Part shown: positions 1-64,000 of the stretch, one piece after another
How positions within the stretch are numbered: the first letter of the stretch is position 1
How the letters are laid out: each line of letters opens with the position of its first letter
IMG/VR virus record: IMGVR_UViG_3300025389_000010
Coordinates: 96,001 to 160,000 of that record
From: a virus
Lineage: Duplodnaviria > Caudoviricetes
Length of the DNA: 64,000 nt
Strand: one strand, 5' to 3'
Notes under the pieces: generated by a model
The model's database searches: none
What the model was told of the DNA's origin: nothing
Seen by the model: the letters and a program-made list of their open reading frames with translations, nothing else
Program-made: the position numbers and the translations under genes

Positions 1-1
1 C

Positions 2-367
2 GTTATTGAAATTTATAATGCCATCAAAAACAATCCAAATGTTGATGTTATAACATTTAAACAAAATTGTTATGTTGATAACAATCCAGTGTCAACAGTT
101 TTATTTGGATTAAAAAATGAACATGAACCATACATTCCAAATTCAACATTTAAAAGAAAACCATATCATATTTGTGTTTGGAATTCAAAGTTAGCAAAAA
201 AATATCATTTCAGTTTTATAAATTATGGTGAAGATTTAAGTTGGGTAACTCAATTGTGGCAAGAGGCAAAAAATGAATTTTTCATAGATAAAAAACTTCA
301 TAGTTATGTTTATAGAACATCCCACAGTGAAGCAAATGTTGCAAATGCTAGAAATAAGCAAATATAA
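2..367 (+). CDS. 5'-truncated glycosyltransferase (GT2-like), C-terminal part
   Basis: Frame is open from position 2 (VIEIYNAIKNNPNVDVITF...). PYHICVW and GEDLSW resemble phage GT2 C-termini. Confidence 0.55.
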   Translation, partial: VIEIYNAIKNNPNVDVITFKQNCYVDNNPVSTVLFGLKNEHEPYIPNSTFKRKPYHICVWNSKLAKKYHFSFINYGEDLSWVTQLWQEAKNEFFIDKKLHSYVYRTSHSEANVANARNKQI

Positions 368-395
368 TTGAAATTTCAATATTATCTGCTATATT
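368..395 (+). promoter_or_regulatory. sigma70-type promoter for gp46
   Basis: TTGAAA-N16-TATATT with an extended TG; ATG is 7 nt after the -10. Confidence 0.5.
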
Positions 396-402
396 GGTCT
401 GA

Positions 403-2211
403 ATGAAAAAAGTAATTTTTAATAGCGTTAAAATTAAAAACTTTCTTTCTATCGGAGAAGACCAAATTGAGATTGATTTTAAAACTGGAATAACTATTAT
501 AACCGGTGAAAATAAAGATAAGGGTGGAAAAAATGGAATAGGTAAAAGTACTATATCTGATGCTATTTTTTGGTGTTTATTTGGAAATACAATAAGAGAG
601 CTTAAAAAAGATAAAATTCAACACAATAAAAATGATGGGACATGTCAGGTTTCATTATCATTTACGATAGAAGATGGTAAAAAGAATGTATCATATACGA
701 TAAAAAGAATACTTGATCCTGCTAAAATTGAAATTATAGCACATAACGATGAAAAAGATGTTGATATGACATTATCAACAATTCCAAAAAATGACGAATA
801 CATAAAACAATTAATTGGTGCCAACGAAGAAGTATTTAATAATGCCGTTATCATGTCGGCTAATAATACAATGCCATTTATGGCACAAAAGAAAACTGAA
901 AAACGTAAATTTATTGAAGGTATTCTTCAAATGAATATTTTTAGTGAAATGCTTTTAAAGGCAAGATCATTACATAATGATTCAAAAAAAGAAAATGATT
1001 TATTAGCCAAAGATTTTGTAAACGAACAACGTATTTTAGAAATATTAAAGAGTAATAAAGAAAATTTCGATGAAAATAAAAATACAAGGATTGGTTCAAT
1101 TAATGAAAAAATAAAAAACATTAATATTGAATTAGAAAATTTAAGAAAAACTGAATATCCAAATGAAAATGACACAAAAAAAGAATTAGAAAGATTAAGA
1201 GAGATAGAGAAAAAAATCGATGATTTGCAGAAAGATACAAATCGAAAAATTTCAGATCTCACGGGCAAAAAATCAGCAGCACGAACTCTTTTAACTGAAA
1301 AAGAAAAAGAAAAAGCAAAATTTAACAGCAAAACCGGATCATGTCCAACATGTAAAAGAAATTTTTCATTTGATAGTATTAATCATATTACTGAAGAAAT
1401 AAAAAAACTCGATAAAGAAATATGGAATCTGAAAGATATAGAATACGAAGCGGATAAACAAATAAAAGAAAACAGTAGTTTATGCTCTAAAATTTATCAA
1501 AATAAAACAAAAATTCAAAAATTAATAGATGAACAAAATTCATTTATAAGAAAATCTTCTTTACATGAAGAAAAATTATTAAACCTTATTAATAAAAATA
1601 TAGAATATGAAAAGGATATAAAAAATATTGAAAATGAATTGTTTAAAGATGATCAAAATATTTTAAATTCAGAACAAAAAATAAAAGATATTGAAACAAA
1701 ACTTATTTCAATTAAAAAAGAACTTCAAATTCTTGATACTGTAAAATTCATCGTATCGGAAGAAGGTGTAAAAGCATTTATTGTTAAGAAGATAATGGAT
1801 ATATTCAACAACAGGTTAAATTTTTATTTAAAACACCTTGATGCACCGTGCAAATGCATATTTGATGAATCTTTTGAGGAAACAATCTACAATGAACAAG
1901 GAAAAGAATGTTCCTATTTCAATTTTAGCGGTGGAGAACGTAAAAGAATAGACACTGCGATTCTTTTTACGTTTCAAGATGTATTGAGGCTTCATTCCGG
2001 TACATCTTTTTCTCTGAATATATACGACGAGCTTTTTGATTCTGCTCTTGATGATAAAGGTATTGATAAAATTCTTGAAATACTAAAGACTAAAGTTGAA
2101 AAATACCAAGAATCAGTATATATCATCACCCATAAAAACAATACTAAGACAAATATTGATAATATTTTGTTTTTAGAAAAAGAAAATGGTGTCACTAGAA
2201 TTATAAAATAA
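403..2211 (+). CDS. gp46: gp46-like recombination endonuclease subunit (SbcC/Rad50 ATPase)
   Basis: Walker A G...NGIGKST, central coiled coil with CPTC zinc hook, FSGGE signature, Walker B IYDE, H-loop ITH. Confidence 0.95.
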   Translation: MKKVIFNSVKIKNFLSIGEDQIEIDFKTGITIITGENKDKGGKNGIGKSTISDAIFWCLFGNTIRELKKDKIQHNKNDGTCQVSLSFTIEDGKKNVSYTIKRILDPAKIEIIAHNDEKDVDMTLSTIPKNDEYIKQLIGANEEVFNNAVIMSANNTMPFMAQKKTEKRKFIEGILQMNIFSEMLLKARSLHNDSKKENDLLAKDFVNEQRILEILKSNKENFDENKNTRIGSINEKIKNINIELENLRKTEYPNENDTKKELERLREIEKKIDDLQKDTNRKISDLTGKKSAARTLLTEKEKEKAKFNSKTGSCPTCKRNFSFDSINHITEEIKKLDKEIWNLKDIEYEADKQIKENSSLCSKIYQNKTKIQKLIDEQNSFIRKSSLHEEKLLNLINKNIEYEKDIKNIENELFKDDQNILNSEQKIKDIETKLISIKKELQILDTVKFIVSEEGVKAFIVKKIMDIFNNRLNFYLKHLDAPCKCIFDESFEETIYNEQGKECSYFNFSGGERKRIDTAILFTFQDVLRLHSGTSFSLNIYDELFDSALDDKGIDKILEILKTKVEKYQESVYIITHKNNTKTNIDNILFLEKENGVTRIIK

Positions 2212-3068
2212 TGAAAATTCTATATATAACATTGCCTAATCATTTAGATTATCAAAATGATTGTCTTTTAATAGGATTAAAGGAATTATATGGCGAAAAC
2301 GTTGTTGATGTTGAAAAAAGATCTCATATATATGATACGTTTCCAGTAGAAAACCTTAAATTTCAATATGGATTTGGTATGACGGTTACTAGATGTTTAC
2401 CAGATCTAGAGGTAGACAGAACAGAAATTTTAAATAAAATTAAAAATAAATATTTTGACCTTGTCATATATGGTTCTATTTTACGTTGCTCTACATACTT
2501 GCAAGAAGTTTTATCAATTTATCCAAAAAATAAAATTATATGTATTGATGGCGAAGACCATAATATGATAGATCCAATATCTAATAATGAATTGATTTAT
2601 TTTAAAAGAGAGCTTATATATGACAATATAGAAAATGTTTTTCCAATTTCTTTTGGTATGCCTTTATCTAAAATAAATTTTAATGAAAATAAAATAAAAG
2701 ATTATGCTTATATAACACCACTTGATAGAAATACATATATTTATAAAGAAGAAAAAGATTATTATAATGATTATAAAGAAGCAAGATTAGCGATAACTTG
2801 TAAAAAATCAGGTTGGGACTGCATGCGTCATTATGAAATTTTATCAAATGGTTGTTTGCCAAATTTTAAAAACATTGAAAATTGCCCTTCGCAAACAATG
2901 ATTTTTTTCCCTAAAAATTTATGTGTAGAATTAAATAAAAATTTAAATATAGAAAATATATCTATTGTATATGAGAAATACGTAAATAAGTTTAAAAAAC
3001 ATTTTTTTGAAAATAATACAACAACAGCAATTGCAAAAAATGTAATATCAATAGTTAAAAAATATTAA
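2211..3068 (+). CDS. putative glycosyltransferase (GT-B-like)
   Basis: DYQNDCL..GL, IDGED and KSGWDCMRHYEIL..GCLP resemble phage/bacterial GT-like proteins. Confidence 0.55.
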   Translation: MKILYITLPNHLDYQNDCLLIGLKELYGENVVDVEKRSHIYDTFPVENLKFQYGFGMTVTRCLPDLEVDRTEILNKIKNKYFDLVIYGSILRCSTYLQEVLSIYPKNKIICIDGEDHNMIDPISNNELIYFKRELIYDNIENVFPISFGMPLSKINFNENKIKDYAYITPLDRNTYIYKEEKDYYNDYKEARLAITCKKSGWDCMRHYEILSNGCLPNFKNIENCPSQTMIFFPKNLCVELNKNLNIENISIVYEKYVNKFKKHFFENNTTTAIAKNVISIVKKY

Positions 3069-3069
3069 A

Positions 3070-3618
3070 ATGAACATAATAGAAGAAAAATATAAAGAAA
3101 AAAAACAAACGCCTTCTGATATAAATGAACACTTAGAAACTCTTTATAAATATGCAAAAGAGTGTAATAGTGTTGCAGAATTTGGAGTAAGAGACGTAGT
3201 GAGTTCATATGCATTAGCTCATGCTAGACCTGAAAAATTAATATGTGTTGATATAAAAAATAATCAAAATGTTGAAAAATTCTTAAAAGAATGTCAAGAT
3301 GAAAATATAAATGTAAGATTTGACCAAGCTAATACTTTAAATTATGAATTAGAAGAAGTAGATATGCTTTTTATAGATACTTTACATACATATGATCAAA
3401 TTTTAGGTGAACTAGAAAGACATCACAGTAAAGTTAAGAAATATATTTTAATGCATGATACCATATCATATGGAAATAGAAATGAATTTGGAGACATATG
3501 CAACGGAAATCATGGTCTTATACCCGCTATTAAATTATTTTTAAAAAATCATAAAGAATGGAAAGAATTATATACATATACTAATAATAATGGTCTTAGT
3601 ATTTTAATTAGAAATTAA
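3070..3618 (+). CDS. class I SAM-dependent methyltransferase (Methyltransf_24-like)
   Basis: VAEFGVR (motif I), CVD, DMLFIDTLHTY, ILMHD. Confidence 0.8.
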   Translation: MNIIEEKYKEKKQTPSDINEHLETLYKYAKECNSVAEFGVRDVVSSYALAHARPEKLICVDIKNNQNVEKFLKECQDENINVRFDQANTLNYELEEVDMLFIDTLHTYDQILGELERHHSKVKKYILMHDTISYGNRNEFGDICNGNHGLIPAIKLFLKNHKEWKELYTYTNNNGLSILIRN

Positions 3619-3655
3619 TTTGTTTTTATAAAAAAAAATATTATAATATAAAAAT

Positions 3656-4954
3656 ATGGCACTTAAAATTAAAGAAGAGATAAAAAATAAAATTGTTTTT
3701 GAATACGAACCGTTTAAAGGCGGTCTGCCAAACGCACCCACAAATTTACCTGTTGGCTTTCCAACGTATTCTTATGCTGCTTTAAAACCCATACATGTTC
3801 CTGCAAAGAAAAAGATAGAAATGCCTGAAGCTAATTTACCAAGGGCTGTTAATTATTATGCAGACTACGGTGGTTGTGGTTTTTGGAGAATGATTTGGCC
3901 TGAATATATGCTTAATGCATATTCAAGAGCTTGTATCTGTGGTCTCACTCAAATGGTGATGGATGTTAATTTTTATGGTGGGATTAAAGCCATAAGAATG
4001 CAAAGACAAGCAACAACAATTCAAAAAGAATTTATTAAAGAACTTATAAAGTTAAAAAATAAATTTAATTATAGACTTATCTATGAAGTAGACGATATTG
4101 TTTTCAAAGATGATATTCCCGATTATAATTCTTGTAAGGAAGCTTTTGTTTCTCAGGATATTGAACAAAATATTTTAGAAATCATGGGAATGATGGATGA
4201 AATTACGGTAACTTGCAAATATATGAAAGATTATTATATTGCAAAGACCGGAAATAAAAAAGTTACGGTTGTTCCGAATTATCCTCCTAAGTTTTGGCTT
4301 GATAAATTTTATAATAAGGAAAAAATTCAAAAAGATTTTGAATTAAACAAGAAAAGACCAAGAGTTCTTTATTCCGGATCTGGAACTCATATAGACATGA
4401 TGAATAAAAATGGTTTTAATGATGATTTTGCACACGTTACGCAAGAAATTATCAAAGCTAGAAAGAAATTTAAATTTGTATGGAAGGGTTGCTATCCATT
4501 AGTGGTAAAACCATACATCGACAATGGTGATATGGAATTTATAGAATGGTCAAGTCTGATTGATTACCCAAAAGGACTATATGACACAAATTGTAACGTT
4601 GTTTTTGCTCCATTACAGGACAATGTTTTCAATAAATCAAAGAGTAACATCAAAATGGTGGAAGCAAGCGGTATAGGACTGCCCGGAACATATCAAGATC
4701 TGTGTACCTATGAAGATGCCGAGTTTAAATTTAAAAACGGTGTTGATTTAATTTCACAACTTGAATATTTAACTTCTGATTTTGATCGTTATATGAAAAT
4801 TTCAGAAAAATCCAACACATTTATTCAAAATCTTTGGCTTGAAGATCATTTGGATGAATATGATGCCATCTATTTTACGGAATGGGGGTCGGAAGAAAGA
4901 AAAAAGAAGTCTCCTATTCTTATACAGAACAATCCTGATCAAAATATTCATTGA
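3656..4954 (+). CDS. glycosyltransferase (GT4/GT-B-like)
   Basis: GCGFWRMIWP, LIYEVDD, VVPN, APLQDNVFNKSKSNIKMVE. Confidence 0.75.
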   Translation: MALKIKEEIKNKIVFEYEPFKGGLPNAPTNLPVGFPTYSYAALKPIHVPAKKKIEMPEANLPRAVNYYADYGGCGFWRMIWPEYMLNAYSRACICGLTQMVMDVNFYGGIKAIRMQRQATTIQKEFIKELIKLKNKFNYRLIYEVDDIVFKDDIPDYNSCKEAFVSQDIEQNILEIMGMMDEITVTCKYMKDYYIAKTGNKKVTVVPNYPPKFWLDKFYNKEKIQKDFELNKKRPRVLYSGSGTHIDMMNKNGFNDDFAHVTQEIIKARKKFKFVWKGCYPLVVKPYIDNGDMEFIEWSSLIDYPKGLYDTNCNVVFAPLQDNVFNKSKSNIKMVEASGIGLPGTYQDLCTYEDAEFKFKNGVDLISQLEYLTSDFDRYMKISEKSNTFIQNLWLEDHLDEYDAIYFTEWGSEERKKKSPILIQNNPDQNIH

Positions 4955-4979
4955 TTTTGGCTTATTTTTAAGATAGCAT
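4951..4979 (+). promoter_or_regulatory. sigma70-type promoter for DNA polymerase
   Basis: TTGATT-N17-TAGCAT; ATG is 6 nt downstream. Confidence 0.55.
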
Positions 4980-4985
4980 GGGTTA

Positions 4986-7559
4986 ATGGCATACCGTAAT
5001 ATCTATTATGATATCAAAAAGTCTGAAGTTCATCTTTGGACTTGGGATAAAGATGGCAATAGGGTTAAAGCGATAACCACATATGAGCCTTTTCTGTATA
5101 TCGAGGATAAGGATGCCGCTGATGCAAAGTCTATTTTTGGATCTAATCTAAAAAAAATTAAATTTAAAGGAGAATTTGAAAGATTAAAATATATAAAACA
5201 ATCCCCAATTAAAAGATTGTTCTATAATCTTAAAGTTGATCAACAATTTTTACTTTCTACGTTTAAAGATGAGATTGATAAACCGGGATTTGGTAATCAA
5301 CCATTAAAGATTTTTTATATCGATATTGAAACATATGCAACGGATCACTTTTCAACACCTACCGATGCCAGCGATCCAATAAATCTCATAACTGTTTATG
5401 ATTCTTTGAGTGAAAAGTTTCACACTTGGGGTTGCAAGAATTATTCAACACTTGAAGAAGATGTTGTTTACCATAAATGTACAGATGAAAAGGATTTATT
5501 AAGAAGTTTTGTTAAGTTTTGGAGAAAAGATCCTCCAGATATTGTTACGGGATGGAATATTCATGGTTATGATATTCCATACATCATGAATAGGCTTACC
5601 AAAATATTCGATGATGAATATAATAAGAAATTATCACCGGTTAATCAGATTTTTCTTCGTGAAAACGCATCTATTAATAAATTAGGTCGTGCAATTGATC
5701 GCTGGTATCTTTCCGGTGTTAGTATTCTTGATTACATGGAGCTTTATGAGGCTCTTTGTGGTGGAAAAAGAGAATCTTGGTCTTTGAATTATATATCTGA
5801 ATATGAATTGGGAGAATCCAAGATTGCAATCGGTAGTACATCATTATCAAGTCTTGCTGATACCGATTGGATGAAGTTTGTTGATTATAATATTCAGGAC
5901 GTTAGACTTATTATAAATCTTGAAAAGAAGTTAAAGTATATAAATCTTGTTCGTAACCTATCATATCGTGGTTTTATACCTTTTGAGAAGTCTATGGGCA
6001 AGGTAGCGATGATTACGGGTGCTGTAGCACACCAAGCACTCAAAATGGGAACAATCATTCCTACTTTTAATATAAAACACGTTAAAACTGAATTTGCAGG
6101 TGGGTTTGTTAAGGAACCAGAGAAAGGTTTATATGAAGATGTTGTTACCTATGATGCAAACAGTCTTTATCCAAACACGATTATTACATTAAACATTTCA
6201 ACTGAGACTAAAATTGGCAAAATAACCGATAGAACTGATAAAGAAACTACCATTTTGACAGTTCAAGGCAATACTGTCACGAAAAGCAATGAAGATTTTG
6301 AAAAGATTGTCCAATCACAGCAATTGGCAATCACAAAATCAAATGTTTTATATACACAGAAGTTTAAAGGCGTTATTCCTACGCTAATTGATAAACTTTA
6401 TAAAGAAAGAGTCTTGGCTAAAAACAAAATGTTGGAAGCCAAGAAGAAATTAAAGAACGCAAAGACACAAGAAGAGAAAAATAAATTGGAAGAAGAGGCA
6501 AACGATAATGATACATTATCAAATGTGTATAAAGTCTTTCTTAATTCGATTTATGGTGCATTTTCAAACATTTACTTTCCATTATTCGATATCGACCATG
6601 CTGAAAGCGTAACATTAACAGGACAAGCTGCCGTTAAACAAGGTCCAGACATTGTTTATGAGTATGCAAAAAGCCAAGGTTTCACCGGAAGCAAGAAAGA
6701 TATATTAATTTATCAAGATACTGATAGTGAATTCTTTTCCTTTAAAGATATTTTGAAAATTAAAGGAATAAGTCTTTTAAAAGATGGTGAAATAACAAAA
6801 GAAGCATATGATGCGATTGCTGAATATGGTGATGTATTAAATAACGGTATTAACGAATGGGCTAAAAAGGAATTCAGATCTATAGATCCTCGTTATGTTT
6901 TCAAACGTGAAAAAATTTGTGATGTTGCCTTGCTACAAGCCAAGAAGTTTTACATTTTACATATTTTAGATAAGGAAGGTGTAAAAACTAATGAGTTTGA
7001 ATATAAGGGAATGGAAGTTGCAAAGGCAACATTATCAAAAGAAGTTAAAGAATTATTAAAAGATGTTCTAGAATCTGCATTGATATCGAAAGATCGTAGA
7101 ATCGCAACCAATATCTTTCAAAAAGGCTATGATAAATTCTGTGATATGTCACCAGAAGTTATTGCAATTAGAAAAAAAGTCAATAATTACGAAAAATGGG
7201 ACAGTTTATACGATGATGATGACAAAGAATTTGGTTCCGGTACACCGGGACATGTAAGAAGTGCAATGAATTTTAACAATGCACTTAAAAAGCTTAATGT
7301 TGATGATAAATATCCAGAAATTAGCAGTGGAACCAAGATTAAATTCTTTTATTGTAAGAAAAATATCTATGATTACGAAACAATAGGATTCATAGATTAT
7401 TATCCAAAGGAATTATTGGATGTTATTAAACCAGATTACAAATTTATGTTTAACAAAACAGTAGTTCCTGTATTGGAAAGAATATTTAAGATCATTGGAT
7501 GGCCTGTGCCTACAGTTGGTTGCGAAGAAGTCACCGATTTAATACAATTATTTTCATGA
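4986..7559 (+). CDS. gp43: family B DNA polymerase (gp43-like)
   Basis: Exo I DIET, Exo II GWNIHGYD, Exo III YNIQD; motif A YDANSLYP, motif B K..LNSIYG, motif C YQDTDS. Confidence 0.97.
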   Translation: MAYRNIYYDIKKSEVHLWTWDKDGNRVKAITTYEPFLYIEDKDAADAKSIFGSNLKKIKFKGEFERLKYIKQSPIKRLFYNLKVDQQFLLSTFKDEIDKPGFGNQPLKIFYIDIETYATDHFSTPTDASDPINLITVYDSLSEKFHTWGCKNYSTLEEDVVYHKCTDEKDLLRSFVKFWRKDPPDIVTGWNIHGYDIPYIMNRLTKIFDDEYNKKLSPVNQIFLRENASINKLGRAIDRWYLSGVSILDYMELYEALCGGKRESWSLNYISEYELGESKIAIGSTSLSSLADTDWMKFVDYNIQDVRLIINLEKKLKYINLVRNLSYRGFIPFEKSMGKVAMITGAVAHQALKMGTIIPTFNIKHVKTEFAGGFVKEPEKGLYEDVVTYDANSLYPNTIITLNISTETKIGKITDRTDKETTILTVQGNTVTKSNEDFEKIVQSQQLAITKSNVLYTQKFKGVIPTLIDKLYKERVLAKNKMLEAKKKLKNAKTQEEKNKLEEEANDNDTLSNVYKVFLNSIYGAFSNIYFPLFDIDHAESVTLTGQAAVKQGPDIVYEYAKSQGFTGSKKDILIYQDTDSEFFSFKDILKIKGISLLKDGEITKEAYDAIAEYGDVLNNGINEWAKKEFRSIDPRYVFKREKICDVALLQAKKFYILHILDKEGVKTNEFEYKGMEVAKATLSKEVKELLKDVLESALISKDRRIATNIFQKGYDKFCDMSPEVIAIRKKVNNYEKWDSLYDDDDKEFGSGTPGHVRSAMNFNNALKKLNVDDKYPEISSGTKIKFFYCKKNIYDYETIGFIDYYPKELLDVIKPDYKFMFNKTVVPVLERIFKIIGWPVPTVGCEEVTDLIQLFS

Positions 7560-8212
7560 AAACTAAATTAATATCAATAACGAAACCTGAAATTGAAGGA
7601 ATTAATACAGCAGAAGAATTAATATCTTATTGTGCAAGGGTTTCTAATCCATCAAATCAGCTTAATGTAGAAACTGCACCAAAACTTCTTGCATATTTGA
7701 TAAAACACAAACACTGGAGTCCATTTGAGATGGCTAGTATGACATTTGAAATTAAAACATCTCGTGCAATTGCTGCTCAAATTCTACGGCATCGTAGTTT
7801 TTCATTTCAAGAGTTCAGCCAAAGGTATGCATCTGTTGTTGGTATGGAAAAAATTGAATGGAGGATGCAGGGTAAAACTAATAGACAGGTTGGTGATGAT
7901 GTTATTAAATTACCTGTTGAATTAGAAGATAATCTTCAATGGGTTCAAGATAAATGTGAAGATTTATATCACGATTTAGTGAAAATGGGTATTGCTAAAG
8001 AATGTGCGAGAATGGTTCTTCCTCTTAACACATCGACAACGATTTACATGAATGGGACAATCCGTTCTTGGATACATTATCTTGATATAAGATGTAAGGA
8101 CGATACTCAAAAGGAACATAGGGAAATAGCTGATGAAATTAAAAGCAGTTTCCAGTTTCATTTTCCTAGTATTTCCGAAGCGTTAGGGTGGAACGGGTCA
8201 AATATTCCTTAA
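7556..8212 (+). CDS. thyX: flavin-dependent thymidylate synthase
   Basis: RHRSFSFQEFSQRY motif, H.SPFE, ECARMVLP. Start moved to the ATG at 7556, which overlaps the polB stop. Confidence 0.95.
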   Translation: MKTKLISITKPEIEGINTAEELISYCARVSNPSNQLNVETAPKLLAYLIKHKHWSPFEMASMTFEIKTSRAIAAQILRHRSFSFQEFSQRYASVVGMEKIEWRMQGKTNRQVGDDVIKLPVELEDNLQWVQDKCEDLYHDLVKMGIAKECARMVLPLNTSTTIYMNGTIRSWIHYLDIRCKDDTQKEHREIADEIKSSFQFHFPSISEALGWNGSNIP

Positions 8213-8489
8213 AACTTTCGTTTTTTATACCTGTTCTTAATTCATTAAATTTATTTTCAATAGCTTTGTTGATTTTATCTTGTAACATTGAACGAATACG
8301 ATCATTGGTATAATACTCTTCATCTTCAAAATGATCTGCATCAATACAAATACCATGTGGTCCCATTGAATATGGTGCATTATAATTTATACACCATTGA
8401 TGTAAATTTTTTGAATATTTAAAATCACTTCTTGATATATCTTGAAGTGGTTTATCAACTTCATCAAAAATAGGATCTCTTTTATTCAT
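8166..8489 (-). CDS. hypothetical protein
   Basis: Likely start MNKRDPIF at 8489, preceded by TAAATA; 3' end overlaps thyX convergently. Confidence 0.5.
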   Translation of the reverse strand: MNKRDPIFDEVDKPLQDISRSDFKYSKNLHQWCINYNAPYSMGPHGICIDADHFEDEEYYTNDRIRSMLQDKINKAIENKFNELRTGIKNESFKEYLTRSTLTLRKY

Positions 8490-8544
8490 TATTTCAATAT
8501 TTATCCACTTGAAAATACATAAAAGTGTGTTAAATTTATAAAGT

Positions 8545-8934
8545 ATGACAACAAACAATACAAACCCCAATCTAACAGTAATCCTTGATCCAGTTGGACG
8601 CACCCTCCTTGGTGAGGTTGTCCCTTCTGCGGAGGGTACATATGCAATTAAGAACCCAGTTGTTCTTCACATTGTACCTGCCGACAATCAAGGCAAGATG
8701 AGCGTACAGCTTCTCCCATTGTTCTTCAAGGAGTTCCTTGCAGACAAGACGGCTGATGTTGTATTCACCTACGATCCATCTAGAATCGCAACAACTAACA
8801 TTGATGCAATTGATTTTAGACTTCAAGGACAGTATGCACAGATGTTTAACCCTGCAAACATCGTAGTTGCACCTGATCAAGAATCTTCGACAGGAGATGA
8901 CAGCGGTAAAGTTGTAAATCTCTTTGACGAGTAA
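8545..8934 (+). CDS. conserved hypothetical protein, probably highly expressed
   Basis: Clean 129 aa beta-rich ORF with C/G-ending codons like gp32; acidic tail; own promoter. Confidence 0.7.
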   Translation: MTTNNTNPNLTVILDPVGRTLLGEVVPSAEGTYAIKNPVVLHIVPADNQGKMSVQLLPLFFKEFLADKTADVVFTYDPSRIATTNIDAIDFRLQGQYAQMFNPANIVVAPDQESSTGDDSGKVVNLFDE

Positions 8935-8974
8935 TCAGCGTTAAAAAAAGAAAACCACAAAGACTCCAGAGGGC

Positions 8975-9002
8975 TTGACTCTCTAAAGTTTTTTGTTATT
9001 AT
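8975..9002 (+). promoter_or_regulatory. sigma70-type promoter for uvsX
   Basis: TTGACT-N16-TATTAT with an extended TG; ATG is 7 nt downstream. Confidence 0.6.
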
Positions 9003-9009
9003 ATACTAT

Positions 9010-10149
9010 ATGGCTAAAAAGAAAAACGATAACGAAACAGAACTTCCTCAGGGTGATATTTTAGATGCATTTAAAATACTAGATGACCTCAATCCAAAGG
9101 CAGCATTTTTAAATGATAACAGTTTATCAAACGTAAAAGATTGGATTGATACTGGTTGCTATGCTTTAAATGCAATTATTTCAGGATCTCTCTATGGTGG
9201 AATCCCGATGGGAAGACTTACTGGTTTTATTGGGCCTGAATCTTGTGGAAAAACCTTAATGGCTAATAAAATTATTGCAAATGCTCAAAAGAAAGGAATG
9301 TATGTTGCATATTTTGATACCGAAGGTGCATTAGACGAAGAAACAGCAAAAAGACTTGGTTGTGATCCTGCTAAAATCAAGCATGTCCCATCTGAAATCA
9401 CAGAAGATTGCAGAAATCAAATTGTAAAGTTTTTAAACACAGTAATTGAAAAGAAATTACAAGGTAAAGTTCTTCTTGTGATTGATTCTCTTGGTAATTT
9501 GATTACTGCTCAAGAAAAGAGAAAGATTGACGAGGGAACCGATACTCCCGATATGGGAAATAGAGCAAAAGCACTCAAATCTATGATGAGAGCTATCACA
9601 CACGCTGCTGCTACTGCAAATTGTCCGGTTGTTTTCACCAATCATATCTACGATGATCCATCTGCAATGCATCCCACTGCAATTAAGAAGCAAGCCGGTG
9701 GTTCCGGTCCTCTTTATATGGCATCTGTTATTGTTCAGATGGCAAAAAAGACAGAAAAGACAGATGATGCCAAGAATAAAGATGCAAACAATGAAGCAAC
9801 TTTCCTTGCAAAGGGAATTAATGCACTAACATTGAGAGCATTCACAACCAAGAATCGATTTGTAACACCATTCCTTGAGATTGAGATGTATCTTAATTTC
9901 AGAACAGGATTAAACAAATATTCTGGTCTTCTTGAAATGGCAGAAGGTTACGGTGTTCTTGAAAAAGCAGGTCATCGTTATGTTTTTAACGGTGAAACCC
10001 TTGGCTTTTTTAAAGATTGGAAGGATGATGATACTGTTTGGGATAAAGTTTTACCAGCATTGGAGAAAAAACTACAAACTGCATTGGCATTCAAGAATGA
10101 AAATGATGAAATTGATGAAGTAGAAGAGGAGGTGATTGAAAATGATTGA
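9010..10149 (+). CDS. uvsX: UvsX/RecA-like recombinase
   Basis: DTGCYALNAIISG, Walker A GPESCGKT, YFDTE, Walker B VIDSLG, FTNH, GGSG. Confidence 0.95.
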   Translation: MAKKKNDNETELPQGDILDAFKILDDLNPKAAFLNDNSLSNVKDWIDTGCYALNAIISGSLYGGIPMGRLTGFIGPESCGKTLMANKIIANAQKKGMYVAYFDTEGALDEETAKRLGCDPAKIKHVPSEITEDCRNQIVKFLNTVIEKKLQGKVLLVIDSLGNLITAQEKRKIDEGTDTPDMGNRAKALKSMMRAITHAAATANCPVVFTNHIYDDPSAMHPTAIKKQAGGSGPLYMASVIVQMAKKTEKTDDAKNKDANNEATFLAKGINALTLRAFTTKNRFVTPFLEIEMYLNFRTGLNKYSGLLEMAEGYGVLEKAGHRYVFNGETLGFFKDWKDDDTVWDKVLPALEKKLQTALAFKNENDEIDEVEEEVIEND

Positions 10150-10426
10150 AAGAAAAGAAATAATTAGTGGAACAGAAGAAGAGCTTCTTGAATACTTTAA
10201 GAAAAAGTATAATCTCGTTAAATATGAATATATTGGGGACTGTGAGCAAGAACAACCTGAACAAGAAACGCCAGTAGATGCACCGGTAAAAGAAGAAACA
10301 CCTGTTCAACAGCCACCGAATGATCCAACTGCAAGAAAAAGTTATCCACAGGGTTCTTTATTTGCCAATAAAGTTTCTAATGGATTTAGTGGTTTGTTCG
10401 ACGGGACAAGTTGGGGAAATAAGTAG
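10136..10426 (+). CDS. hypothetical protein
   Basis: 96 aa ORF overlapping the uvsX stop; P/Q/E-rich linker. Confidence 0.6.
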   Translation: MKMIERKEIISGTEEELLEYFKKKYNLVKYEYIGDCEQEQPEQETPVDAPVKEETPVQQPPNDPTARKSYPQGSLFANKVSNGFSGLFDGTSWGNK

Positions 10427-10436
10427 CATTTATAGA

Positions 10437-10465
10437 TTGCAATCTCAACAGTTGCAATCTATACT
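10437..10465 (+). promoter_or_regulatory. sigma70-type promoter inside a 12-bp inverted repeat
   Basis: TTGCAA-N17-TATACT overlapped by TATAGATTGCAA-N9-TTGCAATCTATA (10431-10463). Confidence 0.55.
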
Positions 10466-10474
10466 TCCCACAAT

Positions 10475-11869
10475 ATGCAAAAGGTTTTACCATTAGATCT
10501 AGATTTCTTCGAGAAGATTATAATCTACAATGCTTTAATGCATAGAGATTATCTTGAAACCATTTTAGATCATTTAAATCCTGCTTTCTTTAAAGATAAG
10601 AACATTAAAACAGTAGTTTCTGTTTTGAGAGATTTTTATTTGGAAAACAAAAGAGTTCCAAACATAACAGAACTTAAAACACACCTTATCACGACTGAAC
10701 AGAAAGATTCTTTGAAGAATCTTGTGTTGTCTTTCAATTCGATTGATAAAAATTATGATAGAGATATTCTTATTAAGAATACAGAAAGGTTTTTGAGAGA
10801 AAAATCGGTCTTGTTAACCGTACAAGAGACTAGTTTGGATGTACAAACGGGTCAAATTGATAGTAACAAGATTTTAAAAACCTTTGAAAAAGCTTGTGGT
10901 ATATCTTTGGTTGATAATATAGGGTTTGATTACCTCGAAGAGATTGATGACCATTGTGACAAGCTTAAAGAAGTGTTTAGAACCGTATCTACAGGCTGGA
11001 AATGGCTTGATAAACAAATCGGTGGTGGGTTTATGGCAGAAGGAAAAGCATTATATTGCTTTTTCGGCGTAACAAACGTCGGCAAATCTATATTTCTTGG
11101 TAATGTAGCTACAAATATTCTTAGTCAGAACAAAGTAGTCGTTCTTATTTCTTTGGAAATGCCTGAACAGGTCTATGGTAAAAGAATTTCAGCACAGCTT
11201 TCACGTATACCGTGTGATGATTTAAAGACAAACATTAATTCTTTAAAGAATATAGTTAAAAACTATAAGAATGTTAATAGAAAATCCAAACTTATCATCA
11301 AAGAGTTTCCTCCACAATCAATTACAGTCCTTCAACTCAAGAGTTATATCAATAAACTTGTTCAAAAAGGTATTAAACCGGATGCCATCATTGTTGATTA
11401 TGTGAATCTTCTTGCTCCACCAGCAAATGGTCTTAGCTCATATGAAGGAATCAAGAAAGTCACTGAAGGATTGAGAGCATTGTCTTATGATTTCGAGTGT
11501 CCTGTCATAACAGCAACACAAGCAAACAGACAAGCGTATAATAATTCTGCACCCGATGCCGGTAAAACTGGAGAATCGATGGGTCTTGCTCATACAGTTG
11601 ATGCACAGTTCTCAATTTGGAGTGAAAAGGGTGATTCTGAACTTGGTATTATTCATTTGGGTGTCGAAAAGAACAGATTCGGTCCAAGAGAAGTATATAC
11701 ACACTTGAATATTGATTATCCTACACTGTCATTGGTTGATCCGGATGAGGTTGAGCTTCAATATAGTGTAAAAACATCTGCACCAAAGCTTAATGCTGAC
11801 ATTGAAGCCACTATTGATGAGAATTCAAGTATAATGGATACACTTGATTTGATTAATTCGACAACTTAA
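10475..11869 (+). CDS. gp41: replicative DNA helicase (gp41/DnaB-like)
   Basis: TGWKWLD..GG, Walker A GVTNVGKS, SLEM, IVDY, TATQANR, KNRFG. Confidence 0.95.
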   Translation: MQKVLPLDLDFFEKIIIYNALMHRDYLETILDHLNPAFFKDKNIKTVVSVLRDFYLENKRVPNITELKTHLITTEQKDSLKNLVLSFNSIDKNYDRDILIKNTERFLREKSVLLTVQETSLDVQTGQIDSNKILKTFEKACGISLVDNIGFDYLEEIDDHCDKLKEVFRTVSTGWKWLDKQIGGGFMAEGKALYCFFGVTNVGKSIFLGNVATNILSQNKVVVLISLEMPEQVYGKRISAQLSRIPCDDLKTNINSLKNIVKNYKNVNRKSKLIIKEFPPQSITVLQLKSYINKLVQKGIKPDAIIVDYVNLLAPPANGLSSYEGIKKVTEGLRALSYDFECPVITATQANRQAYNNSAPDAGKTGESMGLAHTVDAQFSIWSEKGDSELGIIHLGVEKNRFGPREVYTHLNIDYPTLSLVDPDEVELQYSVKTSAPKLNADIEATIDENSSIMDTLDLINSTT

Positions 11870-11881
11870 TAAGTAAATGTT

Positions 11882-12775
11882 ATGCAAAATCAAGTGTATC
11901 AGATTTTTACACACAAAGATTTAGATGGTGCTGTAAGTTTATTGACTTTTTTATGGTCAAACCCTACAGCAACCGTCACATATAGGGAAATTACAAACTT
12001 AGATACTGATGTAATGAAGGAATATGTTAAAAAAACATGTAATCCTCCTAATATTTTAATTTTTGATGTTGCATTAAGACCAGAATTTTTACCAGAACTT
12101 GATTATGATTTCATAACATTTATAGATCATCATGAAAGATCAGAAAAACATGTAAAAGACTTCAAGCAAGCCAAAATTATTTACAAAAATGACACTTCAA
12201 ATTCAATTTTAGTTAGAAAATTATATAAAGATAAAGCACCGGAGTTTACAGAAGCACAAAAAAAGATGATTTTGTTTGCAAATGACTATGATTCTTCTGA
12301 TTTTAAGTTTAAAGACTCTTATGACCTGAATATTTTGTTTTGGACACAGTTTAGAAACGAATTTTGTTACTTTATTGATTATTATAAGGATGGTTTTAAA
12401 GATTTTAGCTTAAAACAAAAAGAAATAATACAACATGCTAAGAATAACGCTAAAATTGCATATACAGATACTAATTTTTATGTAGGAGAGGTTATAATAG
12501 AAGGTTCTGTTAATAAAGTAATGGCTGCTATTACTGATAATTTTAATAATATTGTCATAGACATGATAATGGACAAGCATAATCCGGATATTTTGTTTTA
12601 TATCAACACAAAAACCGAAAAAGTAAGCATGAGACAAAGAAAAAATAATAAAAATGCTATAAATTTAGCAGCTTTTGCTGAAAAATATTGTGAAGGTAAT
12701 GGTAATAACATATCTGCCGGTGGCAAAATTACACCATTATTCATGGAATTTACCAAAAAACTAAAACCTTTATGA
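11882..12775 (+). CDS. DHH-family phosphoesterase
   Basis: THKDLDG, FD, IDHH motifs; C-terminal SMR...GNG...SAGG is DHHA1-like. Confidence 0.85.
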   Translation: MQNQVYQIFTHKDLDGAVSLLTFLWSNPTATVTYREITNLDTDVMKEYVKKTCNPPNILIFDVALRPEFLPELDYDFITFIDHHERSEKHVKDFKQAKIIYKNDTSNSILVRKLYKDKAPEFTEAQKKMILFANDYDSSDFKFKDSYDLNILFWTQFRNEFCYFIDYYKDGFKDFSLKQKEIIQHAKNNAKIAYTDTNFYVGEVIIEGSVNKVMAAITDNFNNIVIDMIMDKHNPDILFYINTKTEKVSMRQRKNNKNAINLAAFAEKYCEGNGNNISAGGKITPLFMEFTKKLKPL

Positions 12776-13071
12776 TCATAACATCCTCTCAACAATTTGA
12801 AGACGCAACAAATCCATCGTCAGCATTAAACATAGAAGAATTTGAACAAATAACAATTAAATTTGGTGCATTTGTTTGTATATGCAAAGGCAAAAAAATG
12901 AATTATTTAAATTTTTTAAAATTTTTAATTGAAGATAAGCGAACTCAAAAAATATATTTTTCTTTATTGCATGAACACAATCTTCAAAGTATCATAAAAG
13001 CATATCTAGGATCTACCCCAAACGTATATAAAAAGATTTTCCGATCAAAAATGAATAAAAAGAATGAGTAA
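12772..13071 (+). CDS. hypothetical protein
   Basis: 99 aa ORF translationally coupled to both neighbours. Confidence 0.6.
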   Translation: MIITSSQQFEDATNPSSALNIEEFEQITIKFGAFVCICKGKKMNYLNFLKFLIEDKRTQKIYFSLLHEHNLQSIIKAYLGSTPNVYKKIFRSKMNKKNE

Positions 13072-13732
13072 TGTAAGCGAATTTGAAAAAAGAATCTACA
13101 ATTGCTATTTAAAAAACTTTAGAAAAGGTGAACCTTTTCAGTATAGAAAAGATTTTTCCGATTTAAATCCAAATTTAATTTCTTATTTAAAGAAAATAAG
13201 TTATTTTCTTACAAATTATAATCATATAAATGTTGAAGAATATTTTGAGGCGTTTAATGTGCTTCATCCGGATGAAAAATATCCACCATTAAATTACTTT
13301 TTTACAAGAAGTGCATTAAAAACATACGCTGTATACAAAAAACAACAGGAAAATTCCAATCCGGAAAATCAATTTGAGTCTATAAAAAACGGAATGAGGT
13401 TTATCGGTATGTTTTGTTTGAATAATAATATAGATGTTTCCGATTATTTGACACACAAAACCGGTTATATGTATTCGTGGCTTAATCATTATAGAGAACA
13501 TAGAATAAATCCATATTGTCTTTTTGAATTGGGTAACATTTTTAATGTTTTAAGTAATATCCCAAAAGACGAATTATATCTTTTTGGTGAAGACATACAT
13601 CAAAATTTAGTTGCATTTCGTGATAGATATGATAAATCTAAGAAGACAAAAGATTTTGTGAAGGAAGCTTCATCGAAAATTAGAACTTTTGTCGAAAAAC
13701 AATTGACTACAACACAAAAACTGATAAACTGA
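13064..13732 (+). CDS. hypothetical protein, possible gp59-like helicase loader
   Basis: 222 aa basic/aromatic helical protein directly upstream of gp32. The functional guess rests on synteny only. Confidence 0.5.
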   Translation: MSNVSEFEKRIYNCYLKNFRKGEPFQYRKDFSDLNPNLISYLKKISYFLTNYNHINVEEYFEAFNVLHPDEKYPPLNYFFTRSALKTYAVYKKQQENSNPENQFESIKNGMRFIGMFCLNNNIDVSDYLTHKTGYMYSWLNHYREHRINPYCLFELGNIFNVLSNIPKDELYLFGEDIHQNLVAFRDRYDKSKKTKDFVKEASSKIRTFVEKQLTTTQKLIN

Positions 13733-13740
13733 TTAACACT

Positions 13741-14610
13741 ATGACTACAAAATACAACGCAAGCCTCTTTGATTCACTTCAAGAGATTATTAGCAACAAG
13801 AACAACGCCGATTCTTCCTTCAAGGATTTCTTGAAGTTTGAGTCTGACAAGACATACGTTGTTCGCATCCTGCCAAATGTCGAGGATATGTCTAAGACTT
13901 GGTATAACTACAAGCAACATATTTGGGACAGCATTGTACATGGCAAGAAGATCTCTGTCATTTGTCCAAATACCTACAAGGCCAAGTGCCCAATCTGTGA
14001 GTATCGTTCCAAGATTTGGGCAACCAAGAACGATGCATTGATCAACCAGATCAAGCCTCTCAAGAAGAACGAGAAATGGCTTTATAACGTCTTTGTTGTA
14101 AAAGACCCATCCAATCCTTCAAACGAAGGCCAAGTCAAGATTCTTAATGCTGGTTCACAGCTTCAGAAGATTATCGAATCTGCTATCAGCGGTGATGATA
14201 GAGAAGAGTTTGGTGGTAAGATCTTTGACCTTTCTTCAAAGGGTTGCAATCTTCGCATTAAGGTTGAGAAGAACGAGGGTGGATATCCTTCTTATGTTGC
14301 TTCCAAGTTTGTTTCTCCTTCTGGAATTGACGGTTTGGATGATGAGGATTCTATCAATTCGGTTTATGATTCATTCAAGCCTCTTGATACAATCTTTAAG
14401 GTCAGAACATATGAGGAGATCAAGGATCTTCTGGACATTCATTTCTTGGGTAAGGATTCAAACGCATCTACGCCTAGCGTTGATGATGACGAGGAAGATT
14501 TCAAGGTTGATGATTCTCTTAATACCGAGATCGAAACTGGTCTTGGTTCTTCAACAGAAGATCTTTCTGATAATGATCAGAAGCTTAAGGATATTCTTGC
14601 TGATCTCTAA
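13741..14610 (+). CDS. gp32: single-stranded DNA-binding protein (gp32-like)
   Basis: VVRILP, CP...CPIC zinc site, GQVKIL, FD...GCN..IK, SYVASKF, acidic C-terminal tail. Confidence 0.92.
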   Translation: MTTKYNASLFDSLQEIISNKNNADSSFKDFLKFESDKTYVVRILPNVEDMSKTWYNYKQHIWDSIVHGKKISVICPNTYKAKCPICEYRSKIWATKNDALINQIKPLKKNEKWLYNVFVVKDPSNPSNEGQVKILNAGSQLQKIIESAISGDDREEFGGKIFDLSSKGCNLRIKVEKNEGGYPSYVASKFVSPSGIDGLDDEDSINSVYDSFKPLDTIFKVRTYEEIKDLLDIHFLGKDSNASTPSVDDDEEDFKVDDSLNTEIETGLGSSTEDLSDNDQKLKDILADL

Positions 14611-14615
14611 TAGAT

Positions 14616-15167
14616 ATGACAAAACAAGATGCATATGAAGCCGCTAGTTTGGCGGCTTTAATTGGATCACAATTAAAAAATCTCGACAACATGACAGTCG
14701 AGAGAACTAATAACCCTGCTAATAAGATCAACATACATGATTTTATTAGCAAGGTTAAAGATCCAAACGCTACAGTTGCACCTAAGAGTTACTTAACACA
14801 AGTTCCTGCTGGATGGGCGCAACCTATTCCTGAACATATTGTTCAGCAAATGGTACCAGACATGCCAAGAGTTGTTCAACAACCAACACCAGAAGTTGAA
14901 TCTATAAAATCAGTTGAAACAAACAATCAACTTGTTTCTAAATTTGAAGATTCTGGAAATAGAGCAACATTACCTACTGCTGTCCCTTCACCAGTTGAAC
15001 AAAAGAATACTTTAAAAACATCTACTGATAAGAATAATGATAGGTCTGTTTTGACACGGAGTGACATTGATAGTATAAGGAATTCTTTAAAAAACATTGA
15101 CAAGTCTTTGGCTGGTATGTTAGAGTGTATGAAGATTGAGTATGTAAAATTCAAGAAACATGACTGA
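14616..15167 (+). CDS. hypothetical protein
   Basis: 183 aa ORF with a P/Q-rich centre and a C-terminal coiled coil. Confidence 0.65.
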   Translation: MTKQDAYEAASLAALIGSQLKNLDNMTVERTNNPANKINIHDFISKVKDPNATVAPKSYLTQVPAGWAQPIPEHIVQQMVPDMPRVVQQPTPEVESIKSVETNNQLVSKFEDSGNRATLPTAVPSPVEQKNTLKTSTDKNNDRSVLTRSDIDSIRNSLKNIDKSLAGMLECMKIEYVKFKKHD

Positions 15168-15915
15168 AACATTAATAGCAATACCAAAGACATCACTTCA
15201 AAAGTTTTTAAGACCCGTAAACAGACTTACAGAAAGTTGTGTTATTAAATCCAATAAGGATTATATATTTACAGTTTGTTCGTCTGCTGATAATAGCGTT
15301 ATCCTTTATGCTAGGACAAATCTTCCAAATTCTCTTGAAGAAGATGTAAGATTAAACCTTATAAACATAAAGAAGTTTCTGACAGGTTTGCATTGTCTTG
15401 GTGACAACGGAACATTTAAAATGATTTATAACAATAATCATTTGATGTGCAAATCAGTAAATGATGCTAATAATGATAGCACACACTTTAAATATCATCT
15501 TGTCGATGATGATATTATCAGAGAATCAACGGTTAATGTTGACAAGATTATAAAACTTAATTTTGACACAACATTTGAACTATCTTTGGAAAAGATAAAG
15601 CAGATTATAACTGCTTATTCTTTTGTAAGCGATGTTAATAAGATATATTTTTATTCTAAAGATGATTGTGTATTTGCAGAAATCGATGACAAAACAATGC
15701 AAAATGTTGACAATGTTTCTTTGATGGTTGCTGACAATTATCAAGGACAATCTATTGAGCCGATGTCCATTAAAATTGAAATTTTTAAGCTTCTAGCAAC
15801 TAGTAAAAGTTCAATTAAAGTAAAGATTAATAATCAATTTAAAGTATTTGTTTTTAACACGCAAGAAGATGATAATACAGAGTTAAAATATATCATTTCG
15901 ACACTTGTTAAATAA
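15160..15915 (+). CDS. probable sliding clamp (gp45/PCNA-like)
   Basis: 251 aa with a two-domain beta-alpha-beta repeat pattern, in the replication cluster. Confidence 0.65.
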   Translation: MTETLIAIPKTSLQKFLRPVNRLTESCVIKSNKDYIFTVCSSADNSVILYARTNLPNSLEEDVRLNLINIKKFLTGLHCLGDNGTFKMIYNNNHLMCKSVNDANNDSTHFKYHLVDDDIIRESTVNVDKIIKLNFDTTFELSLEKIKQIITAYSFVSDVNKIYFYSKDDCVFAEIDDKTMQNVDNVSLMVADNYQGQSIEPMSIKIEIFKLLATSKSSIKVKINNQFKVFVFNTQEDDNTELKYIISTLVK

Positions 15916-15937
15916 TTTACTTTGGGTAAATTATTAT

Positions 15938-16261
15938 ATGTCAAAGAATAAAATAACTACTGTTGGATACTTCATAAAAAGACTTCGTGATTGTGGGTAT
16001 GTAACCGATAAAGTTTTTACAAACTATTCAAAAGGAGATTCTAGATCATGGACAGTAGTTGTTGATCCAAGTAAAACTTCAGTTTTTATAACTTGTTTTA
16101 ATAATCAAAATTATTTTGGAGAAGAATATTTTGAATTATATGATGGTGGACAATATATACCAGACAGATTTAAATTAAAAACAAGTTCTATTGAAACCGT
16201 AATAGAATATCTTGTTAAATTTAATATAAACAACAAGTCATCTGATTATGGCAAGCAATAG
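15938..16261 (+). CDS. conserved hypothetical protein
   Basis: ATG at 15938 (MSKNKITTVGYFIKRLRD) preferred over the overlapping upstream start. Confidence 0.65.
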   Translation: MSKNKITTVGYFIKRLRDCGYVTDKVFTNYSKGDSRSWTVVVDPSKTSVFITCFNNQNYFGEEYFELYDGGQYIPDRFKLKTSSIETVIEYLVKFNINNKSSDYGKQ

Positions 16262-16640
16262 GAAGAAAAAAACAGATACAAGCAGTCCTTCTCTTTCTTC
16301 TGAAAAGGTAAAAGCAGAAGTAAAGAAAATGTCAAAAGAAGAAATTGAAATTTTAAATAAAAAAGTATTTGATGCAATAAACAATGTAGAGCTTCAAAAA
16401 AGTTTAGATCGGTGGATGAAAGAGCATGGCGAAAAAAACCAAATAGCATTAAGAGATCTTTCATTGTTAAAAAAAATGTTGACAGAATATCTAGATACAT
16501 TTTTATTATTTGGTTATAATACTGAAGGCGAAAGAATTTTAATACAACATTTTTCAAATGCCAGAGACAGAGATGCTATAATGGAATTTTTCAAAACAAT
16601 ATTTTTTAAACAACAACACGAAAACTTTTTAGACGAATAA
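16248..16640 (+). CDS. hypothetical protein
   Basis: 130 aa ORF coupled to the upstream gene. Confidence 0.65.
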   Translation: MASNRKKKTDTSSPSLSSEKVKAEVKKMSKEEIEILNKKVFDAINNVELQKSLDRWMKEHGEKNQIALRDLSLLKKMLTEYLDTFLLFGYNTEGERILIQHFSNARDRDAIMEFFKTIFFKQQHENFLDE

Positions 16641-16641
16641 T

Positions 16642-17661
16642 ATGGATATTAATAACTTAACAGATTGTATAAGAACACAAGGGAAATTCACGGAAACCTT
16701 TTTACCAACGGGTTCTGCTAAATTTTTAGATAGAAATTTTAGCATTCTTCCTTATCTTTGTGAGCTATTAAAAAATGCAAATGACAGTACGATTGATCCT
16801 CTTCTAGTAAAACCTGAACCGTTTGATGTTACACCATATACAGACGTAAGCGGTTTAACTGCTATTGGCGATCCTCGTTTTTCGTTAGGATCTGTGTTAT
16901 CAGCAACATACGTTAACTTCTTACCTAGAATGATTGCACAAACAGAATTAAAGCAATCTGGTGGAACACAAGTTATTGATAACTATATATGTGATTCAGA
17001 TGGTGTTCCTATAAAAGAATCAGAAACAATTCCTATCTTGTTGTCTTTGGATTTAACTGGTCAAAAACCATATAACTATGGTGCTGTATACATTCCACCA
17101 CTTAGTGCAGGTACTACATTAGATCAATTATTGGAGCCTATACAACCTCAAGAAATTGAATTTTTTGTATTGAATAATATAAAAATTGCAATTGAAAGTA
17201 CTGCTGAAAATTTTGTAAATTTCATAGGTTTGTATTTTCCAGATTGGACAGCTTCTTTGTATGAATATACAACACCACCGGTTTTCATGGTGCAATTAAA
17301 TCGTGTAGATCCTGCAACTGCAAATCCAGAAACTGTATTTTTAAAATTTCATCTTGATAGCATTAAACCTGTTGCAAATTTATTAAATTTAAAAACAATT
17401 ACATATTGTCAAGGTGCTCCTCAGTCACAAGGTCCAGCACAAACAAAAGCTATTGCAGACATACCTTTGGATTACAATGATGCAATGTCATCAGGTCAAG
17501 CTGGTAAAGCAACTTACGATTACATCATGGCTAATTATCATTTAACGACACAAAACTCTTATGCAACATTGTTTGCATCACCACAATCAATGCAAACTTA
17601 TTTTGATACGATTAATAATACAAATGCATCTACTGTGATTTGTGCAGTATCAAGCCTTTAA
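16642..17661 (+). CDS. hypothetical protein, possibly virion-associated
   Basis: 339 aa, T/A/P-rich and low in Lys like the neighbouring structural genes; converges on the spike gene. Confidence 0.6.
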   Translation: MDINNLTDCIRTQGKFTETFLPTGSAKFLDRNFSILPYLCELLKNANDSTIDPLLVKPEPFDVTPYTDVSGLTAIGDPRFSLGSVLSATYVNFLPRMIAQTELKQSGGTQVIDNYICDSDGVPIKESETIPILLSLDLTGQKPYNYGAVYIPPLSAGTTLDQLLEPIQPQEIEFFVLNNIKIAIESTAENFVNFIGLYFPDWTASLYEYTTPPVFMVQLNRVDPATANPETVFLKFHLDSIKPVANLLNLKTITYCQGAPQSQGPAQTKAIADIPLDYNDAMSSGQAGKATYDYIMANYHLTTQNSYATLFASPQSMQTYFDTINNTNASTVICAVSSL

Positions 17662-19730
17662 TTACAATTTAGCATTGTAAAGTCTGGTGGAGGATTTAAA
17701 TTACCATCAGGTGTAAAATTAGCAGTAACTGGTACATAATTTCCATTGAATGCATCAAGCCCCTGAATACCATATGCTGCGTTTCTTTGCAAAATAGCAT
17801 TGTTTACTCTATCACTTTTTCCGTTACCAAAAGAACCGCCACCTCCACCACAGGCACTTATACATTTTGGTCCCGGTGCTGTTCCTACGCCATTTGTTTC
17901 TGCTGGAATAGGAATTTTACTTGGTGATGGTGCAGCACTTCTCATATCAAATTCAGTATTATAATATGTTGCTTTTGGAATAAGCTGACTATGCTGGTGA
18001 GTATCAACAGTTGAATAGTGTGTATGTGGATGCATAAAAACAGCAGCGACTGCTGTAGGATCAACCATTCCTATAACGGTACCAGTTGGTCCAATAACTT
18101 TAATGGGTGTATAATTTACATTTGAAAGCATCCATGCAAAACCAACGGTTTGACCTTCGTTTGCTACAGGTATTGCCATCATTACCGTACCGTATGTTTC
18201 TTCTACTTTTTTAGTTATGGCAGCAAGTCCTAAATCTGCAAAAAATCCGGTTACTGCCCAAGCAAGATCTCGTCCTACTACTTTTAAAGCGTTATCTATT
18301 TTATCTAAAATGTTTGCACTTTTCTTTAATAAGTTACTGTGCACAGGCATTCCAGCATGCATGTTTTCATTACCACATGGCGTAACTTGTATTCTTTCAC
18401 CGGGAATATGTAAATGAGGAACATATAAAGAACTACCTACGTGACCTCTTCCTTTAAAAACAATATCGCCTTCTATGCTCAATTGACCTTGAACATAGGT
18501 ATTTCCATCAATATGACAACCTTCATCTCCGCTTCTGTTTTTAGCATCTATATAAACATTGCCACCGGCGATTGTTGTTTTATTTTTTGATGATATTGTA
18601 AGCTCACCCGTATCAGCAGTCATGTCTATTTTAGTACCGGCAACCGAAACAATACCATTACTTTTTATATCAACACCGGGCGTACCTGTTGAAAGCGTAA
18701 ATTGTTCATTTACGTTTAAATGCAAACTACCAACACCAACTTCTGGTGGTATATATGCCATATTTTCAACACTTCCTTTTGTGTTTGGAAAATGACCTTG
18801 TGATTTAGCAGCCTGTGCATCTTGTAAAGTTGTTGGTATTAGTTTATGACCTACCATTGCATGATCATCTTGCTTATTTTGTGCACCGGGTATACCGACT
18901 TGAATCATCGTGTCACCATGATGATAGATAACTGATTGACCTTTTTCAGATAATATCTTTTGATTTTTTTCAATTTCATCTTTATGTTCATTATATGCAG
19001 CAATACCTGCTTGTGTTCCTGCATTTATAGCATGTTGTGGATCAACAATTTTTCCATTTTTACAACCCGGACTACCACATCCTTTACCACCGTTTAAAGA
19101 AAGCAAACTTGATATTCCTAAAAAAGGAGCAATAACATATTGTATTATTTTCTGAATAACATCCCAAGGTATAGGTAAACGTGGAAAATATTTTTGAAGA
19201 GTCAGCATTGCTTTCTTTGCTTTTTCATAAGCTTTTTGATCCAAGTGTTTTGTTTTACATATGGGACAAGGAATCATTGCTTGTTCACTTTTTGCGGCTT
19301 CTTCTGTTTTATCTATTTTGGCTTGTTGTATTTTTTTTGAAAGTTCTGCAATTTTTGCAGCTGCTGCTTTTTGTTCTGGTGATGGATTACCATATTGAAC
19401 CGAATGATCACCATTATGTAAAATATGATGATCGCCACCATAAACAAATTGAGAATCACCTCTTACGTTTATGGTAAAAGCTCTTTGTACGTTTATACAA
19501 AAATCACCAACTGATTTCCATATTGCACGACCCGGCATGAAAGACCAAAAACTACCATCTTTAAATTTTGCACTAATATGTGAATTATCGCTTTTTACAG
19601 ATGAACCAAATTCATCATCTTTTATATCCGTTGCAGAAACAAAACCACCCGCTTGAGAAGCTAAAATACTTTTATCTTTTACTTGTTGACTTGTAACGAT
19701 ATCTGGTTCGTGTACTGAATTTGTTGCCAT
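17658..19730 (-). CDS. baseplate central spike beta-helix protein (gp5-C/gpV-like) with no OB-fold
   Basis: Repeated short V/I-x-G-D/N strands (INVRGDSQFVYGGDHHILHNGDH; ISIEGDIVFKG); HPHTH...THQH near the C-terminus. Confidence 0.65.
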   Translation of the reverse strand: MATNSVHEPDIVTSQQVKDKSILASQAGGFVSATDIKDDEFGSSVKSDNSHISAKFKDGSFWSFMPGRAIWKSVGDFCINVQRAFTINVRGDSQFVYGGDHHILHNGDHSVQYGNPSPEQKAAAAKIAELSKKIQQAKIDKTEEAAKSEQAMIPCPICKTKHLDQKAYEKAKKAMLTLQKYFPRLPIPWDVIQKIIQYVIAPFLGISSLLSLNGGKGCGSPGCKNGKIVDPQHAINAGTQAGIAAYNEHKDEIEKNQKILSEKGQSVIYHHGDTMIQVGIPGAQNKQDDHAMVGHKLIPTTLQDAQAAKSQGHFPNTKGSVENMAYIPPEVGVGSLHLNVNEQFTLSTGTPGVDIKSNGIVSVAGTKIDMTADTGELTISSKNKTTIAGGNVYIDAKNRSGDEGCHIDGNTYVQGQLSIEGDIVFKGRGHVGSSLYVPHLHIPGERIQVTPCGNENMHAGMPVHSNLLKKSANILDKIDNALKVVGRDLAWAVTGFFADLGLAAITKKVEETYGTVMMAIPVANEGQTVGFAWMLSNVNYTPIKVIGPTGTVIGMVDPTAVAAVFMHPHTHYSTVDTHQHSQLIPKATYYNTEFDMRSAAPSPSKIPIPAETNGVGTAPGPKCISACGGGGGSFGNGKSDRVNNAILQRNAAYGIQGLDAFNGNYVPVTANFTPDGNLNPPPDFTMLNCN

Positions 19731-19742
19731 ATTTAATATTTA

Positions 19743-20819
19743 TTATTTAACATTAGTTATGCAATCGTTTATATTGCAAAGACATACTGGAAAATTTGGA
19801 TTACCATTATGAAAAAACACAATTACTTTTGAATTTACCATAGGCGTAGATATAGCACCTATTGGTGCACCGGGTCTGCTTCCAATATCAGCAGGACCAT
19901 TATGGTTTACTAGTTCTGTTGGTCTTATAACCTTTTGATCTTTTGATGCTTGTGTTGTGTCTGGACCAGCACCTGAAATTGGCACTTGATTAACTCTATT
20001 TAAAACTTCATCAGATCTTTGTCCACTAATTCCAAAATTATTAGAATTCGGTATACCGCCTTCTTCGCTAAATAATTGAGCATTACTATCACCTACAAAA
20101 ATTGCATCTTTATATTGAGAAGCAATATTATTAACTGTTTTAACATTTAAATGGACACCGTCTCCCGTATATTGATTAGAATCAGGAATACTAATAACAT
20201 CAGCTATTCCACTTGCAGCCGAAACAACAGCATCTGTTGTTGCACCATATTTATTTGGATTTGGTGGTATAACATAAACCTGATATCCTTTTGCTTTTAA
20301 ATCATTAATTAATTTTATTGTATTTTGTTTTGTTACATCTGGTGAAAATTTTGCATCATAATCATTTGTACCAATTGCAAGTATTGCTTTTTTTCCATTT
20401 GGATTTGTGTTTACTGCTGTTGAACCATCAAATTTACCATCCGGATTATTTGCTCCATTATTTTTTGGAGAATCTACAGGTGATTTTTTCTCCGCAGCTG
20501 ATTGGTTTTTATTTTCGGGATTAGCTGTACTATCCGATGGAGATGGTGCTGGTTTTCCTACAGTTTCATTTTGAGGAGCAGATGTTGAACCACCCCAAAA
20601 AGAAACAGCAATTTCAGCCCAAGGCAAAAGAGATTTGAGTCTTTCTAATACGGCAGGTTTAAATGAAGCAGATGTAATTTTAATATCAACTGCATCTTTA
20701 TTCCAATCTTCATATAAAGTAGTTGAAATATTTGGTACAAAAACTTGTACTCTTCCTCTTTTTTCAGGATCAGCTGTATTAATTATAATACCGGGATAAA
20801 AACCATGATACTGTATCAT
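19743..20819 (-). CDS. gp5 N-terminal OB-fold protein with inserted SGNH-like hydrolase
   Basis: GIIINTADPEKRGRVQVFVP...LPWA and P...SKVIVFFHNGNPNFPV flank GTND, DGVH, VGDS and GISG motifs. Confidence 0.75.
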   Translation of the reverse strand: MIQYHGFYPGIIINTADPEKRGRVQVFVPNISTTLYEDWNKDAVDIKITSASFKPAVLERLKSLLPWAEIAVSFWGGSTSAPQNETVGKPAPSPSDSTANPENKNQSAAEKKSPVDSPKNNGANNPDGKFDGSTAVNTNPNGKKAILAIGTNDYDAKFSPDVTKQNTIKLINDLKAKGYQVYVIPPNPNKYGATTDAVVSAASGIADVISIPDSNQYTGDGVHLNVKTVNNIASQYKDAIFVGDSNAQLFSEEGGIPNSNNFGISGQRSDEVLNRVNQVPISGAGPDTTQASKDQKVIRPTELVNHNGPADIGSRPGAPIGAISTPMVNSKVIVFFHNGNPNFPVCLCNINDCITNVK

Positions 20820-20820
20820 A

Positions 20821-22029
20821 TTACAATACTGATGTTACTGCATCAGAAACAGAAGCAAAGCAAATTGGAAAATTAGGATTCTCGTTTAAAAAGAACACCC
20901 ATACTTTTGAATTTACCATAGGTGTAGAAACAGCACCCATTGGTGCACCCGCTCTTCCACCAACATCAACAGGACCGTTTGCGTTTACAAGATCAGTTGG
21001 TCTTATAACTCTTTGATCTTTTGAACCTTCTCCTGTTTGGCTTGCATATGCTGGGTTTTTTGTTTTGTTTAAAAATTTTTGATAATTACCTTCAGCAAAT
21101 GCAATATTTGCCTGATTTTGTTCAGGCGATACTCCAATATAATTGTTATAATCTTCTATCGATGCAAAACTTTTTCTGACAGGATATTGATCTGCTGGTA
21201 ATAATGTTATTTGTACGGCATCATTTGTGCTCATCAAAGTTCCAGTGGAACTACTTCCTGTTGCTTGATATCCGCCTAATCCCAACATATTACCAGCTGC
21301 TAATGACATTTCTGCATAATTTGATCTAAATGTAGTAGTGTGTGGATCTTCAGTATATGAATCAGCTATTACTGCTGTTATAGTTTTTTTTGTATTGGGA
21401 TTATAAACAGAAACAGTTCTTCCGACTAAGCCACCCGGTCCAGCTATAAAAACGTCAGTTTCACCATTAAAAGGTCTACCTCCGACATTTATAGATGTTA
21501 CGGTATTACCAGCCCAACCTTCAAGTTGATTTGATCTATTTGAACCGTTTAAATCATAAGCAATATTTTTACCGCTGCTATTAACAACAGTTTGAGTCAC
21601 ATTAGCAGGTGCCCCTTGAGGTTGTTTTGTTGTACCATCAAATTTACCATCTGGATTATTTGCTCCATTATTTTCAGGGTATTGGGTTGGTGCTTTTTGA
21701 GGCGTAGCTGACTGATTTTTATTTTCAGGATTAGCTGTACTGTCCGATGGAGATGGTGCTGGTTTTCCGGTTGTTTCGTTTTGTGGTGCAGATGTTGAAC
21801 CGCCCCAAAATGCACTTGTGACTTCTGCCCAAGGCAAAAGAGATTTGAGTCTTTCTAATACAGCAGGTTTAAATGAAGCAGATGTAATTTTAATATCAAC
21901 TGCATCTTTATTCCAATCTTCATATAAAGTAGTTGATATATTTGGAACAAAAACCTGAACTCTGCCTCGCTTTTCAGGATCAACTGTATTTATAACGATA
22001 CCTAAATGTACACCCGGTACGTTTTTCAT
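20821..22029 (-). CDS. gp5 N-terminal OB-fold protein with inserted RlpA-like double-psi barrel
   Basis: Same OB-fold halves as the neighbour; insert GRTVSVYNPNTKKTITAVIADS...EMSLAAGNMLGL...VQITLL. Confidence 0.7.
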   Translation of the reverse strand: MKNVPGVHLGIVINTVDPEKRGRVQVFVPNISTTLYEDWNKDAVDIKITSASFKPAVLERLKSLLPWAEVTSAFWGGSTSAPQNETTGKPAPSPSDSTANPENKNQSATPQKAPTQYPENNGANNPDGKFDGTTKQPQGAPANVTQTVVNSSGKNIAYDLNGSNRSNQLEGWAGNTVTSINVGGRPFNGETDVFIAGPGGLVGRTVSVYNPNTKKTITAVIADSYTEDPHTTTFRSNYAEMSLAAGNMLGLGGYQATGSSSTGTLMSTNDAVQITLLPADQYPVRKSFASIEDYNNYIGVSPEQNQANIAFAEGNYQKFLNKTKNPAYASQTGEGSKDQRVIRPTDLVNANGPVDVGGRAGAPMGAVSTPMVNSKVWVFFLNENPNFPICFASVSDAVTSVL

Positions 22030-22030
22030 T

Positions 22031-23746
22031 TTATAAATATTTCTTTAAGGTGTTACCGACTTTATCTAATCCGGTATTTATATCAACACCAACACCAGAA
22101 ACACCTGCACCTAAAGTACTAAATGCATTCCCAAGATCTTTAAAGTCTTGAGATAAAATTTGTCCAAGATCGCCGGGATTTATAGGATTACCAAAAGCAT
22201 CTGTTCTTCCACCATTGTAAAGATTTGGTCCCATAGAAGCTGCAACTGGTGGGAAAAGCTGGGCACCTTGTCCATATCTATTATAGATTGCACCAGCTTT
22301 TGCAAGATAATTACCAATAGGATTAAATGCTGCATATTGTGGTCCCATTTTATTAGTAAGAGCACCCACAATATTACCTTGTAATGCTGTAGCAACATAT
22401 GAATATCCATAATTTGCAAGTTGATCTGACAAGAACCCACCGGGATCGGTTCCTATTTGATTAAATTGGTTTATTACATTTTGTACTTGTGGTGGGAAAA
22501 ACGCAGAAACCGTTGAAAAGGGATTACTGACAAAACTAGAAGTTGTATTCATGAAGTTTTGAATCGTATTCAAATAATTCAAAAAAGGACCGGACATATT
22601 AAACAATGAAGTAAAGAAATTCACATCGTCTAATATGGTTTGGAAAGTATCTAACAATAAACATAATAAATCTAATGGGATAATTTGATCTATCAATTGC
22701 ATCAGTGCTTTTTGTATTTGAGCAATAGCTCCATTTATTATCGCATAAACTTTTTGTATATAATATATCATACCATTATAGATATCATTAACAATTGTTT
22801 GGAAAGTTTCTATAACTTTGTTTATACCTGCAACAAGTCTTCCTAAAGAACCAAAAGATCCTTTTGGCATTGTCAACCAAGCATGGGTTCTAATTTTGTT
22901 ACAAAAATCTTCAAGTTCTGCAACAGAACCTTTATGAATTTTTTCCATTAAGTCTGTAACAAGACTTGGATGAGTTGTTTTTGAACCAGTTGCTGGGTTG
23001 TTTGCTTGTCTATCTGAATTAATTTCATTCACACCTTGTAAACCTGTCGAAGTAAAACAACCTTTTTTACCAGCTGGAGTCTTTTTCAAAATGGAATCTT
23101 TTAAATATGGATCATTTGCCATTTGGTAAAAATCATTAATAAAAGGTTTGTCTATGACATAAGAACAATGATAATTGCTCCAAGATGACATGATCTTATT
23201 ATCAAAACCATATACTAACATATTTAAAAATAAATAATATTTGTTAATGTTATTTTGACAATAATGAAATTTCACCATACCCAATTCTGAATGCGGCATA
23301 CCTTGAACTATTCCCAATAAAGTATTATTAGACAAACCTGTTGCTTTTTCTAATTGTTCTAATTCTTTTTTGTTAAAAGTATGAGCATCACTATTATTTG
23401 AATTAACAGCAGCTACGTTTTCTGGTGTAGGATTGGCTGCTGCTTTTTTTGCAGCGGCAGCATTTGCTTCATTAGGATTTTGCTTATCAGAATTTGGATC
23501 ATAACTCGCACCAACTGGTGGTGCTTTATACAAATAACTTTGATCATCTTCAGTTTGATTGGCTTTAGCTGCTTGCATTTCAAGCATATCCAATTCTTCC
23601 TGTGTTGGAGTAGCTGCATATGAATCTTTAGGAAAAGATTCCACTGGTTGTTGAAGACCTGCTGTACTGGCGGCAGCTTTCAACCCAACCGCATTTGGAT
23701 CTGGATTATCGGGAAATATACTTGGGATATTATCTTCGGTTGCCAT
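22031..23746 (-). CDS. hypothetical structural protein (baseplate region)
   Basis: 571 aa within the spike/hub module; helical middle and G/N-rich C-terminus. Confidence 0.6.
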   Translation of the reverse strand: MATEDNIPSIFPDNPDPNAVGLKAAASTAGLQQPVESFPKDSYAATPTQEELDMLEMQAAKANQTEDDQSYLYKAPPVGASYDPNSDKQNPNEANAAAAKKAAANPTPENVAAVNSNNSDAHTFNKKELEQLEKATGLSNNTLLGIVQGMPHSELGMVKFHYCQNNINKYYLFLNMLVYGFDNKIMSSWSNYHCSYVIDKPFINDFYQMANDPYLKDSILKKTPAGKKGCFTSTGLQGVNEINSDRQANNPATGSKTTHPSLVTDLMEKIHKGSVAELEDFCNKIRTHAWLTMPKGSFGSLGRLVAGINKVIETFQTIVNDIYNGMIYYIQKVYAIINGAIAQIQKALMQLIDQIIPLDLLCLLLDTFQTILDDVNFFTSLFNMSGPFLNYLNTIQNFMNTTSSFVSNPFSTVSAFFPPQVQNVINQFNQIGTDPGGFLSDQLANYGYSYVATALQGNIVGALTNKMGPQYAAFNPIGNYLAKAGAIYNRYGQGAQLFPPVAASMGPNLYNGGRTDAFGNPINPGDLGQILSQDFKDLGNAFSTLGAGVSGVGVDINTGLDKVGNTLKKYL

Positions 23747-23787
23747 ATTTTTATTGATTAATTTAGAATGTCTCCTATAATATATTT

Positions 23788-24375
23788 ATGGTAGAAGACT
23801 TAATTTTGTACCCTCCTATAGGGATAGCTGGTGCAGCTAGATCTGGAAAAGACACCTTATGTAAAGGAATGATAAGATATTTATCATCACTGGGTATAAA
23901 GGCAAAAAGAATGTCAATTGCAGGTGATACTGTAAAAAATGATGTTTATCAATTATTAATGGATAAGTTTGGTATAGATTCTCATACAGAAAACCACGAA
24001 GATAAGGAATTTATCAGACCATTATTAGTAGAATACGGTAAAATGCAGAGAGTTAAAACAAAAGGTCGTTATTTTATAAACAAATTTAAATTTGTTCCTG
24101 AAAGTATTAATATTATACCCGATATAAGATATATAGAATATCCAAATGATGAAGTAAACTGGCTTAAAGATGAAGTAAAAGGTCTTTTAATCTTTATCAA
24201 AAGAAAAGATGTTCATGATGCAAATGATACTGAAAAAGTTAATAATAGGATTATTAAACATCATGCAGATTATCGTTTAGAATGGGATACAGTTAAAAAT
24301 GATCAAGAAGTTGATGATCATGCAAAATATATAATTGATAATTTTTATTTACCACTTATTAACAGGACATTTTGA
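23788..24375 (+). CDS. deoxynucleoside monophosphate kinase (gp1-like)
   Basis: IGIAGAARSGKDT P-loop, RPLLVEYG...R, IPDIRY..E; upstream TTGATT-N16-TATAAT. Confidence 0.8.
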   Translation: MVEDLILYPPIGIAGAARSGKDTLCKGMIRYLSSLGIKAKRMSIAGDTVKNDVYQLLMDKFGIDSHTENHEDKEFIRPLLVEYGKMQRVKTKGRYFINKFKFVPESINIIPDIRYIEYPNDEVNWLKDEVKGLLIFIKRKDVHDANDTEKVNNRIIKHHADYRLEWDTVKNDQEVDDHAKYIIDNFYLPLINRTF

Positions 24376-24657
24376 AGCTTTTAAATAAACTTTAACTGCC
24401 ATATAACAACCACATTTTGTACATCTTTCTTGATCTTTATTAAAGAAAGAGCAAGATTCACAAATTGCTTTTCTTCTTAATGCTTCATCGTCATTTACGT
24501 TTAAAGGATTGCCCTGAATAACACTTTTTACACTATTCATTGCATCTTTTGTTAAATTTACAGCCATTTGTGGCATACTGGGAAAATTAGAATTATTCAC
24601 ATTTTCGTTTTTAGCTTTATTCTCTCTTATAAAATTTCTTAAAAGATTTTTATCCAT
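24349..24657 (-). CDS. small Cys-rich protein (DUF6171-like)
   Basis: R..ICESC...RCTKCGC.M..K......CP..KW. Confidence 0.7.
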   Translation of the reverse strand: MDKNLLRNFIRENKAKNENVNNSNFPSMPQMAVNLTKDAMNSVKSVIQGNPLNVNDDEALRRKAICESCSFFNKDQERCTKCGCYMAVKVYLKASKCPVNKW

Positions 24658-24661
24658 ATTT

Positions 24662-26512
24662 TTATTTAGTATCTACTTCATCGAATATTTTTGCAAATGC
24701 ATCGATTTTGACCGCTGTTACGTCTGTCAAATATGCTGTATTTTCAAAACGGTGTACAACTTTTGTTATTAACCATTGACCCAAAAATCTATCATCAAAA
24801 GGATTATTTGTACTACTTGAAACTTTATCTATAAAAATAAATTTCCCCGGTGTTCTTAAAGTTAGTCCAATTGCAGTAAAACATAGTGTTTGATTTAAAA
24901 AAACCGCATTAAACATCATGTCTAATAATGGTGCATCAAAAGGTGCAAACTTACCATTAAAACTTGTATGGTTTTTTGTCATTATACCTTTCTGTTTAAC
25001 TTTATTGAAATTTAATAAAACTTGCGGTTTTTGTCTTTTATTATTTTTAAAAGAATAAAGTTTTTCGGCGGTAGATTTTAATTTTTCAATTAAGTTAGAA
25101 AACGTGTTGTTTTTAAAACTAACATTAAATTCTTTTTTTTGAAAATCAAAATAATGCATTGGTGAATTCATTAAAAGATTATCATCTAATGCAGACATTG
25201 GTGAAAACATATAATTGTTTATCCTTGATGCAAGAATAGATGTCATGTTTAAATAAGTTGTTGGTTTTTCAAAAACTGGACCTCTTGGTATATAAGTCAA
25301 AGAAGACTCAATGCCCAAACCATCTTCTATGAAAATTCTTTCAACTTGATTTTTTTCAGCATTATCAAAAATAGATTTTAATGAAACTAATTTCCAAGTT
25401 TTATCTTTTGTTGTTCTTCCATAATTTAACAATACAGGTGTACCATCTTTTCCTTTACAATGTGCTAAAATAAAGTTTAAATCATCTAGACCGTTGTGAT
25501 AAGCAAAAGATGTATGTTTGAATTTGTTTGTTGGATCACCTTGATCCCAATTATTATTGTCATAATTATAAAAAGGAATTGTAGGTTTATCAATTGAACC
25601 GCTGTCAGGATAACCAACTTTTACAACATCACCAACAACCGTTTCTGGACTATTATTTAATTGTGCTCTTATTGCAGTTGCATCATAACTGGTAAAATCA
25701 CCAATTTTATTATTACCTGCTATTTCTAAAAACTTTAAAAGAACTTTATTTGGATTCATTGATGCCTGATCGTCGGTCAATGTATATGGTTTTACTGTTG
25801 CTTTTAACTGTGGGGTTTCTGCATTTATGTCAACTAAAGTGTGTTGTTCCATTTCTTTTGCAGCAAATATTGCAGTTGACCATTCTAAATTTCTTTCATA
25901 TAGAACTTGATGTCTTTCGTCTATAAGTTTATATTTTCTTTTTTTAACTTGATTATTTTCAACTTCTAAATCTTCAATTTCTATTACTACAAAATCATAA
26001 CACATTTCATAATATTCTCTTGGTATTGATGCTTTATTTTGTGTTTTAATATCAGCTTCGTTTTCACTATCAACAGGATATATTTTAATCATTACCCTGT
26101 TTCTACCATCAGTTCTATCGATATATGGTGCCTTTACTCCTTCTTTATTTAAAGCTGACGGTAAAGCTCCTTTTGAAAATATCTCAAAAGGATTGGAAAT
26201 TACAATTTCTCCAGATGTTGACCAAGTTGTTAATGTTTCATTTATTACCAATGAATCAATATTAAAGAAAGGAATTGCTGTAGGTTTTTCGTTTGTAATT
26301 TGATTGTAAAAAATAACTTCAAAATAATAATTTTGATTAACAATTTGTCTTATTGTTCCTTTTTGAACAAGGCTATTTTGCGCAGGTTCTGGTGGTTGAG
26401 TTGGTTGTGTGGTTGGTGTTCCACCAGTAGTTGTGTTTGGCACAGCTTGTGGAGTACCTTGATTGTTTACTACAGGCGTTCCGTCATTTAAGGTTGTTGG
26501 TGCATCCGCCAT
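24662..26512 (-). CDS. baseplate hub protein (gp27/VgrG-N-like)
   Basis: C-terminal RTPGKFIFI...FLGQWLITKVVHRF is typical of hub proteins. Confidence 0.65.
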   Translation of the reverse strand: MADAPTTLNDGTPVVNNQGTPQAVPNTTTGGTPTTQPTQPPEPAQNSLVQKGTIRQIVNQNYYFEVIFYNQITNEKPTAIPFFNIDSLVINETLTTWSTSGEIVISNPFEIFSKGALPSALNKEGVKAPYIDRTDGRNRVMIKIYPVDSENEADIKTQNKASIPREYYEMCYDFVVIEIEDLEVENNQVKKRKYKLIDERHQVLYERNLEWSTAIFAAKEMEQHTLVDINAETPQLKATVKPYTLTDDQASMNPNKVLLKFLEIAGNNKIGDFTSYDATAIRAQLNNSPETVVGDVVKVGYPDSGSIDKPTIPFYNYDNNNWDQGDPTNKFKHTSFAYHNGLDDLNFILAHCKGKDGTPVLLNYGRTTKDKTWKLVSLKSIFDNAEKNQVERIFIEDGLGIESSLTYIPRGPVFEKPTTYLNMTSILASRINNYMFSPMSALDDNLLMNSPMHYFDFQKKEFNVSFKNNTFSNLIEKLKSTAEKLYSFKNNKRQKPQVLLNFNKVKQKGIMTKNHTSFNGKFAPFDAPLLDMMFNAVFLNQTLCFTAIGLTLRTPGKFIFIDKVSSSTNNPFDDRFLGQWLITKVVHRFENTAYLTDVTAVKIDAFAKIFDEVDTK

Positions 26513-26516
26513 ATTA

Positions 26517-27122
26517 TTAACAATTTATTTGGTCAACATTTTTTAGCAATTCAACATTAAGCTGATTGAAAACAAATGTTACCGAAGATGTTATTTCTGC
26601 TGGTTCTTGGTTTGAAAAATTTATTTCACTTAAATTTGTAGGAAAAGCATGGTTGTATTCAAAAGATATAACTTTATTATTGTATTCATCTAAACCATAA
26701 ATTGTAAAAGTAGAAGTAAATTTTGCCATTGGATTAATCAAACTCGGATCATTTCTAGAAAAACTAGCATCAATTGAATTCGTTAACAATGTTCCAGATT
26801 TTTTAGCATCATTAAATAAATTCAACCATTTCCAAATTGTATAATAATTTTTATATCCATTATCTATTAAAAATTTTATATTTAATGGGTCATAAGCAGG
26901 ACGAGATAAAGATGATGCTTTATAAACCTGACCACCATATGGTAAATCAATAGCAGGAACATTTATCTGAGGAACAGGTGAACCGTAAATTGAAAATTGA
27001 AGAGTATCAACTTTGAAATTTTCATTCAAAGTCGAATCATATTGTTGTTTTAAAATTTGAGGTAAATTTAAAACAAGAATAAACTTATCACTTCTAGCCC
27101 TATTTAATGCTGATTGATACAT
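26517..27122 (-). CDS. gp3: tail completion/terminator (gp3-like, tube fold)
   Basis: QFSI...VP.I.VPAI, YDPLNIKFLID..YKNY..IWKWL, AFPTNLSEINF. Confidence 0.7.
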   Translation of the reverse strand: MYQSALNRARSDKFILVLNLPQILKQQYDSTLNENFKVDTLQFSIYGSPVPQINVPAIDLPYGGQVYKASSLSRPAYDPLNIKFLIDNGYKNYYTIWKWLNLFNDAKKSGTLLTNSIDASFSRNDPSLINPMAKFTSTFTIYGLDEYNNKVISFEYNHAFPTNLSEINFSNQEPAEITSSVTFVFNQLNVELLKNVDQINC

Positions 27123-27126
27123 ATAT

Positions 27127-28983
27127 TTAAAACATTATTGGAAAAAAGTTATCTCCATTTAATAACTTATCGTTATTTTCTTGATTAGGATCAGGTTTTA
27201 TTGATTTATCGCCCCAATTTAAAAGCCAAACCATTAAATCAGCCATTTCTTCCTGATGAGATATGGGTTTTTCAGTATCAACTCTTCCAACATGAGTATA
27301 AGTCTTTAAAGTTGAAGGTGTTCTTTTATATTGAGTGACTTGACCACTAAAAAGAGGACTTCTTCTTAATAAATCTGAGTTATCAGAAAGTGGAATAAGT
27401 TTTAATGGTCTGCCTTGATCATCAACATCCATTACTGTATAGTATCTACTAGCAATTGATGGTTCTAATATAAAAAGTGCCCAAATCAAAGATAGAACAC
27501 GATCATCCAAATCATTTTCTGTTCTCTTACTGAAAGTAAAATTTGGATTTTTAACAAAGTTACTTAATTCCAAAAGAGTATCCATGTCATATAACCTGAC
27601 AGCATTTAAACTATTAACCCAATATCTGAAATTACTAACGCCTTTGTATCTAGTGTTTGTGTGATTATGAATACCAAATCGATTTTCATTGTTATAATGT
27701 TTACTGAACCCTTCAAAATGATAAGAAATTACCGATTCATAATTATGAATATGACAAAGAACGTCTAAAACTTGTTGTCCGTTGTTATTATTTTCAACTA
27801 GAATGGGAGGTCTACCCCAATCTTCTAAAATACCCATGAGTCTCGTTCCAAAATGATAAGGATCTAGTTTATTTGTTGCATAAATCGCACTTTGTTTAAT
27901 GTTTGTTAAGTCAGATATATCTAAAATTTGAGCAACCGTGTTTGTTCTTCCGATACCCTCACCAACATCAACGCCTATTGCATAAAAAGCATCAGGATTT
28001 GGCTGTTCATATATTTTATAAGCACCGTCATCTATTACCAAAACAGGTTCTTTTGATTGTGCTTTTAGTTTTTCAAGAAGCTCAGGATCAATTGCAGTTT
28101 TGCCCGGTTGATGGAAAACGCAACCATATTCTTGATCAAAGTCATCTTTTGATCCCATCCTTTGTATTTCATCTTCTTTCCATTTCTCATCTCTTCCCGG
28201 CACATCCCACCAGTTTACAACTTCCAAATGCCATTCTGATTTTGGCTTTTGAGACATCTGATAAAGATCGTAAAACTTATTTTCAGTTCCGTTTGGTGTA
28301 CTAATGACCACAACTTGTGATTTCTTCATTGAAGAAATAATAGGAAGTGCAGATTTCCAAAGTTCTTTCATCAATTCATTTGGACAGTGTGCCATTTCGT
28401 CGATGATCAGAAGATTACTTGTAGTACCACGAGGACCACTTGATGATGTTGTGCTGACCGTTATGGCAGAATCATTTGATAATTGAAAACCATCCTTTCT
28501 CCATGACTTAACACTGGGTTTTAACCACACAGGAAGCTGTTCAAACGCCATTTTAATACGTGCAAATATTTCTTTTGCCGTCTCTTGTTTGTTTGCAACA
28601 ATGGTTATTCTTTTATCGGTTTGAAAACACACTATCCATAAAGCATAAATTGTTATAGTGGTGGTCTTACCGCTCTGTCTTGAGCTAAGAACAACATTGA
28701 ATCTATTGTTTTTAAAAGCTTTAAGTAATGTTTTTTGATACTTGTACAGATTTATTTTCTTTTTGCCATCTTCTGTGGTAATATAGAAATAATTCTCAGC
28801 AAAATGCAATACGCTTTTGATGCACAATTTAAGTTGCTCCCTCATTTCAAGAGTCCACTTCATTTGAGCATCACCTCTTAACAGATTTTCATTACCTTTA
28901 TAAAAATCACCATCAACAACAATGTCTTCTGGTGCCAAATCTATAAAATCATCACTATCTTGGATTTTTTTCTTTCTTCCCAT
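27127..28983 (-). CDS. gp17: terminase large subunit
   Basis: LYKYQ, SSRQSGKTT (Walker A), LLIIDEMAH (Walker B), ISTPNG, FDQEYGC, GVDVGEG nuclease motif, DDRV. Confidence 0.96.
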   Translation of the reverse strand: MGRKKKIQDSDDFIDLAPEDIVVDGDFYKGNENLLRGDAQMKWTLEMREQLKLCIKSVLHFAENYFYITTEDGKKKINLYKYQKTLLKAFKNNRFNVVLSSRQSGKTTTITIYALWIVCFQTDKRITIVANKQETAKEIFARIKMAFEQLPVWLKPSVKSWRKDGFQLSNDSAITVSTTSSSGPRGTTSNLLIIDEMAHCPNELMKELWKSALPIISSMKKSQVVVISTPNGTENKFYDLYQMSQKPKSEWHLEVVNWWDVPGRDEKWKEDEIQRMGSKDDFDQEYGCVFHQPGKTAIDPELLEKLKAQSKEPVLVIDDGAYKIYEQPNPDAFYAIGVDVGEGIGRTNTVAQILDISDLTNIKQSAIYATNKLDPYHFGTRLMGILEDWGRPPILVENNNNGQQVLDVLCHIHNYESVISYHFEGFSKHYNNENRFGIHNHTNTRYKGVSNFRYWVNSLNAVRLYDMDTLLELSNFVKNPNFTFSKRTENDLDDRVLSLIWALFILEPSIASRYYTVMDVDDQGRPLKLIPLSDNSDLLRRSPLFSGQVTQYKRTPSTLKTYTHVGRVDTEKPISHQEEMADLMVWLLNWGDKSIKPDPNQENNDKLLNGDNFFPIMF

Positions 28984-28984
28984 C

Positions 28985-28998
28985 TATAAATATTTATA
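28985..28998. promoter_or_regulatory. bidirectional T4-type late promoter
   Basis: The palindrome TATAAATATTTATA reads TATAAATA on both strands, between the divergent gp17 and ORF 29004. Confidence 0.6.
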
Positions 28999-29003
28999 AT
29001 CAT

Positions 29004-29399
29004 ATGGCTAAAATGCCTCTAATAAACGAAGAAATAGCTGCTTTGTTCAATAAAAAAGATAAAATTTTACCTTTTACAAGTGAAAAATGGCCTATTTATG
29101 AATTAAATTTAAAACTAAAAAAAGGATTATGGGATAATTTTTCAAAAAAATTAAAAGAATTAAAAGAAAAAAATATTTTAGAACAATTAGACGATGAAAT
29201 TATAAATGAATTTTATTATCGAAACCCTGACATTGAATTTGAAACAATATTCAATGATGATGTTTTTTCAAAAAACTATTTATTTAAAATAGATAATAAA
29301 GTTTATGCTTACGGAATAGGAAAAAAAAGCAAAAGAAGTAAAAACATATACTATGTTCGTTTTTACTTTAACTTAGTGGAATTTTTTAAATTTAATTAA
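29004..29399 (+). CDS. hypothetical protein
   Basis: 131 aa ORF behind the late promoter, opposite in strand to the module. Confidence 0.6.
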   Translation: MAKMPLINEEIAALFNKKDKILPFTSEKWPIYELNLKLKKGLWDNFSKKLKELKEKNILEQLDDEIINEFYYRNPDIEFETIFNDDVFSKNYLFKIDNKVYAYGIGKKSKRSKNIYYVRFYFNLVEFFKFN

Positions 29400-29755
29400 T
29401 TTGAAACCTGACGATTTAATTCCGTAATTATCGCCCACACATATTCTGGTCTTAATAATTTTATTATTGTTCCGGGTTCTGGCATTTTTGTAGCATCTTG
29501 AATTCTGTTATATTCACAAACCAACCACCATAAATCTATCGTATTGTAATACTTGTAAGAAATAAAATACCAAGTATCATGTTGATTAACAATATACTTG
29601 TCTTCGGCAGAACTGTCATCTGCACTAAAAATATTTATCGATCTTAAAAGATTATAAAATTTTGTACTATCCGATTCCTTATAAATATTGAAAAAGTTTT
29701 CATATCTATATATCGAAAGAGTTGGTAAATCTGAAAAATTATATTGAGTGTTCAT
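29396..29755 (-). CDS. baseplate wedge protein (gp53/LysM-like)
   Basis: DTWYFISYKYYNTIDLWWLVCEYNRI.D LysM-type pattern. Confidence 0.75.
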   Translation of the reverse strand: MNTQYNFSDLPTLSIYRYENFFNIYKESDSTKFYNLLRSINIFSADDSSAEDKYIVNQHDTWYFISYKYYNTIDLWWLVCEYNRIQDATKMPEPGTIIKLLRPEYVWAIITELNRQVSN

Positions 29756-29758
29756 ATA

Positions 29759-30886
29759 TTATCCTGTTCCTGCTTCTATTGCTGCACTACCACCAGTTTC
29801 ATTATTTACTTCTTGTCTTATTTGTTGTGCATTTTGATAAGCTTGTGCATATCTAACTTTATCACTTATATAAGAACCAGTACTATCTATACCGGCTTTA
29901 ATTTCTGATGATAATCCTTCTACGACATTAACCTTTGGTCCACCAATAGTACCTGCAAATATATTTGAACTTTGGGAAACAAGATCAGTAAATGTTATAG
30001 ACACTTTATAAGCTTCTGGTATTAATATTTCACTAGATGAACCCATACCAGACATTCTTCTCGTTGTGCCAATACTATCTACTTTAAAACTTTGGACGTA
30101 AGCAGCTGCCATATAAATGCCTCCTAAAAAATTAGTATCTATTGTATAAATTTTAGGAGGAATAAAAGTCATCAATGACGTTCTTGTTTTTAAATTTTGA
30201 AAAGCAAATAAATTTACAAAAGCAAAATGTTTAAATGCATCTGCTGTTGTTTTTGTGTTATAAAGAGGAAAAGAAATTGTCACAGATTGAGTTGATGTAG
30301 AACCAAATTGATATGTTTCTTCAAAACCAAATCCCGGTGTTAATGCGCCAACACCAGCACCAACACCAGCAGCTACTATGTCACCAAAAGCACCTAATGT
30401 ACTTGTGCCTTTACCAGCCATTGATGTAAGCGCATCACCAATGCCGCTTGCTTTTACCCAAGAATTTTCAATATTTTTTATACTATCTCCATTTGATAAT
30501 AAATAAGGAAATCTATAACTAAAATTAGTAGGAGAACCGGCATAAAGTTTTAAAAATGAGTCAATTGATAATGTTGTTGTAACATTTTTAAGTTGATCAT
30601 AAATTTGAGCTAAATTAACTGTCCATGTTCCATAATCTAATTGAAATTCTTTTAAATTTACATAAGGAACTTCATCCAAATCTCCTCTATTTGACCAACA
30701 CATATCACCGAAAACATCTACAACCGCTTTACCACCCTTTGGTACTAATTTTGGATATAAACTACCAAATGCACCGATACCCAAAACATTTTGCAATTGA
30801 TCATTTTCAACTGTAAAATATGGATTATTTATCAAAGATGCCATTTGAAAGGCGGTATCTTGTTTTATTGGTGAAAGAGGAGGCAT
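29759..30886 (-). CDS. baseplate/tail-tube initiator (gp48/gp54-like)
   Basis: ISFPLYNT, IPPKIYTI, AYVQSFKVD, IPEAYKVSITFTDL. Confidence 0.6.
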   Translation of the reverse strand: MPPLSPIKQDTAFQMASLINNPYFTVENDQLQNVLGIGAFGSLYPKLVPKGGKAVVDVFGDMCWSNRGDLDEVPYVNLKEFQLDYGTWTVNLAQIYDQLKNVTTTLSIDSFLKLYAGSPTNFSYRFPYLLSNGDSIKNIENSWVKASGIGDALTSMAGKGTSTLGAFGDIVAAGVGAGVGALTPGFGFEETYQFGSTSTQSVTISFPLYNTKTTADAFKHFAFVNLFAFQNLKTRTSLMTFIPPKIYTIDTNFLGGIYMAAAYVQSFKVDSIGTTRRMSGMGSSSEILIPEAYKVSITFTDLVSQSSNIFAGTIGGPKVNVVEGLSSEIKAGIDSTGSYISDKVRYAQAYQNAQQIRQEVNNETGGSAAIEAGTG

Positions 30887-30899
30887 GTTATATTAATAT

Positions 30900-33227
30900 T
30901 TATGCGTATGATGTCGCTCTTCTTTTTTCTAAAAGATACAATGTATTTTCTCTATGTGCTGTAACAGGATTATACCCATATGGTGATTTATTACCACCGG
31001 CTAAAGCGGTACCTCCGCCACCACTGACATTTACATTATTGACAGTTGCGCCAATATTATCGATTATGTTCTTACTTAAATCTTTTATTGAAAAATGAAC
31101 ATCTCGTAAAACATTTATCATCATTTTTTGATTTTTATCAAATACACCATCGGGTTTTATACCATAAAGTTCATCAGTTGGTGCTGACGTATATGTAGTT
31201 TTATTTTTATTATCAATTATTTTAAAATCATTAACGGGTGTAACAGAATTTTCCGTTTGTGTTTTATTGACAGGATTATCTTTATTTGGCTGGTCATCAA
31301 TATGTGGATGTATAGATGGATCTCTATATATTTTTAATTGTTCAGTTGCTGCATTTAGTGCATCCAAGAAATCTTTTTCTTCATCAATTTTTTTTGATCT
31401 TTCTTTCATAAATGAAGTATAAGCCTTATTATAATCTCTACTTGCCGAAAAACTTGATGGTTTACCCCATTTATTTAATTTATGAAGATCAAAACCATAT
31501 TGTCTCAACATATTTTCATCAAACCCTTTAGTTTCCCATGATTTGGCTTCATCATATTGTTGTTTTAAAAGTTTAACTTTATTTTCCAAATCCATATCAG
31601 TTTTTTTATCAAAAACTTCTTTAATTGGTATATTATTACTATTAATAGTTTTTATGGTTCTCTGTGCATCATTCATTCCCCTATCCGGTGACAAAATTTC
31701 ATTACCGCCCATATCAACACCCATTGCTTCGGCTATATCCTTCTGAAAACTTTCAGGAAACCAACTTATAACAGTTTTACATATTCTTTTTCTTAATTTT
31801 TCCATTATTGATAATTTGGAAATTTGATTACTGTTATTTACATTTTCATCACTATCTAAAAATCCTAAAAATATAGAAGGAAATAAACCAAATATTGGCA
31901 ATTTTGTCATTTGCTCTAGTCCTCTTTTTATTTCGTTATCATCCCCATTATATAAACCAAAAGCAAAAGTTTTTAAACCAACAAAACTTTCTATTAGTCC
32001 GCCAATAATTGGAATTTTATATAATCTTTTTGCTAAACCTGTAAGAATATCAAGTTTTTTAACGGTTCTTTCTTCCGGTGTTCCCCCACCAGCTTGATAA
32101 TCAAGTATTCCGTTTAATACAGACACGCCAATCGATAATGGTCCGGTTATAATTGCAGCACCGGGAATAAGTTCCATAAAATTAAGAAGACCTGCAACCA
32201 AATTTAAAGTTCCAGATACAGGATCATTGTTTTCAAAATCATTAATCGCAAAACCTAAACTTATAATACCACCAATAACAGGTATACTTTTCATTGCAGC
32301 TGCGCCTACACCTTTAAATAGACTACCTGCTATTTTTGGTAATATTTTACCAAATAGTGTTTTTCCTACAATTTTTTCTTCACCGGCTACTGTAAATGTT
32401 TTAAATAATCCTTCACTAAAAATTCCTTTAAGTGCTACTTCTAAAAAATCACCAATTGATGTTAAAACTTTTCCTGATAATTCACCAATTAACCCAACAC
32501 CGGATAATTTTAATCCACCAAGTGTGAAAAATTTACCAATGTTTTCAACTATACCGTTAAATTTATCAAGAAAATCCAATTTAACACCTAACGTTTGTTC
32601 CAACCAAGGTTTTATTTTATCTTTCCAAAATAAACCAATTAATAAAGATGCTGCTCCACCAACTAAAAGAAGTTTACCCAAAGTATCAAATATACCACCT
32701 TTATTACTCGTGTTTTCAGATATGGCATCAAGAGTATCTGAAGAATGTTTAAGATATTTATCAAGTCTTTTGTTTGCTTCTTCTTGTCTATTGGTCGTTT
32801 GCAGAATAATATCTTTTAAAAACACCGCTGATTTTGGAGAAAAATCTATAAAAGTTGTTTTTGGACCAAAGTTTTTTTGTTCTGCAATTTTATCATCAGT
32901 TGAAAGATTTTTAGTTTTCTCTGGTAAAATACTACTAATAATAGTTTTTGCTATATCTACCGGTTTGTCTTTACCGCTTTCTAATGATTTTTTAATTTGT
33001 CCAGTTGTACGATCTAAACCTTGGCTTATAGCTTCTGCATATTTTTTAAATTGATCGCCTTGGTTTTTATTATAATCTTTTGATTGAGAAATACTACGTT
33101 TAAAATAATCTTTAAGGTTATTATCTAATTCCTTAAAATAACCCTTAAAATTATCATAAAATGATTTTGTCTCAGCATGTTGAGAATTTAATGTCTCTAA
33201 TGCTGCTTCAAAAGTTTGATCTGTCAT
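30900..33227 (-). CDS. tape measure / gp29-like hub protein
   Basis: 775 aa helical protein with G/A/I-rich KSIPVIGGII repeats and hydrophobic segments. Confidence 0.7.
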   Translation of the reverse strand: MTDQTFEAALETLNSQHAETKSFYDNFKGYFKELDNNLKDYFKRSISQSKDYNKNQGDQFKKYAEAISQGLDRTTGQIKKSLESGKDKPVDIAKTIISSILPEKTKNLSTDDKIAEQKNFGPKTTFIDFSPKSAVFLKDIILQTTNRQEEANKRLDKYLKHSSDTLDAISENTSNKGGIFDTLGKLLLVGGAASLLIGLFWKDKIKPWLEQTLGVKLDFLDKFNGIVENIGKFFTLGGLKLSGVGLIGELSGKVLTSIGDFLEVALKGIFSEGLFKTFTVAGEEKIVGKTLFGKILPKIAGSLFKGVGAAAMKSIPVIGGIISLGFAINDFENNDPVSGTLNLVAGLLNFMELIPGAAIITGPLSIGVSVLNGILDYQAGGGTPEERTVKKLDILTGLAKRLYKIPIIGGLIESFVGLKTFAFGLYNGDDNEIKRGLEQMTKLPIFGLFPSIFLGFLDSDENVNNSNQISKLSIMEKLRKRICKTVISWFPESFQKDIAEAMGVDMGGNEILSPDRGMNDAQRTIKTINSNNIPIKEVFDKKTDMDLENKVKLLKQQYDEAKSWETKGFDENMLRQYGFDLHKLNKWGKPSSFSASRDYNKAYTSFMKERSKKIDEEKDFLDALNAATEQLKIYRDPSIHPHIDDQPNKDNPVNKTQTENSVTPVNDFKIIDNKNKTTYTSAPTDELYGIKPDGVFDKNQKMMINVLRDVHFSIKDLSKNIIDNIGATVNNVNVSGGGGTALAGGNKSPYGYNPVTAHRENTLYLLEKRRATSYA

Positions 33228-33259
33228 ATATGATACTTATTGTACCATATTAGTTTTAA

Positions 33260-34069
33260 TCAACTTAAAAACAATATACTATCAACATTTACATTCTTAC
33301 TGTAATCACCAAACGTAACCTTTGTAATAGAATCTAAATCGTTTTTCCATTTAGATATTACTTCTAATACATTCTGAATCAAAGTGCTTGGTAACTTCTC
33401 CACAAGCTGTATTTTTTGATCAAAATTAAGATTTCCAAAATTAACATCATTATCATTGATAATGATTGATGAAATATACTTTGAAGTTTCTCCTATAAAA
33501 GCATTTGAAATAATTGTTTTGATATCTTCATTAGACTTGATATCTTCTGTTTTCTTTATGCTTTTAAGCTGCTCATCATACTCAATTTCATTTTTTACAG
33601 TAGGAAGTCTTAATATTACGTTTATCGAATAAGAATCATTTGATAAATTTACAATCTCTTCATTTGGTGTCTGATAAGATAAAAACTTTTGAACAATATC
33701 ATTAATGTTGATTTTGTTTGATATTTTCTTTTCATCATCAAAAATCACATTAATCTCACTAGAGATTTGTTGTCTTAATGAGAAGGCTACAGATGCCTTA
33801 TCCGCAAGCGTAAGGTCATCTATAATAGATGGATCTTCATTTACGATATTATTCTTTAATATTGAATAAAAAACCTTTATAAAGCTTGTATTGTAAACAG
33901 AGCTATCCATAGCTGCACTTAAAAGTTCTTTCTGTTGTTTGGCATCGATTGCCTTAAATGTAACTTCTGATGATCTTGATGGAACCCAAGCATTAACTTT
34001 AAAAGTATCAGTTGCAGTATTGAGCAAATCCAATGCATTATTGAAATCTAAAACGTTATTTTCTTCCAT
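33260..34069 (-). CDS. baseplate hub assembly protein (gp26-like)
   Basis: VTFKAIDAKQQKELL, LTLAD...LR, LRLPT, LVEKLP. Confidence 0.6.
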   Translation of the reverse strand: MEENNVLDFNNALDLLNTATDTFKVNAWVPSRSSEVTFKAIDAKQQKELLSAAMDSSVYNTSFIKVFYSILKNNIVNEDPSIIDDLTLADKASVAFSLRQQISSEINVIFDDEKKISNKININDIVQKFLSYQTPNEEIVNLSNDSYSINVILRLPTVKNEIEYDEQLKSIKKTEDIKSNEDIKTIISNAFIGETSKYISSIIINDNDVNFGNLNFDQKIQLVEKLPSTLIQNVLEVISKWKNDLDSITKVTFGDYSKNVNVDSILFLS

Positions 34070-34075
34070 ATTCTA

Positions 34076-35068
34076 TTATTTAGGCAAATCATCATTAAAT
34101 TCAAATGCTAAATCTTTAACAGCTTGACTTGGTTCATTTGGATCAAAGTCATCTTGAATGTTATCAAAAGCACCAGAAGATGATTTATCCTCTCTTTTTT
34201 TCTGTTCTTCGAGAATTGATAAATACATTTTTCTTTCATTTGGTGACAATGACATTATATAATCACTGGATATGTTTGAAGATGAAAGTATAAAAACTTC
34301 ATAAAACAGTGATTTTATATCGTTTGAAAACAATATTTTTACATGTTCCAAAAAGCTTAAATTATAAAAATTAAACTTTTGTTCTTTGAAAAAACCAACA
34401 TCAAACAACTCCTCTGTCAGTAGTTTACCTAATGATTCTATTATTTTATTTTGTATCTTTGATTTTATTTGAAACGGTAATGTATTTAAAAGTTTATTTT
34501 TTTGTTTTGAATCAAATAATGAAAAATTAATAATCTTATCACTTATTTTTATCCAATCTATATACTCCTGTAAAGTTTCATCTAATAATTCATATTCAGA
34601 TTTTTGTTTTAAAAAAAGCTCATTGAAAAGATCTATTGATTTTAAAGAAGGCCAATTTAATTTTACTTCTATATTTTCATTTTTAATAATATTTTCATCA
34701 TTTTCAAAAAAATTTGAAGCTTCATAAAGTTTTAATAGATAAGAATTTAAATTAATTTTTATTTTTGTTTTTACTTTAGAATCATTTTCCATTACGAACT
34801 CCATCGTGTTACCAACACTTATTATTCGTAATTTTGTCAAAAACAAAACATATTCAACAATATTGATTTTTTTAAAATCTTCAAAATTATCAATACAATT
34901 TGTTAATAAACTTAACAAAAAATTGTTGTAATCAATATAAGATTCTTTTGTATTTGGGAAACTTAAATTGGCTTTTGCCAAATATATTTGTTCCTTCGTA
35001 TTGATTTCCCTATATTTTATTTTTATTTTAGTATAAGGTAAATCTAATGTATAATTAAAAAAACTCAC
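34076..35068 (-). CDS. baseplate hub assembly protein (gp26/gp51-like)
   Basis: IKYREINTKEQ, EYVLFLTKLR..SVG, LNWPS; C-terminal MSLSPNERKMYL is gp51-like. Confidence 0.65.
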   Translation of the reverse strand: MSFFNYTLDLPYTKIKIKYREINTKEQIYLAKANLSFPNTKESYIDYNNFLLSLLTNCIDNFEDFKKINIVEYVLFLTKLRIISVGNTMEFVMENDSKVKTKIKINLNSYLLKLYEASNFFENDENIIKNENIEVKLNWPSLKSIDLFNELFLKQKSEYELLDETLQEYIDWIKISDKIINFSLFDSKQKNKLLNTLPFQIKSKIQNKIIESLGKLLTEELFDVGFFKEQKFNFYNLSFLEHVKILFSNDIKSLFYEVFILSSSNISSDYIMSLSPNERKMYLSILEEQKKREDKSSSGAFDNIQDDFDPNEPSQAVKDLAFEFNDDLPK

Positions 35069-35076
35069 TTAATATC

Positions 35077-35796
35077 TTATGGTAATGCTATAAGATTTCC
35101 ACTATTACCATCAGAAACCGCATAGCTATCATAAACAAATTTAACATTACTATATCTTAAACTTTCTTCAGCATAAGAATATGTTTCACTAGGTATATTA
35201 ATAGGTGCTGCATTATAAAAACGATAAATTTTTCTCACTTGCATTGGTATATTGGCACCCGCTTTTGAAAACATGACAACATCAATATATCTACATTTTA
35301 CATATTTTCTAGTATTTGGTTTTCTTGCAATTAAACCATAATAACCAACTGATAATACCCAAGGTCTTATGATAAAATCAAGAAATGATGCATTTGTTTC
35401 AAGCATTGTAATGCCTAGAGGTTCATATTTAGCTCTATTTGATGATGTTGCTGGTGGCAAATAACCGCCATAAGAAAGACCTTCATTACCTGCTATTATG
35501 TTTTCTGCCGGTAAATCGACCTGTCGTGCAAACACACAACCCATCATATTATCAGTTGATGTTTGGAGTTTACCATCTAATAAATAAGATGTAACATTTG
35601 AATTATATCCCCATTCAGATTCAGGTTCTTTGCTATTCAAATTACTTTGAATATTACCCATTAAAGCATCATTACCAATAATAGGCGTAAAATCAAAATA
35701 TACCAACCATTGACTTACAAGAGCAATGTTTGTAGGCCATTGGCCTAGTAAGTCTAAATAATAAGAATAAGGGCTTTTATCGCTAAATGCTGACAC
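35077..35796 (-). CDS. tail tube-like protein (gp19/gp54 paralog)
   Basis: ARQVDLP, YEPLGITMLET, IYRFYNAAPINI; adjacent to gp19. GTG start. Confidence 0.65.
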   Translation of the reverse strand: MSAFSDKSPYSYYLDLLGQWPTNIALVSQWLVYFDFTPIIGNDALMGNIQSNLNSKEPESEWGYNSNVTSYLLDGKLQTSTDNMMGCVFARQVDLPAENIIAGNEGLSYGGYLPPATSSNRAKYEPLGITMLETNASFLDFIIRPWVLSVGYYGLIARKPNTRKYVKCRYIDVVMFSKAGANIPMQVRKIYRFYNAAPINIPSETYSYAEESLRYSNVKFVYDSYAVSDGNSGNLIALP

Positions 35797-35821
35797 AAGA
35801 ATACTTATTCTTCTTGTTCAA

Positions 35822-36364
35822 TTATCTCGCTAATCTCCAGTATTGATATGCAAGAGTTGCAGTTTGTTCAAGAACTTCACCAGCACTTGTAAGATTGACG
35901 GTTAAATCACCTACGTTTTGGCAGTATGCACCAAAAAGTGTATATGTTCTGATTGGTGTACCGTTCTTGTCAAGAAGTGATAAAACAACTTGATTTGATG
36001 CATCTTTACTTGGGATATTATAAGCACCAGTACTGTTTGAATCATTGAAAACAGTATTTGTCCAATCTTCAAACTTTCTACGAACAGAAAGGTTTGATGG
36101 AACACGGAATGTAATCTGCCAACCGCCACTATTGGGATAGTTAGCTGTACCGGGAACGTTGAACGTAAGACCCATAAATGGAACTGTTACGTTTGTAATT
36201 GCTCTTCCGGGCAATGTTGTTGATGTTACATAGAGTAATTCTTGTGTTGTGAATTTAACACCTCCGAGACTGATAACTCTGAAAAGATTTTGACGGGCAA
36301 AATCGTTTGTGATAGCAGCATCGTAGAAGTTTTCTATACCTTGTGTGTCGAATAGTCCAGCCAT
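35822..36364 (-). CDS. gp19: tail tube protein
   Basis: ARQNLFRV, TLPG..I..V.VPFMG, W.ITF, FEDW, YTLFGAY...VG, LAYQYW. Confidence 0.9.
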   Translation of the reverse strand: MAGLFDTQGIENFYDAAITNDFARQNLFRVISLGGVKFTTQELLYVTSTTLPGRAITNVTVPFMGLTFNVPGTANYPNSGGWQITFRVPSNLSVRRKFEDWTNTVFNDSNSTGAYNIPSKDASNQVVLSLLDKNGTPIRTYTLFGAYCQNVGDLTVNLTSAGEVLEQTATLAYQYWRLAR

Positions 36365-36392
36365 AATGTTATATTAATATTTATCTTTAAGA

Positions 36393-38618
36393 TTAACCAA
36401 CTAATTCAGAAAAATTAATTCCTGTTCTTGTTGCAATGAAGTCAGCCAAGATGAATTCAGCGGCTCTTACTGGTTGAATGTAAATCGAAATTCTGAGTTC
36501 ATTATTATCGATTACATCTGGTGTATTGTTTGATTCATCACAAACTAAAAGATAATCATAAAGACCATCATTTAATTTTGCTTGATCGAACATTGGAACC
36601 AATGCACCCTTGAGTCTGTTTCTTGTAGCAAACGTATTGGGTTCAAACACGAAATACTTGAGAAGTGCTTGTGTTTCTTTTTCGAGTGTAAGGAAGAGTC
36701 TACGAACATTAATTCTATCAAATGCAGAAGGCTGCTTGAGAAGAGTCTTTTGACCGTAAATTACAAATCCATCGCTTGAGAAGAATGCAATTGGATTAAT
36801 GTTTATCTTATACAACAGATCTCTTTGCTTTTGATTTGGATTAAGAGCAATGTCTGTTACGTTAGTAAGTTTACCTCTGTTAAAACCAGCTGGTGCAATC
36901 CAAGGGAAAGCCTGTTGTGATGTTTGTGCAATTACAGCAGCAGCATACCCTGAAGATGGAATCCAAACCTGCTTATCTGAATATTTGTCGTATGTTTTAA
37001 TCCAATTAGCATATGTTGTCACATAACTTGTGTTAACTTCACTATAAAGATTCTTTAAAGGCCACCATAATTGATCGGTAAATACAAAACCTTTATTTGA
37101 AGCGGTTTTTGCACTTTCACCTTGCACAAAAATATGTCTTAATGGATCAGATATAAAGAGATGATCTTTTTTGGTTTCTGATGCAAAAGTGGTAAATGAA
37201 TTTGTAATATCATACCAATAACTATATGTATTACCGGTAGGAGGTTGATCGGGTGTTGTTCCAAGTAAACCATCCAAGCTTACATTAAAATATTCATCAT
37301 AAATATAAGGTAGTGTTGTATCCTGACCAACAAGCTGACGATAATATGCAGCTGCATTTATTGTTGAAAGACCTGCATCAACAATAACGTCTACATTTAA
37401 ACTTTCATTTGCATTATCAAGTTTTGCTAATACAACATCCAACTTATCTTTAATTTGACCACAATCTTTTACAACCAAATCAGTATAAGAAGTATAAACA
37501 CCATTTGCATATGCTTGTTTGTAGTTAGGATCTATTCTTACTGTTTTAGTAACAGTACCATCATTAGCTAACCATCCACCAGATGTTGATATATTAGGAT
37601 TTGTTAAAACTAATAAGTTTTTTGAATTTTCATTTACGGTTGTATCTAAGAAGAAAGATTTTGCAGTGCCGCCTTGAGCGTTATTTTGTGTTCTCTTATA
37701 AAAGAGTGATCCAACGTGACCTTCAATTAAATTATAATTTAAAGTAATTGTATTTTGGCTATACTGTGATGCTTTTAAACTAAAGAGAACAACAACTAAG
37801 CTATCATTAAATGCTGAAGATGAAAAATCATAGCCAAGTGGATATTGTTCAATCGCCTTTGAAATACTAACACCTGCTGGATTATTGGCAGTTTGTGTTA
37901 ACTTAAAATTAAGACGAGATTCTGGTATTGTTAAAGGTGTTTGTGTAATATAATCATCATTTATACCAGTAACTGTATTAATAGCACTAACCACATCATA
38001 TGTGGTTGATGGATTGTAATTACTATTATCGGCTATTGCAATATAATAACCTTCAAAAAAACTGTTAATTGTAGATTTTGATTTATTAACAACTACAAGA
38101 CCTGCATTACCAATTGAGTTAAAATCAGTTACTGGTTGACCCGGAGTATCGTTCCACTGTACATCATTTTGTAAAAGTTGGAAATATTCATCATCACTAA
38201 GAACGAGTGAAACCGGTTCACCAAGCTCGTATGTGTTACCGTTCTGTGTTGAACCAACAGTTTCACCGTATCCTAAACCATCACCTGTGGCGATTGGATA
38301 TGCAAGAACACTATATGAATTAACAGGAGAATCACCAGTATTTGCACCATATGGCAATCTTACAATTTTAAGATTTGCCGGTGAAGATTTAAGAATTTGA
38401 CTTGCTGTATAATAAAGATATCTTTCAGCTGCATTTGTTGGTGTTCCGAAAACATTTTCATATTCACTAACACTTGAAATATCAACAAATTCATTTGTTG
38501 GACCTTGATCCGCAAATCCAATGGCGAGAACATCAGTTGCTCCGATAGGTCTAGCTATCAGGCTTTGATCGACTTCATTAATTTGAACTCCGGGTGATGC
38601 GATTGTTAAAGTAGACAT
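36393..38618 (-). CDS. gp18: tail sheath protein
   Basis: SPGVQINEVD, GPTNE, PWIAPAGFNRG, LY..NINPI, YGQKTL, SAFDRINVRRLF, FEPN. Confidence 0.96.
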   Translation of the reverse strand: MSTLTIASPGVQINEVDQSLIARPIGATDVLAIGFADQGPTNEFVDISSVSEYENVFGTPTNAAERYLYYTASQILKSSPANLKIVRLPYGANTGDSPVNSYSVLAYPIATGDGLGYGETVGSTQNGNTYELGEPVSLVLSDDEYFQLLQNDVQWNDTPGQPVTDFNSIGNAGLVVVNKSKSTINSFFEGYYIAIADNSNYNPSTTYDVVSAINTVTGINDDYITQTPLTIPESRLNFKLTQTANNPAGVSISKAIEQYPLGYDFSSSAFNDSLVVVLFSLKASQYSQNTITLNYNLIEGHVGSLFYKRTQNNAQGGTAKSFFLDTTVNENSKNLLVLTNPNISTSGGWLANDGTVTKTVRIDPNYKQAYANGVYTSYTDLVVKDCGQIKDKLDVVLAKLDNANESLNVDVIVDAGLSTINAAAYYRQLVGQDTTLPYIYDEYFNVSLDGLLGTTPDQPPTGNTYSYWYDITNSFTTFASETKKDHLFISDPLRHIFVQGESAKTASNKGFVFTDQLWWPLKNLYSEVNTSYVTTYANWIKTYDKYSDKQVWIPSSGYAAAVIAQTSQQAFPWIAPAGFNRGKLTNVTDIALNPNQKQRDLLYKININPIAFFSSDGFVIYGQKTLLKQPSAFDRINVRRLFLTLEKETQALLKYFVFEPNTFATRNRLKGALVPMFDQAKLNDGLYDYLLVCDESNNTPDVIDNNELRISIYIQPVRAAEFILADFIATRTGINFSELVG

Positions 38619-38691
38619 ATAACTATATTTATCTTTACTTTTACCACTTTTATAAAAATTGTTTTAGGTATTTATGCAGATAAGTAATAAT

Positions 38692-38970
38692 ATGAGATTT
38701 GACGTATTAGTAGAAAGCCTTCTTAACGAAGCAAGTCGTTGTACTGGACCCACAAAAAAAGCACACTCCACAAGAAAAGGTAAAAAATGGATGAAATGTG
38801 TTAAAAATCCAAAAGGAAAAGGATATAAAAGAATTCATTGGGGACAAGCTGGTGTCCGTGTAACTGGTAAATCTGGAAATACAAAACGTAAGAAATCATT
38901 TAGAGCAAGACATAACTGTGCTCATGCCAAACCCGGCACACCACAATATCAAGCTTGCAAAGATTGGTAA
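38692..38970 (+). CDS. small basic late protein conserved in T4-like phages
   Basis: ATG follows TAAGTA; RKKSFRARHNC...YQACKDW. Confidence 0.7.
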   Translation: MRFDVLVESLLNEASRCTGPTKKAHSTRKGKKWMKCVKNPKGKGYKRIHWGQAGVRVTGKSGNTKRKKSFRARHNCAHAKPGTPQYQACKDW

Positions 38971-38989
38971 TAACTAATAATATAAAAAC

Positions 38990-39406
38990 ATGAGCAAATT
39001 TAACGAAATATATAAAGAAGCTATTGGTGATCCTAGTCTGAATTATACAACCGATGTAAATAATTTAAAAAAACCACAGGCAGAAGAAGCAAAAGAAGCA
39101 ATTCGTAAATTAACATATGACGCAAAAGATCCTGTTAGTATTTTCAGTGCAATGGCTGATAAAAATCATCCAATAAATTATGAGAATTTACCTTCTGAAC
39201 AGAAAAAAATAATAGATGATGCTTTTAAAACTGCTAAAATTGTTCCGCAACAAACAACGCCAACGCAACAGCCTGTACCAAAAACACAAGACAATCAACA
39301 AAAACAAGGTGTACAACAAAATACAGCAAGTAATCAACAACCATCTTCTTCTTATCAAAATCCCCAATTACAGGGTGGACAGTTACAAGGATTGGGTACT
39401 AAATAA
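38990..39406 (+). CDS. hypothetical protein with Q-rich tail
   Basis: 138 aa ORF. Confidence 0.6.
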   Translation: MSKFNEIYKEAIGDPSLNYTTDVNNLKKPQAEEAKEAIRKLTYDAKDPVSIFSAMADKNHPINYENLPSEQKKIIDDAFKTAKIVPQQTTPTQQPVPKTQDNQQKQGVQQNTASNQQPSSSYQNPQLQGGQLQGLGTK

Positions 39407-39412
39407 TATTTT

Positions 39413-40297
39413 ATGAGCAAAAAAATGCGCCCCAAAAAGGGTTCTGACAGAAAACAATCTGGCAGAATAAACCACGAAACGTCAACACCGTGCGAAGCTG
39501 GTAAACAAGAAGATAATTCTCCATATGTTTTTCAAAGAGATAAAATATCATTTGATTTAACAATTAAAGAACTTCCTTGGACAGAAAATCAAAAAAGAAT
39601 CATTGCACAATTCTTAGATAAAGAAACCAAAGTTCTTTTACTCAAAGGTCCAGCAGGTACATCAAAAACAACCCTTGCAATGTATTGTGGATTGACTCTT
39701 CTTAATAGAAAGAGAATTTCCGATATGGTTCTTGTAAGATCAGCAGTTGAATCATCTGATTCAAAACTTGGCTTTTTGCCGGGAACATTAGATGAAAAGA
39801 TCGCTGTTTATCTCACACCATTCCATGACAAGTTTGAAGAACTTCTTTGCAAGGCTCAATTGGACAGACTTCAAAAGGATAATCGGTTAACAATTTGTCC
39901 AATTAACTTCGCAAGAGGTCTTCATTTCTCTGCAAAGTTTGTTTGTGCTGATGAAGTTCAGAACTTCTCACGCAGAGAAATTCACACTCTCATGAGCCGT
40001 ATTGGTGAATTCTCAAAAGTTTTCCTTTGTGGTGATCCAGAACAGTCAGATCTTCCTTTGGGTAAATCTGGATTCAATAGAGTTTTTGAAATGTTTGATA
40101 ATGAAGAATCAAGAGCACAAGGTATTTTCTGTATGGAATTAGGTGAGGATGACATCGTTCGTTCCGAGCTTTGTAAGTTTATCACTCATAAATTTAAAGA
40201 ATTACAGCTTGCTGTTCAGCAAGAAGAAGCCAATAAAGCTCAACATCATAAGGAAAACAATCACAAGGAAACTTGGAAACCATCTGAAAATAAGTAA
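39413..40297 (+). CDS. phoH: PhoH-family protein
   Basis: GPAGTSKT, LGFLPG, RG..F, DEVQN, SRIGE.SK..LCGD..QSD. Confidence 0.93.
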   Translation: MSKKMRPKKGSDRKQSGRINHETSTPCEAGKQEDNSPYVFQRDKISFDLTIKELPWTENQKRIIAQFLDKETKVLLLKGPAGTSKTTLAMYCGLTLLNRKRISDMVLVRSAVESSDSKLGFLPGTLDEKIAVYLTPFHDKFEELLCKAQLDRLQKDNRLTICPINFARGLHFSAKFVCADEVQNFSRREIHTLMSRIGEFSKVFLCGDPEQSDLPLGKSGFNRVFEMFDNEESRAQGIFCMELGEDDIVRSELCKFITHKFKELQLAVQQEEANKAQHHKENNHKETWKPSENK

Positions 40298-40306
40298 GTA
40301 TATATT

Positions 40307-40489
40307 ATGAATAATAATCCACAATATCAAAATGTAAGCAACGTACAAATAGGATGCACATTCTGTGGTGCGAACGTACAAGGTAAAATAAACCAAGTTC
40401 AAAACCCAAAAACAAAAGAAATTGTAAAAGAATGTCGTTGGGTTTGTTCACGTTGTAACAATTTAGTTAAGATTGGAAATGTAAAGTAA
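40307..40489 (+). CDS. small zinc-ribbon protein
   Basis: CTFC...CSRC pairs; preceded by TAAGTA. Confidence 0.6.
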   Translation: MNNNPQYQNVSNVQIGCTFCGANVQGKINQVQNPKTKEIVKECRWVCSRCNNLVKIGNVK

Positions 40490-40984
40490 ATGGACTTTAA
40501 TAAGATAATTGAAGAAATCTACGATGGTGGTGGAGGCAATTATCCCGCATATAGCCAAGCACCAAGAAAGGACTTTGCACCTGTAACTCAATCAGGAAAT
40601 TATGCTTTCCCTTATCAGCAAGGCGGAAGCATCGGTGATGTAACAGAACCACCACCAGATGCTCCGATATCCTTTCCTTGGCCCATGCAAACAGTAACAA
40701 CTGATCTTGCTGATGGATTTGTTTTTATTTTGACTGCTGCAAATAAAATGTCAACAGCATTAGCAGGAAATCCAACTTTAAAGAAAGAACAAAAAGAAAA
40801 ATTAATAGAAATTTTTAAACACACAAAACAGACTTTGGATATGTTAAAAGATATCGGAACAGAGTTGGGAAAACTTAATTTAGCTGGTCCACAGCCCTCT
40901 CAAAATCCAGTACCAAGACCGGGAACCGACAAACCACAATCCGTCCCAAATTTACAGACGGGTGTGATGATAAAATTACCTTGA
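40490..40984 (+). CDS. hypothetical protein
   Basis: 164 aa ORF. Confidence 0.6.
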   Translation: MDFNKIIEEIYDGGGGNYPAYSQAPRKDFAPVTQSGNYAFPYQQGGSIGDVTEPPPDAPISFPWPMQTVTTDLADGFVFILTAANKMSTALAGNPTLKKEQKEKLIEIFKHTKQTLDMLKDIGTELGKLNLAGPQPSQNPVPRPGTDKPQSVPNLQTGVMIKLP

Positions 40985-41020
40985 CAATAATTGTATTATA
41001 ATCTACTATTTCCAGTAGTT

Positions 41021-41440
41021 ATGGATAACATAAAAGAAATAATCAAATCAACGTTTATAGTTACATTGATATCAGCACTAGGTGCTTTGGCTGCTTACAT
41101 TTTTAATGTAAATTTTATAGCAACATTTTTAACATTATTTGTTGTTCAGTATATTCTTTTTTCATTTATTGGTGATATGATAAAAGGATTTTACGCTGAA
41201 AAAACCAAGCAGCTTGAATTGGAAAAGTTAGAACCTTTAAGTACCATTTTGGAATGTGCCTATTGTAATACCAAAAACATGATGGTGTTTATTCCAGATG
41301 AAAACGAAAGAATAGAATTTGATTGTTCATCATGCAAAAAGAAAAATTTAGTGAATATTCATTTTGTGGTTGCAAGAGTCACAGAACCTGTTACAGTACC
41401 TAGCACCAATGGAATACCACTACTCGAAGACAATGAATAA
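41021..41440 (+). CDS. two-TM membrane protein with C-terminal zinc ribbon
   Basis: Two hydrophobic segments then CAYC...CSSC; TTGACA-N17-TACTAT at 40981-41009. Confidence 0.65.
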   Translation: MDNIKEIIKSTFIVTLISALGALAAYIFNVNFIATFLTLFVVQYILFSFIGDMIKGFYAEKTKQLELEKLEPLSTILECAYCNTKNMMVFIPDENERIEFDCSSCKKKNLVNIHFVVARVTEPVTVPSTNGIPLLEDNE

Positions 41441-41711
41441 GAACAAAAACTGGAAACTACTCCACGAAGAGACACTACAATGGGCTAGATGGATAGCCTT
41501 ATATGAAGCTGTACAATTCTGTGCAGAAAAAGCAGAAGATAAAGGTATACCTTTTGAAAAGGTTGATTTAAAACCTCTAAAGCTTTTAGAGTATATGGAC
41601 TCTGTTCAAGATATAATCATCAGGAAACTTCTTAAGCAAGAACACAATATTGAAGTTTGTTATTCAGAACCATTACCAAAAAACGAATACGCAATGACTA
41701 TTGATGATTAA
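41433..41711 (+). CDS. hypothetical protein
   Basis: Start MNKNKNW at 41433, coupled to the upstream stop. Confidence 0.6.
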   Translation: MNKNKNWKLLHEETLQWARWIALYEAVQFCAEKAEDKGIPFEKVDLKPLKLLEYMDSVQDIIIRKLLKQEHNIEVCYSEPLPKNEYAMTIDD

Positions 41712-42337
41712 TAGTCACCATAGATGCTTGTATTACTGCATGGATTTTCTTCTGGATAATTAAAGTTTGAATCAGCTGCTGCTTCAAGAATATCATTATC
41801 ATTGTTTGCAACATTGCCAATACCAGATCCCGGCGAACCATTCTCGAAAGAGTAATCGTATCTCTTGGCTTTAAAGAACCAAACATAGTGACCACCCAAA
41901 GCATTTAGTTGGAATTCATCTATGACTTCTGTAAACTCATAAACAGTTGGTCCTCTTTTTGGATAATTGATACGATCACTACCAAATTCAGTTAACATTA
42001 TTAAGTCTCCTGTTTTTGGTTCTGATTTTGGCCCATAAACTGCATTAAATGCTTTTGGATGAATAACACCGGTCATATCACTGTCTGCTACAATTCCAAA
42101 CTTTGAAAGTATATAAGAATCATTTGTAAGATTTAACAATAAAACCATTTTATTACCAGCACCAAAACCGGCATCAGGTTCTTCACCATAAAGAACATTC
42201 ATACCGGAAAGAGCAGATTGATTTGTATAATATGTTACTTCCTGTCCATAAATGTTTATTTGTTCATACCACCAATTGGAGAAATTGGCTCTTTCGTTAG
42301 CATTAAATTGTTTATTTAAAAATCTAAGCTTTTCCAT
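41708..42337 (-). CDS. gp14: neck protein (gp14-like)
   Basis: INIYGQEVTYY, LYGEEP...F, LSKFGI, PKTGDLI, YE.TEV. Confidence 0.75.
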   Translation of the reverse strand: MEKLRFLNKQFNANERANFSNWWYEQINIYGQEVTYYTNQSALSGMNVLYGEEPDAGFGAGNKMVLLLNLTNDSYILSKFGIVADSDMTGVIHPKAFNAVYGPKSEPKTGDLIMLTEFGSDRINYPKRGPTVYEFTEVIDEFQLNALGGHYVWFFKAKRYDYSFENGSPGSGIGNVANNDNDILEAAADSNFNYPEENPCSNTSIYGDY

Positions 42338-42710
42338 TTGGTTCTCCTTTAAACGCTAATATATAAACTTTTGGTGATACTAAGACTATATGAACACCAG
42401 TTTGCTTTATTGCCTTTGAATTTTCTTCTGGTGTTGGGCAAACATTATATGTTTTAATTATTTGCATGGCTTCGGGATGAGTCAATGCAACTTGTTTTTT
42501 TGAATTAAGACAAATTGTTATTTTAGGATGCTCATGTTTCTTTTTGGTGTGCATCTTTGCAACAACATATGATTTCTTTCTTTTTAAGTTAGTACCGACC
42601 AAAGCTCTTTGGTGATGAGCATCTCCTGTATTCATGCCCATTTTTGTTGCTTTCTTTTCACCAGAGCTTAATTCTAAAAACTCTCTTAAAAAATATTGTT
42701 TGAAATTCAC
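42324..42710 (-). CDS. hypothetical basic late protein
   Basis: GTG start preceded by TAAGTA. Confidence 0.6.
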   Translation of the reverse strand: MNFKQYFLREFLELSSGEKKATKMGMNTGDAHHQRALVGTNLKRKKSYVVAKMHTKKKHEHPKITICLNSKKQVALTHPEAMQIIKTYNVCPTPEENSKAIKQTGVHIVLVSPKVYILAFKGEPNGKA

Positions 42711-42724
42711 GTTATACTTACAAT

Positions 42725-42751
42725 AAAAAACCCCGCCGAAGCGGGGTTTTT
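42725..42751. terminator. intrinsic terminator with UUCG tetraloop
   Basis: A6-CCCCGC-CGAA-GCGGGG-T5; reads C(UUCG)G on the minus strand. Confidence 0.9.
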
Positions 42752-42772
42752 GTTTGAATTATTTTTTAAAAC

Positions 42773-43627
42773 TTACTTGAAGAAGTCTTCACCGGGATTG
42801 AGATCGGCTTCTGTCTTGTAGCTTGCCTTGCTGGTGAGCTTGCTAACGCCACCTTCTGTGGAGTGTGGCTTGAGCTTACCATCATGACCCTTACCTGTGT
42901 GTGGTACTTCAGCTGTTTTCTTTGTTACCTTTACGCCACCGGTATTATTGTTCTTACTAAGAAGCTTCAAACCATGCTCGTCGGAAAATGCTTCAATGTC
43001 AGTTTCTTCTTTGAAGGGGTTTTCTTCTTCGCCTTCCTTTTCTTCACCTTCATGATCTTCATCTTCCATTTCTTCGCCTTCATGATCTTCATCTTCCATT
43101 TCTTCGCCTTCCCCGCCACCAATTGCTGCCTGAAGAACATCGATTAACTTTTGAGCAGTTTCACGATCAAGTGTGATTGTAACTTCATCGTCCATGTCAT
43201 CTGTATCGTCTGTATCATCAGATTCATCAAAACCATGATCCATATCTTCATCACCTTCTGTTGAAGGTTCAAATGTGCTGTCTGAAGGATTTGAAGCTGT
43301 TGAGAAATCCATTTCACCTTCTTCGCTAAGAATCTTTGCATAGAGAGCATCAAATGGATTCTTTGATTCGTAAGAAACTGAATTCTTTTTAAGGTCACCA
43401 TCTTGCTGTTGAAGATCAGCTGGTGCTTCTTCTGGATCTTCAATGTCACCATCAACTACATCCGTACCGGATTTGCTGATAAATTTCTTGACGGTTGAAT
43501 CACTTTTTGAATCACCGAATGCTTCATCCTTCTTTGGGGTAAAACCTTTTACGGCAGGATCTTTAGTGTTTTGTAAATCATCAGATTCTGTGATTACTTT
43601 GAGATATGCTTTTGCGAGTGGGTCCAT
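42773..43627 (-). CDS. highly acidic late protein (scaffold/core-like)
   Basis: D/E-rich, several (I/L)xE sites, TAAATA upstream, strong terminator downstream. Confidence 0.65.
   Translation of the reverse strand: MDPLAKAYLKVITESDDLQNTKDPAVKGFTPKKDEAFGDSKSDSTVKKFISKSGTDVVDGDIEDPEEAPADLQQQDGDLKKNSVSYESKNPFDALYAKILSEEGEMDFSTASNPSDSTFEPSTEGDEDMDHGFDESDDTDDTDDMDDEVTITLDRETAQKLIDVLQAAIGGGEGEEMEDEDHEGEEMEDEDHEGEEKEGEEENPFKEETDIEAFSDEHGLKLLSKNNNTGGVKVTKKTAEVPHTGKGHDGKLKPHSTEGGVSKLTSKASYKTEADLNPGEDFFK
43047..43111. repeat. in-frame 30-bp tandem repeat
   Basis: CCTTCATGATCTTCATCTTCCATTTCTTCG x2 plus a partial copy; encodes EGEEMEDEDH x2. Confidence 0.9.
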
Positions 43628-43667
43628 ATGTTGTAATAATATTTACTCTTGTTTAATTCCTTTTTTA

Positions 43668-44006
43668 TTATTTTTTTGAAATTTTCTTAGATGTTACCTT
43701 TTTACCACTTTTCTTAATTGATGATTTTATTTTCTTAACATCCTTTTCGGTAAGCTTTTTTCCTGTATCTTTTTCTATTTTATTTTTGATTGCCCAAGGA
43801 TTGCTGTATGTTTTGCTACTTACTGATTTTTTTGATTCTTCGGTTACTTCTTCCTTTTCACACGTGCAACCATGATCTTTGCATTCTTCACATGTGCATT
43901 TTTCACATTCTTCATTTTCACATTTTTTACAATCACATGAACATGTTGATTCACTGATTACTTTGGAGTAAGCTTCTTCTAAAAGGATTTGATCTTTATT
44001 TCGCAT
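43668..44006 (-). CDS. small late protein with metallothionein-like Cys cluster
   Basis: 10 Cys and 1 His within 28 aa. Confidence 0.65.
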   Translation of the reverse strand: MRNKDQILLEEAYSKVISESTCSCDCKKCENEECEKCTCEECKDHGCTCEKEEVTEESKKSVSSKTYSNPWAIKNKIEKDTGKKLTEKDVKKIKSSIKKSGKKVTSKKISKK

Positions 44007-44014
44007 GTATATAC

Positions 44015-44194
44015 TTAGATGTTTATATCACCAAAATAACTTTTTAATTCAAACTGATCAACAGTTCCAGCAGTACCATTATCACAAGGTAAAATAAAAT
44101 CTGTAATTTGTGGATCAGATGATCCAGATAATGCAGGATTATTTGTTCCAGTAAAGGCAGTATTTAAATAATTGTATCCAAGTTCAAATGACAT
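44015..44194 (-). CDS. 59 aa hypothetical late protein (absent from the ORF track)
   Basis: MSFELGYNYL...YFGDINI*; TAAATA upstream; fills the intergenic gap exactly. Confidence 0.55.
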   Translation of the reverse strand: MSFELGYNYLNTAFTGTNNPALSGSSDPQITDFILPCDNGTAGTVDQFELKSYFGDINI

Positions 44195-45044
44195 TAATAT
44201 TATTTAGTAATAGTTCTGCTTCTTTCCTGAGATCCAATGGTTTTATTAATTCATAATCATTTTCACCTGATACCCAAACTATTCCAGAATAACCAATTTT
44301 AAACGGTGTGTTCTTTTCAAATATCAGACTATATAAAGCAAGTTGAAGGCTATATTTTGACAATTCACATTTATATAGATGATTAAAAGGAGAAAGCATT
44401 CTTTCGCCTCTTGAATTATCTTTTTTAATTTCTTTGTTAGTTTTATAATCAAAAATCGCAAACTCTTTTGTTTTTTTATTATATGAAAGATTATCAACTG
44501 TACCACAAATACCAGATTCCTTGTCACCTATTACAAATTCGGATTTAATTAAAATATGATCTTCTTTCCACCATTCATAAAAGTTTAAGAAGTTACAAAT
44601 GAGCTTTGCCATTTCTTCATAATAGTTATTAACAAAATTATCATTACTGGCATAAACCCTATTGGTCATAAATGCAACCAGTGCATCTTTATCAATTGAT
44701 ATCTTTTTCCTTTCCAAGAAATTTTCAACAAACAGGTGAAATTCAGAACCTTTATGACAAGAATAATCTCTTTTAAAATCCCATTCCTCTAACACTTCAT
44801 CTGTTGAACGATGACTACGTCTGGCAATATTTGCAGCAACACCACTTGAATCAAATCCCGGTTCATAATTTTTAATTAATCCGGAAACAGAACCTTTTGC
44901 TGGTTCGTTATCAATAGTATATTTGTGTTCCTTTTCAAAAAACTTAATATTTGAAAAAGCATCGTTTAAAACAATCAGTGAATCAAAATTAGGCGTTTCC
45001 AAATCCGATAATCCTTTGTGGGTCTTTTTTTCTTGGTTGGGCAT
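44184..45044 (-). CDS. PD-(D/E)xK exonuclease (Cas4/RecB-like)
   Basis: KGSEFH, E....D.....CGTVD, IFDYKT, Y.LQLALY. Confidence 0.85.
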   Translation of the reverse strand: MPNQEKKTHKGLSDLETPNFDSLIVLNDAFSNIKFFEKEHKYTIDNEPAKGSVSGLIKNYEPGFDSSGVAANIARRSHRSTDEVLEEWDFKRDYSCHKGSEFHLFVENFLERKKISIDKDALVAFMTNRVYASNDNFVNNYYEEMAKLICNFLNFYEWWKEDHILIKSEFVIGDKESGICGTVDNLSYNKKTKEFAIFDYKTNKEIKKDNSRGERMLSPFNHLYKCELSKYSLQLALYSLIFEKNTPFKIGYSGIVWVSGENDYELIKPLDLRKEAELLLNNINVI

Positions 45045-46224
45045 AAAATTCTACTTCTTTTTCAAGGTTATAAATATCACTGATAGACATTGGTTCTGTT
45101 ATCTTATCTTCAATAAGTCTTTTTGGATATTTTAAATGTTTTGCTAATTTTACTGCATCTTCAAGCGGTAAACAACCAAATTCATATTCAGCTTGAAGTC
45201 TACCTTTTCTCTTGAGTGCATCATCAATATCCTGCTTTGCGCAGTTATAGGTTACTATAACAGATGTTTTTAAAATGTCACTTAAAATACCATCCGACAG
45301 ATTAAGAAGAGAAGAAACAGCAGAAGAATCCATACCGTCACCAACTCTCTTTAAAATTGCCTTTTCTGCATCTTCAAGAATAATCACAGAGTTTGGCTTC
45401 TGAATTAATGTATGCAAGCAATTAGGATCTGTTGTAAAATACTCAATCATTGTAGTCGGAATATAAATAAAATCCCTGTCGATTGTATAAGCCAAATGCT
45501 TAATATAAGTTGTCTTGCCAGTACCCGGTGGTCCGTGAAACATATACAATCCACTAGATTTTTCCGTTAATCTTTCCTTTATTTTTTTATCAACATCCAA
45601 GAACTTTTTACCATAATTAAGTGAAAGATCTAAGTTTTCAGGCAAGTTTACACTTATAGGCTCAAATGCATAATCACCATATTGGTTTTTGATAAAAAGA
45701 TGAACTTTTGGTGCATTCTCTTCAACAACTATAAACTTTTCAAAATCTTCAATTGGATATTTTTGAACATTACTCGGTGCACAAATCATAATAGTAAAAG
45801 TTTTATTACTTTTTTCTTTACCATTTTCCTTTAAAGGGTTTGTGTTAAATATTTCACCAGCCGAAATAAGAGTACCACCTGTTGTAAACAACGGAGTATC
45901 AGATTCATATGAATCATTTTTAAGTGTTAATTTAATGAAAATATCTTTATAAGCAAACCAGAAATTACCAGTTCTAAAGTTATTGGGATTCTTTATTATA
46001 TCTTCTAAGGATGCATTACTGGTAAACTGTAACATTCTACCGTTTTCAAAAAGATATTCCAATAATTTTATAGAGAAAAAATCTTCCAAATAAACATAAG
46101 ATGGAGCATAACCGTATTTCTCCAAAATTAATTTCCTTATAGCATATTCATTTTCAGAACTATCTCTAAAGTATGAATTATCCTTTGGAACTTCATATAT
46201 CTTATTTGGTTTTAAGTTAAACAT
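44989..46224 (-). CDS. AAA+ ATPase
   Basis: GPPGTGKT, IILEDAE, LLNLSDG, TYN, DALKRKGR. Confidence 0.9.
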   Translation of the reverse strand: MFNLKPNKIYEVPKDNSYFRDSSENEYAIRKLILEKYGYAPSYVYLEDFFSIKLLEYLFENGRMLQFTSNASLEDIIKNPNNFRTGNFWFAYKDIFIKLTLKNDSYESDTPLFTTGGTLISAGEIFNTNPLKENGKEKSNKTFTIMICAPSNVQKYPIEDFEKFIVVEENAPKVHLFIKNQYGDYAFEPISVNLPENLDLSLNYGKKFLDVDKKIKERLTEKSSGLYMFHGPPGTGKTTYIKHLAYTIDRDFIYIPTTMIEYFTTDPNCLHTLIQKPNSVIILEDAEKAILKRVGDGMDSSAVSSLLNLSDGILSDILKTSVIVTYNCAKQDIDDALKRKGRLQAEYEFGCLPLEDAVKLAKHLKYPKRLIEDKITEPMSISDIYNLEKEVEFYAQPRKKDPQRIIGFGNA

Positions 46225-46316
46225 AACACTACTTTACTGGTTTTTAAGATAAAAGCAAACAAAATATTGACTTTTTATGTTCCACATGAGAACATTCAAA
46301 ATAGGTAAATATAAGC

Positions 46317-46724
46317 ATGGAAAAACTAACCAAAAAAAAATTAAGTTTGATCCATACGAGGTGTTTGAATCTTATAAGAAAAAAGCCACCTGAGTTTTTA
46401 GTTTTTAAGAAGTTACGTTATTATGGTTGGTGTTACGATTCTTCTTTTGGTATTGATGAACAAATTATTGTAGATCATAGAAAATCTCCAATACGCACTG
46501 TATATCACGAATGTCTGCATTATCTTTATCCAGATTGGAGTGAAACCAAGGTTTTGAACGTAGAATCAAAAATGGTTAATAGATTATCAATGCTTGAGAT
46601 TGCAAATTTCATGAAAATATTTTCAATTAAGTTTTATGAAAATGAACTCAAAAAAGCTAGATCTAAAAAAAGAAAAAAAACTAAAAGGAAAAAACCAACA
46701 AATAAAAATAAAACTGTTGATTGA
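46317..46724 (+). CDS. hypothetical protein with HEXXH motif
   Basis: TVYHECLH.LYP.WSE; basic tail. Confidence 0.6.
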   Translation: MEKLTKKKLSLIHTRCLNLIRKKPPEFLVFKKLRYYGWCYDSSFGIDEQIIVDHRKSPIRTVYHECLHYLYPDWSETKVLNVESKMVNRLSMLEIANFMKIFSIKFYENELKKARSKKRKKTKRKKPTNKNKTVD

Positions 46725-46767
46725 AACCGATGAAGCTGCTAGAATTTGATAAATAGTAGTACACATT

Positions 46768-47739
46768 ATGATATTCAACGAACAAATTAGCCGTAAACCG
46801 AACCTATACCCTTGGACCGAAGAATTCATCGAAGCAATGCACAATGGCTTCTGGACTGACAAAGAATTCTCATTTAAATCAGATGTTCAGCAATTCAAAG
46901 TAAATCTTACAGAGCAAGAAAGAGAAATTATCATTCGTACTCTTTCTGCGATTGGTCAGATTGAAATTGCGGTCAAAACTTTTTGGGCAAAGCTTGGAGA
47001 GAATCTTCCACATCCTGCCATGCAAGACCTCGGATATGTAATGGCAAACACAGAAGTTATTCATAACAATGCATACGAGAGATTAATTTCAGTCCTTGGT
47101 CTTGAAGATGTATTTGAAAATAATCTTAAACTCGAATGGATTGAAGGTCGTGTAAAGTATCTCCGTAAATATACTCACAAATATTACAAGGATTCAAAGA
47201 AGCAGTATCTTTATGCTATTATTCTCTTTACTCTTTTTGTTGAGAATGTTTCTTTATTCTCTCAATTCTATGTAATCAATTGGTTTGCAAGATATAAGAA
47301 TGTCCTTAAGGATACAGATCAACAAGTTAAGTACACTCGTAACGAAGAGAATATTCATGCTCTTGTTGGTATTAAGATTATTAATACTATTCGTTCTGAA
47401 TATCCAGAACTCTTTGATGAAGAGCTTGAGAATAAAATTATTTCCGAAGCAGAGGAAGCATTTAAGTCTGAATCAAAGATCGTTGATTGGATGATCAACG
47501 GAATTCAAGAAGAAGGTCTTACCGCTGGAATTTTGAAAGAATTTATCAAGAATCGTATCAATGATTCACTCGTTCAAATTGGTTTCAAAAAAGCTTTTGA
47601 AGTTGATAAAGAACTTCTTAAAGAAACAAAATGGTTTACAGAAGAATTACTTGGAAATAATATGGTTGATTTTTTTTCAAGCCGTCCCACCGAGTACTCT
47701 AAAAAATCTCAATGTTTCGACGAATCTGAATTATTTTAA
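46768..47739 (+). CDS. nrdB: ribonucleotide reductase small subunit
   Basis: AMHNGFW, EVIHNNAY, ENVSLFSQF, RNEENIH, DFF. Confidence 0.95.
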   Translation: MIFNEQISRKPNLYPWTEEFIEAMHNGFWTDKEFSFKSDVQQFKVNLTEQEREIIIRTLSAIGQIEIAVKTFWAKLGENLPHPAMQDLGYVMANTEVIHNNAYERLISVLGLEDVFENNLKLEWIEGRVKYLRKYTHKYYKDSKKQYLYAIILFTLFVENVSLFSQFYVINWFARYKNVLKDTDQQVKYTRNEENIHALVGIKIINTIRSEYPELFDEELENKIISEAEEAFKSESKIVDWMINGIQEEGLTAGILKEFIKNRINDSLVQIGFKKAFEVDKELLKETKWFTEELLGNNMVDFFSSRPTEYSKKSQCFDESELF

Positions 47740-47780
47740 TATTTTTTATTAAAGAGGATTTTTATTCACTAAGTATTCTT

Positions 47781-48698
47781 ATGTCTAGAAAATATAAGAA
47801 AAAAAGAACCGTTCATCGTATAGATCAAACGAATTCACCTTTTTATGTTTATTGTTTATTTTGGTCTGATGCTAAAAATAATATAGAATATAATGAAAAA
47901 AATGTTTTCTATATAGGTAAAGCTAAAAATAAAGAATTCGATTGTTTAAGAAGAGAAAATAAACATCTAGAAGAAGCATATAGAAAAAGTCATTGGAATT
48001 TTCATAAATCTAGAAAAATAAGAAATTTAGAAGAAAATAATAAATTTATAATGTCTAAAATATTAGAAGAGTTTGATAGTGAATTTTCTGCATATGAGGC
48101 AGAATTAAAATGGTTTAACTTTTTTAAAAATAAAGGATTGGATTTAACTAATATGGTAGAGTGTGGAATGTCTTGGGTTGGATCTGGTGAAACACATCCA
48201 TCATATGATTTTAAAATCAGAGAAAAGTCAAAGGAAATAAAAAACTTGTACGTTGAAAATTTATGGTCAATACAAAAGATTGCTAAAAAATTTAATAAAT
48301 CAACCAAAGTTATAAAACAAATTTTGTTTAGCGAAAATGTAAACTTTAGAGAAAAGACAATTAGACATCCGCTTTGGCTTAAAACTGATGAAATTTTAAA
48401 AAAATATAACAGCGGCTATTCTTTAAATAAACTAACAACAGAATATAATGCATCCGTTAATTTTTTTTCTAATATGTTAAAGGAATTGGGTTGCAAAATA
48501 AGGGCAACCGATTCATATAAAAGAAGATCAAATGCGTGGAAACATATAGATGAAATTTTAAATTTATATAAAAATGGAACTACAATAAAATGTTTATGTG
48601 AAAATTATAAATGTGATCCATGTGTAATAAGAAAAATTTTAAAAGAAAACGAGATTTCAACGAAAAGATCCTTGTTTAAATCTGAAACATCAGTATAA
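47781..48698 (+). mobile_element. free-standing GIY-YIG homing endonuclease with HTH repeats
   Basis: FYVY...FYIGKA, R...H, E...E, N motifs followed by three HTH-like repeats. Confidence 0.8.
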
Positions 48699-48715
48699 TA
48701 TTATTATAACATTTT

Positions 48716-50374
48716 ATGACAACAACACAAGAACCGTACTATTGGCTAAATAAAGATTCTATTAAATTTTTACATAGAGGATATTTGCTTGAAGGTGAAG
48801 AACCAAAGAAAAGATATAAAGATATAGCAGAAACCGCCGAAAGAATTTTAAACATAAAAGGATTTGCTGATAAATTTGAAGATTATGTATCTAAGGGATT
48901 TTACTCTTTGAGTTCTCCTATAGTTTCAAACTTTGGTCGTAAAAGAGGTCTTCCTATTTCTTGTTTTGGTTCTCATATTCCTGACACAATGTCTGGTATC
49001 CTTGAAAAGGTTTCAGAAGTTGGAATCATGACAAAGAATGGTGGGGGTACATCTGCATACTTTGGCGATCTTAGAGCAAGAGGCACCGAGATTTCTTCCG
49101 GTGGTGAATCTACTGGTTCAGTTCACTTCATGGAATTATTCAATAAACTCATGGGTGTTGTTTCTCAAGGCAATGTTCGTCGTGGATCTTTTGCAGCTTA
49201 TCTTCCTATTGATCATGGTGATATTGAAGAGTTTCTCAAGATTCGTGGAGAAGGAAATGAAATCCAAGATCTTTCAATCGGTGTAACTGTAACTGATGAA
49301 TGGATGAAGTCCATGCTTGATGGTGATAAGGAAAAGAGAAGAATTTGGGGTCTTGTTCTCAAAAAGAGATTTGAGTCTGGTTATCCTTATATTTTCTTTA
49401 CTGATAATGTAAACACCAGAGCACCTTTGGTTTATAGACAGAAAGGAATGAAGATTACACAATCAAATCTTTGTACTGAAATCATGCTTCCTAATAGTGA
49501 AGATGAATCATTTGTATGTGATCTTTCTTCAATGAATTTGGAAAGATGGGAAGATTGGAAAGATACTGATGCAGTTGAAACGATGATCTTTTTCTTGGAT
49601 GCTGTAATGACAGAATTCATCAATAAGACTGAAGGTATGAAATTCATGGAAGCACCTAGAAAGTTTGCTATTCGTCATCGTGCATTAGGTCTTGGTGTTC
49701 TTGGATGGCATTCTCTATTACAATCCAAGATGATTGCATTTGAGTCAATGCAAGCCAAAATACTCAATGTTCAGATTTGGCATTTGATTCGTGAAAAAGC
49801 AGACAATGCTACTGCTGAACTTGCAAAGTTATACGGTGAACCAGAACTTCTTAAGGGTTATGGTCGTAGAAACACCACAACGCTTGCTGTAGCTCCTACA
49901 ACGTCATCTTCATTTATTCTTGGTCAAGTTAGTCCATCCATTGAGCCTAACAATAGTAACTACTATGTTAAGGATCTTGCTAAAGGAAAATTCTCGTATA
50001 AGAATCCTTATCTCAAGAAACTATTGAAGGAAAAAGGAAAGAACGATGAAGAAGTTTGGATGGATATTCTCAAGCACAGTGGATCAGTTCAGCATTTGGA
50101 TTTCCTCACTCAAGAGGAAAAGGATGTATTCAAAACCTTTGAGGAAACATCACAAAAGGAAATTATTATCCAAGCTGCTGGTAGACAACATCATATTGAC
50201 CAAGGTCAGAGCTTGAATATGCTTATTCCAGCTGGAACACCGCCGAAGGCTGTAAATGAACTTATCATCTTTGCTTGGGAGCAAGGTATCAAGTCTCTTT
50301 ATTACCAGAGATCAACCAATCCAGCAAAAGAGCTTGCTCGTTCAATTATGACTTGCAAATCATGTGAAGCATAA
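48716..50374 (+). CDS. nrdA: ribonucleotide reductase large subunit (no ATP cone)
   Basis: SSP..SNFG, ISCF, GGGTS, RRG, SNLCTE, APTTSSS, LYYQR, C-terminal CKSCEA. Confidence 0.95.
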   Translation: MTTTQEPYYWLNKDSIKFLHRGYLLEGEEPKKRYKDIAETAERILNIKGFADKFEDYVSKGFYSLSSPIVSNFGRKRGLPISCFGSHIPDTMSGILEKVSEVGIMTKNGGGTSAYFGDLRARGTEISSGGESTGSVHFMELFNKLMGVVSQGNVRRGSFAAYLPIDHGDIEEFLKIRGEGNEIQDLSIGVTVTDEWMKSMLDGDKEKRRIWGLVLKKRFESGYPYIFFTDNVNTRAPLVYRQKGMKITQSNLCTEIMLPNSEDESFVCDLSSMNLERWEDWKDTDAVETMIFFLDAVMTEFINKTEGMKFMEAPRKFAIRHRALGLGVLGWHSLLQSKMIAFESMQAKILNVQIWHLIREKADNATAELAKLYGEPELLKGYGRRNTTTLAVAPTTSSSFILGQVSPSIEPNNSNYYVKDLAKGKFSYKNPYLKKLLKEKGKNDEEVWMDILKHSGSVQHLDFLTQEEKDVFKTFEETSQKEIIIQAAGRQHHIDQGQSLNMLIPAGTPPKAVNELIIFAWEQGIKSLYYQRSTNPAKELARSIMTCKSCEA

Positions 50375-50397
50375 TATAAGTAGTTTTATACTACTTT

Positions 50398-50838
50398 ATG
50401 TCACTCTATAATGATTACGGTTGCAGAAGAACTATTAAGAAGGACTTAGCGTTCTGGAGAGAGATATATTCTGATCCAGACGTTAAGAAGTTCATGGCTC
50501 TTTGGGGAAAAGAGCCAACCGATTCTCAAGAGTTTTGGGAGTATTTAAATTCATGTGATAGGTTTGTCGTATTCAACGGAGAAAATGAACTTGTCGGTGG
50601 ATTTACAATATATCATAGGGAAAACAAAACAGCGGAGTTTGGAATAGCAACTCATCCTAATTTTAGGGGCAAAGGTTTGGGTAATATAATCATGTCATTC
50701 TTACAGGATACAGCAAAAGACTTTGGTATTAAAACGCTAAAGGCTGATGTATACGAAGAAAACGCAGCAAGTTTGGCTTTATTAAAAAAGAACGGATTTA
50801 AACCAATTGTATTTTTAGAAAAAAATATAAACAGTTGA
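50398..50838 (+). CDS. GNAT N-acetyltransferase
   Basis: HPNFRGKGLG acetyl-CoA motif, N.AS..L.KKNGF. Confidence 0.85.
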   Translation: MSLYNDYGCRRTIKKDLAFWREIYSDPDVKKFMALWGKEPTDSQEFWEYLNSCDRFVVFNGENELVGGFTIYHRENKTAEFGIATHPNFRGKGLGNIIMSFLQDTAKDFGIKTLKADVYEENAASLALLKKNGFKPIVFLEKNINS

Positions 50839-50870
50839 CAAAAATTATAAAATGATGTTTAATATACATC

Positions 50871-51116
50871 ATGAGAAATTACGAAATCGCAATTTGCAAA
50901 CAAGCTGCACCTTATTTTAACGAAATGCTTAAAAGCAAAGGTTATAAAAAGAGAGGTCTTTATATTACAGAAGATAATCAATATACGAAAATTGTAATAC
51001 CTTTTGTTGAAAATTGGTTTGATATTGAGGGTGAGCTTTTTGATTGGAAAATAAAAAGTGAAATTCCAGAAGTAAAAAACTCTGGATTTTGGGGTCAATA
51101 TTCTTCCTGCGTATAG
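50871..51116 (+). CDS. hypothetical protein
   Basis: 81 aa ORF behind TTGACA. Confidence 0.5.
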   Translation: MRNYEIAICKQAAPYFNEMLKSKGYKKRGLYITEDNQYTKIVIPFVENWFDIEGELFDWKIKSEIPEVKNSGFWGQYSSCV

Positions 51117-51136
51117 GATAAATATTGACAGTAAAA

Positions 51137-51265
51137 ATGAATATAATTTCAATACTTTCAATATTAGGAATTTTTGTAATTTTTTTATTTTTATTGTTTA
51201 TAACTATTTGTTTCATACCAGAAATAGAAGCTTTCTTTTTAAAATTCAAAAGAAAAAAAGATTGA
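51137..51265 (+). CDS. 42 aa single-TM peptide
   Basis: MNIISILSILGIFVIFLFLLFITICFIPEIEAFFLKFKRKKD*. Confidence 0.4.
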   Translation: MNIISILSILGIFVIFLFLLFITICFIPEIEAFFLKFKRKKD

Positions 51266-51295
51266 CATAAATTTTATTTTTCATATAGTTTAAGC

Positions 51296-51889
51296 ATGAA
51301 AAATGTCTTCCTTATCGCAGATCTTCATTTTGGAGATTCTGATATGTGCAGTCTTCTTAAAGAAGACGGACATCCTATACGCCCTTTTAAAAGCGTAGAG
51401 GAGCATGATGCTACTTTGATTGAGAACTGGAACAAAGTTGTCAACGATGGTGATAAGGTTTATGTTCTTGGTGATGTTGCCCAAAAGAAAAAAGATTTGG
51501 AAAAGTTTACCGAATTACACGGTAAGAAAATCCTTATCAAAGGGAACCATGATATTTATGAGATGAAAGAGTATGCGAAGTATTTTAAAGATATTCGTGG
51601 CACTCATCGTCTTGAGAATGGTATTCTCATGAGCCATATTCCAGTTCATCCTAGTACATTTGGTAAAGCTCATAAAGTGAACGTGCATGGTCATATTCAC
51701 GATAAAAGAGTGATTGTTCCGGGCGATAGATATCCAGACATAAGATACTTCTGTGTCTCATGTGAACATATTAACTATACTCCTATGGAGCTTGGTGCTA
51801 TTGAAACAGAAGTCTTTGGCTTTGATAGTCGTGCAAAAGCTTTAGATGAATTGACAAAACAAGCTCAAGAGCTTAACATGGGATATTGA
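51296..51889 (+). CDS. calcineurin-like metallophosphoesterase
   Basis: DLHFG, LGD, GNHD, SH, HGHIH; TTGACA-N16-TATAGT upstream. Confidence 0.9.
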   Translation: MKNVFLIADLHFGDSDMCSLLKEDGHPIRPFKSVEEHDATLIENWNKVVNDGDKVYVLGDVAQKKKDLEKFTELHGKKILIKGNHDIYEMKEYAKYFKDIRGTHRLENGILMSHIPVHPSTFGKAHKVNVHGHIHDKRVIVPGDRYPDIRYFCVSCEHINYTPMELGAIETEVFGFDSRAKALDELTKQAQELNMGY

Positions 51890-52110
51890 TTATGAAAGTA
51901 AAAGAACTAATAGAAAAACTACAAAAATTCGATCCAGAGCTTTTTGTTATGGTTGATGGATATGAGGGTGGCGTTGATTTTCCATCAGAACCATATATAA
52001 CTCCTATTCGTATTAATGTTCATACCGCATGGTATTATGGTAAACATAAAGTACATCATGTTAGTGATTCAGAGAGTCCAGATTGTGAAGCAGTAATAAT
52101 ACCAAGATGA
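51886..52110 (+). CDS. hypothetical protein
   Basis: MKVKELIEKLQKFDPE...VMV.GYEGG, a common small phage protein start. Confidence 0.6.
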   Translation: MIMKVKELIEKLQKFDPELFVMVDGYEGGVDFPSEPYITPIRINVHTAWYYGKHKVHHVSDSESPDCEAVIIPR

Positions 52111-52202
52111 AGAAACTGTGGAACCATCCTATAACCGTTTGGATTACAATAATCCTATTAATAATAACATTGGTTTTTGAAATTTACATATTAAGTAATT
52201 AA
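52107..52202 (+). CDS. 31 aa single-TM peptide
   Basis: MKKLWNHPITVWITIILLIITLVFEIYILSN*; ATGA-coupled. Confidence 0.4.
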   Translation: MKKLWNHPITVWITIILLIITLVFEIYILSN

Positions 52203-52203
52203 A

Positions 52204-52383
52204 ATGAAAGATTATTTCTACCTAATACCACATATTGCATTATTATTTCTTGCTCTTGGTTTCATAGGATTCATGATTATGATTTCTCCAGAGTTTAGAA
52301 AAATGTTAAAAAGGAATAAAAAAATTGCAAAAAGAAAAAATAGAATTAAAGAAAATTCCAAAGCCAGAGACTACCAGATATAA
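52204..52383 (+). CDS. 59 aa single-TM peptide with basic tail
   Basis: MKDYFYLIPHIALLFLALGFIGFMIMISPEFRKMLKRNKK... Confidence 0.45.
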   Translation: MKDYFYLIPHIALLFLALGFIGFMIMISPEFRKMLKRNKKIAKRKNRIKENSKARDYQI

Positions 52384-52457
52384 ATCTTGGGAAGCTTTTG
52401 TAAAAAGCGTTCATAAAAGTATAGGTAGACAATTGGGTTCTGGTGTGATATCATTTA

Positions 52458-52622
52458 ATGATGAACATTCAAATAAACAAAGAAGAACTTTATAAACTTT
52501 ATATGGAAAAGGTAGATGAAATCTGCCAAAAATGTGATTGGGTTACTGATTTTGGGCCAAAAGAAATCATATATTTGATTTCAAAAATTATTGAAGATAA
52601 TTTTGATGTTATCATAAAATGA
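52458..52622 (+). CDS. 54 aa hypothetical protein
   Basis: MMNIQINKEELYKLYMEKVDEICQKCDWVTDFGP...; coupled to the next gene. Confidence 0.55.
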   Translation: MMNIQINKEELYKLYMEKVDEICQKCDWVTDFGPKEIIYLISKIIEDNFDVIIK

Positions 52623-53020
52623 GATTTACACCAGAAAATATAGAATTCCTTGATCCAGATGAGGTTTTTGTTTTTGGATCAAATTTAGCCGGTATACACG
52701 GAGCAGGTGCAGCCAAATTAGCACATGTCAGATTCGGTGCAAAAATGGGAACAGGTATTGGAATGATGGGTCAATCTTATGCAATACCCACAAAAGATAA
52801 AGATATAAAAAGTTTACCTTTGGATAGAATTAAACAGTGGGTTAAAGGTTTTTTGATGTATGCTGACATGCACCAAAATAAAACATTTTTGGTTACAAAA
52901 ATTGGTTGTGGATTAGCGGGTTATGAAGTAAAAGATATTGCTCCTTTCTTTAAGGATTCACCACCAAATGTTGTTCTGCCGAAAGATTTTTATGATTATA
53001 TAACTTTAAGTTCTGGATAA
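52619..53020 (+). CDS. A1S_2505-family phage protein
   Basis: EVFVFGSNLAGIHGAGAAKLA, GQSYAIPT, FLVTKIGCGLAG. Confidence 0.8.
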   Translation: MRFTPENIEFLDPDEVFVFGSNLAGIHGAGAAKLAHVRFGAKMGTGIGMMGQSYAIPTKDKDIKSLPLDRIKQWVKGFLMYADMHQNKTFLVTKIGCGLAGYEVKDIAPFFKDSPPNVVLPKDFYDYITLSSG

Positions 53021-53535
53021 ATTTTCAAAACTTCAGGAAATATTTGATTTATGAATTTTCTAGCTAAATGCCTATCATAAGATTTAGTAAAGTTTATAAA
53101 TTTTTTATAATCATTTGGCGTTTCATCATACATACTGTGTAATGCATCAGCTATTGCTTCTATATCTTCATGGGCAAAAAGTAAACTAAAACGCTGTAAT
53201 ATTTCTAAATCTGTAGGATCAACTTCTTGTTTTTTAACTGGTGCTAAACCACGTTCTCTTGGTTTAAGATATTCTAATATTTTAGGATGAATTTCATCTA
53301 AAAATGACTTAACTTCAAAATCATTACTTGCAAGATATTTTCTTAAAAGTTCATACTGTAAAGGATCTTGTAAAATTCTATTATAAAGAATAGCTGCATC
53401 TTTTATATCATTTCTATTAATAAGATTTCTTAATGACACAATTTTTTTTCTTATTTCGATAATATCGCTTCTCTTAAGAAGCTCTCTTGCATCTTGAGCT
53501 TCAAATATCCTAATCCAATAATCTTTAAATGTCAT
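52996..53535 (-). CDS. hypothetical late protein
   Basis: Start MTFKDYW follows TATAAATA. Confidence 0.6.
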   Translation of the reverse strand: MTFKDYWIRIFEAQDARELLKRSDIIEIRKKIVSLRNLINRNDIKDAAILYNRILQDPLQYELLRKYLASNDFEVKSFLDEIHPKILEYLKPRERGLAPVKKQEVDPTDLEILQRFSLLFAHEDIEAIADALHSMYDETPNDYKKFINFTKSYDRHLARKFINQIFPEVLKIYPELKVI

Positions 53536-53592
53536 AGAAATATTTATATTGAATATTGACAATATTGTATTTTTTGTTAATATATTCACGTT

Positions 53593-53895
53593 ATGACTAA
53601 AACAATTCAAACACAACCCCAATATTTTTTAACTTTTACCGATGAGGAAGTTGCTTCTCTTGGTCTCCAATCGGGAGATGAATTTGAATGCCAACCTCTT
53701 GAAACCGGTGGTTTTCTTCTTAAGAAAAAGAATAAGCTAGATATTGATCTTTCTGAATATCCAAGAGAAATTCTTGAATATCTTATTCAGGAATCAATCA
53801 ATAAAAATGTTACAATTGCAACAATTATTACTGATGCTTTGGAAAATTATTTGAATATTTTTGACGGTAATAGATGTGATCCAGAAGATGATTAA
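53593..53895 (+). CDS. AbrB/MazE-like protein
   Basis: YFLTFTDEEVASLGLQSGDEFEC swapped-hairpin pattern; TTGACA-N16-TAATAT upstream. Confidence 0.55.
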   Translation: MTKTIQTQPQYFLTFTDEEVASLGLQSGDEFECQPLETGGFLLKKKNKLDIDLSEYPREILEYLIQESINKNVTIATIITDALENYLNIFDGNRCDPEDD

Positions 53896-54400
53896 TTCTG
53901 TAATTTGGATAACAGGACTCTCTGGCTCTGGCAAGACAACACTTGCCAGAGCTTTGTCTTCTTGTATAGAAGACTCTATTGTTTTAGACGGTGATGAAAT
54001 AAGAAATAGTCTTGAAAGAAAATATGGTTTTTCTTTAAATGAAAGAATTGCTTTTGTTAATAATGTAATTTATCTGGCTAGAACTGCGATTGAATTTAAA
54101 AAGGCAAAGGTTGTTATTGTTGCTTTAATTTCTCCTTTAAAGGAGATGAGAGATACTGCAAGAGATATTATAACAAAATATTCTAATGCTAAATTTATAG
54201 AGGTTTTTATGGATACACCTCTTGAAACTTGTGAAAAGATAGATCCCAAAGGTTTATATAAAAAAGCAAGAGCCGGTTTAATAAATGATTTTACGGGAAT
54301 TACTTCACCATATGAAAGACCTGAAAATCCTGAATTTACAATTCATAATCAAAACACTGAACCATCAATTGTTGAAATTCTTAAAGTTATCAACAAATAG
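53888..54400 (+). CDS. cysC: adenylylsulfate kinase
   Basis: WITGLSGSGKTT, LDGD, ISP, DPKGLYKKARAG, FTGITSPYE.P. Confidence 0.93.
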   Translation: MINSVIWITGLSGSGKTTLARALSSCIEDSIVLDGDEIRNSLERKYGFSLNERIAFVNNVIYLARTAIEFKKAKVVIVALISPLKEMRDTARDIITKYSNAKFIEVFMDTPLETCEKIDPKGLYKKARAGLINDFTGITSPYERPENPEFTIHNQNTEPSIVEILKVINK

Positions 54401-55027
54401 TTTGCTAATCTTTTCTAATTTTCTTTCTTCTGTTGCACTGGTAAATTCAAGCAAACAATCATATCCAGTTGATAGATAGGCTTGGATTTCATCATTATAT
54501 ACTTTACTTTTATAACCCAAATCCTTTAAAGCCTTTTCCAATTTAGTCTTTGTTTTGCTATTTATATTTTCTGAAATAAGATTGTCTGTAATCTTTTTAT
54601 AATTTTTATCCAGATAATAAAAAGCATGACATATTTCATGGTTTAGTGTTACTTTATCGCTTCCTTCTGATGCTATGAGATAAAAGCGATTATCTCCTAT
54701 TTCTTTCAGTATATTATCGTATATATCAGCAATTGTTAAATCATATTTGTTGATATCATCAAATTCAATAGTTTCAAACTTTCTAAAAACATTGTCTGGA
54801 ATATTAAACCCACACCAATCGAGAGGATAACTAAAAAAACATTCTTTTCTTTCTTTAACATACAAGCTCATAAAGTCTAAAAGATTAAACTTTTTGCCTT
54901 TTATTTCCTTATATGGTGATTCATAAAACTCTTGTAACCTACAAAAGGTCATACCGAGTTCATATGTATCTTCTATTATACAGTGAAATATATTATCTTT
55001 TACCTTTTCAAGTTTATATTCAATCAT
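54365..55027 (-). CDS. hypothetical protein with HEXXH motif
   Basis: LQEFYES, TLNHEICHAFY, DEIQAY (possible third zinc ligand). Confidence 0.6.
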   Translation of the reverse strand: MIEYKLEKVKDNIFHCIIEDTYELGMTFCRLQEFYESPYKEIKGKKFNLLDFMSLYVKERKECFFSYPLDWCGFNIPDNVFRKFETIEFDDINKYDLTIADIYDNILKEIGDNRFYLIASEGSDKVTLNHEICHAFYYLDKNYKKITDNLISENINSKTKTKLEKALKDLGYKSKVYNDEIQAYLSTGYDCLLEFTSATEERKLEKISKLFVDNFKNFNN

Positions 55028-55581
55028 TTCTTTTTCTTTTTATGTCTTCCGTCTGCCACCCTGTTCACATCTTTAATAGGACACGCACAATGTTTCTTTA
55101 ATGCGCATTCTTCGCACCCATAATCAAGATAGATATCGGGTCTATGACATGCGAAATATGTATATTTTTTACACATGTCTTTGTCTTTTGAAAGATCAAA
55201 AATAGTTGGCTCTCTATTCGGATTAAACTTCGGCAATGTTTTTCTTATCTCATCTTTACGTGCTTCCATTTCTTCCACGGATAAAAACTCAACAACTTTT
55301 GGTTTATCTTCAACCGCAGGTTTCGGTTTGCATTCCTTACAGACAGATTCCGTCAATACACGCTTAATATCGCCATCAAACTTTTTCATTGCATGAGACA
55401 TACCGATTCCTTTTAAACCAATAAAGTCTATTTTACAAACAGAACACACGATTCTATTATGTGGTAATTTTTTGGTATTCTTCCAAACAGAAAGCCAAGC
55501 ATCAAGGTTTTCCAATTGATTTATGGGAATACTCGCTGTTTTTTTAACAGTTGATGTTTTATTTTTTGTTTTCTTCTTCAT
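55024..55581 (-). CDS. Cys-rich hypothetical protein
   Basis: Likely start MKKKTK; CSVC, CKEC and C-H..C.EC..C clusters. Confidence 0.55.
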   Translation of the reverse strand: MKKKTKNKTSTVKKTASIPINQLENLDAWLSVWKNTKKLPHNRIVCSVCKIDFIGLKGIGMSHAMKKFDGDIKRVLTESVCKECKPKPAVEDKPKVVEFLSVEEMEARKDEIRKTLPKFNPNREPTIFDLSKDKDMCKKYTYFACHRPDIYLDYGCEECALKKHCACPIKDVNRVADGRHKKKKK

Positions 55582-55760
55582 AAGATACCACGCAAAAGTA
55601 AAAGGGAAACTATAATAATGACTACACCGGGAAAATATTCCATAACCATACAGATAAGAAAAACAATCAAAAGAAATACACAAACAAAAATAAAATCTTT
55701 TAATACATTTTTCATAGTGTGATATTAAGTATTTATAACAGCATTGTCAACAATAAATAT

Positions 55761-56132
55761 ATGATGGACAAATTTAATCTATTTTTAGAAGCAATTGAAA
55801 AGAGCTTGGATAAAAAGTTTCACGAATTTCTTTCAAAAAGAAAAGCGGGTGCAACCAAGATTGAAAAACAAACAAGAGCCAAAGGTGGTTATTCTTTATT
55901 AACTGCCATACATTATGCTGCAAAACAAAAACCATATGCTGATGCTTTAAAGTGGGAAAATAAAAAAGGAAAGGAAAAGCATTTTAAAGAAAAGGCAAAG
56001 GAGATTTATAACAAGCTTAAAGATTTAGATTCCTTAACACAGAGAGAGTTTCAGTCATTAATGGGTCAATTGGAAGTTTATGGTGAAGTTTACATCAGAT
56101 GTAAAAAACCATCAAGCATTAAGTTGGATTAA
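55761..56132 (+). CDS. hypothetical late protein
   Basis: Start MMDKFNLFLEA follows TAAATA. Confidence 0.6.
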   Translation: MMDKFNLFLEAIEKSLDKKFHEFLSKRKAGATKIEKQTRAKGGYSLLTAIHYAAKQKPYADALKWENKKGKEKHFKEKAKEIYNKLKDLDSLTQREFQSLMGQLEVYGEVYIRCKKPSSIKLD

Positions 56133-56507
56133 TTCAATACCAAATTTTTTAGCCAACTCCAAGGTTGATGGGTCAAATTTATAAACCTCTTTATAAATGA
56201 TTTTTTTGATGCCATAAGCGGCAAGTGACTTGAGACAGTCATTGCATGGTAAAAGTGTTGTAGCTGCCAAATAACACTCATCAGGCTTAACGTAACGAAG
56301 CGCATTGATCTCTGAATGAACAACATATTTTCTACGCTCGTCACGATTTGACCAATCCTCTTCCATACCAGCAGGAAAGCCGTTATACCCCAAAGAAGCA
56401 ACGGTATTGTCATGCCTGAGTAAACAGCAACCAACTGTCTGATATGGATCTTTGGATTTAAGTGCAGCTACTTCTGCAAGTTTAAGAGCATATTGTTCCC
56501 ATGTCAT
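56112..56507 (-). CDS. dCMP deaminase
   Basis: SKDP...VGC, GYNG, HSE.NAL, PCNDC. Confidence 0.9.
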   Translation of the reverse strand: MTWEQYALKLAEVAALKSKDPYQTVGCCLLRHDNTVASLGYNGFPAGMEEDWSNRDERRKYVVHSEINALRYVKPDECYLAATTLLPCNDCLKSLAAYGIKKIIYKEVYKFDPSTLELAKKFGIELIQLNA

Positions 56508-56522
56508 TTATACATTATAGCA

Positions 56523-56855
56523 TCACATATCAGGATTATCTATCTCTTTTTGAATTCTTTTTACAAAATTTGCAAGTTTTGGGTTTTTAATTCTCTCGGA
56601 TCTTCTACCATCTCCACCATCTCTTATATAAGAGTATAATGCAATTTGGTCTTCATTTCCATCAATTAATCCGTAATCTGAATAATCGAAAACATATTGA
56701 ACACGGTTATCCAATTCTTTACTAAAACAAACCAAATATTCTTTATCACCAAGATAAACAATTTGAGTTTCATCATCATGGTAACTTTCTTTTAATATAT
56801 TTTTTAAAATACATTTTTCGTATGCTTCAATTAATAATTTTTGATCTTTGTCCAT
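56523..56855 (-). CDS. hypothetical late protein
   Basis: TAAATA upstream; N-terminal DQKLLIEAY. Confidence 0.6.
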   Translation of the reverse strand: MDKDQKLLIEAYEKCILKNILKESYHDDETQIVYLGDKEYLVCFSKELDNRVQYVFDYSDYGLIDGNEDQIALYSYIRDGGDGRRSERIKNPKLANFVKRIQKEIDNPDM

Positions 56856-56881
56856 TATTAATATTTATATTAAAATAAGAA

Positions 56882-57472
56882 TTATTTTAAAAATATATCC
56901 CATTCTTTTATGTCGTGTGTATTTCTAATAAAGAAAGAAGTTGGAACTTCTCTTGGTGCATTTGGATTTTTCAAAAGCTTAAGACCTGCTTCATCTGGTG
57001 TTTTGTCACCTTTCATAGCATTGATCTTATTGTGGGTCAATACGCAATTTGTCCAAGAAGTATGACCACCTTTGCTTTTAGGTACAATATGATCTATATT
57101 ACCTTCATTTGGTGAAAGTTTCTTTCCGGTATACTGGCAAACACCACCATCTCTTATCCAAATATTTCTTTTGGTAAACTTCGGTCTTTTCTTTGGAACT
57201 TTATTATAATTTGAAAGAATAATGACCTTAGGGATCGCAATCTCTCCTCTTATGGTATTAATATAACAATAGCTTTCATTTTTAGACATTGTTATCCACT
57301 GGTCCCATTTCATAGGAGTCATATTACCATCATCTTCGATAAACAAGCCAGTTGCCGTCCCTGCATACATCATAGATAGTGCATCCGCTGGACAATTGAC
57401 GTTTATCGCTTGCCAGTTTTTATTTAAAACCAAGACTGTGGTTTGTTTAAGCTTGTTTTCACCAATGCTCAT
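56882..57472 (-). CDS. HNH endonuclease
   Basis: VLVLN, RDGGVCQYTG, IDHIVPKSKGG..SW.NCV..H..IN..K. Confidence 0.9.
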   Translation of the reverse strand: MSIGENKLKQTTVLVLNKNWQAINVNCPADALSMMYAGTATGLFIEDDGNMTPMKWDQWITMSKNESYCYINTIRGEIAIPKVIILSNYNKVPKKRPKFTKRNIWIRDGGVCQYTGKKLSPNEGNIDHIVPKSKGGHTSWTNCVLTHNKINAMKGDKTPDEAGLKLLKNPNAPREVPTSFFIRNTHDIKEWDIFLK

Positions 57473-57496
57473 ATGTCTTTAATATTTATTGTAAAA

Positions 57497-57570
57497 TGGT
57501 AGGAGATAACGGTAACGCTCCGCTGAATCCTGAATGTAAATCAGGTGTTTTACTTTTAAACTAATCTCCC
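57497..57570 (-). tRNA. trnV: tRNA-Val(UAC)
   Basis: Cloverleaf with anticodon arm CCTGA-TTTACAT-TCAGG; encoded CCA; atypical T-loop AGCGTTA. Confidence 0.85.
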
Positions 57571-57667
57571 AAACTTTATATATTTATATATTATTATAAA
57601 TAAAATAAAAAGTCAATTTGAAAACAAGACTATTTGAATGTGTACATAAACTATTGTAAATATTTAT

Positions 57668-58189
57668 ATGAATTGTATAAATTGCAATAACAAAATAACT
57701 AGTAAAGATGCCAAAAAATTTTGCAATAAATCTTGTGCTGCAAAATATAATAACTCGAAATTTCCTAAAAGAAAAAATACAGGTGAAAATGTAATATGTT
57801 TACAATGTAAAAAAGAATTTATTTATCATAAATCATCATCATATGGTAAATTTTGTAGTAATAAATGTTGTGGTAGATATAGATTTGAGAATAATACTAT
57901 TAAAAAAATAGAAAGAGGTGAAAGTTGTCATTCTGGTACATTAAGAAAATTTTTAACTGAAACTAAAGGGTATAAATGTGAAATATGTAATTTAAGTAAA
58001 TGGAACGATAAAGAAATATCTTTACATGTAGATCATATAGATGGGAATTCTGATAATAATTTTCCCGTTAATATAAGATTATTGTGTCCAAATTGCCATT
58101 CTCAAACTGAAACTTTTTGTGGTAGAAATATTAAAAATACTAAAAGATCATCTTATAAGAAAAGATATAGAATTAAAAATATTAAATAA
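57668..58189 (+). mobile_element. HNH homing endonuclease with N-terminal zinc fingers
   Basis: FCNKSC and FCSNKC repeats; CEIC, LHVDHIDG...NN...NIRLLCPNCH; antisense to the tRNA region. Confidence 0.85.
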
Positions 58190-58190
58190 A

Positions 58191-58216
58191 AAAGCCACTC
58201 CGAAGAGTGGCTTTTT
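58191..58216. terminator. bidirectional intrinsic terminator with UUCG loop
   Basis: A-tract-GCCACTC-CGAA-GAGTGGC-T5 between convergent genes. Confidence 0.9.
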
Positions 58217-58234
58217 GTCTTTATTTTTAAAAAA

Positions 58235-58615
58235 TCACTTTCGGTACATGATTGCATTTGCAACGTGTACGATATAATCATTTGCAATGGCAATCTTTTC
58301 TTCCATCCAAGGTTCGATATTTGCACCATTTTTTACACACTCATGAATTTCATGAGCGTGTGAACGTATTGTATGAAGATGAGCTTCTACCATTCTTTGT
58401 TTTTCTTCTTCGTTATCATGCATATCATCTTCTGATACTTCATGTTCAGAATGTTCATCATCGCTAAAATCATCGTCACCAGCTTCTCTTACTTCAAGAC
58501 CTACTTCTGGATTTGGTCTATCGCCAAAGTCATCTTCGTCTTCAGGTGAAACTTCCTTATCAAGAACAACGTCTTCATAAGCTTCCATTAACATCTTTAA
58601 ATCTTTGTCTTTCAT
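58235..58615 (-). CDS. acidic late protein with a conserved T4-like helical domain
   Basis: DLKMLMEAY leader; L..I..HA.EI.......EPWMEEKI.IA.DYI. Confidence 0.65.
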   Translation of the reverse strand: MKDKDLKMLMEAYEDVVLDKEVSPEDEDDFGDRPNPEVGLEVREAGDDDFSDDEHSEHEVSEDDMHDNEEEKQRMVEAHLHTIRSHAHEIHECVKNGANIEPWMEEKIAIANDYIVHVANAIMYRK

Positions 58616-58648
58616 GTGTAAATATACTTACAATTTAAAGATTCAAAT

Positions 58649-58722
58649 TGGTGGAGAATAAGGGAATTCAACCCTTGACCCCGCAGTGCAAATGCGGTAT
58701 TTTAGCACTAAACTAATTCCCC
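58649..58722 (-). tRNA. trnA: tRNA-Ala(UGC)
   Basis: CCGCA-TTTGCAC-TGCGG; G3:U70 alanine identity pair; encoded CCA. Confidence 0.9.
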
Positions 58723-59339
58723 TTTTTCTGCATTACATCATCAAAAATTTCATCGTATTTGCTTTGCTTATTTATTTTCTTTATGGCCTTTTCAAGTTCT
58801 TTCTGTATGAAATAAAGCTCTGGATCATCAAAATGTTCGTCAGCCTGAAACTTTATACCGATACCACCAGCTTTTTCCCAAGCTTCTATGTTAGACTTTT
58901 TATCATCTATTAGAACGTTTATTGTTCCATCTTTCTCAACTGCCGGTGCATCTTTCCATTTATCTTGTGAAAAACATATTCTTTCCGGTTGCGGGGAAAG
59001 ATTATTATGAATCCATAACATTTTACCTAACATTGATTGTCTCTTAAAGAACACATTTCTTTTTGTATCTTCTGGTTCAGTTTCATCGACAAGAGGAGCA
59101 GAACAAATATAAAAACAGTCAGCAACATCCAAAACTCTTTTTAAAAGAACGGTGTTCGATTTGAACACAGGAAGCTTTGCAAAATAATCATCAATGTTCG
59201 GAAGAGACTCCATCAAATTGAATATATCATCATGTGTGAGTTCTTTGTAATGTTTTTTACCACAAAGCTTTGCTGTTTCCCCAAAGAAATCAGCTAATAC
59301 GCCATCCATATCTAAAAATATTTTACTTTTTGTTTTCAT
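58713..59339 (-). CDS. HAD-family 5'(3')-deoxyribonucleotidase
   Basis: IFLDMDGVLADF, CSAP, K..W, VLIDD...N...W..AGG.GI. Confidence 0.85.
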   Translation of the reverse strand: MKTKSKIFLDMDGVLADFFGETAKLCGKKHYKELTHDDIFNLMESLPNIDDYFAKLPVFKSNTVLLKRVLDVADCFYICSAPLVDETEPEDTKRNVFFKRQSMLGKMLWIHNNLSPQPERICFSQDKWKDAPAVEKDGTINVLIDDKKSNIEAWEKAGGIGIKFQADEHFDDPELYFIQKELEKAIKKINKQSKYDEIFDDVMQKKGN

Positions 59340-59547
59340 CACACAATATTACCGTAAATTTATATAAAAACAAGCCGTGACATTTTCTATTTATTAATTC
59401 TTTTTTAGAACTTACAACTAATTTTTTTTCAATTCTTGCTATATCTTTTGTTTTTTCTTTTAAAATTTCGTCAGCCTGTTCTGGTGAATTGTAATAACCA
59501 GACCATTTTATGATATTCCTGTCTATTTTAGGGGCTTCCATATACAA
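59323..59547 (-). CDS. hypothetical protein
   Basis: 74 aa ORF behind TAAGTA. Confidence 0.5.
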   Translation of the reverse strand: MYMEAPKIDRNIIKWSGYYNSPEQADEILKEKTKDIARIEKKLVVSSKKELINRKCHGLFLYKFTVILCDENKK

Positions 59548-59570
59548 TACTTATATATTAAAAAACCCAA

Positions 59571-59641
59571 CTACCCCGCATGGACTCGAACCATGAATAA
59601 CAGTGCCAAAAACTGTGGTGTTACCATTACACTACAGGGTA
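59571..59641 (-). tRNA. trnQ: tRNA-Gln(UUG), CCA not encoded
   Basis: U1-A72 acceptor TACCCTG/CGGGGTA; ACAGT-TTTTGGC-ACTGT; TTCGAGT T-loop. Confidence 0.9.
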
Positions 59642-59647
59642 ATATGA

Positions 59648-59932
59648 TTACTCGTCTTCTATAGACAGTTTAATTTTTTCAGTATGATCTTCCCTTATTT
59701 TAATCATTTTCTTAAATAAAGAAAGAGTTTTCTTTTCAAATTCAATCTGCTCATTTTCTGGAACACGATCAACCATTGCTTCTACCATTGCAGTTAGAAA
59801 ACCAGCAGCAATCTTTGGTGTCAATTCCATTTCAAAAAATGAACGCATTGGTAAAACAGCAGGGCAATAATTTTCTGCATCGTATTCAAGTACGCCAGCT
59901 TTTAAAATTGTTGTGAATTTATCAGGGTCCAT
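59648..59932 (-). CDS. hypothetical protein
   Basis: 94 aa ORF in a tightly packed string. Confidence 0.55.
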   Translation of the reverse strand: MDPDKFTTILKAGVLEYDAENYCPAVLPMRSFFEMELTPKIAAGFLTAMVEAMVDRVPENEQIEFEKKTLSLFKKMIKIREDHTEKIKLSIEDE

Positions 59933-59933
59933 T

Positions 59934-60299
59934 TTATTTTTGTTTTGATTCTATGCAATTTTTTAATATTTCAATACAGTCATTTATTGAAATATTTTTA
60001 TTATATTCCATGCTTCTACCAATGTATTTATACCAATTAACTTTAAAATCCAATGGTTTGTAATGAAAATTGGGAGCAGGATCTTCTACTCTACACCATG
60101 CACAATCTTCGCTATCACACCAGCAAAACCGATGAATCATAAATATATCATTTTCAAAATCAGTACCATATTTTTCCGCCCATTCTTCTTCAGATGCAAA
60201 ATGATCGGAGATGGCACGAATAATGGATTCGACCAGATAATCCTTTTGTGGACCAAACATACCGGATGGTGTTATGATATTAATGCTTGTTCCAGACAT
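59934..60299 (-). CDS. hypothetical protein
   Basis: FCWCDSEDC.WC, PNFHYKP..F.V.WYKYIGRSM. Confidence 0.6.
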   Translation of the reverse strand: MSGTSINIITPSGMFGPQKDYLVESIIRAISDHFASEEEWAEKYGTDFENDIFMIHRFCWCDSEDCAWCRVEDPAPNFHYKPLDFKVNWYKYIGRSMEYNKNISINDCIEILKNCIESKQK

Positions 60300-60510
60300 A
60301 GATTACCAAGATAATGATAAAAAATAGGTTTGTAAAGAAAAATCCTAACTGAACTAAAAAACCAAGAGAAGAAAGTTTCTTATAAAGATCTTCGATCATC
60401 TTATGATCTTTATCCAAACAATCCATAATTTTCTCATCAATCTTGTGTTGAGTGCTGATGTATTCAACCAGACCTTCTATTTGAGAAGCTTTAATTTTAT
60501 TATTCGCCAT
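60280..60510 (-). CDS. small membrane protein
   Basis: C-terminal TM helix. Confidence 0.5.
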   Translation of the reverse strand: MANNKIKASQIEGLVEYISTQHKIDEKIMDCLDKDHKMIEDLYKKLSSLGFLVQLGFFFTNLFFIIILVIYVWNKH

Positions 60511-60814
60511 AATGTTTTTTTAAGAAAAAGTATCTCTCTTCAATGCTAGGTGGTGTATCATAGAAATCATACATATCATCACAAAGCTCTTCCCATTCGT
60601 TACATTCCACAACCAATCTATTGTATCTTTCATTACATAGTTCTGGTTGATGCAAATCATTTTTAAGAGCAATATTTTCAAGATGAAGCTCTTCTAATCT
60701 CTGAGCAGCTTCTGCTATTGCAGAATTTGCAACGCCATCTTCTGATTGAATATCAACCGAAAGGATTTTAAGTGCTTCGATCAATGTTTCTGTTAAGGTT
60801 TTTGGAACTTCCAT
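60500..60814 (-). CDS. hypothetical protein
   Basis: 104 aa ORF with a coiled coil. Confidence 0.55.
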   Translation of the reverse strand: MEVPKTLTETLIEALKILSVDIQSEDGVANSAIAEAAQRLEELHLENIALKNDLHQPELCNERYNRLVVECNEWEELCDDMYDFYDTPPSIEERYFFLKKHYGE

Positions 60815-61029
60815 ATTTGTTCTTTTGCTTGTTCAAGTGTAATATTTTTAGGATTATTGTCAATGTCCTTTTTTGATTTATGGTCTTTATCAAACTTATC
60901 TAAAAGTTCTTTAGATAACTTTACACGAAAGGGACCATGATTACTATATTCATACTTTTCATTATTCTGGTCTGTCGAGCCATGCTGGTTCTCTTCTGAT
61001 GTGTTTGCTTTTTGCTTTTGATTTTTCAT
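60793..61029 (-). CDS. hypothetical protein
   Basis: 78 aa ORF overlapping both neighbours. Confidence 0.4.
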   Translation of the reverse strand: MKNQKQKANTSEENQHGSTDQNNEKYEYSNHGPFRVKLSKELLDKFDKDHKSKKDIDNNPKNITLEQAKEQIWKFQKP

Positions 61030-61189
61030 TGTTAATTCTTTTTATTTCTAATAACATTTCCTTTGCTCTAGTCTTTGAGATTCTTATCTCATTGTTCCCA
61101 ACTCTGTCCGCAATAGGAATAAGGGTTTTGAGAATACCCTCTAAGTCTGAAACTATATTATCGTATGTCATGGTTGATATATTAAACAC
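60962..61189 (-). CDS. hypothetical protein
   Basis: 75 aa ORF; the true start may be MTYDN. Confidence 0.45.
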   Translation of the reverse strand: MFNISTMTYDNIVSDLEGILKTLIPIADRVGNNEIRISKTRAKEMLLEIKRINNEKSKAKSKHIRREPAWLDRPE

Positions 61190-61199
61190 TTTTGTTTTT

Positions 61200-61430
61200 T
61201 ATGCAAGAAAATTGTGCGAGCTTTATTTTTATCTCTTTGGCCTTTCCTCGCTCATGCCCTTCAGATGGGTGCGACCACAACATATTTTTGGATGGCGGGG
61301 CGCAACTCCCACATATGTTGTTCCTGTACAGCCTTGCAAGGACTGCCCCGGAATTTCCAGAAGCATTGTACAGATCGGGCATTCACCGATACCAACTTGT
61401 CTGCATTTTGACAAGCAGATACATCCTTAA
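61200..61430 (-). ncRNA. candidate structured ncRNA of unknown family
   Basis: About 51% GC over 61241-61420 by hand count; nested 5-9 bp stems; own sigma70-type promoter; boundaries approximate. Confidence 0.6.
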
Positions 61431-61433
61431 TAT

Positions 61434-61462
61434 AATTTAACACCGATACGTTCTTGTGTCAA
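61434..61462 (-). promoter_or_regulatory. sigma70-type promoter for the candidate ncRNA
   Basis: Minus strand TTGACA-N17-TAAATT with an extended TG. Confidence 0.65.
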
Positions 61463-61470
61463 ATAAAAAA

Positions 61471-61546
61471 TGGCACGTTAGGAGGGACTCGAACCCACAA
61501 CCAACAGTTTTGGAGACTGCGACTCTACCAATTGAGCTACTAACGT
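61471..61546 (-). tRNA. trnW: tRNA-Trp(CCA)
   Basis: GCAGT-CTCCAAA-ACTGT; canonical D/T loops; encoded CCA. Confidence 0.93.
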
Positions 61547-61547
61547 G

Positions 61548-61622
61548 TGGCTGAAGTGGTAGGACTCGAACCTACAACCAATCCCTTAACAGGGGATCGC
61601 TCGACCATTGAGCTACACTTCA
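61548..61622 (-). tRNA. trnN: tRNA-Asn(GUU)
   Basis: ATCCC-CTGTTAA-GGGAT; encoded CCA; 1 nt from tRNA-Trp. Confidence 0.93.
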
Positions 61623-61628
61623 ATAAAT

Positions 61629-61704
61629 TGGTCGTGATGGAGAGACTCGAACTCTCGATTCCTTGCTCCCAAAGCAAGTGCCATAGCCGCTAGGCGACAT
61701 CACG
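61629..61704 (-). tRNA. trnP: tRNA-Pro(UGG)
   Basis: CTTGC-TTTGGGA-GCAAG; C1-G72; encoded CCA; TATAAATA immediately upstream. Confidence 0.93.
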
Positions 61705-61738
61705 TTATTTATATATCTTATCAAAAACAAAGGTAACA

Positions 61739-62512
61739 TCAAGCATATTTTTGCATTTGTACAACATTTTCGGTATTACCACGAAACATTACAGCAGCAA
61801 AACCACAATTACCATGATGTGTTAAAAGTATTTTACATTTAGATACAATCCTGACAACACTTTCAAAATTAATAATCCAATTTGTTTTATCAACTTTTGG
61901 TTTAACATTACCGCCAACATTTTCAAAAAGCATTTCTTCAAAAATAAAAGTATTAGATAAATTCTTAACAAAAAAATCCTTTGCATCTAAAGAATCTGTT
62001 TGTACCAATATTCTATAATTTTCACCAAAATCTTTTGCCACTTTTACCCAAACATCTAAAGGTGTTGGTTTAACTTCTGTAAATTTATCATTACCTCTAT
62101 GGAAAACACAAAGAGTATTTTCATAATCTATATTATATTTGTTTTCTAAAAAAGAAATTCTTTCTAATACTAAATCAGAAGGATTAAAAAAAGCATCGTT
62201 TATTTTTTTTAAATTATCAAAGTCTATATTATCATAGTCAATATAGTTAACATCAAAATTTTTATAATCAAAACCAATATTTATTTTTTTTATATTTTCA
62301 TGATTTGTCCTATAAATTAAATCAAAAACATCATCATTTGGATTTTCTTTATATGGTTTTAAGGTATATTCAAATGATATTTTTTCAGGTATTATTGAAT
62401 TTGAAATTAAACTATAAAGACCAAGTTTAGTTTGATTTATACAAGAATAAAATCCTGCGTTATCTTGATTACCATAAAGAGTATTATTTGCTGAATTATA
62501 ATCAAAACACAT
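61739..62512 (-). CDS. NodZ/O-fucosyltransferase-like glycosyltransferase
   Basis: AGFYS, CVFHRGNDK, ILVQTD, SKCKILL...GN.G. Confidence 0.65.
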   Translation of the reverse strand: MCFDYNSANNTLYGNQDNAGFYSCINQTKLGLYSLISNSIIPEKISFEYTLKPYKENPNDDVFDLIYRTNHENIKKINIGFDYKNFDVNYIDYDNIDFDNLKKINDAFFNPSDLVLERISFLENKYNIDYENTLCVFHRGNDKFTEVKPTPLDVWVKVAKDFGENYRILVQTDSLDAKDFFVKNLSNTFIFEEMLFENVGGNVKPKVDKTNWIINFESVVRIVSKCKILLTHHGNCGFAAVMFRGNTENVVQMQKYA

Positions 62513-62515
62513 AAT

Positions 62516-63325
62516 TTAAAATCTGTATTTCATCATGGGAATTTTATATATTTGTGAACACCTAAGAGACCAACCACTGTTACCATTTTCAGAAAATGAA
62601 TAAATATATTTTGATCCAGACATTATAAAAAAATCAATTAGTGTATTTTTGGTATTTTCCAAAGAAAAGTTTTCTTTAGATCCGATGTGTATTGGTTCAT
62701 TATCTATAAAAGATAAGTTTTCATATTTATCTTTTAGTTTATATTTAACATATTTACAATCTGATGCTATAAAAATCTTTTTATCTCTTTTAGTATCAAG
62801 AGAAATCTGCTCCGATATTGATTTTATAACTTCATCAGATACAGAATCAGTATGATGTAAAAGAAATATATCACCCATTCTTATATGTAAAACTTCATAA
62901 TCATCTAGATTTAAATCATTTTTTATTTGATCTACAGAATCTTTTAAATCTTTTTTTGGTTTAAATGAATTTTTAATAAAATCAAAAAGTTTATCATCAA
63001 AATATATTCCTTCCCAAGGATAAATGTTTGTCAAAACAGCTACCATATTATAATTTTCTAAAAGATATTCAAGAGGAATACCTTTTCCTGCACAATCATA
63101 GAAATCAAAAGGATCACTTGATAAAAAATTATCATTATCTAAAAAATTAGAAATAATATGATTATTATAATCTATATATAAACTGAATTTTCTTTTTATT
63201 GCTTCTGTATATAGATACATCGCACCGCTTATAAAATCACCAAAACCCGGAGGATAAAGGTTATTATCACTTTTTTTTATATGAGTATAAGTCTGTATTA
63301 TTTTTTTGTGCCCGTTATTCATCAT
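62516..63325 (-). CDS. NodZ/O-fucosyltransferase-like glycosyltransferase
   Basis: GFGD, VLHIRMGD, IFIASD, DFFIMSGSKYIY, SGWS. Confidence 0.7.
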   Translation of the reverse strand: MMNNGHKKIIQTYTHIKKSDNNLYPPGFGDFISGAMYLYTEAIKRKFSLYIDYNNHIISNFLDNDNFLSSDPFDFYDCAGKGIPLEYLLENYNMVAVLTNIYPWEGIYFDDKLFDFIKNSFKPKKDLKDSVDQIKNDLNLDDYEVLHIRMGDIFLLHHTDSVSDEVIKSISEQISLDTKRDKKIFIASDCKYVKYKLKDKYENLSFIDNEPIHIGSKENFSLENTKNTLIDFFIMSGSKYIYSFSENGNSGWSLRCSQIYKIPMMKYRF

Positions 63326-63351
63326 ATATACTTATATGATATGGAGCATCG
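63326..63351. repeat. 26-bp intergenic repeat, copy 1
   Basis: ATATACTTATATGATATGGAGCATCG, identical to 63975-64000; contains TAAGTA on the minus strand. Confidence 0.9.
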
Positions 63352-63413
63352 TATTGGAGTCGAATTTTTTGCTGATCTTTACTTTTAAAATATTCAATCA
63401 CTAATGTATAAAA

Positions 63414-63971
63414 TTATTTTTTTATACCCCAACATGTTTCTTGTTCTATAGATAACTTATAATTATTATTTTGTATAAATTCATTTACAGCCTTTTTTAC
63501 TCCCGACCAGTGATCGTCATAATCATGCCCCGCGATAATTCCATTGGTTTTAACTTTTGGAAACCATGCTAAAATGTCATTTTTAACATTTTCATAATCA
63601 TGAGACGCATCAATAAAAACAAAATCTAAACTATTATCACTATATAAATTTGCTGCTTCCATTGAAGATAATTTTATTGGATTTATAATATGTTTAACTG
63701 GGTTTATATTTTCTAGAAAAATATTATAAAGATTTTTTTCTTTAACACTTTCTTCGTTTGCATGCTCCGCACTGCCTTCCCACGTATCAACACAATCAAA
63801 TTTTATTTTTTTATTAGAATTTATTATTTCGACTGCCATATAAATAGCACTTTGACCTTGCCACGTACCAACTTCTACAAAATGTGCGCCATCATTTGAT
63901 TGATTTACAATATTGGTATATAAATTTTTAAAATTAAACCAACCGTGTATATTTTCATAATAATGATTCAT
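63414..63971 (-). CDS. class I SAM methyltransferase (Methyltransf_24-like)
   Basis: FVEVGTWQGQS, CVDTW, LDFVFIDASHDY, GIIAGHDY. Confidence 0.88.
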   Translation of the reverse strand: MNHYYENIHGWFNFKNLYTNIVNQSNDGAHFVEVGTWQGQSAIYMAVEIINSNKKIKFDCVDTWEGSAEHANEESVKEKNLYNIFLENINPVKHIINPIKLSSMEAANLYSDNSLDFVFIDASHDYENVKNDILAWFPKVKTNGIIAGHDYDDHWSGVKKAVNEFIQNNNYKLSIEQETCWGIKK

Positions 63972-63974
63972 ATT

Positions 63975-64000
63975 ATATACTTATATGATATGGAGCATCG
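63975..64000. repeat. 26-bp intergenic repeat, copy 2 (cut by window end)
   Basis: Identical to 63326-63351. Confidence 0.9.

What the first reader, a model, noticed from the sequence alone, without database searches (positions are those of the whole stretch)
19980..20393. Circularly permuted SGNH/GDSL hydrolase inside a spike protein
Seen: all four SGNH blocks are present, in the order III (IGTND, aa 149-153), V (DGVH, aa 220-223), I (FVGDS, aa 241-245), II (GISGQRS, aa 263-269). Known: the canonical order is I-II-III-V, with catalytic Ser in GDS and Asp/His in DxxH. Inference: this is a permuted, catalytically intact esterase whose new termini suit insertion into the OB loop. It could de-O-acetylate capsule, LPS or peptidoglycan. 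I know of no described permuted SGNH enzyme in a tail spike, but could not search.
Basis: partly seen in the sequence, partly recalled or inferred. Interest (0 to 1): 0.8.

Follow-up and report, generated by a model that had tools for sequence, protein, structure and literature searches.

The report
Permuted SGNH esterase in phage baseplate
A baseplate protein of an uncultured T4-like phage has an SGNH-type esterase spliced into its OB-fold with the two sequence halves swapped, and the same swapped domain recurs in many cell-wall-attacking proteins of uncultured phages, so phages may strip protective acetyl groups from the bacterial wall during injection.

Summary
ORF 19743-20819 (-), 358 aa, has GTND (150-153), DGVH (220-223), GDS (243-245) and GISGQRS (263-269), in block order III-V-I-II.

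This is a true circular permutation, not chance:
- Pfam Lipase_GDSL_2 matches only the block III half.
- A profile of 67 relatives hits canonical SGNH structures in swapped order. The best is the S. pneumoniae OatA SGNH domain.
- Swapping the halves aligns all four blocks in register with the TesA family. The hhalign score peaks when the ring is opened just before block I.
- AlphaFold2 gives a confident domain (pLDDT 90) with secondary-structure elements in the permuted order.

I could not measure the triad geometry because no model coordinates were available. Activity is untested.

The permutation is not special to this protein. It defines a family of about 65 clusters (at 50% identity), mostly internal domains of large phage proteins. 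About 30% of these also carry peptidoglycan hydrolase or binding modules. Here the domain sits on long linkers inside a split Phage_base_V OB-fold. Relatives of that scaffold carry lysozyme or glucosaminidase at the same site.

Most likely function: a virion-borne de-O-acetylase of the cell wall, probably of peptidoglycan. This is a new variant of a known kind. Permuted SGNH-like enzymes with a different cut (AlgX, AlgJ, PatB1) and tail-borne SGNH esterases are already known.

The parts
19743..20819 (-). Whole gene (358 aa, P0001): a split OB-fold baseplate protein carrying the permuted SGNH domain. Its ATG lies one base after the stop codon of the upstream paralog.
20703..20798 (-). N-terminal half of the OB-fold (aa 8-39), matching PF04717 Phage_base_V positions 1-32 of 75.
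20394..20567 (-). Linker 1 (aa 85-142), rich in Pro, Ser and Asn and low in complexity. Predicted disordered (pLDDT 31-44).
19980..20393 (-). Circularly permuted SGNH domain (aa 143-280). Element order is b3-[III]-a3-b4-a4-b5-[V]-a5-b1-[I]-a1-b2-[II]-a2. pLDDT is 93-98.
20361..20372 (-). Block III, GTND (aa 150-153). N152 is the oxyanion-hole Asn, conserved in 66/67.
20151..20162 (-). Block V, DGVH (aa 220-223). D220 (58/67) and H223 (63/67) are the acid and base of the triad.
20085..20093 (-). Block I, GDS (aa 243-245). S245 is the nucleophile (61/67). G243 and D244 are invariant.
20013..20033 (-). Block II, GISGQRS (aa 263-269). G266 is the oxyanion-hole Gly (58/67). It aligns with G44 of mature TesA.
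19872..19979 (-). Linker 2 (aa 281-316). Low-confidence, probably flexible.
19776..19871 (-). C-terminal half of the OB-fold (aa 317-348), matching PF04717 positions 41-72 of 75.
20821..22029 (-). Upstream paralog (402 aa, P0002). It has the same OB halves (85% identity over aa 6-134, and a matching C-terminal ~65 aa) but a different insert, possibly a DPBB/RlpA-like fold.

Best explanation
The gene encodes a structural baseplate (central hub or tip) protein of a contractile-tailed phage. A loop of its gp5/VgrG-type OB-fold has been opened, and a complete SGNH esterase domain is suspended in it on two long flexible linkers. The esterase belongs to a phage-wide family in which the SGNH fold is circularly permuted between blocks II and III, giving the order N-H-S-G.

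Proposed mechanism:
1. When the tail contracts, the tip crosses the outer layers and brings the tethered domain to the cell wall.
2. Ser245, activated by His223 and Asp220, attacks an O-acetyl ester. The oxyanion hole is formed by the Ser245 and Gly266 backbone NH groups and the Asn152 side chain.
3. The most likely ester is the 6-O-acetyl group on MurNAc of peptidoglycan.
4. Removing the acetate unblocks glycan strands for the glycan-cleaving cargo carried by the paralogous OB protein next door, and by related scaffolds. O-acetylation blocks both lysozymes and lytic transglycosylases.

Shown: the permuted SGNH homology, the intact catalytic residues, the insertion into the OB-fold, the family-wide conservation, and the co-occurrence with peptidoglycan hydrolase modules.

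Inferred: presence in the virion, catalytic activity, the peptidoglycan substrate, and synergy with the paralog.
For: Permuted SGNH homology:
- Pfam PF13472 matches only the block III half.
- The A2 profile against PDB gives SGNH chains as best hits (OatA 5UG1/5UFY at E 2.3e-4, a lysophospholipase L1-like esterase, TesA). Two stretches match in swapped order.
- The half-swapped profile against TesA rises from 7.9 to 14.6 bits.
- hhalign of the swapped alignment gives 132 columns at 93.3% probability with all blocks in register. The cut-point scan peaks at residue ~235.

Fold: AF2 gives pLDDT 90.1 and pTM 0.84, with five beta/alpha units in the permuted order.

Catalytic residues are conserved across 67 sequences. 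All four members lacking His also lack Ser.

OB insertion.

Cell-wall context:
- Of 64 full-length relatives, 11 have Peptidase_M23, 5 Phage_lysozyme2, and 1 each SLT, Amidase_2, PG_binding_1 and LysM. No capsule or O-antigen depolymerase domains were found (PHROG endolysin and tail-lysin hits).
- The same split-OB scaffold carries Phage_lysozyme (P0217) or Glucosaminidase plus DUF2272 (P0218).
- The tandem pair of an SGNH-OB gene and another-cargo OB gene, placed after the tape-measure-like gene, is conserved on a related contig.
- The best solved-structure match, OatA, handles the same MurNAc 6-O-acetyl group (PMC5697884).
- Lytic transglycosylases need a free C6-OH, and Ape esterases act ahead of them (PMC1199599).
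Against: - The triad geometry was not measured, because model coordinates are not exposed.
- Sequential structure searches found no SGNH chain, only generic Rossmann/HAD-like alpha/beta folds with Z no higher than 7.7.
- The host is unknown, and so is whether its peptidoglycan is O-acetylated.
- There is no specific similarity to Ape1.
- The tail-borne SGNH esterases that I found characterised in the literature act on O-antigen or capsule, not peptidoglycan.
- One ortholog (P0003) has lost the block II Gly (GIKNETS).
- The paralog's supposed glycan-cleaving (DPBB) fold rests only on weak structural leads, TM 0.40-0.47. It has no sequence support.
- The full-length model is poor outside the SGNH domain.
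Confidence: 0.5

Rival explanations
1. Same permuted, active SGNH esterase on the baseplate, but its substrate is an O-acetylated surface polysaccharide (O-antigen, capsule, teichoic acid or S-layer glycan). It would serve receptor processing, as in known tailspike esterases, rather than peptidoglycan de-O-acetylation.
For: Characterised phage SGNH esterases deacetylate O-antigen or capsule (papers listed, e.g. PMC6989608, PMC9569702). Long flexible tethers could also reach outer layers. The substrate is not constrained by anything in the sequence.
Against: The domain sits on the central OB hub protein, not on a fibre or tailspike. Relatives co-occur only with peptidoglycan-directed modules and with no depolymerase-type domains. 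The same scaffold elsewhere carries lysozyme or glucosaminidase.
Confidence: 0.25
2. The domain is a lipase or (lyso)phospholipase that attacks outer-membrane or cytoplasmic-membrane lipids to help the tail tip pass through.
For: TesA/lysophospholipase L1-type enzymes are among the nearest canonical relatives. PHROG 6102 'lipase' is a weak hit.
Against: SGNH sequence similarity does not predict substrate. The context is consistently peptidoglycan hydrolases. The best PDB hit is a carbohydrate-acting SGNH domain, OatA.
Confidence: 0.1
3. The domain is not a hydrolase in vivo. It would be either a glycan-binding pseudo-enzyme or adaptor, or an O-acyltransferase like OatA and AlgX.
For: Several family members have lost Ser and His (P0017, P0028, P0042, P0045). 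The copies in cultured cyanophages are degenerate (GTDQ, no DxxH, GDK). This shows that the fold is retained without catalysis. The nearest solved relative and all known permuted SGNH-like proteins are transferases (PMC5697884, PMC9487903).
Against: This protein keeps every catalytic residue, including Asn152, in canonical form. A virion protein acting outside the cytoplasm has no obvious acetyl donor.
Confidence: 0.07
4. The domain is an unrelated Rossmann/HAD-like alpha/beta domain, and the four SGNH-like motifs are convergent or coincidental.
For: The top structural matches are HAD phosphatases and other Rossmann-like folds (4ap9 at Z 7.7). Two family members weakly hit PNK3P.
Against: 29 of 67 members hit Lipase_GDSL_2. 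The profile hits SGNH chains in PDB. The half-swapped alignment matches TesA end to end with every catalytic residue in register, and the cut-point scan peaks exactly at the canonical N-terminus. No HAD DxDxT motif is present. A flavodoxin-like 2-1-3-4-5 sheet cut between b2 and b3 is expected to read as 3-2-1-4-5, which would explain the Rossmann-like hits (inference).
Confidence: 0.03

Closest known systems
Canonical SGNH/GDSL hydrolases (Pfam PF13472 Lipase_GDSL_2; E. coli TesA/TAP)
   Same: All four blocks with the canonical residues are present: GDS Ser, block II Gly, GxND Asn, DxxH. The alternating alpha/beta units are the same. After swapping the halves, the alignment runs end to end.
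   Different: The sequence order is III-V-I-II instead of I-II-III-V. The domain is small (about 140 aa). It sits inside another domain.
C-terminal SGNH domain of peptidoglycan O-acetyltransferase OatA (PDB 5UFY/5UG1)
   Same: It is the best solved-structure sequence match (E 2.3e-4), with blocks I and III matched in swapped order. It acts on the MurNAc 6-O-acetyl position (PMC5697884).
   Different: OatA has the canonical order, is a transferase fused to an AT3 membrane domain, and lacks the block III Asn. The similarity is remote.
AlgX/AlgJ, PatB1 (DHHW family) and WssI: circularly permuted SGNH-like acetyltransferases
   Same: They are SGNH-derived folds with a circular permutation that keeps the triad together in space (PMC9487903, PMC4148444).
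   Different: Their order is H-S-G-N, a different cut point. Their motifs are divergent (GTSYS or KDS, DxH or DHHW, Tyr in place of Asn). They have cap domains and extra strands. They are bacterial biosynthetic transferases. Here the order is N-H-S-G with fully canonical motifs, in a phage structural protein.
Ape1, O-acetylpeptidoglycan esterase (SGNH)
   Same: It is the proposed functional analogue: an SGNH esterase that removes MurNAc 6-O-acetyl so that lytic transglycosylases can act (PMC1199599).
   Different: No specific sequence similarity was detected. Ape1 has the canonical order and is a bacterial periplasmic housekeeping enzyme.
T4 gp5 and related hub/spike proteins (OB-fold plus lysozyme)
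   Same: An OB-fold baseplate protein that carries a cell-wall enzyme to the periplasm. Relatives of this scaffold carry Phage_lysozyme or Glucosaminidase.
   Different: Here the enzyme is inserted within the OB-fold (between PF04717 positions 32 and 41) rather than following it. There is no beta-helix in the same chain. The cargo is an esterase. Two paralogs with different cargo sit in tandem.
Tail-borne canonical SGNH esterases (phi11 Gp44 Tal; O-antigen or capsule deacetylating tailspikes)
   Same: An SGNH esterase carried on the phage adsorption or penetration apparatus (PMC4876445).
   Different: Those domains are reported as SGNH/GDSL without mention of a permutation, and they are C-terminal or appended. 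The characterised ones act on O-antigen or capsule.

Membership tests
SGNH hydrolase superfamily | Block I GDS(x) with the nucleophilic Ser | tested here: met
   GDS at 243-245. G and D are 67/67 and S is 61/67 in the family. It aligns with the GDS of TesA.
SGNH hydrolase superfamily | Block II Gly (oxyanion hole) | tested here: met
   G266 in GISGQRS, 58/67. It aligns with the ISGDTS Gly of TesA.
SGNH hydrolase superfamily | Block III GxND with Asn | tested here: met
   GTND at 150-153. N152 is 66/67. Pfam PF13472 positions 64-121 match here.
SGNH hydrolase superfamily | Block V DxxH (acid and base of the triad) | tested here: met
   DGVH at 220-223. D is 58/67 and H is 63/67. It aligns with DGIH of TesA.
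SGNH hydrolase superfamily | Linear order of blocks I-II-III-V | tested here: not met
   The order is III-V-I-II in this protein and in all aligned relatives. The hhalign score is maximal only after re-opening the ring at residue ~235.
SGNH hydrolase superfamily | Three-layer alpha/beta/alpha fold with a five-stranded parallel sheet that superposes on solved SGNH enzymes | tested here: inconclusive
   AF2 gives five strand-helix units at pLDDT 90. Sequential aligners (Foldseek, VIA-align) listed only generic Rossmann/HAD-like folds and no SGNH chain. Partial matches to SGNH-annotated viral models cover the III-V half: 89 residues at 2.1 A and 99 columns at 2.8 A. No permutation-aware aligner was available.
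SGNH hydrolase superfamily | Ser-His-Asp within hydrogen-bonding distance in 3D | not testable with these tools
   Model coordinates are not exposed to scripts.
SGNH hydrolase superfamily | Pfam gathering threshold for PF13472 | tested here: inconclusive
   33.9 bits on the isolated domain against a cut-off of 32.9. 31 bits on the whole protein. Only the III half can be matched by a linear HMM.
SGNH hydrolase superfamily | Esterase or acyl-transfer activity | not testable with these tools
   Needs a biochemical assay.
AlgX / DHHW-type permuted SGNH-like proteins | Order H-S-G-N, divergent blocks (DxH or DHHW; Tyr or other residue in place of the block III Asn), cap domain | tested here: not met
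   The order here is N-H-S-G, with canonical DxxH and GxND. The definitions come from PMC9487903 and PMC4148444.
Phage_base_V OB domain (gp5 / VgrG / P2 gpV type, PF04717) | Match to the OB-fold profile above the gathering score | tested here: met
   33 bits against a cut-off of 23.8. The match is in two stretches: aa 8-39 to positions 1-32 and aa 317-348 to positions 41-72.
Phage_base_V OB domain (gp5 / VgrG / P2 gpV type, PF04717) | Contiguous OB-fold followed by a beta-helical spike in the same chain | tested here: not met
   The OB-fold is split by about 277 aa, and the protein ends 10 residues after the OB-fold. The fold of the OB halves is poorly modelled, pLDDT 43-67.
Ape1-type O-acetylpeptidoglycan esterase | Specific sequence or structure similarity to Ape1, and activity on O-acetyl-MurNAc | tested here: inconclusive
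   Ape1 was not among the PDB chains listed for the family profile at E up to 10. Activity is not testable here.

The most novel reading that the evidence does not exclude
This is a previously undescribed topological class of the SGNH fold, cut between blocks II and III to give the order N-H-S-G. The cut would turn the flavodoxin-like strand order into a Rossmann-like one. The class is widespread in virion-associated lysins of uncultured phages. In this reading it acts as a phage-delivered peptidoglycan de-O-acetylase that licenses the glycan-cleaving enzyme of a tandem paralog. It would be a virion-borne counter to peptidoglycan O-acetylation, which I did not find described in the literature I searched.
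Probability: 0.4. Interest if true: 0.72.

Novelty: new variant of a known kind. Interest (0 to 1): 0.6.

Why it matters
Peptidoglycan O-acetylation protects many bacteria from lysozymes and controls their own lytic transglycosylases. A phage enzyme that removes the acetyl group during penetration would be a new step in infection. It would also be a candidate helper enzyme for lysin-based antibacterials.

Structurally, the family is a natural, motif-perfect circular permutant of a textbook fold. Linear HMMs (Pfam) see only half of it, and sequential structure searches mistake it for Rossmann/HAD-like domains. It is therefore under-annotated in phage genomes: 35 of 64 relatives had no SGNH-type Pfam hit at E 0.01 even on the isolated domain.

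The split-OB scaffold with exchangeable cargo (esterase, lysozyme, glucosaminidase and others) also shows a modular way of arming the tail tip.

Tried and rejected
- Foldseek against PDB and AFDB clusters, VIA-align wide, and VIA-align re-ranking of the domain model listed only generic alpha/beta/alpha folds: HAD phosphatases, GT-B, dehydrogenases. Z was no higher than 7.7 and Foldseek E no lower than 1.9e-3. No SGNH chain was listed. I read this as a limit of sequential aligners on a permutant, not as evidence against SGNH.
- Single-sequence phmmer of the domain against PDB found nothing meaningful.
- The isolated block I-II fragment (65 aa) gave no Pfam GDSL hit.
- tblastn of P0001 against 50,697 deposited phage genomes found no match. 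A relative's domain (P0012) also found none.
- The TesA homolog search returned only close enterobacterial orthologs (78-98% identity). The canonical profile used for hhalign is therefore narrow.
- The full-length AF2 model did not resolve the OB halves (pLDDT 43-67), so it shows neither the insertion geometry nor the distance between the domain's termini.
- PDB sequence searches with the paralog inserts (P0002, P0214) and with the downstream 690-aa protein gave nothing useful.
- No tandem-duplicated intermediate of the domain was found among relatives.
- P0007 (2030 aa, 11 short repeated stretches) was left out of the alignments as a probable repeat-driven false positive.
Full report
**What is there.**
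The finding lies in ORF 19743..20819 on the minus strand (358 aa, P0001). Coordinates 19980-20393 correspond to aa 143-280. The window is part of a 225,756-bp IMG/VR virus record (window = bases 96001-160000). It has about 30% GC and T4-type replication and morphogenesis genes: DNA polymerase, UvsX, DnaB-type helicase, large terminase and tail sheath. The tail sheath is at most 36% identical to any deposited phage, the nearest being T4-like cyanophages. It is therefore an uncultured, distant T4-like myovirus. The host is unknown.

**The observation.**
All four SGNH blocks are present exactly as reported. Block III is IGTND at 149-153, block V is DGVH at 220-223, block I is FVGDS at 241-245, and block II is GISGQRS at 263-269. 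The order is III-V-I-II.

**Is it a real circular permutation?**
Several independent lines say yes.
- Pfam Lipase_GDSL_2 matches only aa 143-197, to profile positions 64-121 of 178. This is the block III region. E is 5.8e-8 and the score 33.9 bits on the isolated domain, against a cut-off of 32.9. A linear HMM cannot pick up the rest.
- An exhaustive phmmer search of 1.84 billion representatives found 67 proteins. Excluding one repeat-driven hit and one fragment, they all align with the same order: GTND, then DxxH, then GDSNA, then G. The catalytic set is strongly conserved: G150 67/67, N152 66/67, D220 58/67, H223 63/67, G243 and D244 67/67, S245 61/67, G266 58/67.
- All four members that lack the His also lack the Ser. 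This comes from at least two separate lineages, as expected if the residues work together.
- The family profile searched against PDB sequences lists SGNH enzymes as its best hits. First is the S. pneumoniae OatA C-terminal domain (5UG1/5UFY, E 2.3e-4; identity confirmed in PMC5697884). A lysophospholipase L1-like esterase, TesA and PAF acetylhydrolases follow. HMMER reports two stretches in swapped order: profile 106-140 on the chain's N-terminal GDS region, and profile 13-77 on its block III region.
- I ran the 'swapped halves' test in a script. With columns 104-152 placed before columns 10-103, hmmsearch against E. coli TesA rises from 7.9 to 14.6 bits and becomes one stretch spanning GDS to DxxH.
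- hhalign against a TesA-family alignment rises from 94 columns (80.7% probability, P = 1.3e-5) to 132 columns (93.3% probability, P = 2.7e-7). All four blocks are in register: GDS with GDS, ISGQRS with ISGDTS, GTND with GGND, DGVH with DGIH.
- A scan over 18 ring-opening points shows the score peaking at 47.1, with 138 columns covering TesA 31-194. The peak is where the ring is opened at residue ~235, just before block I. The minimum is 25.9 for cuts inside the III-V half. A reversed-column control scores 12.0.

**Structure.**
AlphaFold2 with the 67-sequence alignment gives a confident domain (mean pLDDT 90.1, pTM 0.84). The order of elements is strand 15-19, GTND, helix 31-47, strand 51-55, helix 63-73, strand 78-79, DxxH, helix 97-106, strand 111-114, GDS, helix 116-123, strand 132-134, Gly, helix 140-149. 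That is the canonical b3-a3-b4-a4-b5-a5 followed by b1-a1-b2-a2.

Foldseek (PDB, AFDB clusters) and VIA-align returned only generic Rossmann/HAD-like alpha/beta folds (best 4ap9, Z 7.7) and no SGNH chain. I attribute this to sequential alignment. A flavodoxin-like 2-1-3-4-5 sheet cut between b2 and b3 renumbers to 3-2-1-4-5, the Rossmann/HAD order. This is an inference, because I could not read strand pairing from the model.

It remains the most direct missing test.

**Where the domain sits.**
PF04717 (Phage_base_V, the OB-fold of gp5, VgrG and P2 gpV) matches in two pieces. Aa 8-39 match profile positions 1-32, and aa 317-348 match positions 41-72. About 277 residues are therefore inserted in one OB loop. 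They comprise a helix, a Pro/Ser/Asn-rich linker (aa 85-142), the SGNH domain (143-280) and a second linker (281-316). In the full-length model the SGNH domain keeps pLDDT 93-98, while the linkers score 31-44 and the OB halves 43-67. The protein ends just after the OB-fold, and there is no beta-helix.

The gene immediately upstream (20821-22029, P0002, 402 aa) is a paralog. It is 85% identical over aa 6-134 and similar over the last ~65 aa, but has an unrelated insert. At DNA level the shared parts are 300 nt at 87% identity and 176 nt at 78%.

**The scaffold takes different cargo.**
A profile search with the two paralogs and their orthologs found further split-OB proteins. One carries Phage_lysozyme (P0217, E 4.9e-15). 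One carries DUF2272 plus Glucosaminidase (P0218). Others carry other inserts (P0213-P0216). A related contig keeps the same gene order: terminase, tail tube, a 563-aa tape-measure-like protein, OB with another cargo (392 aa), OB with SGNH (358 aa), then a 688-aa protein.

**The permuted domain is a phage-wide family.**
In relatives it is internal (51), N-terminal (12) or C-terminal (5) in proteins of 150-1800 aa. The permutation therefore predates, and is independent of, the insertion into the OB loop.

Among 64 full-length relatives, Pfam finds Peptidase_M23 in 11 and Phage_lysozyme2 in 5. SLT, Amidase_2, PG_binding_1 and LysM occur in one each. There are no depolymerase-type domains. PHROGs add endolysin, tail-associated lysin and 'baseplate hub subunit and tail lysozyme' hits. 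ESM-Atlas neighbours of the model are viral clusters, one with the VgrG-associated DUF2345.

No Pfam family covers the whole permuted domain. Only 29 of 67 members reach even a partial Lipase_GDSL_2 hit. Cultured relatives exist only as degenerate copies. An example is Synechococcus phage S-SSM4 CYXG_00219, annotated 'endolysin', which has GTDQ, no DxxH, and GDK in place of GDS.

**How it most likely works.**
I propose a virion-borne de-O-acetylase. The OB protein is part of the central hub or tip of the contractile tail. On contraction the tethered esterase reaches the wall, and Ser245, His223 and Asp220 hydrolyse an O-acetyl ester, with Gly266 and Asn152 forming the oxyanion hole.

The peptidoglycan MurNAc 6-O-acetyl group is the favoured substrate (about 50%) for four reasons:
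- Every recognisable partner domain in relatives, and every recognisable alternative cargo of the scaffold, is peptidoglycan-directed.
- The nearest solved relative, OatA, works on this very position.
- O-acetylation blocks lysozymes.
- O-acetylation also blocks lytic transglycosylases, which need the free C6-OH. Bacterial Ape esterases therefore act ahead of them (PMC1199599).

The rivals are:
- de-O-acetylation of O-antigen, capsule or teichoic acid, as in the known tailspike esterases (about 25%);
- lipolytic action on membranes (about 10%);
- a non-hydrolytic or transferase role (about 7%);
- convergence on a Rossmann-like fold (about 3%).

Catalysis, virion location, substrate and synergy with the paralog are all inferred, not shown.

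**Comparison with what is known.**
Circular permutation of SGNH-like folds is established for AlgX, AlgJ, PatB1 and WssI. Those have the order H-S-G-N, divergent motifs, extra cap elements and transferase chemistry (PMC9487903, PMC4148444). SGNH domains on the phage penetration apparatus are also known: phi11 Gp44 Tal (PMC4876445) and several O-antigen or capsule deacetylating tailspikes. Cell-wall enzymes on OB hub proteins are classic (T4 gp5; my own knowledge).

In the literature I could search, three things appear undescribed:
- the N-H-S-G cut with fully canonical motifs;
- its status as a sizeable phage family;
- its placement inside an OB loop, beside a paralog with different cargo.

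I therefore rate it a new variant of a known kind.

**Earlier notes of this scan.**
First-stage notes on the same genome describe the tandem paralogs, the same permuted SGNH stretch, an RlpA-like reading of the paralog's insert, and direct repeats between the paralogs. These agree with what I found. They are unverified AI notes, and I did not use them as evidence.

Noticed in passing
window 20821-22029 (-): The tandem paralog P0002 has the same split OB-fold but a different ~200-aa insert. By eye the insert resembles an RlpA-type double-psi beta barrel. The Atlas model gives only weak structural matches to RlpA/DPBB and GH75 clusters (TM 0.40-0.47, model pLDDT 0.47). Pfam and PDB sequence searches find nothing.
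   Followed up: partly
P0213-P0218 (relatives found): The split-OB scaffold is modular. P0217 carries Phage_lysozyme, and P0218 carries DUF2272 plus Glucosaminidase. P0214 and P0215 carry a third insert (motifs ESGF and YGYTQYNY), whose nearest Atlas clusters by features are Gp5_OB plus Phage_lysozyme2 or SLT. The scores are 0.81-0.86, so this is a lead only. In the related contig whose gene order I saw, and by matching contig lengths in a second, the SGNH-bearing gene is paired with a second OB gene carrying another cargo.
   Followed up: partly
window 20418-20717 vs 21628-21927, and 19783-19958 vs 20861-21036: There are direct DNA repeats between the two paralogs: 300 nt at 87% identity (spacing 1210) and 176 nt at 78% (spacing 1078). 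They flank unrelated cargo. This is compatible with recent duplication, gene conversion or cargo exchange.
   Followed up: partly
window 17658-19730 (-): A 690-aa protein lies directly downstream of the two OB genes and is conserved in synteny (688 aa on the related contig). It has no Pfam, PHROG or PDB sequence hit. It contains a His-rich stretch (HPHTHY..THQHS) and Gly-rich repeats. It may be the separate needle or spike partner of the OB proteins.
   Followed up: partly
relatives P0017, P0028, P0042, P0045; L003:2128-4557 (Synechococcus phage S-SSM4 CYXG_00219): Some family members have lost Ser and His together (GDDNA or GDNVA, with no His in block V). The only copies in cultured phages (S-SSM4, S-SSM6b, ACG-2014d, within large 'endolysin' or uncharacterised proteins) are degenerate: GTDQ, no DxxH, GDK. 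The fold thus persists as a pseudo-enzyme in some lineages.
   Followed up: partly
window 22031-23746 (-): A 571-aa protein upstream of the paralogs has weak PHROG matches to tape measure proteins (E 3e-4 to 3e-3). This places the OB genes in the tail-tip module.
   Followed up: no
window 58649-61704 (-): A cluster of five tRNA genes: Ala-TGC, Gln-TTG, Trp-CCA, Asn-GTT and Pro-TGG.
   Followed up: no

Follow-up and report, generated by a model that had tools for sequence, protein, structure and literature searches.

The GC-rich island that lies directly 3' of a tRNA cluster in this phage is probably a genuine, lineage-specific gene for a non-coding RNA read from the minus strand, a reading to which we give a probability of roughly 0.6. 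The window considered here is a stretch of 64,000 nucleotides, bases 96001-160000 of a record of 225,756 bp with a GC content of 32%. The record carries a gene for a T4-type gp23 major capsid protein (Pfam PF07068, 300 bits) and 17 tRNA genes in all (ARAGORN), and it is that of a T4-like jumbo phage. What is new in the present work is a pair of diverged copies of the island that give comparative support to the non-coding reading. One of these (L119) is an ENA contig reached via homologues of a neighbouring 257-aa protein, which is 89% identical, and the other (L128) is a JGI contig found by an exact-word metagenome scan.

The genes of the locus all lie on the minus strand, in the order 257-aa ORF, tRNA-Pro/Asn/Trp, island and a run of small ORFs, with the tRNA trio immediately upstream of the GC-rich cassette in the direction of transcription. 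The features are as follows, in window positions unless a contig is named.

62512..61739, minus strand: ORF of 257 aa.
61471..61704, minus strand: genes for tRNA-Pro(TGG), tRNA-Asn(GTT) and tRNA-Trp(CCA) (ARAGORN; Rfam tRNA 60.8-69.1 bits).
61212..61464, minus strand: GC-rich cassette as a whole, comprising promoter, core RNA and 3' extension; an insertion with respect to island-less relatives, conserved in L119.
61290..61427, minus strand: predicted core RNA of ~138 nt, from predicted start to end of closing stem, within the conserved 142-nt stretch 61286-61427, and matched by covariance model R1.
61212..61285, minus strand: 3' extension, present in the window and L119, absent from L128, without supported structure.
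ATG at 61171, minus strand: 69-aa gene, the first of the small-ORF run after the island.
L119:1746-2225 and L128:1934-2413, minus strand: ORF of 159 aa between the island and the 69-aa gene, absent from the window.

With respect to composition, the GC island described in an earlier sequence-only reading of this DNA is real, as GC reaches 0.45-0.55 in 100-nt windows over 61200-61400 compared with 0.32 across the record; the island is similar in GC to the adjoining tRNAs. In the island-less contig L139, the tRNA 3' end is followed by a T-run and then directly by a segment homologous to the window from 61211 downward (TTTTC-TTGC...). On this alignment, the island is a discrete insertion of ~250 bp (61464..61212) within a narrow phage lineage. 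Within it, ~40 variable AU-rich bases and the promoter separate the tRNA from the predicted fold, and a search of the phage's own genome found no paralogue. The size of ~230 nt first given for the element proved too large, as the conserved unit spans only ~140 nt. Beyond that unit, the 3' extension gives only weak folds that do not agree (window z = +1.0), and it carries a 1-nt indel at 61277, the base being deleted in L119.

Divergence among the neighbouring tRNA genes is uneven. Specifically, tRNA-Pro and tRNA-Asn (window 61548-61704 versus L119:1116-1274) show ~72% identity over ~70% of their length in a pairwise local alignment, and tRNA-Trp is 98.7% identical between the window and L119. 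A tRNA-Tyr(GTA) gene follows tRNA-Trp in L119, L140, L142 and L139, and none is present anywhere in the window genome. Comparison of L119:1397-1481 with window 61466-61500 places the junction within a shared GGTTCGAGTCC T-arm sequence, which suggests that tRNA-Tyr was lost by recombination between tRNA 3' ends.

The island occurs at the same place in independent assemblies, which come from ENA, Logan and JGI. Distinct versions of the core number three (window, L119 and L128), with L141 and L143 corresponding to the L119 and L128 contigs; the cores of L140 and L142 score the same as that of L119 under model R1. This model, which was built from the three near-identical sequences, gives 183-186 bits in all core copies. 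Close homologues of the neighbouring genes are accompanied by cores that score as L119 or L128 do, and when the contexts of homologues of the 257-aa, 69-aa and 159-aa genes were checked, the distant ones were without the tRNA/island arrangement. An IMG/VR scan with the 121-aa neighbour protein returned nothing.

Beyond these contigs, model R1 found no match to the core in 17 related or neighbouring phage records, 14-16 of which were also searched by DNA with the same result; the 17 include two complete genomes of ~211 kb with major-capsid identities of 77% and 75%. Five contigs (L129, L139, L144, L145 and L146) have the same tRNAs or neighbour genes and no island. The core is thus missing from all the other relatives examined, which argues that it is dispensable and young. 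In the 'distant' mode of blastn against 50,697 phage records only the tRNAs matched, and scans of IMG/VR for four exact words from the island produced chance matches only. The metagenome word scan yielded, apart from L128, two chance matches of 23 nt, and a scan of a genome collection produced a single chance match in a Petrimonas coding region. More diverged relatives may lie beyond the reach of exact-word searches and of a model made from three sequences.

The central observation is that the core has changed less than the protein genes around it. Over its 142 nt (61427..61286), the core shares 97.9% identity with L119 and 95.1% with L128, compared with ~90% and ~76%, respectively, for the flanking protein genes (binomial p for the excess conservation, 2.5e-4 and 9e-10). 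The window and L119 share an identical stretch of 115 nt, whereas their neighbouring genes differ at ~10% of sites, and throughout 61323-61378 only position 61323 varies among the three copies. Between L119 and L128 the core is 95.8% identical and the 159-aa gene 84.4%, with differences of 17/13/45 by codon position. In L128 this diverged gene begins 12 nt past the core, and the boundaries of conservation are therefore sharp. Taken together, these comparisons demonstrate constraint on the core at the nucleotide level, as read from the alignments, with the caveat that its apparent extent could be inflated because this variable spot adjoins a homing-endonuclease-like gene, where lateral transfer is possible.

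In terms of structure, the minimum-energy folds of the three cores, each computed separately, have the same architecture (-45.7, -45.2 and -48.0 kcal/mol), and the predicted fold comprises a closing stem and four arms.

61422..61426 with 61290-61294, minus strand: closing stem GGAUG/CAUCC (consensus and three separate minimum-energy folds).
61390..61421, minus strand: arm H1, 11 bp with a U·U mismatch and loop AAAAYGCA (consensus and separate folds).
61375..61389, minus strand: arm H2, stem UCGG/CCGA of 4-5 bp with 7-nt loop UGAAUGY (consensus fold).
61323..61374, minus strand: branched arm P2, with an 8-bp stem and two hairpins, 61344-61365 (loop AAU) and 61331-61343 (loop UGCA) (consensus and separate folds).
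61295..61312, minus strand: arm H4, 5-bp stem GUGGG/CCCRC with an 8-nt loop (consensus fold).

A single strand of 10 nt connects P2 and H4. Four of the helices proposed by eye from the window recur in both minimum-energy and consensus folds, namely 61324-30/61367-73, 61374-78/61386-90, 61396-401/61410-15 and 61290-94/61422-26. The last of these had been regarded as long-range and pseudoknot-like; its pairing holds, but as a plain nested closing stem, and it is pseudoknotted only relative to a 9-bp helix (61277-85/61313-21) that is not conserved. That 9-bp helix is without comparative support, its 3' strand falling in the 3' extension that L128 lacks. A further proposed helix, 61216-20/61247-51, lies inside the same non-conserved extension, for which no stable or consistent fold was obtained. 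The pairing 61400-04/61415-19, put forward as a competitor of 61396-401/61410-15, would be broken by a G-to-A change at 61416 in L119, which keeps the latter helix.

The substitutions among the copies fall into this fold in a distinctive manner. Only three stem positions vary (61416, 61323 and 61296), all of them by G·U to A-U changes, and the remaining differences lie in loops, the junction and the tail. In H1, G61416A in L119 converts G·U to A-U and U61405C in L128 is in the H1 loop; in H2, C61379U in L128 is likewise in the loop; in P2, a G-to-A change at 61323 in L128 converts U·G to U-A; and in H4, G61296A does the same in both L119 and L128, with C61300A in the loop. In addition, an A-to-U change at 61289 in the tail of L128 lengthens the closing stem by one pair. 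Stem changes of this type are neutral only on the minus strand, and the substitutions fit a minus-strand fold. The minus-strand fold holds five or six G·U pairs, at which the opposite strand would have A·C mismatches, and in each of the three copies it is favoured over the plus strand by 2-6 kcal/mol.

When scored on a fold for which only the window sequence was used, seven of eight substitution events leave pairing intact, and the eighth costs no more than a marginal pairing of 2 bp within the loop of H4. The consensus fold has no broken pair, for which the simulated chance is 0.013 (eight events) or 0.022 (seven events). All 46 pairs are standard in every copy; three show a one-sided change and none a double compensatory change, in a set of three distinct, near-identical sequences that is too small for a covariation test. 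Absence of covariation combined with protein-like substitution had been named beforehand as grounds for abandoning the RNA reading; what was found is no double compensatory change, yet substitutions that are clearly not protein-like. Folding energy does not clearly exceed chance, with z-scores of -1.7 (281 nt), -1.0 to -1.3 (221 nt) and -1.9 (142-nt core), and similar values for the plus strand. Overall, one fold fits all copies, and we regard this modelled fold as plausible.

The proposal that the element has its own promoter was upheld by a promoter scan, which located TTGACA-N17-TAAATT at 61462..61434 of the minus strand, with a TG ahead of the TAAATT. Its boxes, together with a second candidate on the other strand, are as follows.

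61457..61462, minus strand: -35 box TTGACA, invariant in the window, L119 and L128.
61434..61442, minus strand: extended -10 box TGnTAAATT (TAAATT = 61439..61434), invariant across the three copies apart from position -13, which is free.
61408..61436, plus strand: perfect consensus TTGACA-N17-TATAAT (12/12 matches), back to back with the minus-strand promoter (promoter scan).

In L128 the spacer differs at 8 of 17 bases (47%) and keeps its 17-nt length. Counting seven bases on from the -10 hexamer leads to 61427, which immediately precedes the closing stem. Matches to TTGACA-N16-18-TAnnnT number 33 on the minus strand and 15 on the plus strand of the genome, versus a total expectation of 17.5; among them, at the record ends, is an array of TTGACACC... 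promoters that are nearly identical, and the cassette promoter is of the same TTGACA(C)-N17-TAnnnT type as these repeated promoters.

Several side observations concern other promoters. Ten near-identical TTGACACCTCCTCCTAAAGCATATAGAAT promoters occupy 101-2520 and 225236-225684 of the phage's own genome on the minus strand. This array looks like an early-promoter cluster, and its presence at both ends suggests that the record ends adjoin or form a terminal repeat region. The plus-strand candidate at the island has a -10 box that overlaps that of the minus-strand promoter and reads TACAAT in L119, and its conservation is uninformative because its -35 box sits inside arm H1. It would fire antisense into the tRNA genes, and the back-to-back arrangement may be coincidental or may represent a symmetric bidirectional promoter. 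Ahead of the 69-aa gene, a promoter-like TTGCAT-N16-TAATAT element (window 61172-61210, minus strand) ends 7 nt before the ATG, and a counterpart in L139, TTGCTT-N16-GATAAT, aligns with it and ends 6 nt before the ATG; from their placement, such elements may give rise to leaderless or nearly leaderless early mRNAs.

The failure to match the island by eye to known phage RNAs was also borne out. Rfam 15 (4227 models) was blank at gathering thresholds and up to E = 10, where only noise appeared (mir-567 at 16 bits, SNORD44 at 15 bits and sroH at 13 bits), and the L119 and L128 copies likewise matched nothing in Rfam. The Rfam ribozyme models (hammerhead, twister, HDV-like and others) gave no match at E up to 10. 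Two resemblances noticed by eye were rejected. A CsrA sponge was considered, and the GGA motifs are mostly in stems, one of them being lost in L128; a likeness of GGAAAUUCCGGGGC and GAGGAAAGGCC to RNase P CR-I was accompanied by no match to an RNase P model. The suggestion of a new class of non-coding RNA or ribozyme is supported in its non-coding half by the conservation of the core, the absence of a kept reading frame, the promoter boxes and the minus-strand fold; for its ribozyme half we found no evidence. The term 'new class' is itself too strong for an element known from one narrow phage lineage.

The 159-aa gene that follows the core in L119 and L128 matched nothing in Pfam or PHROG. A D...D...E-x-K pattern was seen in it by eye only. 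In many phage contigs, L129 among them, a homologue is located within or next to a tRNA cluster; in L144 the homologue is 65 nt after tRNA-Trp, and in L145 and L146 it lies between tRNA-Asn and tRNA-Trp. By analogy, its pattern of presence and absence resembles that of a free-standing homing endonuclease such as T4 segB.

Building from these results, we propose that the island is a self-contained minus-strand transcription unit. Its promoter would be of the sigma-70 type with an extended -10, matching in type the phage's TTGACAC-N17-TAnnAT promoters, which are presumably read by the host RNA polymerase early in infection. Transcription would begin at ~61427, and the first ~138 nt would fold into a compact GC-rich junction in which the GGAUG/CAUCC stem closes H1, H2, P2 and H4; transcripts that read through from the tRNA genes would contain the core RNA as well. 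A scan of the locus found no intrinsic terminator after the core, and a discrete small RNA would thus need a processing step, with the 3' end probably generated by nuclease processing instead. We infer that the RNA would be free and stable and would reach any target in trans, for example as a protein-binding or decoy RNA, which would make it a positional analogue of T4 RNAC/RNAD and not a regulator of the gene behind it. Taken by itself, action in trans is a tentative proposal that falls somewhat short of even odds. It is favoured over action in cis because the downstream gene and its spacing differ between copies (the 69-aa gene at ~118 nt in the window, the 159-aa gene at ~75 nt in L119 and at 12 nt in L128), because the 69-aa gene of the window keeps a promoter-like element of its own that is shared with the island-less L139, and because the linker between core and gene is dispensable.

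Among other explanations, a small protein-coding gene from a GC-richer source, either a minus-strand ORF of 60-66 aa or a plus-strand ORF, can be considered effectively refuted. All six frames are open, with ORFs of 60-143 aa, and in one ENA contig a gene caller fused the island and the 159-aa gene into a 238-aa ORF; however, the 1-nt deletion of L119 shifts the frame and L128 has a premature stop in the otherwise longest frame, and no reading frame is kept. Every substitution is non-synonymous in each minus-strand frame, and the 115-nt identity between the window and L119 likewise stands against a coding gene. The indel, the stop and the all-non-synonymous substitutions are not those of a protein-coding gene, and the sequence comparison thus demonstrates the absence of coding. 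A Pfam search of the island ORFs found nothing at E up to 10, and an exhaustive phmmer search of 1.84 billion proteins with the 60-aa ORF returned two repeat proteins, one of 1161 aa (12 stretches, E = 1e-31) and one of 408 aa. We rejected this homology as spurious, since a short motif (D-K/R-L-V-S ... F-W-x-x-R-G-x-P) is summed over repeats and the frame is not conserved. Also very improbable is a decayed or greatly expanded tRNA-like gene, whose arms would mimic acceptor, D, anticodon, variable and T arms. The helix order is indeed cloverleaf-like (closing stem, arm, arm with a 7-nt loop, long branched arm, 5-bp arm), and a class II tRNA-Tyr adjoins the island in L119. Moreover, model R1 with filters off aligns weakly (13.4 bits) to the tRNA-Pro of L144, equating the closing stem with the acceptor stem and H2 with the T arm, and ARAGORN at 60% thresholds draws two poor, malformed tRNA-like folds. 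Nonetheless, ARAGORN was blank at default, 70% and 80% thresholds and with introns allowed, and the Rfam tRNA model RF00005 did not match anywhere within the island at E up to 10. Consensus T-loop and D-loop sequences are lacking, as is U33; CCA, which the phage's genuine tRNAs encode, is likewise missing, and the island shows no sequence similarity to any tRNA of the genome.

Two alternative explanations remain. In one, which we consider unlikely, the core would be a structured 5' leader acting in cis, with the downstream genes driven by the promoter and their translation or stability controlled by the fold, which would serve as a riboswitch, thermosensor or start-codon trap. There is no terminator between the core and the next gene, and in L128 the ORF starts 12 nt past the closing stem, where the unpaired junction AACAUAU could pair with the AUAUG that contains the start codon of the 159-aa gene. 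This pairing amounts to 9 bp in the window, 8 bp in L119 and 5 bp in L128, which retains only a CAUAU/AUAUG remnant of the 9-bp helix, next gene's start codon included; there is also precedent in T4, in which homing-endonuclease and late genes hide their start codons in hairpins (PMC3014915). However, neither the downstream gene nor its distance is conserved across the three copies, and in the window the 69-aa gene has its own TTGCAT-N16-TAATAT element by the ATG, in alignment with L139. The segment from core to gene is unstructured or absent, which is not the pairing of conserved aptamer and expression platform that a riboswitch would present, and no riboswitch family in Rfam matches the island. 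In the other explanation, at the DNA level, the cassette would be recently spread DNA without RNA function, either a promoter module that moves or sequence flanking, or targeted by, the homing-endonuclease-like gene, with identity arising from gene conversion between co-infecting phages instead of selection on an RNA. This we judge to have a small probability. The cassette is an insertion relative to L139, L129, L144 and L145, it occupies a hot spot in a tRNA cluster, next to a 159-aa gene that is present in some contigs and absent from others (T4 segB is similarly placed), and both its narrow distribution and its weak fold z-scores would be expected. Conservation is nonetheless fine-grained and not in a block, as both promoter boxes of L128 are intact around the 47% diverged spacer, and the endonuclease-like gene 12 nt 3' is just 84% identical with a coding-type pattern of change, which weakens this explanation because recent transfer would have homogenised the neighbours too. 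The substitutions, moreover, respect one RNA fold on one strand.

Returning to the reading of the island as a non-coding RNA gene, a bolder version would hold it to be the first example of a new phage RNA family, a compact five-helix RNA with its own early promoter that travels as a movable tRNA-cluster module and serves as a decoy or inhibitor, a ligand-binding RNA or a catalyst. We consider this version improbable. Were it a decoy or inhibitor, it might be aimed at a host RNA-binding or RNA-cutting defence or at a translation factor. On present evidence the RNA is a lineage-specific orphan, and its wider importance is uncertain. The stable RNAs of the T4 tRNA cluster have gone fifty years without a known function, and the island RNA would be a second, independent case. 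The occurrence of an unrelated RNA with a promoter of its own at this position, in a T4-like jumbo phage distant from T4, points to tRNA clusters as places where accessory phage RNAs repeatedly settle. If the host were cultured, the presence and absence of the island among close relatives would permit loss-and-gain comparisons.

Several known RNAs invite comparison with the island. GOLLD and ROOL are, like the island RNA, ornate and sometimes found beside phage tRNAs. They are several-fold larger, at hundreds of nucleotides, and have Rfam models, unlike the island core with its ~140 nt and no Rfam match. YrlA (RF02553) shares with the island RNA a modular build and a stem that closes 5' and 3' ends, and it occurs near tRNA genes in some phages. 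Matches of the YrlA model (22-23 bits versus a cut-off of 69) fall on true tRNAs and not on the island, however; the island RNA is without the tRNA-like module of YrlA, and no Ro/TROVE gene was found in the phage. Theta ribozymes, like the island RNA, are structured and lie beside viral tRNAs. They abut the tRNA 3' end and process it, whereas the island fold is set ~40 nt and a promoter away. Theta ribozymes are described as minimal HDV-like ribozymes adjacent to viral tRNAs (PMC10879173), and our comparison was made by this description and the Rfam ribozyme models.

The closest parallel is with the T4 stable RNAs RNAC (species 1, 139 nt) and RNAD (species 2, 119 nt), the function of which is still unknown (PMC3014915, PMC9697503). 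In sequence and timing, the two cases differ. A search of T4 69000-74000 (rnaC/rnaD) with model R1 gave no match at E up to 10. T4 RNAC has a tRNA-like T arm (GGUUCGAAUCC) and a z-score of -4.6, compared with no T arm and a z-score of -1.9 for the island RNA; the T4 rnaC fold shows CCGGGUUCGAAUCCCGG, and the island is without the T-loop consensus. RNAC and RNAD are classed as late RNAs (PMC9697503), whereas the island RNA, with a TTGACA-type promoter of its own, would be early. In size and setting, on the other hand, they are alike. The T4 RNAs are similar in length to the core of ~140 nt, both they and the island RNA lie at the 3' or distal end of a tRNA cluster in the orientation of the tRNAs with small ORFs after them, and a homing-endonuclease gene in the T4 tRNA cluster has its counterpart in the endonuclease-like gene beside the island in L119 and L128. 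By this analogy, the likeness of the island RNA to RNAC and RNAD is one of genomic logic and not of family.
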